Origin: Eledone cirrhosa
Lineage: Eukaryota
Length of the DNA stretch: 64,000 nt
Reading direction: 5' to 3'
Assembly: GCA_964016885.1 (NCBI GenBank)
Contig: OZ024741.1
Location: forward strand, 204,848,001 to 204,912,000
This document shows positions 1 to 64,000 of this stretch, in pieces. A program made the translations under genes and the position numbers. Under the pieces are notes generated by a model. It was not told the DNA's origin. It made no database searches and saw only the letters and a program-made list of their open reading frames with translations. Each line of letters begins with the position of its first letter. The stretch's first letter is position 1.

Positions 1-1076
1 CATACGTTTACTCCTAAATAGGTACACACTACATTTTTCTAATAGCGACATTAAAACGACAACACTCATACAAGCAGTCCATTACAGGTACCCAAGACAA
101 ACATAGGTCCACTACATTGCATAATCAATATTAATTACCCACTCCACCTACCCCACTATAAATACATGAAATATAATCACCACCACCCACGAACAACTGC
201 TCACACACACGCAGCAGTTGGGCGGCATAAACAAACTTACATACAAGCTCAATAAGTAACTTATATAGACATATGTACACACACCACCTACACACATAGA
301 CTTTTCGACCTTGTAGTACTAGAACTCATTGAAATTTACAATATCAAAATAAAATAAAAATGTTTTAATCCACCTGTAATTTAAGTATTTTAAGTGTTTA
401 GCACCATAAACAGTAACAACTACAAAAAAATTATATTTTACAAACACTAACATACATACTGATATATATCAAGTGCCATATACATGCATATTCACAGCCA
501 TAACCCCTCCCCCACTTTTAACTCCGTAGTACCACGAAATGTAGATATTTTGATCTAATCAAATGTTTACTTCTAACCATAATCTAAGTGTTGTGTTACC
601 TTAATTACCAGTAAATAAACTCGAACTTATAAATCCTCTAGCAATTACAAAAACAATACCAACTAGATGTTCCTTGATTTTTCAGATATCCTTTTGTTGA
701 CAGATATGTTTAATTAGTCAATCAGTGAAATGGACAATTCTTTGAATAGGGTGACCTATTGGTGGTTCTGATGCCAATTTCATAGTTCTGTTGCCTGAAG
801 GTTGTGATAATCAAGCCTGCTGGCAGACATACACACACCCTCAAATATTTTCGATAAATATAATTCTACCTCCTCTTAATGATTATTCTATGTCAAGTTG
901 AACAGGCAGATACACTCGGATATGCACATAGATGCACACATACGTGTACACACTCACTAAGTTACATATCTACACACACACAACCACTCCCCAAACATAA
1001 AAAAAAATGTTAAATGCTTCTATGAGGAAAATTTACAATGTGATGAATAATGAATACGCTTATATGAACAAATCAT

Positions 1077-1166
1077 GCCCCTGATGATACAGCCAGTAGA
1101 TCATGAAGCCCTACAGCAAACAGTCTGGGACTAGTTGTTGAAATGGCAAGAGCTCAGCTGTCAGGT
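1077..1166 (+). ncRNA. Decayed type I hammerhead ribozyme motif (Penelope-like)
   Basis: CTGATGA 1081-1087; stem II ACAGCCAGT/ACTAGTTGT; GAAA 1140-1143; stem III ATGGC/GCTGT; GTC triplet 1160-1162; weak stem I. Confidence 0.5.
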
Positions 1167-1178
1167 CCTGACACTTTA

Positions 1179-1222
<44 letters not shown>

Positions 1223-1353
1223 CAGCTGAGAGAAAAGAGTACTGAGTACTGAAGTGGAGTTTTAATATTCATTTTATTAAGGCTAAATAGTGTAAGTCTT
1301 GTTACTCTGTGGAGTTTCACCTGTTTATCATACACGCACGCGCACACACACAC

Positions 1354-1369
<16 letters not shown>

Positions 1370-1384
<15 letters not shown>

Positions 1385-1887
1385 ATCAAAATGTTGGAAG
1401 ATTAACCCTTTAGCATTTAAACCGGCCATATCCAGCCAGAATTCTCTCTCTTCTTCTGTTCAAACCAGCTTAAACGACCGCTCATACTGATGTTGTTAAG
1501 GTATTGTTCTCAAATTAAATAATATTAAAATCTCAGATTCGATATTATGTGAGATAAAGTCTTTACCATGAAAATATAATAGTAAATGTAAAGTAATTTA
1601 AATGCTAAAGGGTTAAGGGTTTCTATACAATGTTATTGTCGCTAATATTGCAAATAGAAAATTAGACATGAAAAAACTTTTGAGAAGTTTTTCTAACCAA
1701 GACTGGTCAAGTACAAAAGAACAAAACTATTTCCTTTTGATGTGAAAAACATTTTTGTTGTTGTTGTGTACTATAGATGTAACATATAACATATTAAATA
1801 AAAACACATTAGGTGGTTCTTTTCAAATTTTTTATATTTTTCCTATAAAACATGATTTGTATAGAAACCCTTAATCTTCCAACATTT

Positions 1888-1985
<98 letters not shown>
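1370..1985. mobile_element. Foldback/MITE-like element with (GA)n/(TC)n ends, interrupted by a TTAA MITE
   Basis: AAAATGTTGGAAGATTAA[insert]GGGTTTCTATACAA mirrors TTGTATAGAAACCCTTAATCTTCCAACATTTT at about 1858-1888. Confidence 0.7.
1406..1612. mobile_element. piggyBac-like MITE, family A (about 210 bp)
   Basis: TIR CCCTTTAGCATTTA...AAATGCTAAAGGG with TTAA on both sides. Other copies at about 14086, 16726, 19596, 42302, 43141, 60180, 62038 and 62470. Confidence 0.85.
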
Positions 1986-1986
<1 letters not shown>

Positions 1987-2062
1987 AGGCCCTTTCCACC
2001 AATGCTAACAGGGAAAGCAGACGTTAAATGACAATGTTGATGTGTGTGTGTATGTATGTATA

Positions 2063-4890
2063 TATAGTTCGAGTTAGTAATCGAATAATTAAGCTTAGAT
2101 TAGTTGTAGGTAGGAGACTACTGACAATCATCTCGGTCTATGCTCCCCAAGCAGGCCTAGGCAAAGATGAGAAAGACTGCTTTTATGAGCAACTTTTGCA
2201 AACAACCACAATGACAGAGGACGGAGACATCGTTATGCTAGCAGGAAAACTTCAATGGTCATGTTGGACAGCTCCAGGATGGTTACACTGGGGTACATGG
2301 TGGGCACGGTTACGGTTCAAGAAATGAAGAAGGAGTGAGACTTCTTGAATTTTGTGATGCGACTACATTGACTATTTGCAACACAAACTTCCAGAAACCT
2401 GCCAATCACCTAATAACCTACAAATCTGGTGAGCACATAAGCCAGATTGACTTCTTGCTAGTTAGGCAGCGGGACAGGCAGATAGTGTCTAATACCAAGG
2501 CATACCCTGGGGAAGAATGTACCCCACAGCATAGGTTAGTTGTTAGTGATATCTCAGTAAGCAAGAGATGGAATGAGACATATAGGAAGGTGTGGAGAAG
2601 AAAGGTCTGGAAGCTAAAAGACCTTTCACTAAAATACAAATTTAGGAAAGCCCTTCAAGATGTATATGACGAAAAAGAAGACGATTTAGAGACGTATGAC
2701 ATAGATAATAACTGGAATTTCTTACGTGACAACTTGCTGCAGGCTACTGATGAAACCTGTGGCTGGAGCAGAGCTCCAACCAGACAGAGAGTGACCTGGT
2801 GGTGGAACAGCACAGTAGATAAGGCTATTAGAGACAAAAGACTAGCATGGAAGGCTTGGAAAAAGGGTGGGAGTAGGGAAGAATATACAGCCACTAAGAG
2901 AGAAGCTAGACGTCAGGTGTACTTAGCACGCAGGGAGGCTGAGAGTAGGAGGTTTGCCAATGTTCTGCGACGGCAAGATCAGAGGCGTGCGGTGTTCCAC
3001 ATTGCAAGGCAGTGTGTCAATGCAAATCAGGATGTTGTTGGAGATAAATGTGTCCGGGATGATGCCGGTGTACTTAGTGTCACGAATGATCAGAAAAAGG
3101 AGGCCTGGAAATGTCATTATGAGAGACTGATGAATGTGGAGAACGAATGGGAGAGAGAGAAATTAACCTTGGTAGATCCGACAGAGGAACCAGCTATTGA
3201 GATTGGCGAATATAGGGTCCAAGAGGCGATTAGGGAAATGAAAAATGGTAAGGCGGCCGGACCATCGGGAATAGTTGCTGAGATGCTGAAGGCATCAGGG
3301 GACGTAGGCACTAAACTGGTTGCACGCATCATCAATCAGGCTATATATGGTGGTGTCATACACAAAGACTGGTGCAGCAGTATTCTCATAAATTGCTACA
3401 AAGGTAAAGGGGATGCTTTGGAGAGGAGCAATTATAGGGGTATAAAACTGATAGATCAGGTTATGAAAGTGGCAGAAAGGATTTTAGCACAACTAATTAG
3501 AGAAAGGGTCAAACTAGATGAGATGCAGTTTGGTTTTGTGCCTGGGAAGAGTACAACAGATGCCCTCTTCTTGGTGAGACAAATGCAAGAGAGGTTCTTA
3601 GAGAAGAATAAGCCACTATACTTAGCCTTTGTTGACCTAGAGAAGGCCTTTGATAGGGTACCCCGATCTGTCATCTGGTGGTTCCTAAGGAAGCTAGGTG
3701 TTGAGGAATGGCTTGTGAGGACAGTGCAAACTTTGTACAGAGGTACTCTCAGTAAAGTCAGGGTAGGAATGGAGTTTAGTGAAGAATTCCAGTTATAAGT
3801 AGGAGTACATCAGGGCTCGGTCCTCAGCCCGCTCTTGTTCATTATAGTCCTCAAAGCCATAACAGAGGAGTTTAAGACTGGCTGTCCATGGGAACTTCTC
3901 TATGCTGACGATCTGGTTCTTATAGCAGAATCAATAGAGGAGCTAGAGAATAAATTCTGGCTATGGAAACAGCAGTTGGAAGCAAGAGGACTGAGAGTGA
4001 ATCTAGCTAAGACAAAAGTGTTGATGAGTAGAAAAGAGGACAACCTTGATTCCGTCAGGGAAATGGCCATGTTCGATATGCAGAAAAGGAACTGGCATAA
4101 ATTCTATAAAATGCACACAATGCAGATCCTGGGTACACAAGAGATGTAGCGGGATAACAGGCAAACTAACAGGTAGGGAGAAATATGTATGCAGTAGATG
4201 TACAGGGAAATTAGACAGTAGAAGTCACAGTGATAGACACATTTTTCAAATGCAAGAGGGCGCTATAGAAGTGGTGGATAGCTTCCGGTACCTAGGAGAT
4301 CAGATTAGCATGGGAGGAGGGTGTTCCGAGGCCATAGTATCTAGAATAAGGACGGGTTGGAAGAAGTTTAGGGAGCTGCTTCCTCTGTTGACGAAGAAGG
4401 GTTTCTCCCTGCGTACGAAAGGCCGGTTGTATGATGCCTGTGTGAGGAGCGCGATGCTGCATGGTAGTGAGACATGGGCAGCAACTGCAGAGGATATGCG
4501 ACGGCTGGAGAGAAATGAGGCAAGCATGCTCCGTTGGATGTGCAGTGTAAATGTGCGTGAACGACCCAGCATAAATGTGTTGAGAGAGAATCTGTGTCTG
4601 AGAGGGATAGAATGTAGTGTACGGGAGAGGAGACTGAGGTGGTATGGACATGTGATGCGCATGGAGGATGACCGATGGGTGAAGAAGTGCCAGGAAATGC
4701 CAGTTGAAGGAAGACGTGGTAGAGGTAGACCACGAAAAACATGGGCGGAGGTGGTGAGAACAGACCTCAGATCATTGAAGCTCACGGTGGAGATGACGAG
4801 GGACCGTGACGAGTGGAGAGATGCTGTGCTGAATAAGACCCGTCCCACCCTTGCAAGCAGGGAGAAAAGCGGACGTAAAATGATGATGAT
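2063..4890 (+). mobile_element. RTE-clade LINE, family A, 5'-truncated and disabled (APE + RT + PHD-like finger)
   Basis: ORFs 2028..2327, 2335..3798, 3835..4149 and 4046..4996 carry APE motifs (SQIDFLL, PQHRLV), FVDLEKAFD, HQGSVLSP and YADD. Two frameshifts and one TAA (3796-3798); (GAT)n tail; TA-repeat flanks. Confidence 0.95.
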
Positions 4891-4943
4891 ATATATATAT
4901 CATTTCATTTTCATTTTACGTCCGCTTTTTCCCTGCTTGCAAG

Positions 4944-4976
<33 letters not shown>

Positions 4977-5032
4977 TCATCATCATCATCGTTTAACGTC
5001 TATCTTCCACACTAGCATGGGTTTAGATATAT

Positions 5033-6862
5033 ATGACACCAGACTCTATTACAACCATGGAATTTACACCTGCACTGCTGCGACATCACCTAAAAAATAA
5101 ACACAACCATGCCTCTCCTGGTCTTGATGGTGTTACGTACCTGCTTCTTAAACGTGGTGGGTACTTCCTTCTGCACCAGCTAGTGGAAAACTGCCAGTGT
5201 CATTTCTCTGTTCAAAAAGGGTGACCGTACATCACCTGTGAACTATCGTCCAGTCAGTCTTACTAGTTGCATTGCTAAACTGATGGAATCCTGTGTCAGA
5301 GAAACACTTTGGAACTTCTGGAACTCTCACAGTCTTATCCGGCCCTTGCAATTTGGATTTATTCCCAACTCCAGCTGCTGTGATCAACTTATCGAGTTTC
5401 TTGAAGACATCACCTGGATCACTGATGGCGGCTCATAGGTGGATGTTGTTTACCTTGACCATGCGAAAGCTTTCAATTCTGTGCCACACAAAAGGCTTAT
5501 GACAAAACTCTCTGCAATGGGTGTGAAGGATGATCTTTTTAACTGGTTGAAGTCCTTCATTCTCAGTCGAAGAGAGGTAGTCACGGTTCTGGGACAGCAT
5601 TCCTCACCATATGAGATGTCATCTGGTGTACCACAGGGATCTGTTCTTAGCCTCCTTTTGTTTGTGGCATATATTAATGACATAGATGCCAACTTAAAGA
5701 ATGTCACAGTACTAAAGTACGCAGATGACATCAAGCTGTACCTTGAGATAAAAAGGACAGATCCTGAACACTATAGATCTTGCTTGCAGTCTGACCTGGA
5801 CACAATGCAACAATGGATCTCAGACTGGCAACTCAAGCTAGCTGTGGACAAGTGCACCACCATGCATTTTGGGAGTAAAAACCCAGCGTCCACATACTCA
5901 CTCCACAGCACTAATATCAAGAAGTCTTCTTGTGAACGTGACTTGGGCATTACAGTCAGCAGCAATTTGCATTGGACGAAGCACGTCTCTAAAATTGTCA
6001 AGAGGGCCGAGGGTGTCTTAGCATCACTCAGCAAGACCTTTGTCAGCCGCTCTCCAGCTATCTATTTAAGGCTGTACATGGCTATGGTGCAGCCACACTT
6101 AGAATTTGCATCACCAGTCTGGAACCCCTATCTTGCTCAGACCATTGACCACCTGGAAACTGTTCAGAGACGTGCAACCAAGCGAATACCCTTCATCAGG
6201 CATCTACGATACTCTGAACGCCTTGCTTCCCTGGGCATGGATACATTGAAGCTCCGACGCCTGGCAACTGACTTGGTAAACACCCACAAAATTATTAACC
6301 ATCTTGCCAACAACAACCCTGAGTACCTTTTTGATTTCCATGTGTCTAACACATGTGGGCATGCCAACAAAGTCAGAAAACAGCACAGTTCCCATGACTT
6401 TCGGAAACATTTTTTCACGCTCAGAGTTGCTGAAGCATGGAACAAACTACCTGCATCAGTTGTTAGCTGTCGAGACACTGCATCCTTTAAAAAACCTCCA
6501 TGCTTCTCGAGATTTGCCAAACTACACCTAATGTTCCCCCTCCATACACATACACACATGTATATCATGACTCATACACTATTCACTTCCCTGACATTTG
6601 TATATTATTCTATGTACTAGGCGGTGGATTGGCAGTATCGATAGAGGGTCGGACGCCATGCTTTCCAGCATAGTTACGTCCCTTTACGATCTGAGTTCAA
6701 ATCCTGCCGAGGTTGACTTTGATGAAAGCATCCTTACGGGGTCGATAAAATAAAGTACCAGTAATGCTGGCCTTGTGCCTAAAGTAGAAACAATTATTCT
6801 ATGTACTATACATGCACATTTGACGAGTTGTAGTGCACCTGAGCACTTTACACAATAATTTC

Positions 6863-6888
<26 letters not shown>
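5033..6888 (+). mobile_element. CR1-like LINE, 5'-truncated
   Basis: NYRPVSLTS, YLDHAKAFNSV, GVPQGSVL, YADDIKL, VWNPY and FFTLRVAEAWNKLP motifs; 3' UTR ending GTGCACCTGAGCAC...(ATT)n. Confidence 0.92.
6620..6792 (+). mobile_element. tRNA-derived SINE (MetaSINE-like core) inserted in the CR1 3' UTR
   Basis: GAGTTCAAATCC B box; core CATCCTTACGGGGTCGATAAAATAAAGTACCAG; 16-bp TSD ATTATTCTATGTACTA at 6604-6619 and 6793-6808. Roughly 15 further copies or fragments in the window. Confidence 0.88.
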
Positions 6889-6903
<15 letters not shown>

Positions 6904-6904
6904 T

Positions 6905-8803
6905 ATGGGGGTTGTTCCGAAGGACTGGCATAGCAGCATCATCGTTAACTGTTATAAGGGTAAAGGAGACGCCCTAGATAGGAGTAACTATAGAGGCATT
7001 AAATTAATCGACCAGGTCATGAAGGTCACGGAAAAAGTAATAGCGCAACTAATCAGAGAGAGAATTGACCTAGATGAAATGCAGTTCGGGTTTGTGTCAG
7101 GCAAAAGTACCACAGACGCTCTTTTCATAGTACGTCAACTACAGGAGAAGTACCTAGCTAAAGGTAAACCCCTCTACTTAGCTTTTGTCGACTTGGAGAA
7201 AGCCTTCGACAGAGTCGCCCGCTCCATTATCTGGTGGGCTCTTAGAAAACTAGGCGTTGACGAATGGCTTGTGAGGGCTATACAAGCCATGTATAAAGAA
7301 ACAGTCAGCAAGGTTAGAATTAACAACGAATATAGTGAAGAGTTTAGCGTAAAAGTTGGCGTCCATCAGGGCTCTGTTCTCAGCCCACTACTATTTATTA
7401 TTGCCCTTCAGGCTATAACAGAGGAGTTCAAGACAGGCTGCCCATGGGAACTCCTATACGCAGACGACCTGACACTCATAGCGGAATCAATGGCCGAGCT
7501 AGAGAAGAAATTCCAAACATGGAAGCACGGCCTAGAGTCAAAAGGACTTAAAATTAACCTGGCTAAGACCAAAGTACTAGTTTGTAGGAAAGAAAACAAG
7601 GCGGCGGTCCCTTCTGGGAAATGGTCGTGCTCGGTGTGTAGGAAAGGCGTAGGTAGAAACTCCATTTTATGTCCTAAATGCAAAGTATGGGTGCATAAAA
7701 GATGTAGTGGGATCACAGGTAAGCTAACTAAGAACATAGATTTTACATGTGGCCGGTGCTCTGGTGCAATAAGTAGCAGCAAGTGCCCACAAAATACTAG
7801 CTCTTTCAATTGCGCAGAGGGTTCTATAGAAATAGTGGACAGCTTCCGTTACCTGGGCGATAAAATCAGCAGTGGGGGAGGGTGCTCTGAAAGTACTGTA
7901 GCTAGAGTCAGAACTGGTTGGAAAAAGTTCAGAGAGCTTATACCACTATTAGCTGCTAAAGGGTTCTCACTAAAAATGAAAGGCAGGTTGTACGATGCCT
8001 GCATACGAACAGCAATGCTGCATGGCAGTGAGACCTGGGCATTGTGTGCAGAGGATATACGCAGACTAGAGAGGAACGAAGCTTGCATGCTCCGCTGGAT
8101 GTGTAACAGTAATATACGTGAACGGCAAAGCATAAACGAACTAAGGAAAAAATTAGAGATAAGAGGGATCAGATGTTGTTTACTCGAGAGAAGGCTATGT
8201 TGGTATGGACACGTGATGCGCATGAAAGTCGATAGCTGTATAACAAAGTGCAGGGCAATAAAGATAGACGGTAGTCACGGAATAGGCAGACCTAGAAAAA
8301 CCTGGGACGAGCTGATAAACTCCGACATCACACACTTACACCTCTCCAAGACAATGTCACTGGACCGAGACCTTTGGCGGTACTCAGTAACAGAGAAGAC
8401 CCGCCTTACCTAAATATATAGTAAAACCTACTCCAGCCAGTAGGCATCTCTAACAAAATACACCCCGTCCCACCACCACCACCCCCACCCCATCCACACC
8501 ACCCCGTTCTATGTAAAGTTATGTTGGTGCCGCGCCATCGAGGCCGAAACAAATGAGATCGTGTAGGTGTCACGACAAAAAAAACACACAGTCCACGCTG
8601 TAATGTGGCCGTGTAGGCAACACGGTAAAAACCTCCCAGACCCACACTGTAAATGTGGTTGGTGTTAGGAAGGGCATCCAACTGTAGAAAACCTGCCAGA
8701 CAGTCCTATGCGAGCAAGACAATCACTCTTGCCTCAAGTGGGACTACCCCCGTCCAAACCCATGCAAGCGTGGAACACGGACGTTAAACGTTGATGATGA
8801 TGA
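6905..8803 (+). mobile_element. RTE-clade LINE, family B, 5'-truncated with uninterrupted RT-to-stop frame
   Basis: ORF 6833..8413 (RT, PHD-like finger, RWYGHVMRM-type motif, GRPRKTW); about 390-bp 3' UTR with (GAT)n tail; (TA)n on both sides. Confidence 0.95.
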
Positions 8804-9024
8804 TATATATATATATATATATATAATAGAGGTATCCATTTTTTTTATAGTGGATGTGTGTAACAAAAAGAAAGAAGCAATTCACCAGTTAGTTGTGCTC
8901 AACTCTACTGTATAAATAAATGTTTCTTTGAACTTCAACAAATGTGACCTAGTTTTCCTGATATCCTGTTTATATATTGTATATATAATAGTAATAATAT
9001 TTTAAAAGGATTGACAAAGGTAAA

Positions 9025-9260
9025 TAGACAATACGAAGAGCGCGATGTGATTGCAATAGATTTATTGAATGATATTTCGACAGTTAGTCTGTCCTTGTGA
9101 GTTCAGAATGAAAGATGATAAAAATTTAAAATTATATAAATTCAAATCCAAAATATGAATTTTTATCACTTTTCATTCTGAACTCGACAAAGACAGACTA
9201 ACTGTCGAAATATTGTTCAATAAATCTATTGCAATCGCATTGCGCTCTTTATATTGTCTA
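9025..9260. repeat. Inverted repeat (about 100-bp arms) carrying variant hammerhead motifs; Penelope-like derivative
   Basis: Arms 9025-9126 and 9158-9260 are reverse complements with mostly CpG-type differences; motif at 9179-9219. Confidence 0.75.
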
Positions 9261-9966
9261 ATAATAATAATGATAATTGGTATAAATCGAAGTTGTAGAC
9301 GCAGTAGAGCAGATACCACTCAAATTGTTTGAGGCAGTCACAAAGCACTCAATGTTGTGAAAATTTAATACATTTTCATCCAGAGAAAACACAAAGTTAA
9401 GAAAGTGTGACACCATGAAAAAACAACCAATTGTATGTGGCCATAGTTGATAACTACAACTACATGTTAATTTTCCTAAGTTTACTAATCTGTGATGTGC
9501 ATGTTTTCTCTTCTTCCCCCAATAATTTCAATGATTTACATTTAACACAATGTTTTAGTTTTTCTCTTTCTTCTTGTTGCCTTTTTTCCCTTCCTTTCTG
9601 CTTTTTGTTTCATGAGACTCTTGTGCTATAAAATACAATACCTTTTCCCTGACGTCACATAAATTCTATGTATACATGTTATCGCTTAATTGCTATAAAT
9701 TATTGTTTTGTCTTGTCTTTTACTCCATGGATAGCATTTTGTCAGATAGCTTGTGTCAGATGTTGTGACCTCAGTTGGACCAGCAGTACCGTTGGTAGCG
9801 GTCGAATCTGCCAATGTCCATCTCAATGGCCAATGTCCCTGGAGTTCTGTCTTTTGTTTATATTTTTGTTTTTTAAAAATAATTTTTTAAGATTTCCCCT
9901 TCAAAAAATTGTTTTTCGTTTTGCCTTGATTTTGTTTGTTGTCTCATATTCTCTTTGTTAACTTTG

Positions 9967-10026
<60 letters not shown>

Positions 10027-10095
10027 ATAATAATAAAATTTGCTTAAACTTTAATCTGTTATTTTAATAAATATATATATATATATATATATATG

Positions 10096-10817
10096 GATGT
10101 GTAATAGTAATATACCTGAACGGCAAAACATAAATGAACTAAGTGAGAAATTAGGAATAAGAGGGATCAGATGCTGTTTACTTGAGAGAAGGCTACGTTG
10201 GTATAGTCATGTGATGCACATGAAAGACGACAGCTGTATAAAAAAGTGCAGGGTGATCAAAATTGATGGAAGTTACGGAGTAGGTAGACCCAGAAAAACC
10301 TGGGACGATTTGATAAATTCCGACCTCACACACTTGCACCTCTCTAAGACAATGTCACTGGACCGAGATCTTTGACACCATGCAGTAATACAGAAGACTC
10401 GCTTTGTCTATGTACAAAGCGAAACCAACAGTCAATAGGCACCTCTTAACCAAATATACACCCCAATCCACTACCCCTACTCCATCCTCCCACTCCCACC
10501 AACACCACCCTTTCTCTGTAAAGTTGGTACCACAACATCAAGTCCAAACTAATGAGATCGAGATCGTGTAGGTGTCACGACAAAAAGAACACACAGTCCA
10601 CGCAGTAATATGGCCGTGTAGGTAACACGGTAAAAAGTTCCCAGTCCACACTGTAAATGTGGTTGGTATTAGGAAGGCAGCCAGCTGTAGAAAACCTGCC
10701 AGGTAGTCCTATATGAGCGAGACACGGTCACCCGACCAACATTGCCTCAAATTGGGACAACTCCTGTCTAACCCATGCTAGCGTGGAAGATGGACGTTAA
10801 ACGATGATGATGATAAT
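10096..10817 (+). mobile_element. RTE family B 3' fragment
   Basis: ORF 10097..10375 closely matches the end of ORF 6833..8413; same 3' UTR and tail; preceded by (TA)n. Confidence 0.9.
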
Positions 10818-11954
10818 GGAAAAAATTATGATGAATTTACTAAATATTGTTCCAATTTATGGGATTGTGAAGGAAGGAAATCTATAGGCTAAAATCTTAC
10901 GATGGTATGATAACCCTTGAAGTAGAATGTCCAGCAAGTGACAATTCAACAGCCTTTTGTTAGTAGTAATATTTTGGTATTGGTACTGGGAGTAGAGCAG
11001 GGGTGTCTAACCTTTTTGATACCAACCCATCTGAAACCACACTAGTTTTATGATACACAACTGCTTATTTCAAAAATGTTCATATTTATATTAAAATGTT
11101 CCATCATAGTTTTATTTAAGAGATTTTTGTGAGGTAATGTTTCAAACATCAGCTTTTTTATAAAAAAAATTATCTTATGAAATTCTTCAAATTTTCAAAA
11201 TCAATTGATGTACATAGGCTAGAGTAAAAAGTGAACGATAGAAGTTTAGAAAACTGTTAATTTTCAATACTAAGATGCAGACAAGGCTATGTGATTAGAG
11301 CAAATGTCTTGCAGCAATGTAGTTCTGGGTTCAATTTGACTGCATGCTAAAAGTGGTATGTGGTTAAATCGAATTAGTATGAAATAAAAAAAGCATTGCC
11401 CACAGTCTTTGTCCTTCATATAAATTCTATAAGCAAAATGTGGATACAATATTCAACCGTGAGTTTATATTCTTTGCAAGTTTTTCATGGTGTCTCTAGG
11501 CAATAAACTTATTTACTATGTACCTCACATTTTCACCTAGCTGGGCATATTTGATGCTAAATGTTCTAGGAAAGTTACCTGCTTGGATTCCTCTCTAGTG
11601 TCACATTAATATCTCATCTGCTTGACACCACAGAGTTTGTAGCTTAGTATTGATGTTATGAGCAAACTTTCTTGAAGAAATCTATCTTTACTCTTTCAAT
11701 AGTTGCTATAACAATGACAATAGTTAGATAATAGTTTGTTTTTATCAAGTCTCAGCATGTGTCCTTTATTTATCTGAAATTTATTATTATTATTATTCTG
11801 AAATTACTATTTCTTCCACATACCTTTTTTCTTTTGCTTGGAAGTCAGCAAACTTCCAGTTTCATGCATAATGCTTTTGGATTTATGCTTTTTTTTATCA
11901 TTAGAGAACAAAATTTATTATATTGAGTAAAAGGAAAAAAGATAATTTTAATTA

Positions 11955-12279
11955 CTAGAATTTTTTTTACATGTGTATAAGTGTGTGCATGTGTGTACAT
12001 GCATATGCATACATTTATATGTATGAGTATATAAATATAAACGTGCAAACACAGACACACTTACAAAAATACCCACTCAGACATACATTCACACAAACAC
12101 ACACGCATACATTTACACAAACACACACACACAGAGTAGCTTGTTCACCATCCCCTTCCTTCCTTTTATACACATACATTCACGCAGGCAGCAGGCGTAA
12201 AGAGAGAGGAGTAGTATGAGGTATTCAAACTACCCTCTTTTTACGTGTTGTGACTGAATCACAGAAATTTATATATAGA
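11955..12279 (-). mobile_element. Non-autonomous Helitron-like element
   Basis: Minus strand reads A|TCTATATATAAAT...CTAG|T (TC...CTAG between A and T, no TSD). Confidence 0.5.
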
Positions 12280-12461
12280 TGGATACATTAAATTTTTTAT
12301 TTTGATATAATTTAATGAAACAAAAACAATTATTTAGTTGCAAAATTCATTAGCTCAAATATCACACTATTTTTGTATGTTTGTTTCTCTTATTGTTTCT
12401 CTCTAACTCTCTCATGTTCGTAACTAAAAATACTCTTATTTTTTTAAATTTTTTTATTTAG

Positions 12462-12514
12462 ATCTATATCTAAGGAATCTGTTACCATACTTGATGCAAT
12501 GAACTATATTAAAG
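12462..12514 (+). CDS. KTI12: KTI12 coding exon (SISKESVTILDAMNYIKG)
   Basis: T-rich tract + TAG acceptor, donor GTAAAT; 53 nt; phase fits the next exon. Confidence 0.92.
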
Positions 12515-12565
12515 GTAAATAACAAGTTTCTTTTGAGCCCCTGTTGAAATGTAAAATAAAATAGT

Positions 12566-13030
12566 TCACCCAGTTACATACAAAGAGAGAATAGGGAAAT
12601 ATAGAAAGAAAAAAAAAGAGAGAAAGAAAGAAAAAGAACAGGAAGGGGAGGGGATGGCAAGAGCTCTGGTGTTGCAGAAGAGAGGGGGTGAGGGTGATTG
12701 GGCTTTGGGCCTAGGGCAAGGGGGTGCAGGAGTGCTTCGCCCCACAAACAAGACGGCAAAAGTATTCCCCTGGACAATGGCCAGTGACACCTGCTGCAAC
12801 AACCACCCAACCTCGTGGGGCTCCCTCTTCAGACGGGCCACTGACGCTCCGATCTTGCGGAAGAGCTCGGCAGTATGGGCCCAAGTATGCCTGAGGTCTC
12901 GACGGTGACCGGTGCGAAGAGGAAGTAACTGGACAAACCCCAGCATTTCTTTATTTTACGTTCTTCTGCAAGGCAGGCTGCGATGCCAGGGTTTGTGGCC
13001 GAAGCGACTAAGTTGGAAGCGGAGAACATG
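12566..13030 (-). mobile_element. CRE-clade non-LTR retrotransposon 3' fragment (restriction-like endonuclease end)
   Basis: Frameshifted peptide AACLAEERKIKK..FAPVTVETSG../..ELFRKIGASVARLKREPHEVGWLLQQVSLAIVQGNTFAVL matches the CRE C-terminal pattern; GC-rich relative to flanks. Confidence 0.7.
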
Positions 13031-14085
13031 TTGCTGATATTGGAGATGAGATTTAAACTTAGAAAGCACTTAGAAGCAGATAGTGAAAAGTATCCTTTCA
13101 GTCACTTTAACAGTTCCACCAAACCACCATCAGTTTGATTGTTGAACATAGCTAAAACTTAGTTATTAGTAATTGTAAACTCCACACTTGCAAAGTATAC
13201 AGGAACATAAACTTTATTCCTTGCTGGAAAGATTTTTGATATGTGTTGGTGCCACAATAAAAATGCACCCACCCCACTCTATAAATTAGTAGTACTGATG
13301 CCATGATAAGAATCCAGTCTACCCTGAAAGGTGGTAGTGCTGCACCTTGATAAAATTTCCCAGCACATGCTGTAAAGTTGTTGGTGTTAGGAAGGGCATT
13401 CAGCCAAAAATAGAGCTTATGAGCAGTCAAACCTCAGTTTGTAACAACCGATCTAACTCGTGCATATATGGAAAATAGACGTTAAATGGTGGTGATGATG
13501 ATGATCAAACAGTTCAACAGATATAAGCTCAAGAAGTGCATTAAGTTACATTGCAAATAAAATAATAAAAAAATTTAGTAAATTCCTCCAAATTTGTTAT
13601 CAATTAATTCAAATATATTGTATTTCATTAGAAATAAAATAATAAGAGGGTCAACCTTGGTCAAGCCTGATTGAGCGCACCTATAACACTGAAGTCCCTA
13701 ATTTCAATGTGTGAGTGGATATATTAGCATATAAAGGGGGTATGCTATATCTCCAAAACTAGAACTGATAGGACAAAAATGATGGTATATCTGCTATTAG
13801 TGTTCCAGATATATCCAAGAATAGGTCTCACTTCTTCATGACCAAAATGTGTGAACATCTTATTTAATGTTTGTTGTTCCTGCTAGCAAGGGTCATCACA
13901 GACCAAGTCAGTACTTAATTGGAGCCACTGACATCTGAGATGAGCCAGGGACCCTGCTTCTCACTTACATATATTTCCTGAGAAGCAGTGTAATCAAAAG
14001 TGTTTCAACTATCACCTTGATACTCATTTCATTGAAAAAATCATGAATGTAACATCTACCTTTTTTTTTCCTCTATAATTCTTAA

Positions 14086-14300
14086 CCCTTTAGCATTTAC
14101 ATTACTTTATATATATATTTTCACGGTAAAGGCTTTACCTTACATAATTATCTCACATAATATTGAATGCATGAGATTTTGATATTATTTATTTTGAGAA
14201 CAATACCTTAACATCAGTATGAGTGGCCAATTATGGCTGGTTTGAACAGAAAGAGGTGAGAGAATTCTGGCCGGATATGACCAGTTTAAATACTAAAGGG
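14086..14300. mobile_element. piggyBac-like MITE, family A
   Basis: CCCTTTAGCATTTA termini flanked by TTAA. Confidence 0.85.
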
Positions 14301-16051
14301 TTAAGCTCAATATTTACCCATTGTGTACACTCTCTCTGTAACACTGATATAATCAAAGCAAGTTGTATCTGAAATACAATGTTCTTTTATAAAAAATAAT
14401 GGAGTTAACAGAAAACTAGATAATTATGTTGTTTAGTCCCAGGTCAACCCTGATTATCCTATGGTCAAAAGCATTCCAATCATGACCATCCTGCCTTTTA
14501 TTCAGTTATGTACTCTGGAGTACATTATCTAAAGTGTCATTCTTTTTTTTAAAGAGTGTAGGGTGTGATTTGAGGGAAAGTTGGCTGCTATATCTAGCAG
14601 GTCAAACAACCCTGTAGAGACTCTCTTGTTGACTAGTGACTAAATTGGAAGGTTGGGTGTAGCTTATTTTAATTTATACCTGTTTTAATTCATTTTTTTT
14701 TGTTATTATCACTTATTTTTTTTAGTGTGAATGAAATCATGTGAAATTGTTTTTAAATTGCTATAATTATGCCAGTGTAATGTCTAATAAAAATAGATGT
14801 AGCTTTCTTTGATTAAATCGCCAGAAAATTCTGACTATTCACAGCATAGACTATGCTATTAACCACATTTTCTCAATAAACACTGTTCACATGTGTTAAC
14901 CTCATTAAATGATTAGTAGCTAGTCACAGAAGCAAACAAATATTTTCTTTTCTCTACCTTCAACCTAATCGTCATAATTTTATGTTAGGCTTTCCATGCT
15001 GGCATGGGTTGGATGGGTTGTATTGGTCTGAGACCAGATGGGTCAGAGAAGCCTTCTTGCTCATATGTTCTATATTTGGTGGCTTGTGTTCATTTTGTAC
15101 AGAACTCTTGTTACAGCAACCTGTATCCTGTGTTGGTATTGAATGTTTTTTCATAGCATCAGTTCCTTCAATTCTAAAAATCCTAAGAGCTTTCTTTTGA
15201 TCTGCAGTAAGTTGGTTGAATATGCTTTGTAAGGCATACTTCAGATATGAGCTTTGCAAACAATGGCTCTTTATTATTTGTCCAATTTGTCTGAAATTCT
15301 TTGTAATATCTCAATAGTCTGTTCAGCTCTGTTAAATACATTTAGTGGAGATATTTGATGCACACACCAGCCTACTACTGTTCATACTTGCACCCAGAAT
15401 CTCAAGCTGTTTTTTTTATAGGCTGCCTTCAATTCCTGAAGTGCAATGCAAGGTTTAATGGTCTTCTTTTTCATGATAAAATCCATTACTTTGAAATGAA
15501 AAATGAAATGTACAGCTCACACCTATGCAACTTTAGCTGGCCTCCTATGAGGTTGTATCTCATAGGAGGTTTGAATGTTTTAATGATATTGCATATTTTA
15601 ATGATAGAAGTTCTAGTCCTATAATAAAAATCGATGTGAAATGAAGTGAATTGAATCTGCAACCTTATGATCCTTGGTTAAACATTTCATGATAATGAGG
15701 TTTCAGATTTGATATCAATGCTTGGCATCTTGGATAAGCAAGTGTCATTTATCATAGCTTTTAGTCGACCCAAGCCTTCTGTGAAATTGGGTAGATGGAA
15801 ACTGTTTGTGGGTTCATCAGAAGGACTGTACCTGTAATTCCATGAGTGAGTGTTAAACTCTGTCATGCTGAATATCCTTGAGATTTAATATTACAGGAAC
15901 ATGTGTCTGTGGAATACTCAGCTATTTACATGTTAACTTAACAAGGAGGCTATGCAATTGATTGAACAACTGGAAACTGGAAGACTCATCTTCAAAACCA
16001 ATGGAGTTTTATTTACTTTAGTCTCCTATTGTGGAAATATCACTTATTTAA

Positions 16052-16307
16052 CCCTTTGGATACTAACCTGCCCAAAACCACTCTAGTTTTATGATAGAAA
16101 AACTCCCCATTTTAAAATGCTTGTAGTTAATATTAAAACCTTCCATCATAATTTTAATTTTAAGACGTTTTTAAAGTTGTTCCAAATACCAGCTTACTAA
16201 TGAAAAACTTAGTTATTTTATTAAATTCCTACAAGTTTTTGGTTATTTTCAAAATAATTTGAAACACATAAGCTGTGCATTTCATTAGAAATATGGTAAT
16301 AAAAGGG
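16052..16307. mobile_element. piggyBac-like MITE, family B (about 250 bp; representative copy)
   Basis: TTAA-CCCTTT(G/T)GATAC...GTAATAAAAGGG-TTAA. Degenerate copies near 11010, 20270, 23600, 36990, 39770, 42875, 45740, 47265, 48568, 50730 and 62700. Confidence 0.7.
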
Positions 16308-16394
16308 TTAATACTGATGTTTCTGGAACTAAACTTCAACTTTACCAGCCTCAATTACTTGAAGGTGATATTCATCATTGTATGTATTTATTAT

Positions 16395-19300
16395 TTTTAC
16401 TGGGTAGGAAATAACAATAGGGTAGGTGGTGTTGTACTTGCTAAAAAATGGATAGATAAGGTGATAGAGGTAGTTAGAGTAAATAACAGAATTGTCAAGG
16501 TTAAAATAGCTGTAGGAAATAAAATGGTGACAATTACATCTACCTATGCACCACAAGCAGGACTGAGTAAAGAACAAAAGGATAGGTTCTGTGAAAAACG
16601 TTTACTGACAACCTCAGCTACTGATAAAAAAGACCTCATCATCTTGGCAGACGACTTCAGTGGACATATTGGACAGTATCAGGATGGATTCACTGGAGTT
16701 CATGGTGGCTATGGTTATGGTTTAACCCATTAGCATTTAAACTGGCTATATCTTGCCAGAATTCTCTCACCTCTTTCTGTTCAAACTAGCCATAACTGGC
16801 CACTCATACTAATGTTAAGGTATTGTTCTCAAAATAAATAACATCAAAATCTCGTAGATTCGATATTATATGTGTGAGGTAAAGTTTTTATCACAAAAAT
16901 ACAATAGTAAATATAGAGTAATGTAAATGCTAAAGGGTTAAGAAATGAAGAGGGAGTGAGGCTCCTGGGATTCTGTGATGCAAATGAACTAACTATTTGC
17001 AACACAAATTTCAAGAAACCAGCCAGCCACCTGATCACATATCAGTCAGGTGAACACACAAAACAGACTGATTTCTTACTTGTAAGATGAGATAGACAGA
17101 CATATATACATGCTATGGCCAAGAGACAGACATGGAAAGACTTGGAAAAATGTGGATAATAGAGATCAGTACCAGGTAGCTAAGTGAGAAACTAGACGAC
17201 AAGTATATATAGCTCGGAAAGAAGCTGAAGAAAGAGAGTTTGCCAATGTCTTGTGACATGAGGATCAGCGATGTGAAGTGTTCCGCATTGTAAGGTAGTG
17301 TGTCAGTCTGAATCGGGATGTTGTTAGGAAACAGTGTGTAAGAAATGACACTGGTGCACTTAGCACCACTGATGCTCAAGAGAAAGAGGCCTGGAAATGT
17401 TACTATGAGAGGCTGATGAATGTAGAGAATGAATGGGAGGAAGAGATACTACCTGCAACTTACCCAACAGAGGAACCAACTATTGAAGTGACAGTTATAG
17501 GTTCAAAGAAACAATCAAGGAGTTGAAGAATGGTAAAGCTGCAGCGCTGTCAGAGTTAGTTGCTGAGATGTTAAAGGCATTGGGAGAAGTAGGAGCCGAA
17601 CTAGTAACCTGCATAGTCAATCAGGTAATACAGGACGGGGTCATACCCTATGACTGGTGCAGCAGTATAATCATAAATTGTTATAAGGGTAAAGGGGATG
17701 CTCTATAAAGGAGCAACTACAGAGGAATAAAACTGATGGACTAAGCTATGAAAGTGATAGAAAGCGTTCTAGCACAGCTAATTAGGAAAGGGGTCAAATT
17801 AGACGAGATGCATTTTGGTTTTATGCTTGGGAAAAGTACTACAGATGCCCCTCTTCTTAGTGAGACAACTACAAGAGAAATTCCTAGCCAAGAATAAGCT
17901 ACTGTATTTAGCTTTTGTTGATTTATAAAAGGCCTTCAACAGACTACCTTGTTCTGTTATCTGGTGGTCCTTAAGAAAACTAGGTGTACAAGAATGGCTT
18001 GTGAGAGCAGTGCAAGCCATGTACAGAGTAGCTGTCAGTAAAGTGAGAGTAGAAAGTGAGTTTAGTGAGGAATTCAATGTGCACGTTTATCAGAGTTTGG
18101 TTCTCAGCCCACTGCTTTTCATCATAATTCTCCAGGCCATAACAGAGGATCTTCTTTATGTTGATGATATGGTCCTTATAGCTAAATCCATAAAAGAACT
18201 AGAGAATAAGTTCTGACTATGGAAACAGAATTTGAAATCCAAAGGGCCAAGAGTAAATATAACCAAAACTAAAGTGCTAGTGAGTAGGAAAGAAGATAGG
18301 ACCCTGATTCCTACAGGGAAGTAGCCCTGCTCAATATGTAAAAAGGGAGTAGGTATAAACTCTATACGATGTACACAATGTAAATCTTGGTTACACAAGA
18401 AGTGTAGTGGGATGACAGGTAGACTAACAGGAAGGGCGGACATTGCAGGTTAAAGATGCACAAGGGTAATCAAGGGGGAAGATGTTAGTGATAAAAATAT
18501 TTTCCAATTCATAGAAGTGGTTGATAGCTTGTGCTATGTAGGTAACTCAATTAATAACGGGAGAAGGTGCTCTGAGAGTACAATAGCATCATTTTACTGA
18601 TGTTTGTGCATTGCCCTATTTACTGTACATGCACTTTTTTGATGAGTTGTGGTGCACCTGGGCACTGTACACAATATTTCATTATTGTTATTATTATTAG
18701 CATAGTTACGTCCCTTTACGATCTGAGTTCAAATCCCGCCGAGGTTGACTTTGCCTTTCATCCTTACGGGGTCGATAAAATAAAGTACCAGTAATGCACT
18801 GGGTAATTGCTGGCCTTGTGCCTAACGTAGAAACAATTATTGTTATTATTATTATATCATGACTCATACACTGTTCATTTTCCAGACATTTGTACATTAT
18901 TCTATGTACTATACATGCACCTTTGATGAGTTGTAGTGCACCTGAGCACTGTACACAATAATTTCATTATTATAATAAGGATAGGATGGAAGAAGTTTAG
19001 AGAGCTACTTTATACAAAAGTTTCTCCCTGCATTCAAAAGGATGGCTGTATGATGCTTGTGGGCAAAGTGTGATGCTGCATGGTAGTGAAAGATGGATGT
19101 GCAATATAAATGTGAGAGAAAGGCAGAGCTTGGATGAACTGAGGGAGAAAATGAGTTCAAGAGGAATCTGAAGTAGTGTGCAAGAAAGAAGACAGAATTG
19201 GTATGAACAGGTGATGTGCATAGATGATGATTATTGGCTGAAGAAGTGCCAGGAAATCCTAGTGGTAGGAAGCTGCTGTTGAGGTAGATCAAGGAAAACC

Positions 19301-19452
19301 TAGGGGGAGGTGGTGAGATTTAATCTCAAATCACTGAGACTCACAGAGGAGATGAAGGAACGTTGATGAGTAGAGAGATGCTGTGCTGAAAAGGACCCAT
19401 CCAATCCAAGCAAGTGTGGAAAAACGGATGTAAAAATGATGATAATGATGAC
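16395..19452 (+). mobile_element. Old, heavily decayed RTE LINE interrupted by a MITE, CR1 3' ends and a SINE
   Basis: APE and RT peptide remnants in short ORFs (16275, 17523, 18001). Family A MITE at 16726-16937 sits in a TTAA within the GYGLRNEEG codons; CR1 tails and a SINE at about 18590-18975. Confidence 0.88.
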
Positions 19453-21341
19453 GCCTAATATTGTTTACACTCTTCTCGTTTTGATTTTTGTATTTTGAAA
19501 CATGTAGGACTCATGCAACTATCACTTATAAATATTTTCATTCAGTGATTTATAAACTTTAAAATGCATTATACTGGATAAAATATTGAATTTAACCCTT
19601 TAGCATTTACATTACTCTATATTTACTATTATATCCGTCCAAACCCATGCTAGCGTGGCAGATGGACGTTAAACGATGATGATGATGATGATGATGATTT
19701 TCACAGTGAATGCTTTACATCACATAATTATCTCACATAATATCGATTCTATGAGATTTTGATATTTATTTTGAGAACAATACCTTAACATAAGTATGAG
19801 TGGCTGGTTATAGCTGGTTTGAACAGAAAGAGGTGAGAGAATTCTGGTCAGATACGGCAAGTTTAAATGCTAAAGGTTTAACATATGACAACTTTCATAT
19901 TGCTAAAGCTAGGTGAGAACGTTCAGTCTAGTAAGCAGTTTTTAATGATGTTAAGGAACAAAGAAAAAAAAAAAAATTCAATTAGATAATTATTGAGACG
20001 ATGTGTTAAATGCATGACTCACCTCACACCTTTAAAAATAATTTTTTTATTATTAACTACTAGGCGTCCTTTCCCTGTGGCTAACAAGCTAACTTGAAGA
20101 TTGACACAAACAGAAATATATGCCTTGTAGGGACTCGATGGGAAGATAACATCTGTAACAGTAGAATTTGAACTCATAACATTGTCATTGGTTAATCCCA
20201 GTCAATATATCTGTTATTAAGAAAAACAACAAAATAGTTTTAAATGAAGGTAGGATAATTTTAACTTAACTCTTTTGAAACCAAACTATGTGAAACCAGT
20301 TTGTTTTAAAATATTCATATTTATCTTAAATTTTCCATCATAATTTATATAAGTTTTGTTAAATTATCAGTAAGTTAATTATATTACTAAATCTCTAAAT
20401 TCTTGATTATTTTGGAAATTATTTGAAAATTTAGGTAGTTTTTCATTATAAATATAGTAACAAAAGGAATAATTGTTTCTACTTTTGGCACAAGGCCAGC
20501 AAATACCCAGTATATTACTGGTACTTCATTTTATCGACCCCGTAAGGATGAAAGGCAAAGTTAACCTCGGCGGGATTTGAACGCAAAATGGCAAGGACCG
20601 TAACTCTATGTGTCAAAACATGGCGTCAGAGCCTCTACCGATACTGCCAATAGGAATAATGTGATTTAATATGAAACAGGAAATGTATTGACCATTTGCT
20701 GTTTACTTGATTCTTAGGCTTCCTGATCTTTATAGGAATAACCATTGAGTTGAAGAGTTTTTGAGTTGTTGAAAGAATACATATCTTTCCTGTTACCTTT
20801 TCAACCTTTCAGGAAGACCAATAAAAGTTAGTCATAATTAAGCAAGGAATTAGTCCTTTCTGCAGTGATTTATTGCTGTGAAAAGTTGATCAATAAGAAT
20901 TGTCATATTTAGTGGTATATAAGGACCTCCTCATATATAAGATCCCTTCCCCTTTATTTCAGCTGGGAATATTAAGAAAAACTCTTTTGTGTGTTTATGT
21001 GTAAACATTTAATGTTAGTGAAATTTGTAGCTACAGTATTGTAGAAAATATAAAACTTGGACAAAACAGTAAATTTTTTCATCCCTTTCTTACCAAACCG
21101 CCTGAAAATGCCCTGTTTTAAAGTGTTTCATATTTAACAAAAAATCTTCCATCATAATTTTATGTAAGAAGAGTTAATAATGCTATTGTAATTTACAAGA
21201 GGAAACTAAAGCAGCTTAGCTATAGCAGAAAACATTTTATATAAACCGTCATAAAATAAAATGCTCTTGCTGTGATACAAAACAAATACATAAAATGGCA
21301 ACATATGAACACGACTGGGAAATTATTTTATGCAACAGTAG

Positions 21342-21462
21342 ATGGTGGTGATGCTAGTGAGGCCTACAATGACAGTGATACAAGAGATAGTGGTGATGTT
21401 AGTGAGGCTTGCAGTGACTACAAGAGATGGTGGTGATATTAGTGAGGCCTGCAGTGATAATG
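21342..21462. repeat. Imperfect tandem repeat, 3 units of about 40-45 bp
   Basis: GAT(G/A)GTGGTGAT(G/A)(C/T)TAGTGAGGC(C/T)T(A/G)CA(A/G)TGA repeated three times. Confidence 0.7.
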
Positions 21463-22063
21463 ATTGCTGTTGGCATTACTCATCATATCATTCTAATTTC
21501 AAGTAATGTTCAAAAACTAAAAGATGTTTCTATGTAAAAATAATTCTTTCTAACATTGGCACAAGACCAGCATTTTGGGGGAGGAGAAAAGTCAATTATA
21601 TCAACCTAATACTTAACTGGTACTTTATTGACCTGAGAAGGATAAAAAGCAGTTGCTCTCTGTGGGATTTGAACTCAGAATGTAAGAGGCTGTAATTAAA
21701 TGTCAGGAAGCATTTTGTGTGATGCTCAAACGATTCTGTTAATTCACTGGCCTTTTGCCAAGTAAAAATAATAAGTTATACATGTGGCAGGTATGACATG
21801 AATAGACAATAACACAAATACAAGCTTTAAAATGTTAGTGTTTAACATTTAAGAATTGGGTGTTAAACAAAGATATTCATCTCAGAACATTCAACTTTAA
21901 TTGTTATAATTCCTTTTTAAATAAAATAATAATAATAATGGTTTCTAAATATAGACAAGCAATTTTTGATGGAGAGGGAAAATTGTTTATATGAAACCTC
22001 AGTATTTGATTGGTATTTTATTTTATCAACCTCAGAAGGATAAAAGGTAAAGTTAACTTGGTA

Positions 22064-22126
22064 GGATGCAAAGAGCCAGGATGCAAAGAGCCAGAATGCA
22101 AAGAGCCAGAATGCAAAGAGCCAGAA
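22064..22126. repeat. 15-bp tandem repeat (x4) inside a SINE
   Basis: (G/A)ATGCAAAGAGCCAG repeated four times. Confidence 0.85.
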
Positions 22127-22440
22127 TAAATGCCACAGCATTTCTTCCAACGCCCTAAAATGTCTGCCAATCTACCAATAATAATAGTAATATTCTGAGT
22201 TAATAATGGCTTTGATTAGGCACAAGGCCAACAATTTTTGGAGCGGAGGGGAAAGTCGATTAAATTGACCCCAATACTGTAACTTTATTTTATTGATACT
22301 GCAAGGATGAAAGGCAAAGCTAACCTTGGCTACATTTGAACTCAGAATGGAAAGGGTCATAATTGTATGCTGGGAAGCATGTTATCCGATTTTCTACCAA
22401 TACTGCCAATCCACTGCCTTGAGTTAATAATAATAATAAT

Positions 22441-22727
22441 AGAAAAATATTTGGACCAGATATACCTTGTAAGCCATCTCTGCAAGAGATACTGAAAATA
22501 GTGCTGACTGGCACTGTCCATGCTCTGAGAAGTGCATTATCAATTTAAAAACCCTGCAAAGACATTTACTGTTGTTTGTGCCCTTATGACATCATCTGTA
22601 TGACAATTGACTGTAAAATGTGTGTATTATCAAATTTTGCCCCAGGTGTCAGGTTGACACTTGGCATGGTTTGGGAAAGAAGTAGAATTAAAAGGAAGTT
22701 TCAAATAATAATAATAATAATTAATAA
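22441..22727 (+). mobile_element. R4/Dong-like retrotransposon 3' end in a (TAA)n tract
   Basis: EKYLDQI/PCKPSLQEILKIVLTGTVHALRSALSI* then a short 3' UTR; (TAA)n on both sides. Confidence 0.6.
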
Positions 22728-23112
22728 TCGTTTCTACATTTGGCACAAGGCCAGCAATTATCCCAGTGTATTACTGGTACTTTATTTTATCGACCCCGTA
22801 AGGATGAAAGGCAAAGTTAACCTCGGCGGGATTTGAACTCAGTTCGTAAAGGGACGTAACTGTGTTGCAAAGCATGGCGTCCGACCTTCTACTGATACTG
22901 CCAATCCACCGCCTTGGTACTATAATAATAATTAATAATATTTGTGTAATGATATTACTGAATTATGGAGTTAGGCTTGGTACAAATACTTCTAGTATAT
23001 ACATATGGAAGTATGAGCAAGATGGGATTCCCTGACTTGTCTAGTCTTAGACTGTGACAGTCCCTTCAACCCATGCCAGCATGAAAAATGGATGTAAAAT
23101 TATGATAAAATA

Positions 23113-23146
<34 letters not shown>

Positions 23147-23354
23147 TATGGCTCACAATTATGTAAGTTTAGCTGGCCTCAAGTAAAGTTGCATGTTATA
23201 GGAGGTTTCTTGGGTGTTTTAATGATTGGCGCCCTCAGTCCTATGATGAAAAGCAACATGTAATTAAATGTCTTGCTCAAGAACATAATGCGGCACTCAG
23301 TTTAGGAAAAAGAGAGAAGACTAACATATGTTTTTTTTTTTCTTCTTTTCACAG

Positions 23355-23410
23355 GATTCCGCTATGAGTTGTATTGTGTTGCCAAGTCGAGTTCTACACC
23401 TCACTGTGTG
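23355..23410 (+). CDS. KTI12: KTI12 coding exon (GFRYELYCVAKSSSTPHCV)
   Basis: Long polypyrimidine tract + CAG, donor GTGAGT; 56 nt. Confidence 0.95.
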
Positions 23411-24442
23411 GTGAGTGGTTTTAGCTATTATCTTCCTTCCTATATTTATTTCTGCTTTTCATTACTGAATGTGTTAGATGAGACTTTTTGTGGTCAGTTA
23501 ATGGTCATCAGTTTTCCCTACTTTTTGTTGCTGGAATGTGTTGGGTTGTACATATAAATGCCATTTTTGAAGCTAACTCTTATATATTTTTATTACAATA
23601 TTTCTGATGAGTTAAACTGCTTATATATTTTCAATTAATTTTGAAAATAATAAAAAATTTGGAGGGATTTAGGAAAATAACTAACTTTGTTAGTAAGTTG
23701 GTGTTAGGAAAACAACAACATTTTCCGAAATAAAATTATGACAAGCACTTTGAATTTAAATATAAGGATTTTAAAATGGGGTGTTTTTATACCATAAAAA
23801 GTTTATACCATAACAAGTTTTGGGCAAGTTAGTATCAAAAGGATTAAAGTAAGCTACTGTTCTTTGCATGCCAACCCTCTGAATGATAGGGGATATTGTT
23901 TAGGTGTGACATAAAGATGTGTCACAGCCTGGTGATGTCCAGTGCAAACCAAAATATGCACACATATGGGTTCCCTGACATATTTCGTCTACTGGATTCA
24001 CTCACAGAGTGTACTAAGTGCATTTTATTGTGGGATCAGCACTAGAGAGATCGTCAAGTCCTTGACATAACTAAAGAATCCTCTCTCTCTATTCTCACTC
24101 ATTCATAGTCTGGGTGTATAAACATAAGAAAAAGTATGCAATACATGCCATAAAGCCTATCCATTCATTCAAAGCTGAAGATAAATTCTGTTGCTTCACA
24201 TGGTTTCTTGCTTTTGTGTGATATATCATTATCATCATCATTATTTTACGCCTGCTTTCCATACTGACAAGGGTTGGATGCATTGTCACAGCCTGAGACC
24301 AGGCACACCAGAGCAATTAATCTTGCTCGTTACATTCTATAATATAATAACTGAAAATTGTTGCTAAACATCCTGTGTTAGTGAAATTTCAGTTTGTAAT
24401 GTGTACTATAGATTCAGTTCTTATTTATTGCCATTTCTTTAG

Positions 24443-24522
24443 GTATATTGTGCAGCTAATCTGCAACAGTGCAGTGAATGGAACCAGCTTAGATCAGAAA
24501 TAGACCAGTACTCCGAAGAGAT
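24443..24522 (+). CDS. KTI12: KTI12 coding exon (VYCAANLQQCSEWNQLRSEIDQYSEE)
   Basis: TTCTTTAG acceptor, GTAAGT donor; 80 nt; phases fit both neighbours. Confidence 0.92.
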
Positions 24523-24774
24523 GTAAGTGATATGATTAGTATTCTCATCAATTTGTTGATAATATAGTAACATTGTATCTTAATGGTTGGCAGTATTGGG
24601 AGAGGGTCGGAAACCATGCTTTGCAGCATAGTTACGCCCCTTTACGGTCTGAGTTCAAATCCTGCTGAGGTTAACTTTGGTTTTCATCTTTATGGGGTCG
24701 ATAGAATAAAGCACCAGTAATGGACTGGGATAATTGGGGCCTTGTGCCAGAAGTAGAAACAATTATATCTTAAT

Positions 24775-25475
24775 GAATAATGAAAATATTGTGTACAGTG
24801 CTCAGGTGCACTACAGCTCATCAAAAGTGTATGTATAGTACATAGGGTAATGTACAAACATCAGGAAAATGAACAGTGCATGAGTCGTGATATACACGTG
24901 TGCATGTGTATGGAAGGGGGACATCAGGTGTAGTTTTGTCGAATTTCGGGAAACATGAGGGTTTTAAAGGATGCAGTGTCTCGGCAGCTAACAACTGACG
25001 CAAGCAGTTTGTTCCATGCTTCAGCAACTCTAATAAGCGTGAAAAAATGTTTCCGAAAGTCATGGGAGCTGTGCTGTTTTCTGACTTTGTAGGCATGTCC
25101 ATGTGTGTTAGACACATGGAGATCAAAAAGGTTCTCAGGGTTGTTGTTAGCGAGATGGTTAATAACTTTGTGGGTGTTTACCAAGTCCATTGCAAGACGT
25201 CGGAGCTTCAATGAATCCATGCCCAGGGAAGCAAGGCGTTCAGAGTATGGTAGGTGTCTGATGGAGGGTATGTGCTTGGTTGCACGTCTCTGAACAGTTT
25301 CCAGGAGGTCAATGGTCTGAGCAAGATAGGGGTTCCAGACTGATGATGTGAATTCCAAGTGTGGTCGTACCATAGCTGTATACAGCTTTAAATAGATGGC
25401 TGGAAAGCAGCTAACAAAGGTCTTGCTGAATGATGCCAAGACACCCTCGGCCTTCTTGACAATTTTAGAGATGTG
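24775..25475 (-). mobile_element. CR1-like LINE, 3' part; continues at 30863-30983
   Basis: ORF 24924..25607 from HISKIVKKAEG onward matches ORF 5439..6620; same 3' UTR. Confidence 0.92.
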
Positions 25476-26179
25476 ATATAGAGGGAGCTCATAGATAGGA
25501 CAACACACGGTTTTTCTTGGAGGTAAGTTTTTACTAATTTTCGTATTCTGAAAGACCAAAATACAAGAAAAATATTTGCTCATTGGACGCCGGGAATGTT
25601 CTGACAAAAGCTGTGGAAGCTACAGAAATATTCCATATATTCTTCCAGAGCAATTTCTATTTAAAAAAATGTTTACATTTTTACGCTTACTTGTCCGCCA
25701 TTGCAAAAGGCCATAAATTCAAATTTTGAAAAGAGAGGAAAAAAGGACAAGTGAACTATGAACTTGTACATCCCACTGCTCCCTGCCACCACAATAACGT
25801 CTACACTCGCTCACCACCACCACCACCACCACATAACTTATTACCCTATCTAAGCTGGCTGACCTGTTGACAAACTGCTAACTCCTTTGATGTATGTATG
25901 TGTATATATATATATGTATATGTGTGTATATATGTATATATATATCAGTGGATGCGACCAGATTTCAACACAGCAACAACTACATCAACAACAACAGCAA
26001 CAACACCATTGTCTGTGTTGAATGTGTATGTATGTATGTATATATATATATATATATATATAGATGTGTATGTATATATATGCATGTGTATATATCACAC
26101 ACGTGAAGCGAATAAATTTCAAAATTTCAACCCAGCGACTACAACAACAGCAACAGCGCCTTTGTCTGCAGCATCAGTG

Positions 26180-26485
26180 AAATGAACAACAGCAATGGCA
26201 GCAGCAGTAGCAACAGCAGCAGCAACAACAACTGCCGCCACCACCATCAATGGCACCATCCACCACCTTCACTGGCACCATCTACCATCACCACCATCAC
26301 TGACACCATCCACCACCGACACCATCCACCACCACCATCACTACTACCACCACCACCACCACCATCACTGACACTATCCACCACCTTCACCACCACTACC
26401 ACAACCACCACCATCACTGGCACCATCCACCGCCACCACCATCACTGGCACCATCCACCACCATCACTGACACCATCCACCATCG
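26180..26485. repeat. (CAG/CAA)n and (CAC/CAT)n low-complexity tract
   Basis: Trinucleotide runs with a recurring TGGCACCATCCACCACC subunit. Confidence 0.85.
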
Positions 26486-26962
26486 ATCAGGCCTTAAAAA
26501 CAGCTATAATAATAATTGTTTCTACTTTCGGCACAAGGTCAGCAATTACCCAGTATCGTAAAGGGAGGTAACTATGCTGGAAAGCATGTCCAACCCTCTA
26601 CCAACTCTGCCAATCCACTGCCCTATAATAATAATAATAATACTAAATAACTATTCTGTTCTTGGTACGGGGCAGCGATTGTCCCAGCGCATTGCTGGTG
26701 CCTTGTTTTTTTTCGTTTTTTTTTCGGCCCGGAGAGTGGAGAGCCGTTGCTCTTTGCTGTAAAGCAAACAATTATTATTATTGTTATATAAAAACTGAAC
26801 TGGACTGGAAAAGTCAACAGTTGACATGATTTTGATTTTGTATCAGTACTGACGGTAATATATATATATATATGCAAAAGTTTTATTTTAAATTGTTGGG
26901 TTACAACGAGTAAATATTTTATAACTGATATAAAAGCACTCAACAAGTTCTTGGAGTAGGTT

Positions 26963-27311
26963 TACGATATTAAGCAAATGGAAACTATATTTATAAAACC
27001 ATATTTATTTCATTATATATATTTCAGGGATATCATATTAAAAATATGGTATGCCCTCTTCAGACAAAATACAATATATAAACAGTTTTATAAATAAATT
27101 TGACATACCTTAAACTTTACAACTTCCATTTAAAACAACTTTTTAAATGGAAGTTGTAAAGTTTAAGGTATGTCAAATTTATTTATAAAACTGTTTATAT
27201 ATTGTATTTTGTCTGAAGAGGGCATACCATATTTTTAATATGATATACCTGAAATATATATAATGAAATAAATATGGTTTTATAAATATAGTTTCCATTT
27301 GCTTAATATCG

Positions 27312-27313
<2 letters not shown>
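26963..27313. repeat. Near-perfect palindrome (173-bp arms, 5-nt spacer) with a hammerhead motif in each arm
   Basis: One mismatch seen between arms. CTGAAGA at 27213, GAAA at 27251; motif at 27205-27270 (+) and its mirror at 27006-27071 (-). Confidence 0.85.
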
Positions 27314-27342
<29 letters not shown>

Positions 27343-27349
27343 ATGTGTG

Positions 27350-30300
27350 TGTGTTTGTATGCATGAGTGTTGGTGTGTGTGTGTGCCGTGAGTGTCAATA
27401 AGTGATGTTTTTTTTTTATGACCATGCTGTAAAATGGAGGGGTAGAGAGGACCCATGAGTCCAGTAAGACATCCTCTCTAGTGCTGGTGGCACAAATAAA
27501 AGCACCCAGTCCATGTTTGTGTTTGTGTGTGTGAGTGGTGTGTGTGTTTGTGTGCATGAATGTTGGTCTGTGAGTGACGTGTGTGTTTGTAGTTTGTATG
27601 CATGAGCGTTGGTGTGTGAGTGAGTGTGTGTGCCGTGAGTGTCAATAAGTGCGGGTTTTTTTTATGACCATGCTGTAAAATGGAGGGCCCTTGAGTCTAG
27701 TAAGACATCCTCTCTAGTGCTGGTGTCACAAATAAAAGCACCCAGTCCATGCTGTAAAGTGGCGTTGGTGTTAGGAAGGGCATCCAACCAGTGTATCAAT
27801 GCCAAAATGATTTATCAGCACAGCAAGATAGGAACAACAAAATATGAAGACGTCACATCTCAGAGATGCAACACTTAATGTTGGCACTCTCAGAGGTAGA
27901 TCTGCTGAAATAGCGGAGATGCTGGAGAGAAGGCATGTGGATGTGTGCTGCGTGCAAGCGGTGAGATGGAGAGGAGCCTCTGCAAGACTAGATGTAGGCA
28001 AACATCTTAGCTATCAGCTTTTCTGGGTAGGTAAGGATGATGGGTTAGGGGGAGTAGGCATTTTCCTGGCTGAGAGATGGATCAATAAGACAATAGAGGT
28101 AGTTCGAGTTAGTGATCGAATAATTAAGCTTAGATTAGTTGTAGGCGGGAGACAATCATCTCTGCATATGCTACACAAGCAGGCCTAGGTAAGAAGAGAA
28201 AGACTGCTTTTACGAGCAACTTTTACAAACAACCGCAATGACAGAGGACGGAGACATCGTTATGCTAGCAGAGGACTTCAATGGTCATGTTGGACAGCTC
28301 CAGGATGGTTACACTGGTGGGCACGGTTGCGGCTCAAGAAATGAAGAAGGAGTGAGACTTCTTGAATTTTGTGATGCCAGTACACTGACTATTTGCAACA
28401 CTAACTTCCAGAAACCTGCCAACCACCTAATAACCTACAAATCTGGCGAGCACATAAGCCAGATTGACTTCTTACTAGTTAGGCAGCGGGACAGGCAGAT
28501 GGTGTCAAATACCAAGGCATACCCTGGAAAGAATGTACCCCACAGCATAGGTTAGTCGTTTGTGATATCTCAGTAAGCAAGAGATGAAATGAGACATACA
28601 GGAAGGTGTGGAGAAGAAAGGTCTGGAAGCTAAAAGACCTTTCACTAAAATACACATTTAGGAAAGCCCTTCAAGATGTATATACGAAAAAGAAGACGAT
28701 TTAGAGACATATGACATAGATAATAACTGGAATTTCTTACATGACAACTTACTGCAGGCTACTGATGAAACCTGTGGCTGGAGCAGAGCTCCAACCAGAC
28801 AGAGAGTAACCTGGTGGTGGAACAGCACAGTAGATAAGGCCATTAGAGACAAAAGACTAGCATGGAAGGCTTGGAAAAAGGGTGGGAGTAGGGAAGGATA
28901 TACAGCCACTAAGAGAGAAGCTAGACGTCAGGTGTACTTAGCACGCAGGGAGGCTGAGAGTAGGAGGTTTGCCAATGTTCTGCGATGGGAAGATCAGAGG
29001 CGTGCGGTGTTCCATATTGCAAGGCAGTGTGTCAATGCAAATCAGGATGTTGTTGGAGATAAATGTGTCCGGAATGATGCCGGTGTATTTAGTGTTACGA
29101 ATGATCAGAAAAAGGAGACCTGGAAATGTCATTATGAGAGACTGATGAATGTGGAGAAAGAATGGGAGAGAGAAATTACCCTCAGTAGATCCGACAGAGG
29201 GACCAGCTATTGAGATTGACGAATATAGGGTCCAAGAGGTGATTAAGGAAATGAAAAATGGTAAGGCTGCTGGACCATCGGGGATAGTTGCTGAGATTCT
29301 GAAGGCATCAGGAGATGTAGACACTAAACTGGTTGCACGCATCATCAATCAGGCTATATATGGTGGTGTCATACCCAAAGACTGGTGCAGCAGTATTCTC
29401 ATAAATTGCTACAAAGGTAAAGGGGGTGCTCTGGAGAGGAGCAATTATAGGGGTATAAAATTGATGGATCAGGTTATGAAAGTGGCAGAAAGGATATTAA
29501 CACAACTAATTGGAGAAAGGGTCAAACTAGATGAGATGCAGTTTGGTTTTGCGCCTGGGAAGAGTACAACAGATGCCCTCTTCTTGGTGAGACAATTACA
29601 AGAGAGGTTCTTAGAGAAAAATGAGCCACTATTCTTAGCCTTTGTTGACCTAGAGAGGGCCTTTGATAGGGTACCCCGATCTGTCATCTGGTGGTCCCTA
29701 AGGAAACTAGGTGTTGAGGAATGGCTTGTGAGGACAGTGCAAACTTTGTACAGAGGTACTGTCAGTAAAGTCAGAGTAGGAATGGTGTTTAGTGAGGAAT
29801 TCCAGGTACAAGTAGGAGTACATCAAGGTTCGGTCCTCAGTCCGCTCTTGTTCATTATAGTCTCCAAGCCATAACAGAGGAGTTTAAGACTGGCTGTCCA
29901 TGGGAACTTCTCTATGCTGACAATCTGGTTCTTAGTTGGAAGCAAGAGGACTGAGAGTGAACCTAGCTAAGACAAAAGTGTTGATGAGTAGAAAAGAGGA
30001 CAAAACTCTGATTCCGTCAGGGAAATGGCCATGTTCGATATGCAGAAAAGGAACTGGCATAAATTCTATAAATTGCACACAATGCAGATCCTGGGTACAC
30101 AAGAGATGTAGTGGGATAGCAGGCAAACTAACAGGTAGAGAGAAATACATATGCAGTTGATGTACAGGGAAATTAGACAGTAGAAGTCGCATTGATAGCA
30201 CCCACCTGCATTTTTCAAATACAGGTGGGTGCTATAGAAGTGGTGGATAGCTTCCGGTACCTAGGAGATCAGATTAGCATGGGAGGGGGGTGTTCCGAGA

Positions 30301-30862
30301 CCATAGTATCTAGAATAAGGACGGGTTAGAAGAAGTTTAGGCAGCTGCTTCCTCTGCTGACGAAGAAAGGTTTCTCCTTGCGTACGAAAGGCCGGTTATA
30401 TTATGCCTGTGTGAGGAGCGGGATTCTGCATGGTAGTGAGACATGGGTAGCAACTGCAGAGGATATGCAACTGCTGGAGAGAAATGAGGCAAGCATGCTC
30501 CGTTGGATGTGCAATGTCAATGTGCGTGAACGACCCAGTATGAATGTATTGAGAGAGAAACTGTCTGAGAAGGATAGAATGTAGTGTGCGAGAGAGAAGA
30601 CTGAGGTGGTATGGACATGTCATGCGCATGGAGGATGACCGATGGGTGAAGAAGTGCCAGGAAATGCCAGTTGAAGGAAGACATGGTAGAGGTAGACCAC
30701 GAAAAACATGGGCGGAGGTGGTGAGAACAGACCTCAGATCATTGAAGCTCACGGTGGAGATGACGAAGGACCGTGACAAGTGGAGAGATACTGTGCTGAA
30801 TAAGACTCGTCCCACCCTTGCAAGCAGGGAAAAGCGGACGTAAAATGATGATGATGATGATG
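27350..30862 (+). mobile_element. RTE family A LINE, near full-length, disabled, with tandemly duplicated 5' UTR module
   Basis: APE N-terminus (TLNVGTLRGRSAEIAEMLERRHVDVCCVQ) at 27844, RT ORF fragments, (GAT)n tail. The 5' block is repeated at about 27352-27515 and 27592-27752. Very similar to 2063..4890. Confidence 0.93.
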
Positions 30863-30983
30863 TTTTGTCCAACGCAAATCGTTGCTGACAGTAATGCCCA
30901 GGTCACATTCACAAGAGGACTTCTTGATATCAGTGTTGTGGAGGGAATATGTGGACGCTGGATTTTTCCTTCCAAAATGCATG
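30863..30983 (-). mobile_element. CR1-like LINE, 5' part of the split copy
   Basis: MHFGRKNPASTYSLHNTDIKKSSCECDLGITVSNDLRWTKH directly precedes HISKIVKK in the uninterrupted copy. Confidence 0.88.
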
Positions 30984-32875
30984 ACAAAAAATGTATTCAT
31001 TGTTAATTCAAATCAATATTGTTTAGTTTGTGTAAATACCAGTATTAAAGAAAGCAGTGACTTAAGAAATAAAGAAAGGGAATTGAAAAATGAAATATTT
31101 ATTTGCTTGTGTATGCATGTATGTTGTGGCCAATGGTAACAACACAAACCAGTCGATGAAAGGTTGTCACACATCTCCGTTCATCTGCTCTGCCTCTTCA
31201 ACATGCAGAACCCCTGGCATATGTCACTTCATGATCCCAGTTATTGCTGAAAAAAAATGTCTATATCACTATTAGCTCTACATTTAATCTTTCATGTATC
31301 AACCTGTCAACAAAAATTCTGTCATAGTTTTCTATGAGAATTTCATCTTAAATTTATACCTATAAATATAGATTTACAAAATACTTTATATTTCTGCCCT
31401 GTTCTATATATATAATGATATTTCAATATAGAAATATGTGAAAACTGGTTGTTAACTTATATCCTCCCATTGCTCTTGATCTGTGTTTCTAACAAATGAG
31501 GTTCTCAATGACCCAGCTTGTCTAGCTGTAAATAGATATCATGTCCAGATACAATTATGTAGTATAAGTAATGCTGACACAGCAAGTCTGTGTAACCTAG
31601 TGGTTAGGGTGTTGGACTCACTATCATCAGGTCATGGGTTCAGTTTACATTGCTTTTCAAAATAGGACTCAGGTTCCCTATTAACAAAACATCCAAGAAA
31701 TTTCCTATGTGATGCAACTTCATAAGAGGCCAGCTAAACCTGTATAGGTGAGAGCTGTAAATTTCATTTTTAATGACGACAGTATGTACTCTTGGGTCCC
31801 AAATAATAGGGGGGGGGGGGTGAAAAATTAATCAGTGAAGGGGTGAGGGACGATTATTCGAACGTGAGAGTAACTAGATAGAGAAGAGTTTACAATCTCA
31901 GTAATTTTGAATATGTAATGAAGAAATACTCTAGTGAATCTTCACTAAATGAAACAAAAGTATTTAGTGATTTCATAATGACCCAATAGGTTATAGGTCA
32001 TAATCATCTCTAAAATATAAAGCTTATTTTGGAAGTGGATGGTATAGTCCAATGGATTCATGACAGTTTAATATTGGTATTATTTAGTGAACTTCAGGTG
32101 GATAAATAGCAAAAGTTGATGTTTTGGGCAGTTTTGACTCTGAATGTAGAAAGAGACAAAACTTAGCCTGATGTTCAACCCTTTTGTTAACTACCATCAC
32201 CATCATCATTATTATTTTATGTCCACTCCCCATGCTGAGGTGGGTTGGATGGATTGTCATGATTGAAGTCAGTTCATATTCAGAGTTACTTCCCTTCTAG
32301 ACAATTTGGAGAACCACATCTTGTTTGTATATTACATTTTTGACATGGCTTATATAACTTCCTAACTCCAACTATTTTATAGAGTGTATAGAGGGCATTT
32401 TATCGTGGTACCAACACTAAAGAAGTTCTTATGTTATTAACTGGACTAAAAGATCTTGATGTTTTGTTTTTGTTTGATTGCTAACCGTTTTACCATGGCA
32501 CCAGCACATACAATACTAAAGTTTATTCAAGGTAATATGATCAAAAGGTCAATTGAAGGGAGAGAAGAAGAATCAAAGTGAGTGGGTGAAGAGGGAGAGT
32601 ATTTAGGGTGAGAGGATGGCACAGATGAGAATAATAGGTGAGGGATAGTAATGGATGATGGGAGAAACAGAGTGTAGGAATTATAAAAGTGACAGTAATG
32701 ATAGCTACATGTTTGCTTGTATGAATGAAAGAAAGTGATGGAGGTCAATAAGAAGTGGTTTTTGAAAAGGGTGCATTGAAAACAGTTGAGATAGGATATA
32801 TCGGGACTAAAGAGAATATTACTATTAGAATGTTTAGAAATATAATATATATCTTTTATGTATATTTAATTTCAG

Positions 32876-33035
32876 ACTTGAACAACTTGCTCAACGTTTT
32901 GAAATGCCCAGTTCCCAGACACGATGGGATAGTCCATTATTTGTGATTCAAGTAGGTGATGAATTACCGAAACAGCAAATTGCAGATGCTTTATTTTTTC
33001 GAAAGGCCCCAGCACCAAACATGTCAACACAATCA
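32876..33035 (+). CDS. KTI12: KTI12 coding exon (LEQLAQRFEMPSSQTRWDSPLF...APAPNMSTQS)
   Basis: TTTCAG acceptor, GTAAGT donor; 160 nt; conserved RFExP...RWDSPLF motif. Confidence 0.95.
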
Positions 33036-34304
33036 GTAAGTCTTGATTCACTACAGAATTTTTTTCACCCCTCCTCATTGTGATGGCACATGACCTAGAT
33101 GTTAAGGTGCTGGTCTCATTATTGTGTGGGCATGGATTTCTTCCCTGGGCTGAGTAGCATGTTTACATTTTACATTGTTCCTGTCCATGTGGTTGAAAAT
33201 GAGTACCAGATATGCGAATATACAGGTATAGATAGACATATCCGTCTAACCCATGCTAGCATGGAAAAAATTGACGTAAAATGGTGATAATGATGATGAT
33301 TATATATATCTATATATCTACAAACACGTGTGTGTGTGTGTATCTATCATTTAATGTCTGTATTCCCTGCTAGCAAGGGTTGCATGTTTCTGTACAGACC
33401 AGATTGGTACTCAAGTGGAGCTACTGACTGCATTTTATCAAGGCACTAGAAAGATTGTCATGTCTTTGACACAACTGAAGAGTCTTTGATTGGCAGATTC
33501 TCTACAGCTGGATGTGTTTATTATGTAGATCACAAACACTAGAGAGGTTGTCATGCTAAGAATCAAAAGGGCATAGAGTAAACTTGGGAAAAACTAAAGT
33601 TTTGTTAAGCAGGAGAGAAGACAGGTCCCTGATCTCATCAGGCAAGGGGTTCTGTTCAATATGTAGAAAAGGAGTAGGTAGTAAATCTATATGATGTATA
33701 CAATATAAATCTTGGATACACAAGAGGTGTAGTGGGATAGCTGGTAAACTAACAGAAAAGGTGGTTTGGCTGCTATGTCTAGCTGGTTGAGCAACCAAAG
33801 AGATGCTCCCTCATTGGTCCATGAAAAAATAAATTAATGATTTTTAAAAAACAAAACTGAAACAATTAACAAAAAAAAACATTTCTGTACCTTTTGAATC
33901 TTAATGACTTGCTCACACACATACTCTCTCCCACATAAACACAACCACTCATTCAGGCTAATCTTTCTCTTTTTTCACTCACACACATAAACAAACACTA
34001 TATGTATATATATAGTGTCTATTACATACCTAGACTCTCACACAATTAAAACACTACACACACAAGTTAACAAAAGCCGATGTTATTCACATGAGCATCT
34101 CTCCTGCTTAAAACATCATAACTTATCACAATGCATTTCATTAAAACCTTGGCAGATCTTTTGTCTTACATTTGTATTCCACGAATTTTAAATGACAAAA
34201 AAAATTTAAGATGTTACTGTGAGAGAGCAGTATTTGTGTGACAGACAGACACAGATAATCCAGTACAATCATTATTATTTTTTTCTACACACATATATGG
34301 AAAA

Positions 34305-34810
34305 TACCATATATACTTACGTAAAAGTTGACCTCTAATTTTAGCTAAAAAATTTGGAATATTCCATAAACCTTGTATAAAAGTTGACCCTAGTATTTCA
34401 CAGATAACAGGTCAACATTTGTGGGTCAAAATATCATCTTGTAAGTAGAAATAACACTGTTACAAAATTATCATGGATTTAAGGCAAATTTATATTATTG
34501 CAAATACATGTCTGGAACTAAATATTTACCCAAACATGTGCCAAAAGTTTGATAGATATGATTAAAAGAACATGTGTAAATATTTATAAGAGTTACACGA
34601 CCTTGTTTATGGATTTTGTTATTTACTAGGATATATATTTTGATACCAAGAATCAATTATTGTAATTCATTGTGTAGTTCATTCAGAGATCAATTGGGAT
34701 TCTGCTACTGATACAGTACTTTGGATTCTAGCTTGAATTTCAAGACCCTCAAAAGTAGTATCCATGAATTTAACTTTAAAAAATTCGACTTTTACATGAG
34801 TCTATATGGA
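34305..34810. mobile_element. Tc1/mariner-pogo-like MITE
   Basis: Degenerate TIRs TACCATATATACTTACGTAAAAGTTGA and TCGACTTTTACATGAGTCTATATGG. Confidence 0.55.
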
Positions 34811-34883
34811 ACTTTCTAACAGCTGGTCTTGATTGTTTCTTCACAATTTTTCACTCTTTTTCTTAACCATTTTTTCATTTCAG

Positions 34884-34946
34884 CAACCATTGTCATCAAC
34901 AAATTTTCTTTACGATCTTGACTGTGTGACAAACAACACAATAAAA
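34884..34946 (+). CDS. KTI12: KTI12 coding exon (QPLSSTNFLYDLDCVTNNTIK)
   Basis: TTTCAG acceptor, GTAAGT donor; 63 nt, phase 0/0. Confidence 0.93.
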
Positions 34947-35100
34947 GTAAGTTGAAATTTTGCTTTCTGTTTTATACACATAATTGTGATATGTGTCATT
35001 GTATGTGGTAGGTGTTGTGTTGTTTGTAGTGTACCAATGTATTTGTGGTATATGTTATTGCTTTTAATCTGAACTGTTTTCTTTGAATCTTTTCCACCAG

Positions 35101-35169
35101 ACAATTATGCAGGCTCAGAATTCTAGTGTGCCAGGAGATCTACTTACTATTCCAGAAGCTGAGGAGAAA
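35101..35169 (+). CDS. KTI12: KTI12 coding exon (TIMQAQNSSVPGDLLTIPEAEEK)
   Basis: CCACCAG acceptor; followed by the U12-type donor GTATCCTTT; 69 nt. Confidence 0.9.
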
Positions 35170-36247
35170 GTATCCTTTTTGCTTATATTCTTTTACTGGT
35201 TTCAGTCATTGGACCTCAGACATGTAGGGACACCATCTTCTTGGGATTTTAATCGGTTATATAGCCTCCTCTTCCACCCACATACTACTCATTTTATAGA
35301 ATAAAATGTATTGGACTCCCTGTTATTTTATCCCCTCTTCCTCAATTTAAACTTTAAACCTTTTAATACCAAATCATCTGAAACTACCTTGTGTTCATCA
35401 TCATCAGTTTTACGTCCGTTCTTCCACGCTAGCATGGGTAAGACGGGTTGTCCTGTTGGCAGTGTCCGGTCGGCTGACCTTGTTTTGCTCATTTGGGAAC
35501 TGATTCTGGCTTGATTTCTACAGCTGGATGCCCTTCCTAACACCAATATGATATAAAACTTTGTTTTGAAATGTATATATTTATCTCAAAACCTTCCATC
35601 ATAATTTTATGCGAGAACCTATGTTAAGTTATTGTTCCAAACACCAGCTTAATTATGAGAAAGTTGGTGTATTTCATTGGAAATATGGTAACAATAGGGT
35701 TAAACTCTTCAGATTAATAAATCTGAAATGATCATAATGCATTCAGTAAGGAGCTTCATATCTGGCCACAATATATATTAGCAATATTATAAGCAAACAT
35801 AAAAAGAGTATAATTAAGACAAATAAATCAAAGAATGTAGAGAGTGATATGTCTCCTAGGTTGGTGGGGGTCCTTATTTACAATATAACCATAACAGATT
35901 ATGGAAAATAATTTTCACACCAGATAGAAAGTGAAAAGAATGAAATGAAATTTACAGCTTGCACCTATGTAGGTTTAGCTTGCCTCCTACATGGTGTATC
36001 ACATAAGGTTTCTTGGGTATTTTAATGATAGGGGATCATGAAAAGCAATGTGAAATGAAGCATCGTGCTCAAGAACACAACACACCACCTAGTTCACAGG
36101 AATTGAACCTGCAACATTTTGATTATGAGTTCAACCACTAAGATAGAAAGTTCTGTACATCTCAACCAACAGTCATGTTTAGAGATCTGACCAATGAAAT
36201 ATTCATTAGAAACTAAATATGTTTTGTTAAATTCCTTAATAATTCAG
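35170..36247 (+). other. U12-type (minor spliceosome) GT-AG intron
   Basis: 5' splice site GTATCCTTT; branch-site-like TTCCTTAAT at 36232-36240, 7 nt before the intron end (CAG); no polypyrimidine tract. Confidence 0.85.
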
Positions 36248-36391
36248 ATAGTATTTAATCGTCATCTGCCATTATCAGAACTACAGCGGTACAGAAGACA
36301 GTTCATTACCTACACAAAGATGCACCCTGTTGAAGATACCAAGAAACTTTCCAATATGTTTGTATCATATCTCAATAATTATATTAGTTGA
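36248..36391 (+). CDS. KTI12: KTI12 last coding exon (IVFNRHLPLSELQRYRRQFITYTKMHP...YLNNYIS*)
   Basis: In frame with the previous exon; matches the end of ORF 36194..36391; conserved tRNA-binding C-terminus; TGA stop. Confidence 0.93.
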   Translation: MVFNRHLPLSELQRYRRQFITYTKMHPVEDTKKLSNMFVSYLNNYIS

Positions 36392-36412
36392 CAATAATTT
36401 ATCATTTTTTAA

Positions 36413-36418
36413 AATAAA
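36413..36418 (+). terminator. Candidate polyadenylation signal of KTI12
   Basis: AATAAA about 20 nt after the stop codon, with T/GT-rich sequence downstream. Confidence 0.4.
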
Positions 36419-39400
36419 GATACAGAAAATAATTTTAACATTGATTCTGACTTATTTTTTAGTGTTTATCTTTTGATACTAAATTACTCCTGTTTGTGGC
36501 AGAACAGTGTTTGCTGAGGCCAACATGGGAGTGATTGCATTTAAAGGTATTGTCAGCCAGTCTCGTCTGGTGCTTTTGTTGTTGTTGTTGAATGGGCTTT
36601 TCTTCAGCAGCAAACTTCCACTTCCCTCCTTAAAGCCCTGCATAATTTCAGCTGTTAGTGAGACCAATCTTCCCATTTTTCAAAGCTCATACTTGGTGAC
36701 ATCTTTGAATCAAACATGTTTAGAGACTCAACATGCCAAGAAGGAAACTAATTCATCTGCTATAAATAGCAGATAATTGCACCTTGCCATTTAAAAAAAA
36801 AATAGGACACATTAGATAATGTAGTCCTAGATACATAATGCATGAAGAAAAAGAAATGGGATGGTCATGACTGAAAAGCCTTTCATCAGGTCTAAACTGG
36901 AGCTAGACAACAACTTGGCTATGTAGCAGCCAGATAGCCCTCAATAAACACTACTGTCTTTGAAATAAGGAATTACATGTTTTAAGTCTAAACCCTTTTG
37001 ACACTGCCCTGGTCCTATGATACAAAGCTGTTTATTTCAATCTAGAAACCTTCCAACATAATTTTATGTAAGAACCTTTGTTGAGCTACGATCTAAATTC
37101 TTGATTTGAAAAGCATAGGCTGTGTCTTCATTACAAATATGGTAATAAATGGGTTAGACGGGAGTTGTCCCACTTAAGGCAAGATTGGTCGGGTGACCAT
37201 GTCTCGCTCGTATAGGACTATCTGGCAGGTTTTCTACGGCTGGATGCCCTTCCTAACACCAACCACATTTACAGTGTGGACTGGGAACTTTTTACTGTGT
37301 TACTTATACAACCACATTACAGCGTGGACTGTGTTTTTATTTTGTTGTGACACCTACTCAATTTCATTAGTTTGGACTGGATGTTGTGGTACCAACTTTA
37401 CAGAGAAAGGGTGGTGGGGTGTATATTTGGTTAAGAGGTGCCTACTGACTGTAGGTTTCGCTTTGTACATGGAAATTATGGATATAACACAAAAAAAGAA
37501 AAGAGATTCTTGGAGTTCCATAATAAATTATCTAACTATATGCAATACTAACTTGAAGAAATTGGCCACCTACCACTCATGTGAACACACAAATCAAATA
37601 GATTTCATACTTACAAGGAAATGTGATAAACAGCTGGTTGTGAATACCGTTTTCCCTGAGCAGAATGTATCAGTCAATATAGATTGTTGATTAGTCACAT
37701 CAGGGTAAGACTCAGATAAAATAGAATATGAAGAAGAAAGGAAGCTATGGAAGTTGAAGGAATACATGTGTTAAGTGAATGTTTAGAGACAGCTGAACTC
37801 TGAGCCAACCTATGATCAAAAGCACTCTAGTTATGACCATCCAAGATTTTTTTTCCAGGCAGTCAGTCAAGAGCTACATGGAAAATATTGTCCAATATGT
37901 CTTTCCTTTCTTTAAGAGAGTATGGTTTGATTTCAGAGAGATTTCTAGTAAGGTAAGCAACCACACAGAAGATCCTATATTTGATGAATGGTGATTATAT
38001 ACAACTGATATATAGCTAGTGACTTGTTCTGCATTATAAAATATATGACCAGCAGAAAATGAAATTTAATAAATGCTTAATAAGCTAACATTTTCCCTTA
38101 GATATAATCCTTTTTGAAGAAAAGTATTAATACTATAGAGGGATCAGGCTTCTGCAGTTTCATAAGACATTAGTCAACACGAGACTATAGAATAATGCAC
38201 TTGTCCAAGAGTAAACTAAACTACTACATAGTTGCAAAGCACATAGTCATGCTTGTACCTATAATTAATAATTTTAGTAAATCCTTCCAAATTCTTGATT
38301 AATAGAAATCATCATCATCACTGTTTTACATCCATTTTTCCATGCTAGCATGTTCTGTAGTGGGCAATGCTAGGTCAGGTGACCATGTCTTGCTCATACA
38401 GAACTGATTTTGGCTTCGTTTCTACAGCTGGATGCCTTTCCTAACGCCAACCTCATTTACAGTGAGTACTGGGTGCTTTTTGTCGTGCAAATATGTTCTC
38501 AAATAAGTTAATTGACAACATTTTCCACATGTATGTTACAACTGATTTAGCTATAAAAATATTGCTCTAACAAAAAAACTTCCTGCCTATGTAAACAAGA
38601 TTTTTTATATCCACTTTTCACATTCAGATGGGTTGCAGGAGTTATCACATTCCGAGACCAAATGAGTTGAAGCAACCTCAACTTGCTCATACATTTCGGA
38701 GTGGGCTGGCTGTGTTTTATCATGGCACTAACTCTTTACAGAGTGTATTATATTGTGGCACTAGAGAGATTGTTGTATGTTCATCCAAACTGAAGAATCC
38801 TCTCAAACCTTATGTTGTCTCTGATCAAATATTGTAGCCTCCAGTTTTCCCCCACAAAAAAGAAAATAACAACCAGAAATATCTTGCATCATTAGATTTA
38901 TTGAAGCCATAGTAATGATGTTTATTTTTATCCCAGCACACAAAGTTTATTTTGAAATGCTTTAGTTAAGTTTTATTAGATATGTATTTATAACTATAAG
39001 TTACAAGCTTAAATTCTAGTTAGCTGTTTCAGAAAACAACTTTTAAAATAAAATCTGTACTATGTATTTTTTCAATTTTTGGCCAAATTAAAAATATTAT
39101 TATTATAGTACATACACATTATATATGTTTGAGAGCTAAGTTATATAAATTTATTCAAAATTTAACTACCTTTATTTATAAAATATTGTTTCCTTTCTTA
39201 TATCACAGACGTTTTTAATGAGTTAGAAGATAGCAACTTCTGGAACATAAAAAGAAAGCAAATTCAATATCCTTTTTAAATCATTGTTTTTAATATCCCT
39301 ATCTATGGTTAAAATTATGAGAGTGTTAATAACAGTAGAAGATAGTTTTTAAAAAAATACCTCCAAAGAGGCAACAATGGGATTAGAGATTGCTCTAAGA

Positions 39401-39643
39401 CCTAGCTGAGCATCAAAACTAAGTAAAGCTTCAGAATACCAGTTTTCTGATTTAGAATTTAACAAAAAAGTTACATTAAAGACGTAATCATTATGTTAGA
39501 AATACATCTAACATATTTTCTTAAGTATACAGACTGTAAGAAAAGTACAATCTGTTGTGTTGCCTATGTCATGTCCAGAAACCAGAAAATTGTCCTGTTT
39601 GGAATATTGTTATAATCCCAAATATTTCATATATCGGGTTGTT

Positions 39644-39664
39644 CTAAGTTTTCACATTAAGAAT
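39644..39664 (-). CDS. HBS1L: HBS1L last coding exon (ILNVKT*)
   Basis: T-rich tract + AACAG acceptor, phase 0, TAG stop, AT-rich putative 3' UTR downstream. Confidence 0.75.
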   Translation of the reverse strand: MLNVKT

Positions 39665-40651
39665 CTGTTAAAAAAAGAAACAAATGTTACACAGTATAAA
39701 CAAAGACGCAAGATAAAATAGAGAAATTTAAATGGGAATAGGTTCAAATTTAGCTGACAAACTTTGCTTAACCCTTTTCATACTAAATTGCCTGAAACTG
39801 TCCCTGGTTCTATGATACAAAACAATTTGTTTTTAAAGTGTTATATTTATCAAAAACTTCCTTCATAATTTTATGTAAGAACCTTTGTTTACTCTTAACA
39901 TCCTGCATCACATGAAACCACATTAGCAAGACATTCTTGAAAACTACAAAAGTCTTTACTCTAATACTGTAAAGATACTATAAACATTTGAAATAACAAA
40001 CCTATTTTTAGATATTTTCTGCTAAATCTTTCCACCATGTATATTAAATCCCTCCAAATCTAATTAAAAAGCAAAGACAGTGTCTTTCATTAGCAATGTA
40101 GTAATGAAAAGGTTAGATACTTTAGTAGAAAATTGGACAATGGGTTCTCCAGAGGCATATGAAATTAGGTGCTAGTATGTATGTATGGTCCCGTAACTCC
40201 TGATAGAGTTTTAAGGACACCGTATTGACATACAATGTTTCTAGAGCATTTTAAGCCTGGTGGAGCCCATCCCTCTCCAGGCCTGAGTACAGCAGATTTC
40301 TTCTAGAGAAAGATAGAAAGTTAGAGAGAGGAAATGAGAAAGAGATATAGAGGAAGAATCGACCCTAGTACTAGACTGGTACTTTTTTTATCAACCACGA
40401 AAGGATGAAAGGCAAAGTAGACCTCGGTGAGATTTGAACTCAAGAGATTAGAAAGCCTAAATGAATACAGGAAAGCATTCTATCCAACGTTCTAATGACT
40501 CTGCCAATTCCCCGCCTAGTATAACCTGGTGCAGAAAACAAAGTCGTTTATTAAGTGGTATAAAGTTAAAGAAAATAATTTGTATTTCCAAAACGATATG
40601 TCAGTAGGAATCCTAGGGATATAATTCAAGAAATAATTCAAGAAAACTTAC

Positions 40652-40796
40652 CTCTTCAACCACACCAGCTGCAATGGTATGTCCACTATAGCGTATCATG
40701 AAACGCCCAAGTTCTTTGAATTCTTTATACAATTCAATACACAATGGTCGTTCAAATTCAAGTTCTACTACAGCACTGCTGTTTTTACCAAGACAT
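40652..40796 (-). CDS. HBS1L: HBS1L exon, domain III ([48 protein letters not shown])
   Basis: ACAG acceptor, GTAAGT donor; 145 nt. Confidence 0.96.
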
Positions 40797-41132
40797 CTGT
40801 ATCATATGAAAAATATGCTTCTTTATAACCGAGAAAAAAGTAATTGTTTAAATATTTGAATTGAGAAAACATGTTTTCCTTTGTTTAATTAATCTATAAA
40901 CCTGATGTGATATGATTATTGATGTTTAGTGCCAGATCATCTCTGATCCAGCAGGCTTACAATGAAAGACATTCCAGCCAATGTCCTATCTTTTGTTCAT
41001 AAATATTGAAATTAAAACTTGTATTTAGAACAGTGAAGTGGAAGGATCGGTGGAGCCTTGGATATATGAGAGAGTAATAAGAAGAAACAATAAGCCTTTC
41101 AAAGATTAAATAAATCAATAAATAAAACTCAC

Positions 41133-41233
41133 TTCGGCCGGTTCTTGATAATTTCACCTGTGCTTTTATGAATTTGACTAATTAATCGTTTCCAAAGGAC
41201 AGGTTCTGTTGTTGACTGGTAATGGAATATGCT
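41133..41233 (-). CDS. HBS1L: HBS1L exon (SIFHYQSTTEPVLWKRLISQIHKSTGEIIKNRPK)
   Basis: TTTCAG acceptor, GTGAGT donor; 101 nt. Confidence 0.93.
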
Positions 41234-41489
41234 CTGAAACAATAAAATATCCATTAAAACACTGTTGTTAGGTTATATATATATATATATATATATATGT
41301 AGATAAATCTACCAAGAGTTTACGGTAGTGTCCAATCCGTATGAAGAACTCAATGTATTCCGGATATCATGGAAAGAAGAGATGCGATGAAAATCCACTT
41401 TCGGTGAAAGACAAACGGTATACAGAGTCAAGATAAAATATTAAACAAATAATGAATAAACAATTCCTTATATTAAACAAAAAAATTCA

Positions 41490-41636
41490 TTATTTAACGA
41501 TCGTTTCTAGGGTATATATGTGTTATAATTGGTATGCATATTCAACAGATCTATGTACAAAATTATACAAAATTATACAAATTATCAAGATTAAATATAC
41601 ATACCTAACACATATATACGCCGTCTTCAGAAATAA
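41490..41636 (-). ncRNA. Minimal type I hammerhead ribozyme motif (mirror copy, HBS1L sense strand)
   Basis: Exact reverse complement of 41641..41787. Confidence 0.75.
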
Positions 41637-41640
41637 ATTA

Positions 41641-41787
41641 TTATTTCTGAAGACGGCGTATATATGTGTTAGGTATGTATATTTAATCTTGATAATTTGT
41701 ATAATTTTGTATAATTTTGTACATAGATCTGTTGAATATGCATACCAATTATAACACATATATACCCTAGAAACGATCGTTAAATAA
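41641..41787 (+). ncRNA. Minimal type I hammerhead ribozyme motif
   Basis: Stem I TTATTT/AAATAA; core CTGAAGA 41647-41653; long stem II; GAAAC-GATC-GTT with palindromic loop III. Confidence 0.75.
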
Positions 41788-41835
41788 TGAATTTTTTTGT
41801 TTAATATAAGGAATTGTTTATTCATTATTTGTTTA

Positions 41836-41868
<33 letters not shown>

Positions 41869-41992
41869 CATCATCACCGTTTCACGTCCGTTCTTCCATG
41901 CTAGCATGGGTTAGACTATATATATATATATATATATATATTTAGTAATAACAATTATGAAGACCAAAATTCGAAGCGGGCTCGATAAGGAT

Positions 41993-42024
<32 letters not shown>

Positions 42025-42087
42025 AAACATAGATCAAATATTTATTATTAGTACAGATTAAAGTTTAAGCAAAGAATGGCTGCTTTT

Positions 42088-42187
<100 letters not shown>

Positions 42188-44162
42188 CAGAGAGCAAGGC
42201 ACTATACCTACCATTCATTAACCTGAAGAAAGCTTTTGACAAGGTACTACACTCTATAGTATAGTTGTTGCTAAGAAAACTAGGTGTCCATCAGGGCTTA
42301 ACCCTTAGAGCATTTAAATTGGCTGTATCTCGCCAGAATTCTCTCACCTCTTTCTGTTCAAACAGGCTGTAACTGGCCACTCATACTCATGTTAAGGTAC
42401 TGTTCTCAAAATATATAATATGAAAATCTCATAGATTTGATATTATGTGAGATAAAGCCTTTACAGCAAAAATACAATAGTATATATAGAGTAATGTAAA
42501 TGCTAAAGGGTTAACCCCATCCTGTTTATTATAATTCTCCAGGACATAACAGACACATTTAAGATCAGTTGACATTGGAAACACCAATACGCTGATGAAC
42601 CAGCTCTCAAGTCTGTTGAAAATTTAGAGAAGAAATTCCAAATTCCAAAGCCTCAAATCAAGAAGTTTAGAAGTAAACCTAGTAAAAATAAAGGTTTACA
42701 TGAAAAAGAAATAACTGAAATTAGGCCTCAAATGTTGCAATCAGAGCAACAAAAGTTTTAAAGCAATTCTCTCAATTTGGTTAACTTGTTGCTGGTGGTG
42801 TGCTAGTAGAAATGGTAGTGCAATGGATCAAATGTCCTGCAGTATTTAGTTCTTTATTCACTGTTGTGAACTAAACCCTTTTAATACCAACCTACCCAAA
42901 ACTGCCTCAGGTTTTATGAAACAAACTCACCAATTTTAAAGGATTCCTATTTAAGTTAAAACCTTCCAACCTATATTTTTACTTTTTGTTAAGATATATT
43001 ACAAATACCATCTTAATGAAATAATTAATAATTAATAATTTTAGTAAATTCTTCCAAATTCTTCAATAATTAATTCAAATACTGTGTATTTCATTAGAAG
43101 TATGCTAACAAAAAGGTTAAATTCTAATCTTATAATCTTGATTTACATTACTCTATATATACTATTGTATTTTCGGAGTAAAGACTTTATCTCACATAAT
43201 ATTGAATCTATGAGACTTTGATATTATTTATTTTGAGAACAATACCTCAACATCAGTATGAGCAGTCGGTTACAGCCGGTTTGAACAAAGATGTGAGAGA
43301 ATTCTGGCTGGATATGTCTGGTTTAAATGCTAAAGGGTTAATCAATTAAATTAACTCCAGTATATGTTTTATATCATTTTCTGCTACATTGGCACAGTAC
43401 AACTCTGTTGTGCCAACATTAAAGAAATTATTTTTGTTGAATTGCAGGAGTTAACAGTGAAAACTTGAGAGTTCTGGTTGTCATTGCCAACCAATCAAAC
43501 AAAGGAAGTGTCATTTGTTGTTTAGCAAAGACACTGAATTGTATCTATGGCAAAGATTACTAACTTTCAGCAGCTGTAGCTAGAGAATTAGGACTAATAT
43601 TGTAACAACTATAACAGTGGTTTCTAATTTAGGCACAAGGCCTGTCATTTAAGGATGGGTGGGGTGTTAATAGTGAGAAAGTTAATTATATTACTAACTC
43701 CTTTCAAATTCTTCATTATTTGAAAGTCATGCAGTTTTTCATTCGAAATATAGTAATGAAAGGGTTAATTAGATGGTAATTTATTTTATTAACCTTAGAA
43801 AGATGAAAAGCGAAGTTGACCTCAGTGGGATTTGAACTCAGAATGTAAAGAGCCAGAACAAATACTGTGTAGTATTTGTCTGATGCTTTCACAATCCCGT
43901 AAATTCACCACCCAAACAACAATAATAATAATGGCTTTTAATTTAGACTTAAGGCCAACAATTTTAGGAGAGGGGAAAGTCGATTAAATCAACCCAAGCG
44001 CATTACTGGTATTTTATTTTATCAACCCCATAAGGATGAAAGGCAAAGCTAATCTTGGTGGGATTGGAACTCAGAATGTAAAGGGACGTAACTATGCTGC
44101 AAAGCATGTCCAATGCTCTACTTTATTGGCCATTAATAATAAATAATAATAAAAATACTTAC

Positions 44163-44266
44163 AGGATAGCCCCGAGTAATTGGCACTTCAATATTAAAAA
44201 CAACTACTTTGGCCCGGATTTTGGTTGCTGATTTGATAGGGTTATTAGCATCACAAAGAAAGTTAC
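44163..44266 (-). CDS. HBS1L: HBS1L exon (GNFLCDANNPIKSATKIRAKVVVFNIEVPITRGYP)
   Basis: CTTAG acceptor, GTAAGT donor; 104 nt. Confidence 0.95.
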
Positions 44267-45591
44267 CTAAGAAACAAATACCACATGTTATTTTAAAATA
44301 TATGTTTTCAGAGAAAAATAATGTACATATAAAATTATGCCAAAAGAGAGTTGAGAGGACTCTTTAGTTGTGTTAGGGACACAACAATCTCACTAGTGTT
44401 GGTGATACGATAAATGCACCCAGTACACTCTGTAAAGTGGTTGGTGACAGGAAAGTCATCCAGCGATACAACTCTTGCCAAATGGAGGATTAAGAGGACT
44501 CTTCAGTTGTGTCAAATATATGAAACCTCCCTTGTGCTGGTGCTACAATAAAAATACCCAGTACACTCTAGAGTGCAAGAACACACGTAATCGAAATGCA
44601 ACTCAATCTGATTTCTCACATAAACATACCACAGGTGCAGATTCATGGTACCATGAAACATATAGAGGCTCCAAAATTGAAACTATGGCTAGGTGCAGCA
44701 AATTGGCATTCAGGAGTTGGCCTTTGTTCTGGTGTGTCTGAGTTCAAATCCTGCCGATGTCAAGTTTGTCTTTCATACTTTCAAAGTTGATAAATGAAGT
44801 GCCAGTTTAGTACTGGGATTGGTTCTTCCGATATCTTTATCACTTTTTCTCTATCCCTCTCATTCTCTGGAAGAAATTAGTTATATTCCGACCTGGAGAT
44901 AGATGGGCTTTGTTAGGTTAATAATGCCCAAGAATGGTGCTCCTATGACAACATCAAAGTAAAGGTCCTCCTTTTCTTTCCTTCCACAGCTCATTACTCT
45001 AAGCTATAAAAGCAATTTATAATTACCAAATGTTTTGTTAGATTATACTGAGTTGAAATAATCATATGAGTAAAGGCCATGATAGAAATGCTCTCACAGT
45101 TGCTTGTTTCAACAAATTTTATCACTCCCACGCAGAATTGGTACTACCATTAATGCCAAACAAGGCATTTGCCTAGGGTATAGACCTCACAGAGGCACAT
45201 TGATGAACCTTAAAGGATTACAGTTTTATACAAATTTGTATAATTAAATAAAATATATCATTTCCTACACTAAATAAATCACTAAATATCTTTGCAATGG
45301 AGAGGGTCATATGGTGTTATGACCTGTCACATGATTTGGTATGGGTGAAAGTGGACTGTGTAGTGGAAAATGCAGGCTTAGTGTAGTCAGAAAAAGCAGT
45401 GTCAAAAATTAGATTTGTCAATTTTCCAAACAGTAAGTTAAAATTATTTTATTTGGGAGAATGGATGACATAACTGAGAAAAAGAGCGAGCCTAGGGCGG
45501 TAAATAGCTAGCCATTGGCTCTGCCACTATACCATAATGGGATAATGATATGGATATATGAACAGGAACAAAACAATGAAATAACACTCAC

Positions 45592-45687
45592 CAACTGAAA
45601 CATTATTCATATCAATACCAACCAGGGTAGCTATGATATGATCACCAGCAAAGGCACATTGCTTTGGTTCATCATTCAGAGAGATGC
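45592..45687 (-). CDS. HBS1L: HBS1L exon (GISLNDEPKQCAFAGDHIIATLVGIDMNNVSV)
   Basis: TTCTAG acceptor, GTGAGT donor; 96 nt; AFAGD motif. Confidence 0.95.
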
Positions 45688-46085
45688 CTAGAAAACAAAA
45701 TTTTAAAACCTCTTACTTATTGAAAAAAAAAATCTAATTAACCCTTTTATTACTATATTTTAATGCATTCTTAGTTCAAATCTCACTGAGGTCAACTTTG
45801 CCTTTCATCCTTTCAGAATTAATAAAATAAAGTACCAGTAAAATACTCCCCATAATTGTTGGCTTTGTGCATATGTTAGAAACGATTATTAACTTGCAGG
45901 TTAGAAAATAGCTTAATAAAGGTTTTTATACAAAATTTTGCTAGACAGTTAAACAAGCAATTTTATATTGTTGAGCCTAGGGTGGTTTCTGGCAGTCTGG
46001 CATCAAAAGTGTTAACCAAAGATTAAAGTGTTGTACAATGGATCTACAGGTATAATGCATGGCATTACATCATTTTTAAGTCCTG

Positions 46086-46402
46086 AGCATTGGACTTGCA
46101 ATCGTAAGGTTGTGAGTTCGATTCTCGGACCGAGTGATGCATTGTGTCCTTGAGTAAAACACTTTATTTCACACTGCTCCAGTTTGCTCAGCTGTAGAAA
46201 TGAGTTGTAACATCACCGGTGCCAAGCTGTATCAACCATTGCCTTTCCCTTGGACATCATCGGTGGCATGAAGAGGGGAGACTGGTATGCATTCGCGACC
46301 GCTAGTCTTCCACAAACAACCTTGCCCTGACTTGTGCCCCAGAGGGAAACTTTCTAGGTGCAAATCCCATGGTCATTTGTGACCAAAGTCGGTCTTTACC
46401 CG
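46086..46402 (+). mobile_element. tRNA-derived SINE, second family
   Basis: B box GAGTTCGATTCT, central TTGTGTCCTTGAGTAAAACACTT; related copy at about 52828-52970. Confidence 0.75.
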
Positions 46403-47421
46403 AGCAATCATTAAAGAAGTTAATGAAAGGTTTCATTATTAACCATGTCAGTAACAAATCAAAGCAAGGCAAGAGCTAAGAGGTTTAGAGATGTCTGCCT
46501 TTCACAACTATTTCTTCATCTTGGATATATTGTTGATACAATGTTTCATTTGGTATTCTCTCCAAACGTTCTCAGGTGATGTTCCTGAGCTAGGACAGAG
46601 ATATCAACTGAAGACATCATCATCATCATTTTTACATCCACTTTCCATGTTGACGTGAGTTGGACAGGTTGTCATATTTTGAGGCTAGATCAGCCAGGTG
46701 ACTTCATCTTGTTAATATGTTCAATATTTGGCATGGTTTCTGGATACCATTCCTAATACCTCCTTACAGGATGTACTGCATGTGCTTATCCATGGCACCA
46801 GCACTATCACCTTATAAGAGGTAATGGCACAAGCACTGCCACCTAAAATAGTGGACTGGGTGTGTTTGATTGTAACACCAACACTACCACTTTGTAGAGA
46901 GTACTGGGTGCATTTTATTGTGGCACCAGCACTACCACTTTACAGAGTGTACTGGGAGTGTACCAGTCAAAATGTGTCAACAAAAACATCCAAGATAAGA
47001 AATAGACTCCAAAACAGATATCACTCATCTCAGGAAAAATAAAATGAAAACACATACACAGAAGTTCAATTATTTCTGTGCATTGCTGATCATCATCATC
47101 ATTGTTAATGTCCATCTTCCACACTAGCATGGGTAGGAGGGACTATCCCCTTGTGAGGGATCAGGTTGGGAGACTGTGTTTCGCTCATACAGAACTGATA
47201 GGTTTGATTTTTGACAGAAAGAAAATTTGGGGCACTACTAATAACTTTTCACTACAGTTGGTTAACCCTTTCAATACTGCCTATGTGTTTCAATTAATTT
47301 TGAATATAACTAAAACTTTGGAGGAATTTTATAAAATAACTAAGTTTTTCTTTAGTAAACTGACATTTACAAGATTACTTTACAAAATTTTCTAAAATAT
47401 GATGGAAGGTTTTAATATAAT

Positions 47422-47841
47422 ACTAACCCCTACCTATGGTCATGAATCTTGGATAATGGCCAAATGAATATGATTGCGTTTACAAGCAGCCAAAATGGGG
47501 TTCCTCCGAAGGGTGTTTGGAATAACATTATCAATAGAGTGTATAGCTCAGAGATCAGAGAGTCGCTACTTCTCCAAATTGAGAGATCACAGCTCCGGTA
47601 CTATGGGTATGTGGTTAGAATGTATCAGGAAAGAATTACTGGATAAATTTTACAAGCAAAACCAACTGGCAGGAGACCCAGACTTCGAGTAAGATGGTTG
47701 GATAACATCCATGAGTTCGGCTGGTCTCGCTTGGTGATCCAGCTGGATCAGTTGGAAACAATTGCTTCTAACAGGACCCACTGGAAGGAGTGTTTGAGGA
47801 CTCTGCCCCTATGACCATCTCAGGAATAAGTTGGCAAAGAA
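47422..47841 (+). mobile_element. Rex3/Expander-type RTE 3' fragment inserted in a MITE
   Basis: TYGHESW..RLQAAKMGFLRRV../..LLLQIERSQLRYYGYVVRM; 17-bp TSD GAAGGTTTTAATATAAT at 47405-47421 and 47842-47858. Confidence 0.85.
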
Positions 47842-48212
47842 GAAGGTTTTAATATAATGATAAACATTTTATAATGAGCAGTTCTGTATCAAATACAGGA
47901 CAGTTTCGAGCAATTTGGTATCAAAAGAGTTAAAGAAGTTTAACTTGAAAGAAATGAAGAAAGGCAGTATAAACAGAAGACCTATAGACAACAGAGAATT
48001 GGTTTATATCTGATTTACATCCCTTTAGTTCTGAAATCTATTAATCACTGGAGTAAATATTGAGTTAAATCTTGTCTTTTCTTTTTTATCACAATTTTGA
48101 AATTCTGTTACAGCATATTGAAACTAACTTGCTGCAACATTATTTGAAGTCTTTATCAACACAATCTTTCTTTCAAAACTACTAATGAGATTTTAGAGAG
48201 AGAAATACTTAC

Positions 48213-48386
48213 CTTTAATTGTAGCTTTTTCAGCATTTGGCATGAGAAACACTACATCTCCATTCTGGACTCCACCTGTACATATTTTACCAGAAACACA
48301 AAATCCACTGCCCAGCCCTTTGAACACATCGGAGATACACAACCTAAAAGGACTGTCGATAGCACGGTCTAGACTGTAAAACTTGT
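48213..48386 (-). CDS. HBS1L: HBS1L exon, domain II (DKFYSLDRAIDSPFRLCISDVFKG...ATIK)
   Basis: TTTCAG acceptor, GTAAGT donor; 174 nt. Confidence 0.95.
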
Positions 48387-49526
48387 CTGAAATGAAAGAG
48401 ACAAAAAATTAATTTTTTTTTCATTAATGTATTTAAAACAAAACAAAGATATAACATTTTTTGGAACTTGCCTGTGGGTTGAAATATTGATTCTAGGGTT
48501 AACTGAATTAAGGAAAGGAAATAGGCCAAATTTCAGCACTATAAATCTTAATATACCCAACAGTTTAACCCTTTTGATAGCAACCCACCCAAAACTCCCT
48601 TTAGTTCTAGGAAAGAAAACTACACATTTTAAAAGTTCCTATTTAAGTTAAAACCGTCCAACATGTATTTTTGTCTTTTAGTAAGTTATGTTACAAATAC
48701 CAACTTAATGAGATATTTAATAATTTTAGTAAATCCCCCCAAATTATTCCATAATTAATTCAAATAGGCTAAGTCTCTATCAAAAAGGGAAAGCTCTTGC
48801 GAGACTAATCTTTCAAAAATCACCTTTACATTGATTCTGTTTTTCTAAAACTTTACTCTCTAATGTAATCACTGTACATAATAACACTGATGAATGATGT
48901 GGATGGGAGCGTCTTAATTCTTGATTACATTTGCTGGGCCATTTGAGGTTTGTGCACAGAGCAGCTTCATGTTGTGGACTGTTTGAGATTTTCTCCAGTA
49001 CACCCTATAAGGTGGTAGTGATGGTGTTCATGATAAAAGTACCCAGTTTACCTTGTAGTAGAGCTTATGTCACAATAAAAGGCATCCAGTTTATCCTGTA
49101 AAGTGTTAGTGCTGGTGTCATGATAAAACACACCCAGTCCACTCTGTAAGGTGGTAGTGCTGATGCCATGATAAAACACACCCAGTCCACTCTGTAAGGT
49201 GGTAGTGCTGATGCCATGATAAAATGCACCAAGTCCACCTGTGGATGGCAATAGGAAGGGCATCCAGCCATAGAAACCAAGCCAAAAAAGCAATGTATGA
49301 ACAAGATATAGTCACTGGATGAGTTGAGCTTCAGAATGTAACAGCCTGTCTAACTCATGCAAACATGGAAAATAGATAAATGATAATGATAATGATGTGA
49401 GATTTCTAATACAATTGAACACAGCTTATTACAATAAAGGTGATACAGGTGTAAACTTTTGAAGGTTAAATTAGATATAATTTCTAAGCACAAAAGTTAA
49501 TTGATAAACTGAACGTAAAAATCTTA

Positions 49527-49836
49527 CTATATGTTCTCCATCAAATCATTATATGATCAAAAACTTTCGATGATGTCTTAGCAACCTGAAACGTTTATCA
49601 TTGACATTTCCTTTTCTCTCTCTATCTATGTACATTTCTCTTGCTTGGCACTCCCCCTCTCTCTATATATAGATGAGGGCGACATCATAACTTTCTGTCA
49701 CCTCAAAAACACATGACGTTCCCTTTTCTCTTTCAATCTATGTATATATCTCTTGCTTGGCGTTCTCCCTCTCTATATAAAGTGAGTGTGACGAAGATGG
49801 ACGGACAGACAGACAGCACTCTTATTATAATATAGA
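49527..49836 (-). mobile_element. Non-autonomous Helitron-like element with internal duplication
   Basis: Minus-strand start A|TCTATATTATAATAAGAG..(GTCT)n; an approximately 110-bp block is duplicated; 3' CTAG is degenerate. Confidence 0.45.
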
Positions 49837-50236
49837 TTACTTATATTCCTATTGAGACCACTGGAAGGTGGTGAGGGATTGGTGGAAACAGGACTGCAAT
49901 ATGTATGCTTCTTTCTTCATAAAAAAACAAAATTAGTTTTCACTCTAACAGAAGAGCCGCCTTCCCTTGCATACAAACTTAAACCTACAGTCAGTAGGGA
50001 CCTCTTAACCCAATTACACCCAACCCCACACACCCTACTCCATCCACTATAAAGTGGTCGTGTAGGAGACACGGTAAAAAGGCTCCCAGTCCACACTGTA
50101 AATGTGGTTGGTGTTAGGAAGGGCATCTGGCCATAGAAAACCTGCCAGAAACAGTTCTGTACGAGCGAGACAGTCTCCTGACCAATCTTGCCTCAAGTGT
50201 GACAAAACCGTCCAACCCATGCTAGCGGATATGTAA

Positions 50237-50719
50237 ATGCATTAATGAGTTTTATATTGAATAATAATAATATTCGATTTGTTTGCAAGCAAACAGCCTC
50301 ATCATGCCATGTGATATCCTTTTGTTCTAGCAGTGGCAGAGACATTGTTTCTCACTTTCTGCCACCGCTAGAACAAAAGGATGATGATAGTTATCTAAAG
50401 TGGAGGCACGTGGCCTAGTGGTATGGGTGTTGGACTTACGATCATAATGTCATGGGCTCGATTCCTGGGTTGCGCGTTGTGTTCTTGAGCAAAACACTTC
50501 ATTTCACGTTGCTGCAGTATACTCACCTGAAAATGTCCAGGGGGGAGTCTTGTACTCTCAGTCGCTTCCGGGATAAGCACCAGCCAAATGAGCCTTCTGG
50601 CTTAAGAGAGACTTTAGACTTTTTTTTTTAGTTATCTAAAACACAGAGTAATGAGGCTGTTTGCTTGCAAACAAATAAAATATTATTAGTATTATTTGAT
50701 ATAAAACTCACGGATGCAT
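50237..50719. repeat. Nested foldback element interrupted by a SINE
   Basis: Outer arms share TTTGTTTGCAAGCAAACAGCCTCAT in inverse orientation; inner 25-bp hairpin at 50316-50382. Confidence 0.8.
50400..50628 (+). mobile_element. tRNA-derived SINE with TSD
   Basis: A box TGGCCTAGTGG, B box GGCTCGATTCC; 12-bp TSD TAGTTATCTAAA at 50388-50399 and 50629-50640. Confidence 0.88.
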
Positions 50720-51011
50720 CTTTCTTAATCCTTTTGATACAAAACTGTATGAAATCGGCCCAGGTTCTAGGATACAGAACAGTTTATTTTTAATTGTTTA
50801 TATTTGATTAAACACCTTCCATCATAATTTTATGTAAGAGACTTTGTTAAGATATATTCTAAACACCAACTTCATAAAGAAAAAGTTAGTCATATTACTA
50901 AACCCCTCCAAATTCTTGATTATTTTCAAAATTAGTTGGAAATCACACACTATCTTTCATTAGAAATATGATAACAAAAGGGTTAACTTAGGGTTATAGA
51001 TATGAACAAAC

Positions 51012-51245
51012 CTATTTGCTCCAACAGACAGTTGCCATTATACCAGGCTGCTAGTTCAGGTTGAGAAACTGGTTTAATTAAGTTTTGTCCTTCTAAACCA
51101 CTGCATGGTACAAATCTGACTTCTTTGTCACGATATCCAGCTTGCTTGAGAAATGTGCCTAGTTTTTTCACAATTTCATTATACCTTTCCTCTGACCAGT
51201 TAACTGTGTCCATTTTATTTACACACACAATTAATTGAGAAATTC
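51012..51245 (-). CDS. HBS1L: HBS1L exon, G4/G5 (GISQLIVCVNKMD...VPCSGLEGQNL...WYNGNCLLEQI)
   Basis: Lies inside ORF 50983..51315(-); CAG acceptor, GTTTGT donor; 234 nt. Confidence 0.96.
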
Positions 51246-51333
51246 CTGTAACAAAAATAGATAAAATGAGTAAATACATGTGTCTGTGTATGTGAGTGGC
51301 TGAATAATGTTGCATATGGGCTATATTGTATGA

Positions 51334-51664
51334 CTAGCTCGTTCCGTGTCATCAAAAAAATGAAGGCTAATTGTAATATGTATACATAATATAAAAAAAG
51401 AAATGTTTGTTTGTTGGTTGGTTGGTTCTTTCATGCTCACTCACACAAGTGATACAAACATACAAACCTTTCTCAGTCGACGTTATCACCCCTTCCTTTC
51501 TCAGTCGATATAATATCTCCTTCCTTTTTCAGTCAACGTTATCACCCCTTCCTTTGTCAGTCAATGTTATCACCCCTTCCTTTCTCAGTTGACGTAATCA
51601 CCTCTTCCTTTGTCAGTCATCTTTTGTGACGGACAAAAACACAAGGATATTATATATTAGTAGA
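51334..51664 (-). mobile_element. Non-autonomous Helitron-like element with 28-bp minisatellite
   Basis: Minus strand A|TCTAC...CTAG|T; about 5.5 units of CCTTTCTCAGTCGACGTTATCACCCCTT at 51467-51619. Confidence 0.6.
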
Positions 51665-52042
51665 TCTTGTCATAGAACAATTGTTTGTTTCACAATCATG
51701 AAGTCTCAAGTTTGATCCCACTGCATGGCATCTTGAGCAAGTTTTTTCTACCATAGCCTCAGTCTGACCTTACCTTTTGTAAGTAATATTTCAGCATGCA
51801 TTGGGAGCATTTTATCATGACTCCAGCCCTACCCCACTACAGGATGGACAGTGTTCTTTTTATCATGGCACCAGCACTACCATTTTACAGTGTGGTGGGT
51901 GTATCATCATGGTACCAGCACTGCCACTTTATTATGTGAGCTGGATGAATTTATTGTTGCACCACCACTGCCATTTTACAGAGTGGGTTGGGTATATTTT
52001 ATTGTGGCACCATCATCAGCATGGGTAGGACAATATATATAT

Positions 52043-52101
<59 letters not shown>

Positions 52102-52164
52102 CATTAAAATAACAACAGAAGGCCAGACTAGAAAATTTACTTTAGAATTACAATTCCGTGAAAG

Positions 52165-52234
52165 CACTATACATATTTCAATGGCCCAGCTCTATCATCT
52201 ATTATGATGCAAAACAAGGCGATTTCTTCAGGTG
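52165..52234 (-). ncRNA. Minimal hammerhead ribozyme motif
   Basis: CAC-CTGAAGA-[imperfect stem II]-GAAAT-ATGT-ATA-GTG on the minus strand. Confidence 0.6.
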
Positions 52235-52395
52235 TTATTTGCAGAATTATGTAACAGGATTACTTTGAACCCAAATATAGAATGGAAGATAGGAGATAGA
52301 GAAAAAAAATAGTAGATAGAAAACAGAAAATTCGATTTGGGGTAAAATGACAGGAGGCCATACTGGTGAAATTGCTTTAAGATTTATTTCAGCAA

Positions 52396-52453
52396 ACACT
52401 ATGTACGTTTCAGTGGCCATGTTACGTAAGATCCTGGTGACATCATCAGGTTC
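52396..52453 (-). ncRNA. Minimal hammerhead ribozyme motif
   Basis: AC-CTGATGA-[TGTCACCAGG..CATGGCCACT]-GAAAC-GTAC-ATA-GT; one stem III mismatch consistent with CpG decay. Confidence 0.6.
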
Positions 52454-52539
52454 ATATTGCATAACAGTTACATAACTTCTTATAGCCTCTTGGGCTGTCT
52501 TTATCATTATTTCTTTATTATATAACTATTGTGCAATAT

Positions 52540-52597
52540 GCACCTGATGATGTCACCAGGATCTTACAAAACCTGGCCAATGAAATGTACATAGTGT
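52540..52597 (+). ncRNA. Minimal hammerhead ribozyme motif (inverted arm)
   Basis: GCAC-CTGATGA-[CCAGG/CCTGG]-GAAAT-GTAC-ATA-GTGT; palindromic ATGTACAT. Confidence 0.68.
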
Positions 52598-53309
52598 TTG
52601 CTGAAATAAAAATTTGAAGGAATTTCACCAGTCCGGCCTCCTGTTATTTTATTCAAGAATAATTAACTCTGTTCTCACACCACCAACAAGATTCAACATC
52701 AAAGATGTTGCTGCATATGAGTTGCATAACGTTGAGTGCTTTTCCTAATATTACATCATGGTTGGCTATACAGAAAGACCAGTTCTATCCAGTGGTGAAC
52801 CACCAAACTTAAATGTGTATATATATATGCACATGGCTTAGTGGTTAGAGCATTGGCCTTGCAATCGAAAGGTTGTGAGTTCAATTCTCAGACCGGGTGA
52901 TGTGTTGTTTCCTTGAGCAAGACACTTTATTTCACATTGCTCCAGTTTACTCAGCTGTAGAAATGAGATGATAGGGACTGGGGTCCCTGTCATTCCACTG
53001 CAAAGTGGTCGTGGAGGTGCCACGGCAAAAAAGCACCCAGCACTCACTGTAAATGAGGTTGGTGTTAGGAAGGGCATCCAGCTGTAGAAATCAAGCCAGA
53101 ATCAGTTCCCGTCCCACCCTTGCAAGCAGGGAAAAAGTGGACGTTAAATGAAATGATGAATGATGATGATAAACACACATACACATGCATATATACAGAC
53201 AACAGGTTTCTCTACAGTTTCTATCAAATAAAACTTTAATAACAAGGCATTGGTATAATAAATAATCAAATATATATATGTAAAGAAACTTAAAAAATGA
53301 TCAGCTTAC

Positions 53310-53426
53310 CTAAAGATCTGGCAAGCAAAGCATGTTCTCTGGTTTGTCCCCCAGATAGAAACCCAGTTTCAAACTCTCCTCTGGTTGCATTCACCACTAA
53401 AATAGCTGCATCAGCTTGGGCAGTGC
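53310..53426 (-). CDS. HBS1L: HBS1L exon ([39 protein letters not shown])
   Basis: AAG acceptor, GTAAGC donor; 117 nt. Confidence 0.96.
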
Positions 53427-53498
53427 CTTTGAAATAGAGTGAAAATACAGGCATGAATACAAGGAAGAGGAAAATAAAAATTAAGAGGGGTGTATGAA

Positions 53499-54791
53499 TG
53501 TTAAGACCGGATGCCCATGGGAACTCCTGTATGCTGATGACCTCACACTCATAGCTGGATCTATGGTAGAACTAGAGAAGAAATTCCAAACTTGGAAGCA
53601 GGGACTAGAAAGAAAGGGTCTCAAAGTCAACATGACAAAGACTAAGGTCCTTATAAGTAGACGAGAAAACAGAACCCAGATCCCCTCAGGGAAATGGCCT
53701 TGCTCAGTATGTAGGAAAGATGTAAGTAGGAACTCCATTCTCTGCCCCAAATGCAAACAATGGGTTCACAAGAGATGTAGTGGGATCTCAGGAAGCTTAA
53801 TTAAGAATGTAGGCTTCACATGTAGCAGCTGTGCTGGGACAGCAAGCAGCAAACAGCCACAGGAAACAAGTACCACCAATCTCTGGGAGGGTTCTGTAGA
53901 AACAGTAGACAGCTTCTGCTACCTAGGTGACCGAATTAGCAGCGGAGGTGGGTGTTCAGAAAGTACAATAACTAGGGTAAGAACGGGATGGAAGAAGTTC
54001 AGAGAACTACTGCCACTGCTAGCTGAAAAAGGCTTCTCCCTCAGAATGAAAGGCAGACTGTATGATGCGTGTATCCGAACAGCGATGTTGCATGGTAGTG
54101 AGACCTGGGCGCTGAAGGTGGAAGACTTACGTAGATTAGAAAGAAACGAAGCCTGCATGCTACGATGGATATGTAATAGTAATATACGCGAACGGCAAAG
54201 CATAAATGAATTGAGAGAGAGACTGAGCATAAGAGGAATCAAATGCTGTGTGCAGGAGAGGCGGTTGCGTTGGTATGGACATGTGATGCGTATGAAGGAT
54301 GACAGCTGCATAAAAATGTGCAGAGCACTAGAGGTCAATGGAAACCGCGGAGTGGGGAGACCCAAGAAGACCTGGGATGAGGTGATAAAAGCCGACCTTA
54401 CCCAATTGCACCTCTCAAAGGCGATGACACACGACCGTGACTTCTGGCGTCACGCAGTAATACAGAGTACCCGACCTCCCATGGGTACAAGCTGAAGCAT
54501 GTAGACAATATGCCCCCACCCCCTCCCACTGCAAAGTGGTCGTGGAGGTGCCACGGCAAAAAAGCACCCAGCCCACACTGTAAAGTGGACGTGTAGGGCC
54601 ACGGAAAAAAGCACCAGCACTCACTGTAAATAAGGTTGGTGTTAGGAAGGGCATCCAGCTGTAGAAATCAAGCCAAAATCAGTTCCTGTATGAGCAAGGC
54701 ATGGTCAGCCGACCAGACACTGCCCACAACAGGACAACCCGTCTAACCCATGCTAGCATGGAAGAACGGACGTAAAACGGTGATGATGATG
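53499..54791 (+). mobile_element. RTE family B-like LINE, 5'-truncated, antisense in an HBS1L intron
   Basis: ORF 53494..54495 (YADD, PHD-like finger, RWYGHVMRM) open to its stop; 3' UTR and (GAT)n tail. Confidence 0.95.
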
Positions 54792-56098
54792 AGACAAATA
54801 TAGATTATATATTATTATTATTCAAATCCCGCCGAGGTTTACTTTGCCTTTCATCCTTACGGGGTCGATAAAATAAAGTACCAGTAATGCACTGGGTAAT
54901 TGCTGGCCTTGTGCCTAAAGTAGAAACAATTATTATTATTATTAGGTGGATTGGCAGTATCGGTAGAGGGTCGGATGCCAAGATTTGACGCATAGAGTTA
55001 CGGCCCTTGCCATTCTGAGTTCAAATTCCGCCGAGGTTAACTTTGCCTTTCATCCTTACGGGGTCGATAAAATGAAGTACCAGTAATTTGGCCTTGTGCC
55101 AAAAGTAGAAACAATTATTATTATTATTGTGTTTCTCTGCAACAACCTAGTGTCTTCTATATGTTGTTTCATCCTGTGCATATGGGAAGGCAGATCTTCA
55201 GCAACCCATTCAAGCATGGAAAAACGAATGTAAAACCGATCATATATATATATATATATGTCATCACCACTACCACTACTACCATCATCATCATATTACA
55301 GCCACTCACCATACTGACATGGATATTGGACATGTTATTATGGTCCAAGATGTTCCATATGTTGGGATGGTTTCTAAGGCTGGATGCCTATCCTAATGCT
55401 AACAACTTTACAGTGTATTGGGTGCATTTTATCATGGCACCACTTCTTTATACAACTATCCTCATCCATATGCATTACATATTTGAACCAGCATAGTCTT
55501 CTCTCTCACATCTGATTTTTCTTATACCCAGTTTTTCTCACAACTCATCTCTGCCTCATCATTCCTTCACACTAACATTACATATCCAGTGGAGCAGGCT
55601 CACTTCGTTTCTTTCCAGCATTTGAACTTCCACCTCATTCAATGCCCATGACACTTTGTACACAAGCATCATACAATCTACCTTTCAAAGAGAGAATCCT
55701 TTTTTTTGCTAGCAAAGATTATGGCTCCCTGAACTTTTTCCACCTAATTTTTATTCTTGTTACTGATTAAGTCACTCAGGTAACAGAAGCTACCAACTAC
55801 TACTGTAGAGCCTTGTGATCATTATCTTCACTGTTTAATGTCTATTTGCTATGCTTGTATGGGTTAAATGAGTTGTCATGATCTGTGATTAAATGTGCCA
55901 GATGACTGTCTTTTCCCTAAATGCTCCATTTTAGCATGGTTTCTATGGCAGGATACCCTTTCTAATGTCAATCCCTTCACAGCATGTACCAGGTGTATTT
56001 TATTGTGACACCAGTACCAATTGAAGAAAATTATTTTACACACTAAATGGATATATATAACAAAGAAACAACAAAAATTTAGTAGAGCTGATACTTAC

Positions 56099-56211
56099 CA
56101 GTTATCATATTAGGTATAAAATCTTTATGTCCAGGAGCATCAAGTAGAGTAACAGTTTTATGTGTAGTTTCAAACATGGTTTGGGCAACATCCATGGTAA
56201 CACCTCGACTC
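56099..56211 (-). CDS. HBS1L: HBS1L exon, G2/G3 (SRGVTMDV...[15 protein letters not shown])
   Basis: CCAG acceptor, GTAAGT donor; 113 nt. Confidence 0.97.
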
Positions 56212-56516
56212 CTGGAGAGAATTGAGAACATGGGAACAAAGGACAATAGGAACTATAATATTGTGAATAATTTGGAGGGATTTACTAAATTATTTCAATT
56301 ATTAAGATGGTATTACTAACATAATGAAAGGTTCATATACCAAATTATGTTGGAAGATTTTAATTTAAATCAGAACCATTTAAAATGGGCAGCTTTGTCC
56401 TTTTCACAAACAATCTATTCTTCAGTAACGGTATTATAAACATTGAGTTAACAGCTCTGCTTTTAAATATTTTCTGTTAAATCACTACAGGATGTTAAGA
56501 GTTAATATTTACTTAC

Positions 56517-56676
56517 CGCTCTTCTTCAGTTTCATCAAGGACCCATGCATAAGCAAATGACCCTTTGCCAAGCTTTTTAGATTCCTGTTCAAACTTGTGC
56601 ATTAATCTCTTATTTACTGTTCCTAGCTGATAGAGAAGGTGTCCCATAAGAGTACTTTTACCAGCATCCACATGAC
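56517..56676 (-). CDS. HBS1L: HBS1L exon, G1 P-loop (GHVDAGKST...[13 protein letters not shown])
   Basis: CAG acceptor, GTAAGT donor; 160 nt. Confidence 0.97.
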
Positions 56677-57937
56677 CTGTCAATATTAAATGACTGGGTT
56701 AGTCAAACAAACTGTTGCGTAATAGCTACCCAGACTTAATAGTAAAGTTAACAACAATAAACAAGCATACACTGACATTCATAAAAACTGTTGCTTTGAA
56801 TCCTTGTATTACAAGAAAGGTGTTTGGTTGGTTAGTTAACTTTTAGTCAGACAGTAGTGAAAATTAGGATTGGGATAGTATATATAGAGAAAGCTGGTTG
56901 AAAGATTAGAGTAGAAGTTCATTTTTATGATGTGAATTTTTCAAGGACTCCATTATTTATTTACTGGATCATATAGTTAAGATTCTGTGAGCTTCAATTA
57001 TTTGTGTACATTTTTTTCATGGCACAAACGCTAACACTTTATAAGGTAAACTGGGTGCATTTTCTCATGGCACTAGCACTAGGCATGTTGTTACATACTC
57101 ATTCAGACTGAAAGGTCCTCTCAAACCCTATATTGTCACCATTTGATCAGCAGCACTGCTGCCTTCAGTTTCTCACTCCATTTACTTTTTGTGTCACAGT
57201 GCTTTTACAGATGTGCAAGTATTATGGCATATTGCCAGTAAGCTCAGGCCTGTGCCATAAAGGCCATTTCAATCAACCATACTCTCCAAAAATAAGAATA
57301 TCATGCCTAGTGAAAAGAAATCAATAAATTAAGAATTTCACACTGGCCAGAGAAAGTTGACTAATACCATTGGCATTTATTGACTAAATGGAGAAAGAAG
57401 CACAAATGTATCAAATGCATGGTTCATGATGTAACATTTTTCTTCTTTAGGTAGGCAAGTTAGGGTAATATCCAAATATTCAAGTAAAAAATAGTATTTA
57501 TAAGGCTGGCTGTGTGATGCCTGTATATGAAACATGGACAGTAAATGCACAGTATATGTGGAGGCTAGAGAGAAATGGAGCAAGTATGTTTCAACAGATG
57601 TCTGTGATGTGCATGAACAACAAACCATGGATGGTCTGAGAGAAAACTGCACTGGTATGGACATACAATGCATGTGGATGACAGAGTACCAGGTGATGCC
57701 AGTAGAATGAAGCTGCAGTAGAAGAAGACCAAGGAAAACTTGAGATGAAGTGGTGAAAGTGGATCTCAAAACACTGAATTTGACAGAAGCAATGATGAAG
57801 GAACTCAGTAAGTGGAGGAAAGCTGTGCTGCAAAAAACCTGTCCAAGCCATGATGATAGTGATAATGTTTTAAAAGAGATAAGGAGTTACTAGATCATGA
57901 TCAATAATAATTCACAAGAATCTATTAGAATACATAC

Positions 57938-58023
57938 CAATAACTACTAAATTTATTAATTCTTTTCTCCCTTTTTGTCTTTTTTCATATTCTTTCTTCA
58001 AGTCAAGTTTTTCATATTTTGAC
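57938..58023 (-). CDS. HBS1L: HBS1L exon (SKYEKLDLKKEYEKRQKGRKELINLVVIG)
   Basis: TTTTAG acceptor, GTATGT donor; 86 nt; leads into the G1 motif. Confidence 0.93.
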
Positions 58024-58220
58024 CTAAAAGAGAAGTTTTATAATATTAACACTTTTGAAACTGTCAACAACAGCAACAGACCAAATGAATAAGTGAGACT
58101 TTAGGTTAGCTGGTGTTTCTAGAAGGTCGAACAATAACAAAGTCTCCCTCATTCACTTAGTGTGCTGGGTGCATTTTTCATGACACAAGTTCATAAAAAG
58201 CAAAAACAATGGTTCTTTAC

Positions 58221-58578
58221 CTTGAAGAACTTTTTGGCAATCCCATAGGTCTATCAGTGACATCACGACGAGCAGTTCGTGGTGTAAGGGATCCTTCCTT
58301 GTTTGGAGTCCTAGAGCCATCCTTACAAGGAGTAGATAAACCATCTTTTTTGAGTCCATTAAACTCCGACACACCCATTAAATCAGCAGCTAAATCGGCA
58401 TCAGTAATCGTAGTGACAGGTATAGGAGTGGAACTGGTCAATTTGTTATCATTTAGACTATGTTTAGATTTGGTAGATGAAGGTTTTGTTACTTCAGAAT
58501 TCGATGGCTGATCAACAGAGATTTTACAGCTGGAGCCATCTTTCAAGTTCTTCGATAATAATACATCTTTCTTGTTAG
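58221..58578 (-). CDS. HBS1L: HBS1L exon, Ser/Thr-rich linker (NKKDVLLSKNLKDGSSCK...GLPKSSSR)
   Basis: Overlaps ORF 58217..58546(-); CCAG acceptor, AAG|GTAAAG donor; phase fits the next exon. The 5' boundary is less certain. Confidence 0.75.
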
Positions 58579-58604
58579 CTGGAATAATAATAATGATAAT
58601 AATA

Positions 58605-59030
58605 GGCCGGTGAGACTTGTAATGTCATCTGAATTGAATGGAAGGAATAAGATCAAGGTAACAAATATATGGGCTGTGTCTCTCATGTGCTATGGAGTAA
58701 AGGTTATTAAATGGAGGAAAGACAAATTGGAAAATATTGATAGGAAAACCATGAAATTGATGACAATGCTTAAAGAACTCCATCCAAAGAGTGATATCAC
58801 AAGACTTTATGCTGGAAGAAAGAAAAGTTGTGAAAATTGTGTCAAAACCTAACTTGATATCTTAAAAATGTAAGGGGTAACATCATGTCAAAAGTAAGAG
58901 ACCTCGACATACTGAAATCTGCTGATACAGTAGCACCTAAATAATACAAGAAGAGAGTGAAAAAAGAACTTGAAAAGGAATGGAAGGATAAATTTATGCC
59001 CGACATCTAAGTTTCTGAGAATTACAAAAA
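58605..59030 (+). mobile_element. R4/Dong-like retrotransposon fragment
   Basis: SELNGRNKIKVTNIWAVSLMCYG..W....LENIDRKTMKLMTMLKELHPKSDITRLY matches the post-RT region of R4-clade elements; TAA-rich flanks. Confidence 0.7.
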
Positions 59031-62000
59031 TGAATAATAGTAAAAATAATGATAATAATGGTTTTTTATTTGAGGCACAAGGCCTACATTTTGGGGAAAG
59101 GGGAAAGTTGAGTAAATCGACCCCAGTCCTTGACTAGTACTTTACTTTATCAACTCCAGAAGGATGAAAGGCAAAGTTGGTTTTGGTGGATTTTGAACTC
59201 AGAACATAAAGAGATGGAACAAATAATACAAAATATTTTGTATGACGATTTAATGATTCATTCTTTTATGAGCCACAAGAGCAATGGACAAGGAGACATT
59301 ATGTGGACATGTCACAAAAAAATGGAGGCAGAAGAGTTAAACAGAAATCAAATGAGAAATGAAAAAGAAAATGAAAGTATACACAGTATATTTTTTAAAT
59401 GTCCTTAATAACAATCAAGGTGCCTCCAAAGATCCTGGATTAATCTGAATATCAAAGATAAGTGACATCTCCTAGCTATCATTATCCCAGCTTACAAGCA
59501 CATGCTGACAATAGATCCATTCACTCAAGTTATGTTTGCAACTCTCAACTGTATTTCAGCTTCTCATTCTTCACCATCACTTTCCTCTTAGCTGAACAAG
59601 AAAGTGCCTGTCTTCAGTTGTATCCTAATTGTAATCACAAACATAAGAATTTTTCACATAGGCATGTGAGGGAAATGGAGCAGAGCATTTGTGCTGTTCT
59701 TAAGGTCATTAACGATGAAACATTTGAAGGAATCAATGTAGGCTTTCAGCTTCAATAGAGTAAGATTAACATTAATAGTTTTCAAAGCTTTTTCTGTTTC
59801 TCTTTAATTTGCTTGCCAACTGGCTTGCCCCATCACATCTGGTGATAGAGCTGTTGTTTTGCTTTCAGATATATATTCAATTTCTAACTATGTTGGCTAT
59901 GGTATGAGTGATTGACATACATCCTAGTGGATAACAGACTCAGAGCACCAATTAGAGTGCTGGGGAAGTCTAAATTGATCCATATAGAATCGTCTGGTTG
60001 TTCAAGAAAGAACACAGAGAAGGATTTTTAAAGATTAAAAAAAATAAAATGTTGCTAGTTTTCTGAGAAAAATATAATTATAAATATAATTATAGCCACC
60101 CACATTTAGAGTTAGTCACATTAGACAATATAATACAGTTGTCACAGTCTTCCTTCTCTCTGGAACAGTTTTTTTAAACTCTTTAGCATTTAAACCAGCT
60201 GTATTCGGCCAGAATTCTCTCATCTCTCTGTTGTAACTGGCCACTCATACCGGTGTTAATGTATTGTTCAAAAATAAATAATATCAAAATCTCATAGATT
60301 CGATATTATGCGAAATATTATGTGTAATAAAGCCTTTACTACGAAAATACAATAGTATATATACAGTAATGTAAAGGCTAAAGGGTCAAAATTACTTTGT
60401 CAGGAGAAAAGGTAATGCCAATGACCCTTTTTAGGGAGGGAAAATATCCTCAAACATTGGTTCAAATGCTTACAGGTACTTAAGGGCCAGGTTGTGGCGT
60501 TAAATAGTCCAACAGATTAAGTCTGTCACCCAAGTAGGCTTTGGCTTAATTTGAACATAGAAATCAGATAGTCAAACAAATACAGCAAGGCATTAGTCTG
60601 ACTTTCTAATGATTACACCAACCCAGTGCTCTAGACAGCTACTTTATGGAGTCAGAAGGTTGAAAGGCAAAGTTGAGCACTGCACAATCATCGTCATCTT
60701 TTTGTATCTGTGTTTTATGATGGCACATTTTAGACAAGTTGTCACAATCTGTGACTAGATGGATGTTTTACCCATATGTTCCATATTTGGCATGGCTTCT
60801 ATGGCTGAATGCCCCTCCCAATGCCAACAACTTTGCAGTGTCAGATGAATTTTATCATGGCACAGGCATTATCACTTCACAGAGTGTTCTGAGTACATTT
60901 TTTATGACCCAACATTATTACATGCTTGGTAAAACTGAAGAGTTATCTCCACCCTACATTGTTTCTTAACCCCTTTACAATGGCAACACCACAAGAGAAG
61001 TTCTCAGGTATTTGACATGTACAGGGGGTCCTCTCTACTCTATGTTGTATCAGTCTTTCTGAGGGAGGTTGTTTCATCCACAACAGATTAAATAAAGCTC
61101 TCATTACTGATGACCAAGTTCTTTATATTATAGCATATTGCCAGTCACCTTGGTCCTGTCTTCTCTTTCATTATTCACAACATCCCCCTATGTCTACTTT
61201 GGTCTTCCTAAAACCTAATCTTATTTCAGTTTGAAATCTTCACTAATCGTGATAAATTCATCACAAATCAGGATGGATTATTATATTTAAATCAAATATA
61301 TGTATTTTTGAATATATAAATATGGTAAGATTTGATATATGGTTAGGTTAAACCATACCTTAGGCCTAGTTCTCACCTGCTGAACACCTTATTTCAACTT
61401 GTAACCCTCATTCAAAACTTATAACTCCTATCACTGACCTTCAGGTTAGAGGATGCAGAGTGGGTTTTAGAGATACTTTATGGAGGAAAAAATGTTTTAT
61501 AAGCTGTAAAATACAGTAACTTTCATAGATGTGTGTCTTAGTCAGGATAAAATGTAATCCTCATTCACTCTATGCTACTGAATCCATGACAAAGTAACAA
61601 TTTTCTTAGCTTTTCAAGAGTTGTGTAGTCATTTATCATCAATAATACTCATAGATCTGTTTGCTGATAAGCTGACACCATAATTATGCTATTTCAAAAC
61701 CCTGCCATAGATATTATCTTGAATCATTGAATATCATTTATTTCAGCTTATTTCTGTGGCTAATTATCAACAGTCTCATTTTATGATGAAGTATTAATAC
61801 TAGGAAAGACACTCTCTTAACACATTTGATACAAAACTGCCTGGATTTATAATACAAAACTGCTCATTGTAAAATGTTTATCCTTATATTATAGAAAGCA
61901 GAATGATTTTTAGGAAAAAATACTAGATGTCTTTAGCCTTGAGTGTAGGACAATCTTCAGTGACACAATGGAATGCACTCAATTCCTGCCTCCCCTTGAA

Positions 62001-63329
62001 AGACTAACACCTTTTATCAAACACATATTTGTTTTAACCCTTTAGCATTTACATCACTCTATATTTACTATTGTATTTTCACAGTAAAGGCTTTATCTCA
62101 CACAATTATCTCATATAATATTGAGTCTACGAGATTTTGATATCATTTATTTTGAGGACAATACCTTAATGTCTATATGAGTGGCTGGTTATGGCCAGTT
62201 TGAACAGAAAGAGGTGAGAGAATTCTGGCTAGATATGGCCAGTTGAAATAGATTCATGAACACTAACCTTATCAGATATTTTAGCTGAAAGAAAGGAAAT
62301 CAATGATTTATCCTATATGATTTCACAAAAAAAAAAAAAAAAAGAAAGAAAAAATGTCAGCAAAGCTATCTATTCTCAGTTAATAAAGTAAATAAAGTGT
62401 TTTCCCATTCATTCATAAAAGCAGCGAATTTCTAAAAATAATACATTGGCAGTGAATTAATTTAAGATTAAATCTTTAGCATTTAAACAGGCTGCACTCG
62501 GCCATAATTCTCACCTCTTTCTGTTCAAAATAGCAGTAACTTGCTACTCATATTGATGTTAAGGTATTGTTCTCAAAATAAATAATATCAAAATCTCAGA
62601 TTCGATATTATGTAACATAAAGCCTTTACCATGAAAATACAATAGTAAGTATAGAGTAATGAAAATGATAAAGGGTTAAATTCAGTTTATCCAGTTCATC
62701 CTTTTGATACTAAACTGCTTGAAACTGCTCCTGGTCCTATAATACAAAGCACTTTTTTAAAAAAATGTTTATATTATCTAAAACCTTTCCATCATAATTT
62801 ATGTAAGAACTTTTATGTTCCAAACACCAGCTTAATAATGAGAAAATTAGTTGCTTTATTAAATTTCCCCAAATTAATGTGAAAACCATAAGTAATATCT
62901 GAACAAGAATATTATTACTGGTGCAGGGTAGTATATACATTAGTCATGCAAACGCGACATCTAAAACAAGTTGTATTGAACAGAAATGAATGTTTCATAA
63001 AATAAAATAAAATAAAATAATCCTTTTGTGCCATAATCATTTAATGTCTGTTATTCTGTTCTGGCAATAGTTGAATAGGTCTCACAGTAGTCCTAGTATG
63101 TTTTTTTTTTGTGGCATGTTCTGCCTATCTCCAACAATTTTACAGTGTGGACTGGAGGTATATTATCATACCACCAATACTAGGGAGGTTAATTACAAGC
63201 GAGCTAACCTGTGTAAGTTTTTATTTATTTATTATTCAGAGTTACTGTTCTCTAAGACATGTTACCAGCATGTGACTTGTGTAGTACATGTGTTCTATAT
63301 CTATTCCTTGATATTTTTCTTCTTTCTTT

Positions 63330-63945
63330 TTACATGTAAGACTCAGGTTATCAGCGTACACAACTTCCCATGGACAGTCAATCTTAAATTCTTTTGTTAT
63401 GGCCTAGAGAACTATAGCAAATAGGGGTGGGCTGAAGACAGTGCTTCATGAATATTTACTTGTACATTGAATTCCTCACTAAACTCATTACCTACTCTCA
63501 ATTTACTGACAACATTAATACATTGCTTGCAATACTTTCACAAACCACTAATCTCCACCAGAGTTTCCTTTATAGATAAAAAAAACTGTGATACTCTGTC
63601 AAAGGCCTTCTTCAGATCATCGAAAGCTAAATATAGCAGCTTACTTAGCTAGGAACCTCTCTTCTAGTTGTTTCACTAAAAAGATGGCATTTGTCATTTA
63701 ATATATCTCATTTAATTGGACTCCTTCTCCAATTAGTTGTGCTAGCAATTCTTGTCTTTTTCATAACTCGATCCATCCATTTCATGCTTCATAGTCCTAT
63801 ATAGAGTATCAACATTTCTTTTGTAGCATTCAATGATTATATAGCTACGTCAGTCATAAAATATGACACAATATTGTGCTATCTGATTGACTATGAAGGT
63901 GACTACCTTGAGCCTTACTTCACCAGGGAATTTTAGCATGTCAGT
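63330..63945 (-). mobile_element. Decayed RTE RT fragment
   Basis: Reverse complement shows ..DDLKKAFD.., RVGNEFSEEFNVQV and CPWEVVYADNL remnants. Confidence 0.7.
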
Positions 63946-64000
63946 AACACACACACACTCAGAGCATCTATTTTTTCCATGTTGGCATGGGTTCGATGGG

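Follow-up and report, generated by a model that had tools for sequence, protein, structure and literature searches.

Three hammerhead ribozyme motifs that lie close together in an intron of HBS1L in Eledone cirrhosa very probably belong to two insertions, both old and truncated, of non-coding repeat families that differ from each other and are likely non-autonomous Penelope-like elements (PLEs); the motifs probably release no RNA today. The locus was studied in a window of 64,000 nucleotides (contig OZ024741.1, positions 204,848,001 to 204,912,000; coordinates below count from the first letter of the window), and a genome of 3.0 Gb was searched for related copies. In a preliminary description made from the sequence of the window, the motifs had been presented as one cassette, in which two tandem ribozymes on the sense strand of the host gene would release a 232-nt monomer that circularises in the manner of a retrozyme.

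Hammerhead motifs and repeat copies in the HBS1L intron

All three motifs fall within one intron of HBS1L (Table 1). Two minus-strand exons match the EF-Tu GTPase domain, and the downstream exon finds its best match in HBS1L (E 2e-25, versus 1e-16 for eEF1A), which bears out the earlier placement of the motifs in an intron of this minus-strand gene, with copies A and B on its sense strand.

Table 1. Coordinates of the features at the locus, numbered from the first nucleotide of the window.
Feature	Position	Strand	Description
Copy A	52104-52342	-	3' end of repeat family A, truncated on its 5' side; short-end form, with 64 nt after the cut site
Copy B	52343-52475	-	Family B arm, inverted and 5'-truncated, whose hammerhead is decayed
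Copy C	52477-52815	+	Long-end form of the family B 3' end, extending ~220 nt beyond the cut site; antisense to HBS1L
Hammerhead motif A	52164-52235	-	Core 52231-52225, GAAA 52179-52176; palindromic stem III; predicted cut 52168/52167
Hammerhead motif B	core 52449-52443	-	Decayed; predicted cut 52400/52399
Hammerhead motif C	core 52544-52550	+	Predicted cut 52593/52594
Proposed 232-nt unit	52168-52399	-	Chimera in which 57 nt come from family B and 175 nt from family A; GC 33%
A-B junction	52342-52343		One base fits both families
Host intron	51246-53309 (2064 nt)	-	GT..AG ends; between two GTPase-domain exons of HBS1L
(TA)n/(CA)n microsatellite	52032-52103		3' end of copy A; likely insertion target; the same tract type ends family copies
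Short (TA)n tract	52816-52829		3' end of copy C; a tRNA-like repeat comes next

The motifs, each of the form CUGANGA, stem II, GAAA, hexamer and UA, begin at 52231 (-), 52449 (-) and 52544 (+); they are real, as first described, with 11/11 core positions intact in each, and the two predicted minus-strand cuts do lie 232 nt apart. From these features we read A, B and C as type I hammerheads with predicted cleavage and a palindromic stem III, the palindrome being broken in B. The elements of the type I core (CUGANGA, GAAA, UH and an open stem I) are present in all three and invariant in 12 aligned motifs. In motif A, stem I has three pairs and then a mismatch, stem II forms 8 of 10 pairs and stem III is a full palindrome; motif C has four pairs in stem I, 6/10 in stem II and likewise a full palindrome; motif B carries a G.A mismatch at the third pair of stem I, forms five of the ten pairs of stem II and has lost the stem III palindrome. 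The earlier statement that stem II still pairs in both tandem motifs thus holds for A and only partly for B. A canonical G10.1-C11.1 pair closing stem II is absent from all three (A-U in A, U.U in B and C), while U11.1 is present in 11 of the 12 aligned motifs and C at 10.4 in every one.

A structural descriptor that demands three stems returned four matches in the window, namely A, C and both members of a pair near 27 kb, compared with none in each of 60 shuffles; copy B fails it because of the G.A mismatch in stem I and the broken palindrome of stem III. Rfam gave no hammerhead match, either across the whole window at the gathering score or within 52000-52900 at E values up to 10, and its best matches were microRNA hairpin models far below their cut-offs, which the B/C inverted repeat explains. 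Folded in isolation, the motifs did no better than shuffles (z of -1.4, -0.6 and 0.1). The pair near 27 kb belongs to another family and is a second fold-back of hammerheads, of much younger age (26963-27135 and 27141-27313); its arms are identical at 172 of 173 positions, the cores lie at 27063 (-) and 27213 (+), and TA tracts flank it on either side.

Copies B and C form a fold-back pair of family B (52343-52815), an inverted repeat in which 117 of the 133 aligned bases are identical (88%). Copies A and B are ~72-74% alike in the ribozyme part only, and the 87 nt between them have no counterpart upstream of the family B ribozyme. Of the repeat layout given in the preliminary description, the inverted relation of B and C is retained, and the direct repeat of A and B turns out to be two different families; the extent of 52104-52651 is also too short, since copy C continues to 52815. 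Copy A is 93% identical to the family A majority sequence over the ribozyme region, and the window copies as a whole are 92-93% identical to their family majorities, having decayed by ~7-8%.

Structural covariation, on which the preliminary description had made its reading depend, is present between families: 16 of the 19 stem pairs change on both sides and 89% of cells pair in the 12 aligned motifs, a count that leans towards structure, as nine outside rows of the alignment are hits of the pairing descriptor. Within families, a count of all substitutions shows the cores to be better conserved than the flanks (13 seen against 40.8 expected in A, 23 against 46.3 in B). This first test for selection on inserted copies looked positive and lost significance without shared and CpG changes; rare alleles in the core number 13 against 17.3 expected in A (p 0.18) and 13 against 19.7 in B (p 0.07, borderline). 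Among 11 copies per family found via the body of the element, the gap is gone, with six core changes against 7.1 expected in A and seven against 6.1 in B. The core is intact in 20 of 43 family A copies and 38 of 56 family B copies, compared with three of three in the window. Because the stems covary between families, the fold appears to have been selected in the master elements, and the data fit such selection followed by neutral decay after insertion.

Two repeat families and their candidate helpers

First-look searches gave about 3,700 candidates for family A (3,719; 40 scored) and about 4,200 for family B (4,227, queried with copy C and its tail; 40 scored), numbers that are not copy numbers. 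In both families the 5' ends are ragged and the 3' end is fixed at either of two places, ~65 or ~213 nt beyond the cut site, where a microsatellite follows. The distance from cut to microsatellite is bimodal in each, at 62-67 in 3/7 and 207-224 in 4/7 for family A, and at 64-74 in 8/26 and 192-225 in 15/26 for family B. Inverted partners accompany four of 29 family A loci and 13 of 29 family B loci, two of the 13 being one segmental duplication. Partial tandems (pseudo-LTRs) or inverted 5' copies were found at L104, L086, L091 and L095. The partial tandems, found by extending upstream, consist of tail, long AT-rich body, hammerhead and short end, with a period of ~1.9 kb in family A (L104, which also has an inverted 5' copy) and ~2.4 kb in family B (L095; 2.8 kb at L091, with an insertion). 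One same-strand pair 7.6 kb apart on C1 (L055/L059), considered as pseudo-LTRs, is actually a segmental duplication of 98-99.9% identity. A recent 7.6-kb tandem segmental duplication containing a family B fold-back was noted at L061 (G000:C1:261259500-261269400).

Families A and B therefore have the anatomy of non-autonomous PLEs, namely fixed 3' ends with an optional tail, variable 5' truncation, pseudo-LTR partial tandems, inverted 5' copies, a hammerhead in the end repeat and a (TA)n target. The RT and GIY-YIG frame of an autonomous PLE was not found in them: the family B majority sequence has no frame longer than 97 codons, and no such frame was seen upstream of family A in 25 loci, over which the A body is partly covered. 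The idea of a Penelope repeat with hammerheads in an intron, also raised in the preliminary description, is thus upheld as to the Penelope-type ends and fails as to a single multi-ribozyme element.

A query with a GIY-YIG fragment returned 42,615 candidates, of which 150 were scored. At L171, a natural frame of 650 residues contains an RT with YRDD, a CxCX5C linker, a C-terminal GIY-YIG-type motif, and CxxC and CxH motifs that sit around a conserved E and N; Pfam gave no match for this frame. By motif description, these RT and GIY-YIG elements fit the Hydra clade of PLEs, for which the same CxCX5C linker and CxxC/CxH motifs, (TA)n targets and hammerheads are described (PMC8557442). A hammerhead of the same type lies downstream of the RT+GIY-YIG frame at 11 of 20 loci, at 1.1-1.8 kb in eight of these, and is followed by a short or long end at a microsatellite. 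Shared anatomy, hammerhead type and end geometry suggest that these elements are likely the helpers of A and B. The partnership is argued from anatomy because DNA similarity does not link A and B to the ends of coding elements; a comparison with the 3' ends of 50 GIY-YIG loci (one coding clade) yielded only separate insertions, a fusion at L129 and an unrelated simple flank.

Several other apparent links were set aside. A tblastn match between the GIY-YIG frame and the family B majority is circular, since the frame runs into family B DNA at L085, and the hammerheads beside RT frames at L159, L169, L170 and L174 (upstream) are separate insertions bounded by microsatellites. At L085 (~2200-2900) and L129 (~1690), the GIY-YIG frame passes straight into the family B body with no microsatellite between, which may reflect either the nesting of one insertion in another or template switching between the RNAs of helper and parasite. 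The coding-element hammerheads at L160-L177 start with CC instead of CU in 9/11 copies, a possible U4C core variant.

Among 58 top loci, a scan found unlike hammerheads paired on the same strand within 1 kb at three, and a further pair, ~272 nt apart, was noted by eye at L018. As unlike pairs are nested at these other loci also, we take such close pairs to be a by-product of the shared insertion target. Further hammerhead families were seen at L006-L176, in ~770 kb of fetched DNA that is itself enriched for such sites; they have the hexamer palindrome, UA before the cut and mostly U at 11.1.

The A-B junction and competing readings of the locus

Judged by its matches in the genome, the 232-nt piece is a one-off fusion of a family B 3' end to a 5'-truncated family A copy and not a repeat unit. 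Window copy B falls 8-9 nt short of the usual short end, is missing the (TA)n tract that belongs there and joins the truncated start of A, while short-ended family B copies normally end a few bases farther and run into (TA)n. When the genome was searched with the whole region (3,719 candidates, 40 scored), matches covered 52100-52342 or began at 52343, and spanned both only at the locus itself; a search centred on the junction found it nowhere else among the 40 scored of 1,070 candidates, an apparent second junction at G000:C28:7833869 being spurious. The junction is bridged by DNA contigs from three runs of one sample, possibly the assembly's own; these contigs do not contain the 52168-52399 joint and, not being on record as RNA, are uninformative on circles. 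Same-family, same-strand short tandems were found at 0/58 loci, and with a junction unique among the scored candidates, the search for tandem arrays of the 232-nt unit that had been put forward turned up none.

Set against retrozymes, the piece is non-coding, the longest listed frame over the element being a 92-codon stop-to-stop frame, and its GC content is below 50%. It does not form head-to-tail tandems of one 150-450 nt unit, the periods being 1.9 and 2.4 kb, and it does not have a complete hammerhead at both ends, as B is mismatched in all three stems and predicted to be masked.

The masking follows from predicted folds of the HBS1L strand, on which antisense C is transcribed before B and B before A. 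When a 726-nt segment is folded, 50 of the 54 B ribozyme positions pair with the antisense C arm at a probability of at least 0.89, and stem I of A and stem I of B both have a probability of 0.0; in folds of truncated transcripts, B is already paired as it emerges. The model thus predicts that B is locked in a duplex with antisense C, which is made first. Motif A was described earlier as having no perfect antisense arm to mask it, and this agrees with the folds, in which it is predicted unpaired with that arm and has no good partner. The B/antisense-C duplex (52343-52651, minus strand; ~130 bp, 88% paired) would be a likely substrate for A-to-I editing in HBS1L pre-mRNA.

We propose that a PLE RT/GIY-YIG protein would first have reverse-transcribed the 3' end of a family B RNA into a (TA)n tract, leaving a fold-back whose two arms began at the short and the long site, respectively. 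A copy of family A would then have inserted in the new (TA)n at the short arm, its truncated 5' end replacing the last bases of B. This order is one that we infer; one event, with a template jump between the two RNAs of A and B, would give an identical junction. The hammerhead of the master elements likely had weak cutting activity on multi-unit transcripts, exerted as a dimer via the palindromic stem III or with protein help. In HBS1L pre-mRNA, antisense C would come first and pair along B, and with B so paired and A lacking a good partner, the intron would be spliced uncut; a small 232-nt circular RNA is probably not made.

A working retrozyme-like cassette, in which B and A both cut during HBS1L transcription and a host ligase circularises the piece between them, is very improbable. 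It has in its favour two intact same-strand cores 232 nt apart, a length within the size range given for animal retrozymes (PMC7229834), low GC content and host transcription that crosses B and A in the right sense. However, it has at its centre a piece that is not a repeat unit and a junction unique among the scored candidates, and one of its two ribozymes, B, has defects in all three stems and would be masked once made. A stem III dimer of A and B would contain two A.C mismatches in register, and the predicted 232-nt circle is no better folded than shuffles (-29.0 versus -29.7 +/- 3.8 kcal/mol, 100 shuffles), in contrast to the highly self-paired circles described for retrozymes (PMC7229834). 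The excised and circularised monomer of the preliminary description thus finds no support, with B decayed and predicted masked and the true periods at ~1.9 and ~2.4 kb. We give a similarly slim chance to a broader version, in which PLE ends nested in (TA)n tails repeatedly set unlike hammerheads 200-500 nt apart in introns, and the locus is a nascent retrozyme whose chimeric 232-nt circle, arising from HBS1L transcription, could be amplified by PLE enzymes. Were such a circle real, it would show that PLE fragments can give rise to retrozymes directly, a descent for which the arguments to date come from distribution and trees.

It is also very improbable that the insertions are debris in which motif A still cuts slowly and so trims or lowers HBS1L pre-mRNA or opens the excised intron. 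Although its core is kept, stem II forms 8/10 pairs, stem III is palindromic and the antisense arm leaves it unpaired, its stem I breaks off after three pairs with a predicted probability of 0.0 in context, and it differs from the family majority at ~7% of sites, like other copies; single PLE hammerheads are reported to lack cleavage in vitro (PMC4209133) or to need the PLE protein (PMC11167929). Lastly, the frequency of inverted pairs and the TA-rich tracts flanking the unit could recall a MITE-like DNA transposon with long terminal inverted repeats, with the hammerheads as passengers. This we consider extremely improbable, as the arms are unequal and vary in length by locus, most copies are single and 5'-truncated, and the long direct partial tandems are retrotransposon anatomy.

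Comparison with known elements

The locus is, in our assessment, ordinary debris of PLE ends, and families A and B are new, though of a kind already known. The hammerheads described from PLE pseudo-LTRs (Cervera and de la Pena 2014, PMC4209133) resemble those found here in being type I, with a short stem I, a long stem II and a small palindromic stem III suited to dimers, and in occurring mostly one at a time, at truncated copies; the same paper also describes motif pairs on opposite strands, 100-700 bp apart, and an absence of cleavage by single motifs. Unlike the elements of that account, the window copies have no G10.1-C11.1 pair, no RT frame was found in family B and the periods are 1.9-2.4 kb.

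Truncation, partial tandems, inverted copies and one-sided tails are described as PLE anatomy (Craig et al. 2021, PMC8557442), and the tail has been tied to two internal RT start sites in work where protein assisted the hammerhead and insertion in vitro did not require the ribozyme (Frangieh et al. 2024, PMC11167929). Families A and B agree with these accounts in their 5' truncation, partial tandems, inverted 5' copy, optional tail at one end and (TA)n targets, and differ in the length of the optional tail, ~150 nt compared with 30-40 nt. Animal non-LTR retrozymes are described as head-to-tail tandems of one short unit, each with a hammerhead, that are expressed as well-paired circles (Cervera and de la Pena 2020, PMC7229834; Li et al. 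2026, 10.64898/2026.07.22.740005). They share with the present families the non-coding nature, low GC content, type I hammerhead and proposed movement by PLEs, whereas the motifs here come from different families, the native units are of kilobase length and no short tandem was found.

A pair of autonomous and non-autonomous PLEs making short intronic insertions in microsatellites has been described (PMC9977147), and 235 Rfam hammerhead matches are reported from the giant squid genome (PMC6962438). A transposon protein resident in the genome studied here has named relatives in Argonauta alone. Families A and B were not found in the open-access literature on cephalopod hammerheads and Penelope elements; the supplements of PMC4209133 and PMC8557442 may list them. 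The genome holds many hammerhead-bearing families of PLE type, of which two are apparently non-coding, with kilobase units, a ~150-nt tail and a shared stem II variant. Their value is modest and for specialists: they could be used to ask if the stem II variant cleaves and if each of the two fixed ends marks an internal start site of reverse transcription.

Other repeats were noted around the locus. The head of a tRNA-like repeat (52834-52891, plus strand; Rfam tRNA, 28.1 bits, just under the cut-off) directly follows copy C, and the ends of families at L010 and L165 abut the same repeat. The HBS1L intron also contains minisatellites with 28-nt and 46-nt units, at 51439-51624 and 51811-51995. 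In the next intron, a 336-codon frame (53485-54495, plus strand) belongs to the 3' fragment of a LINE, with the end of the RT and a PHD-like zinc finger, and similar fragments recur in many of the fetched loci.
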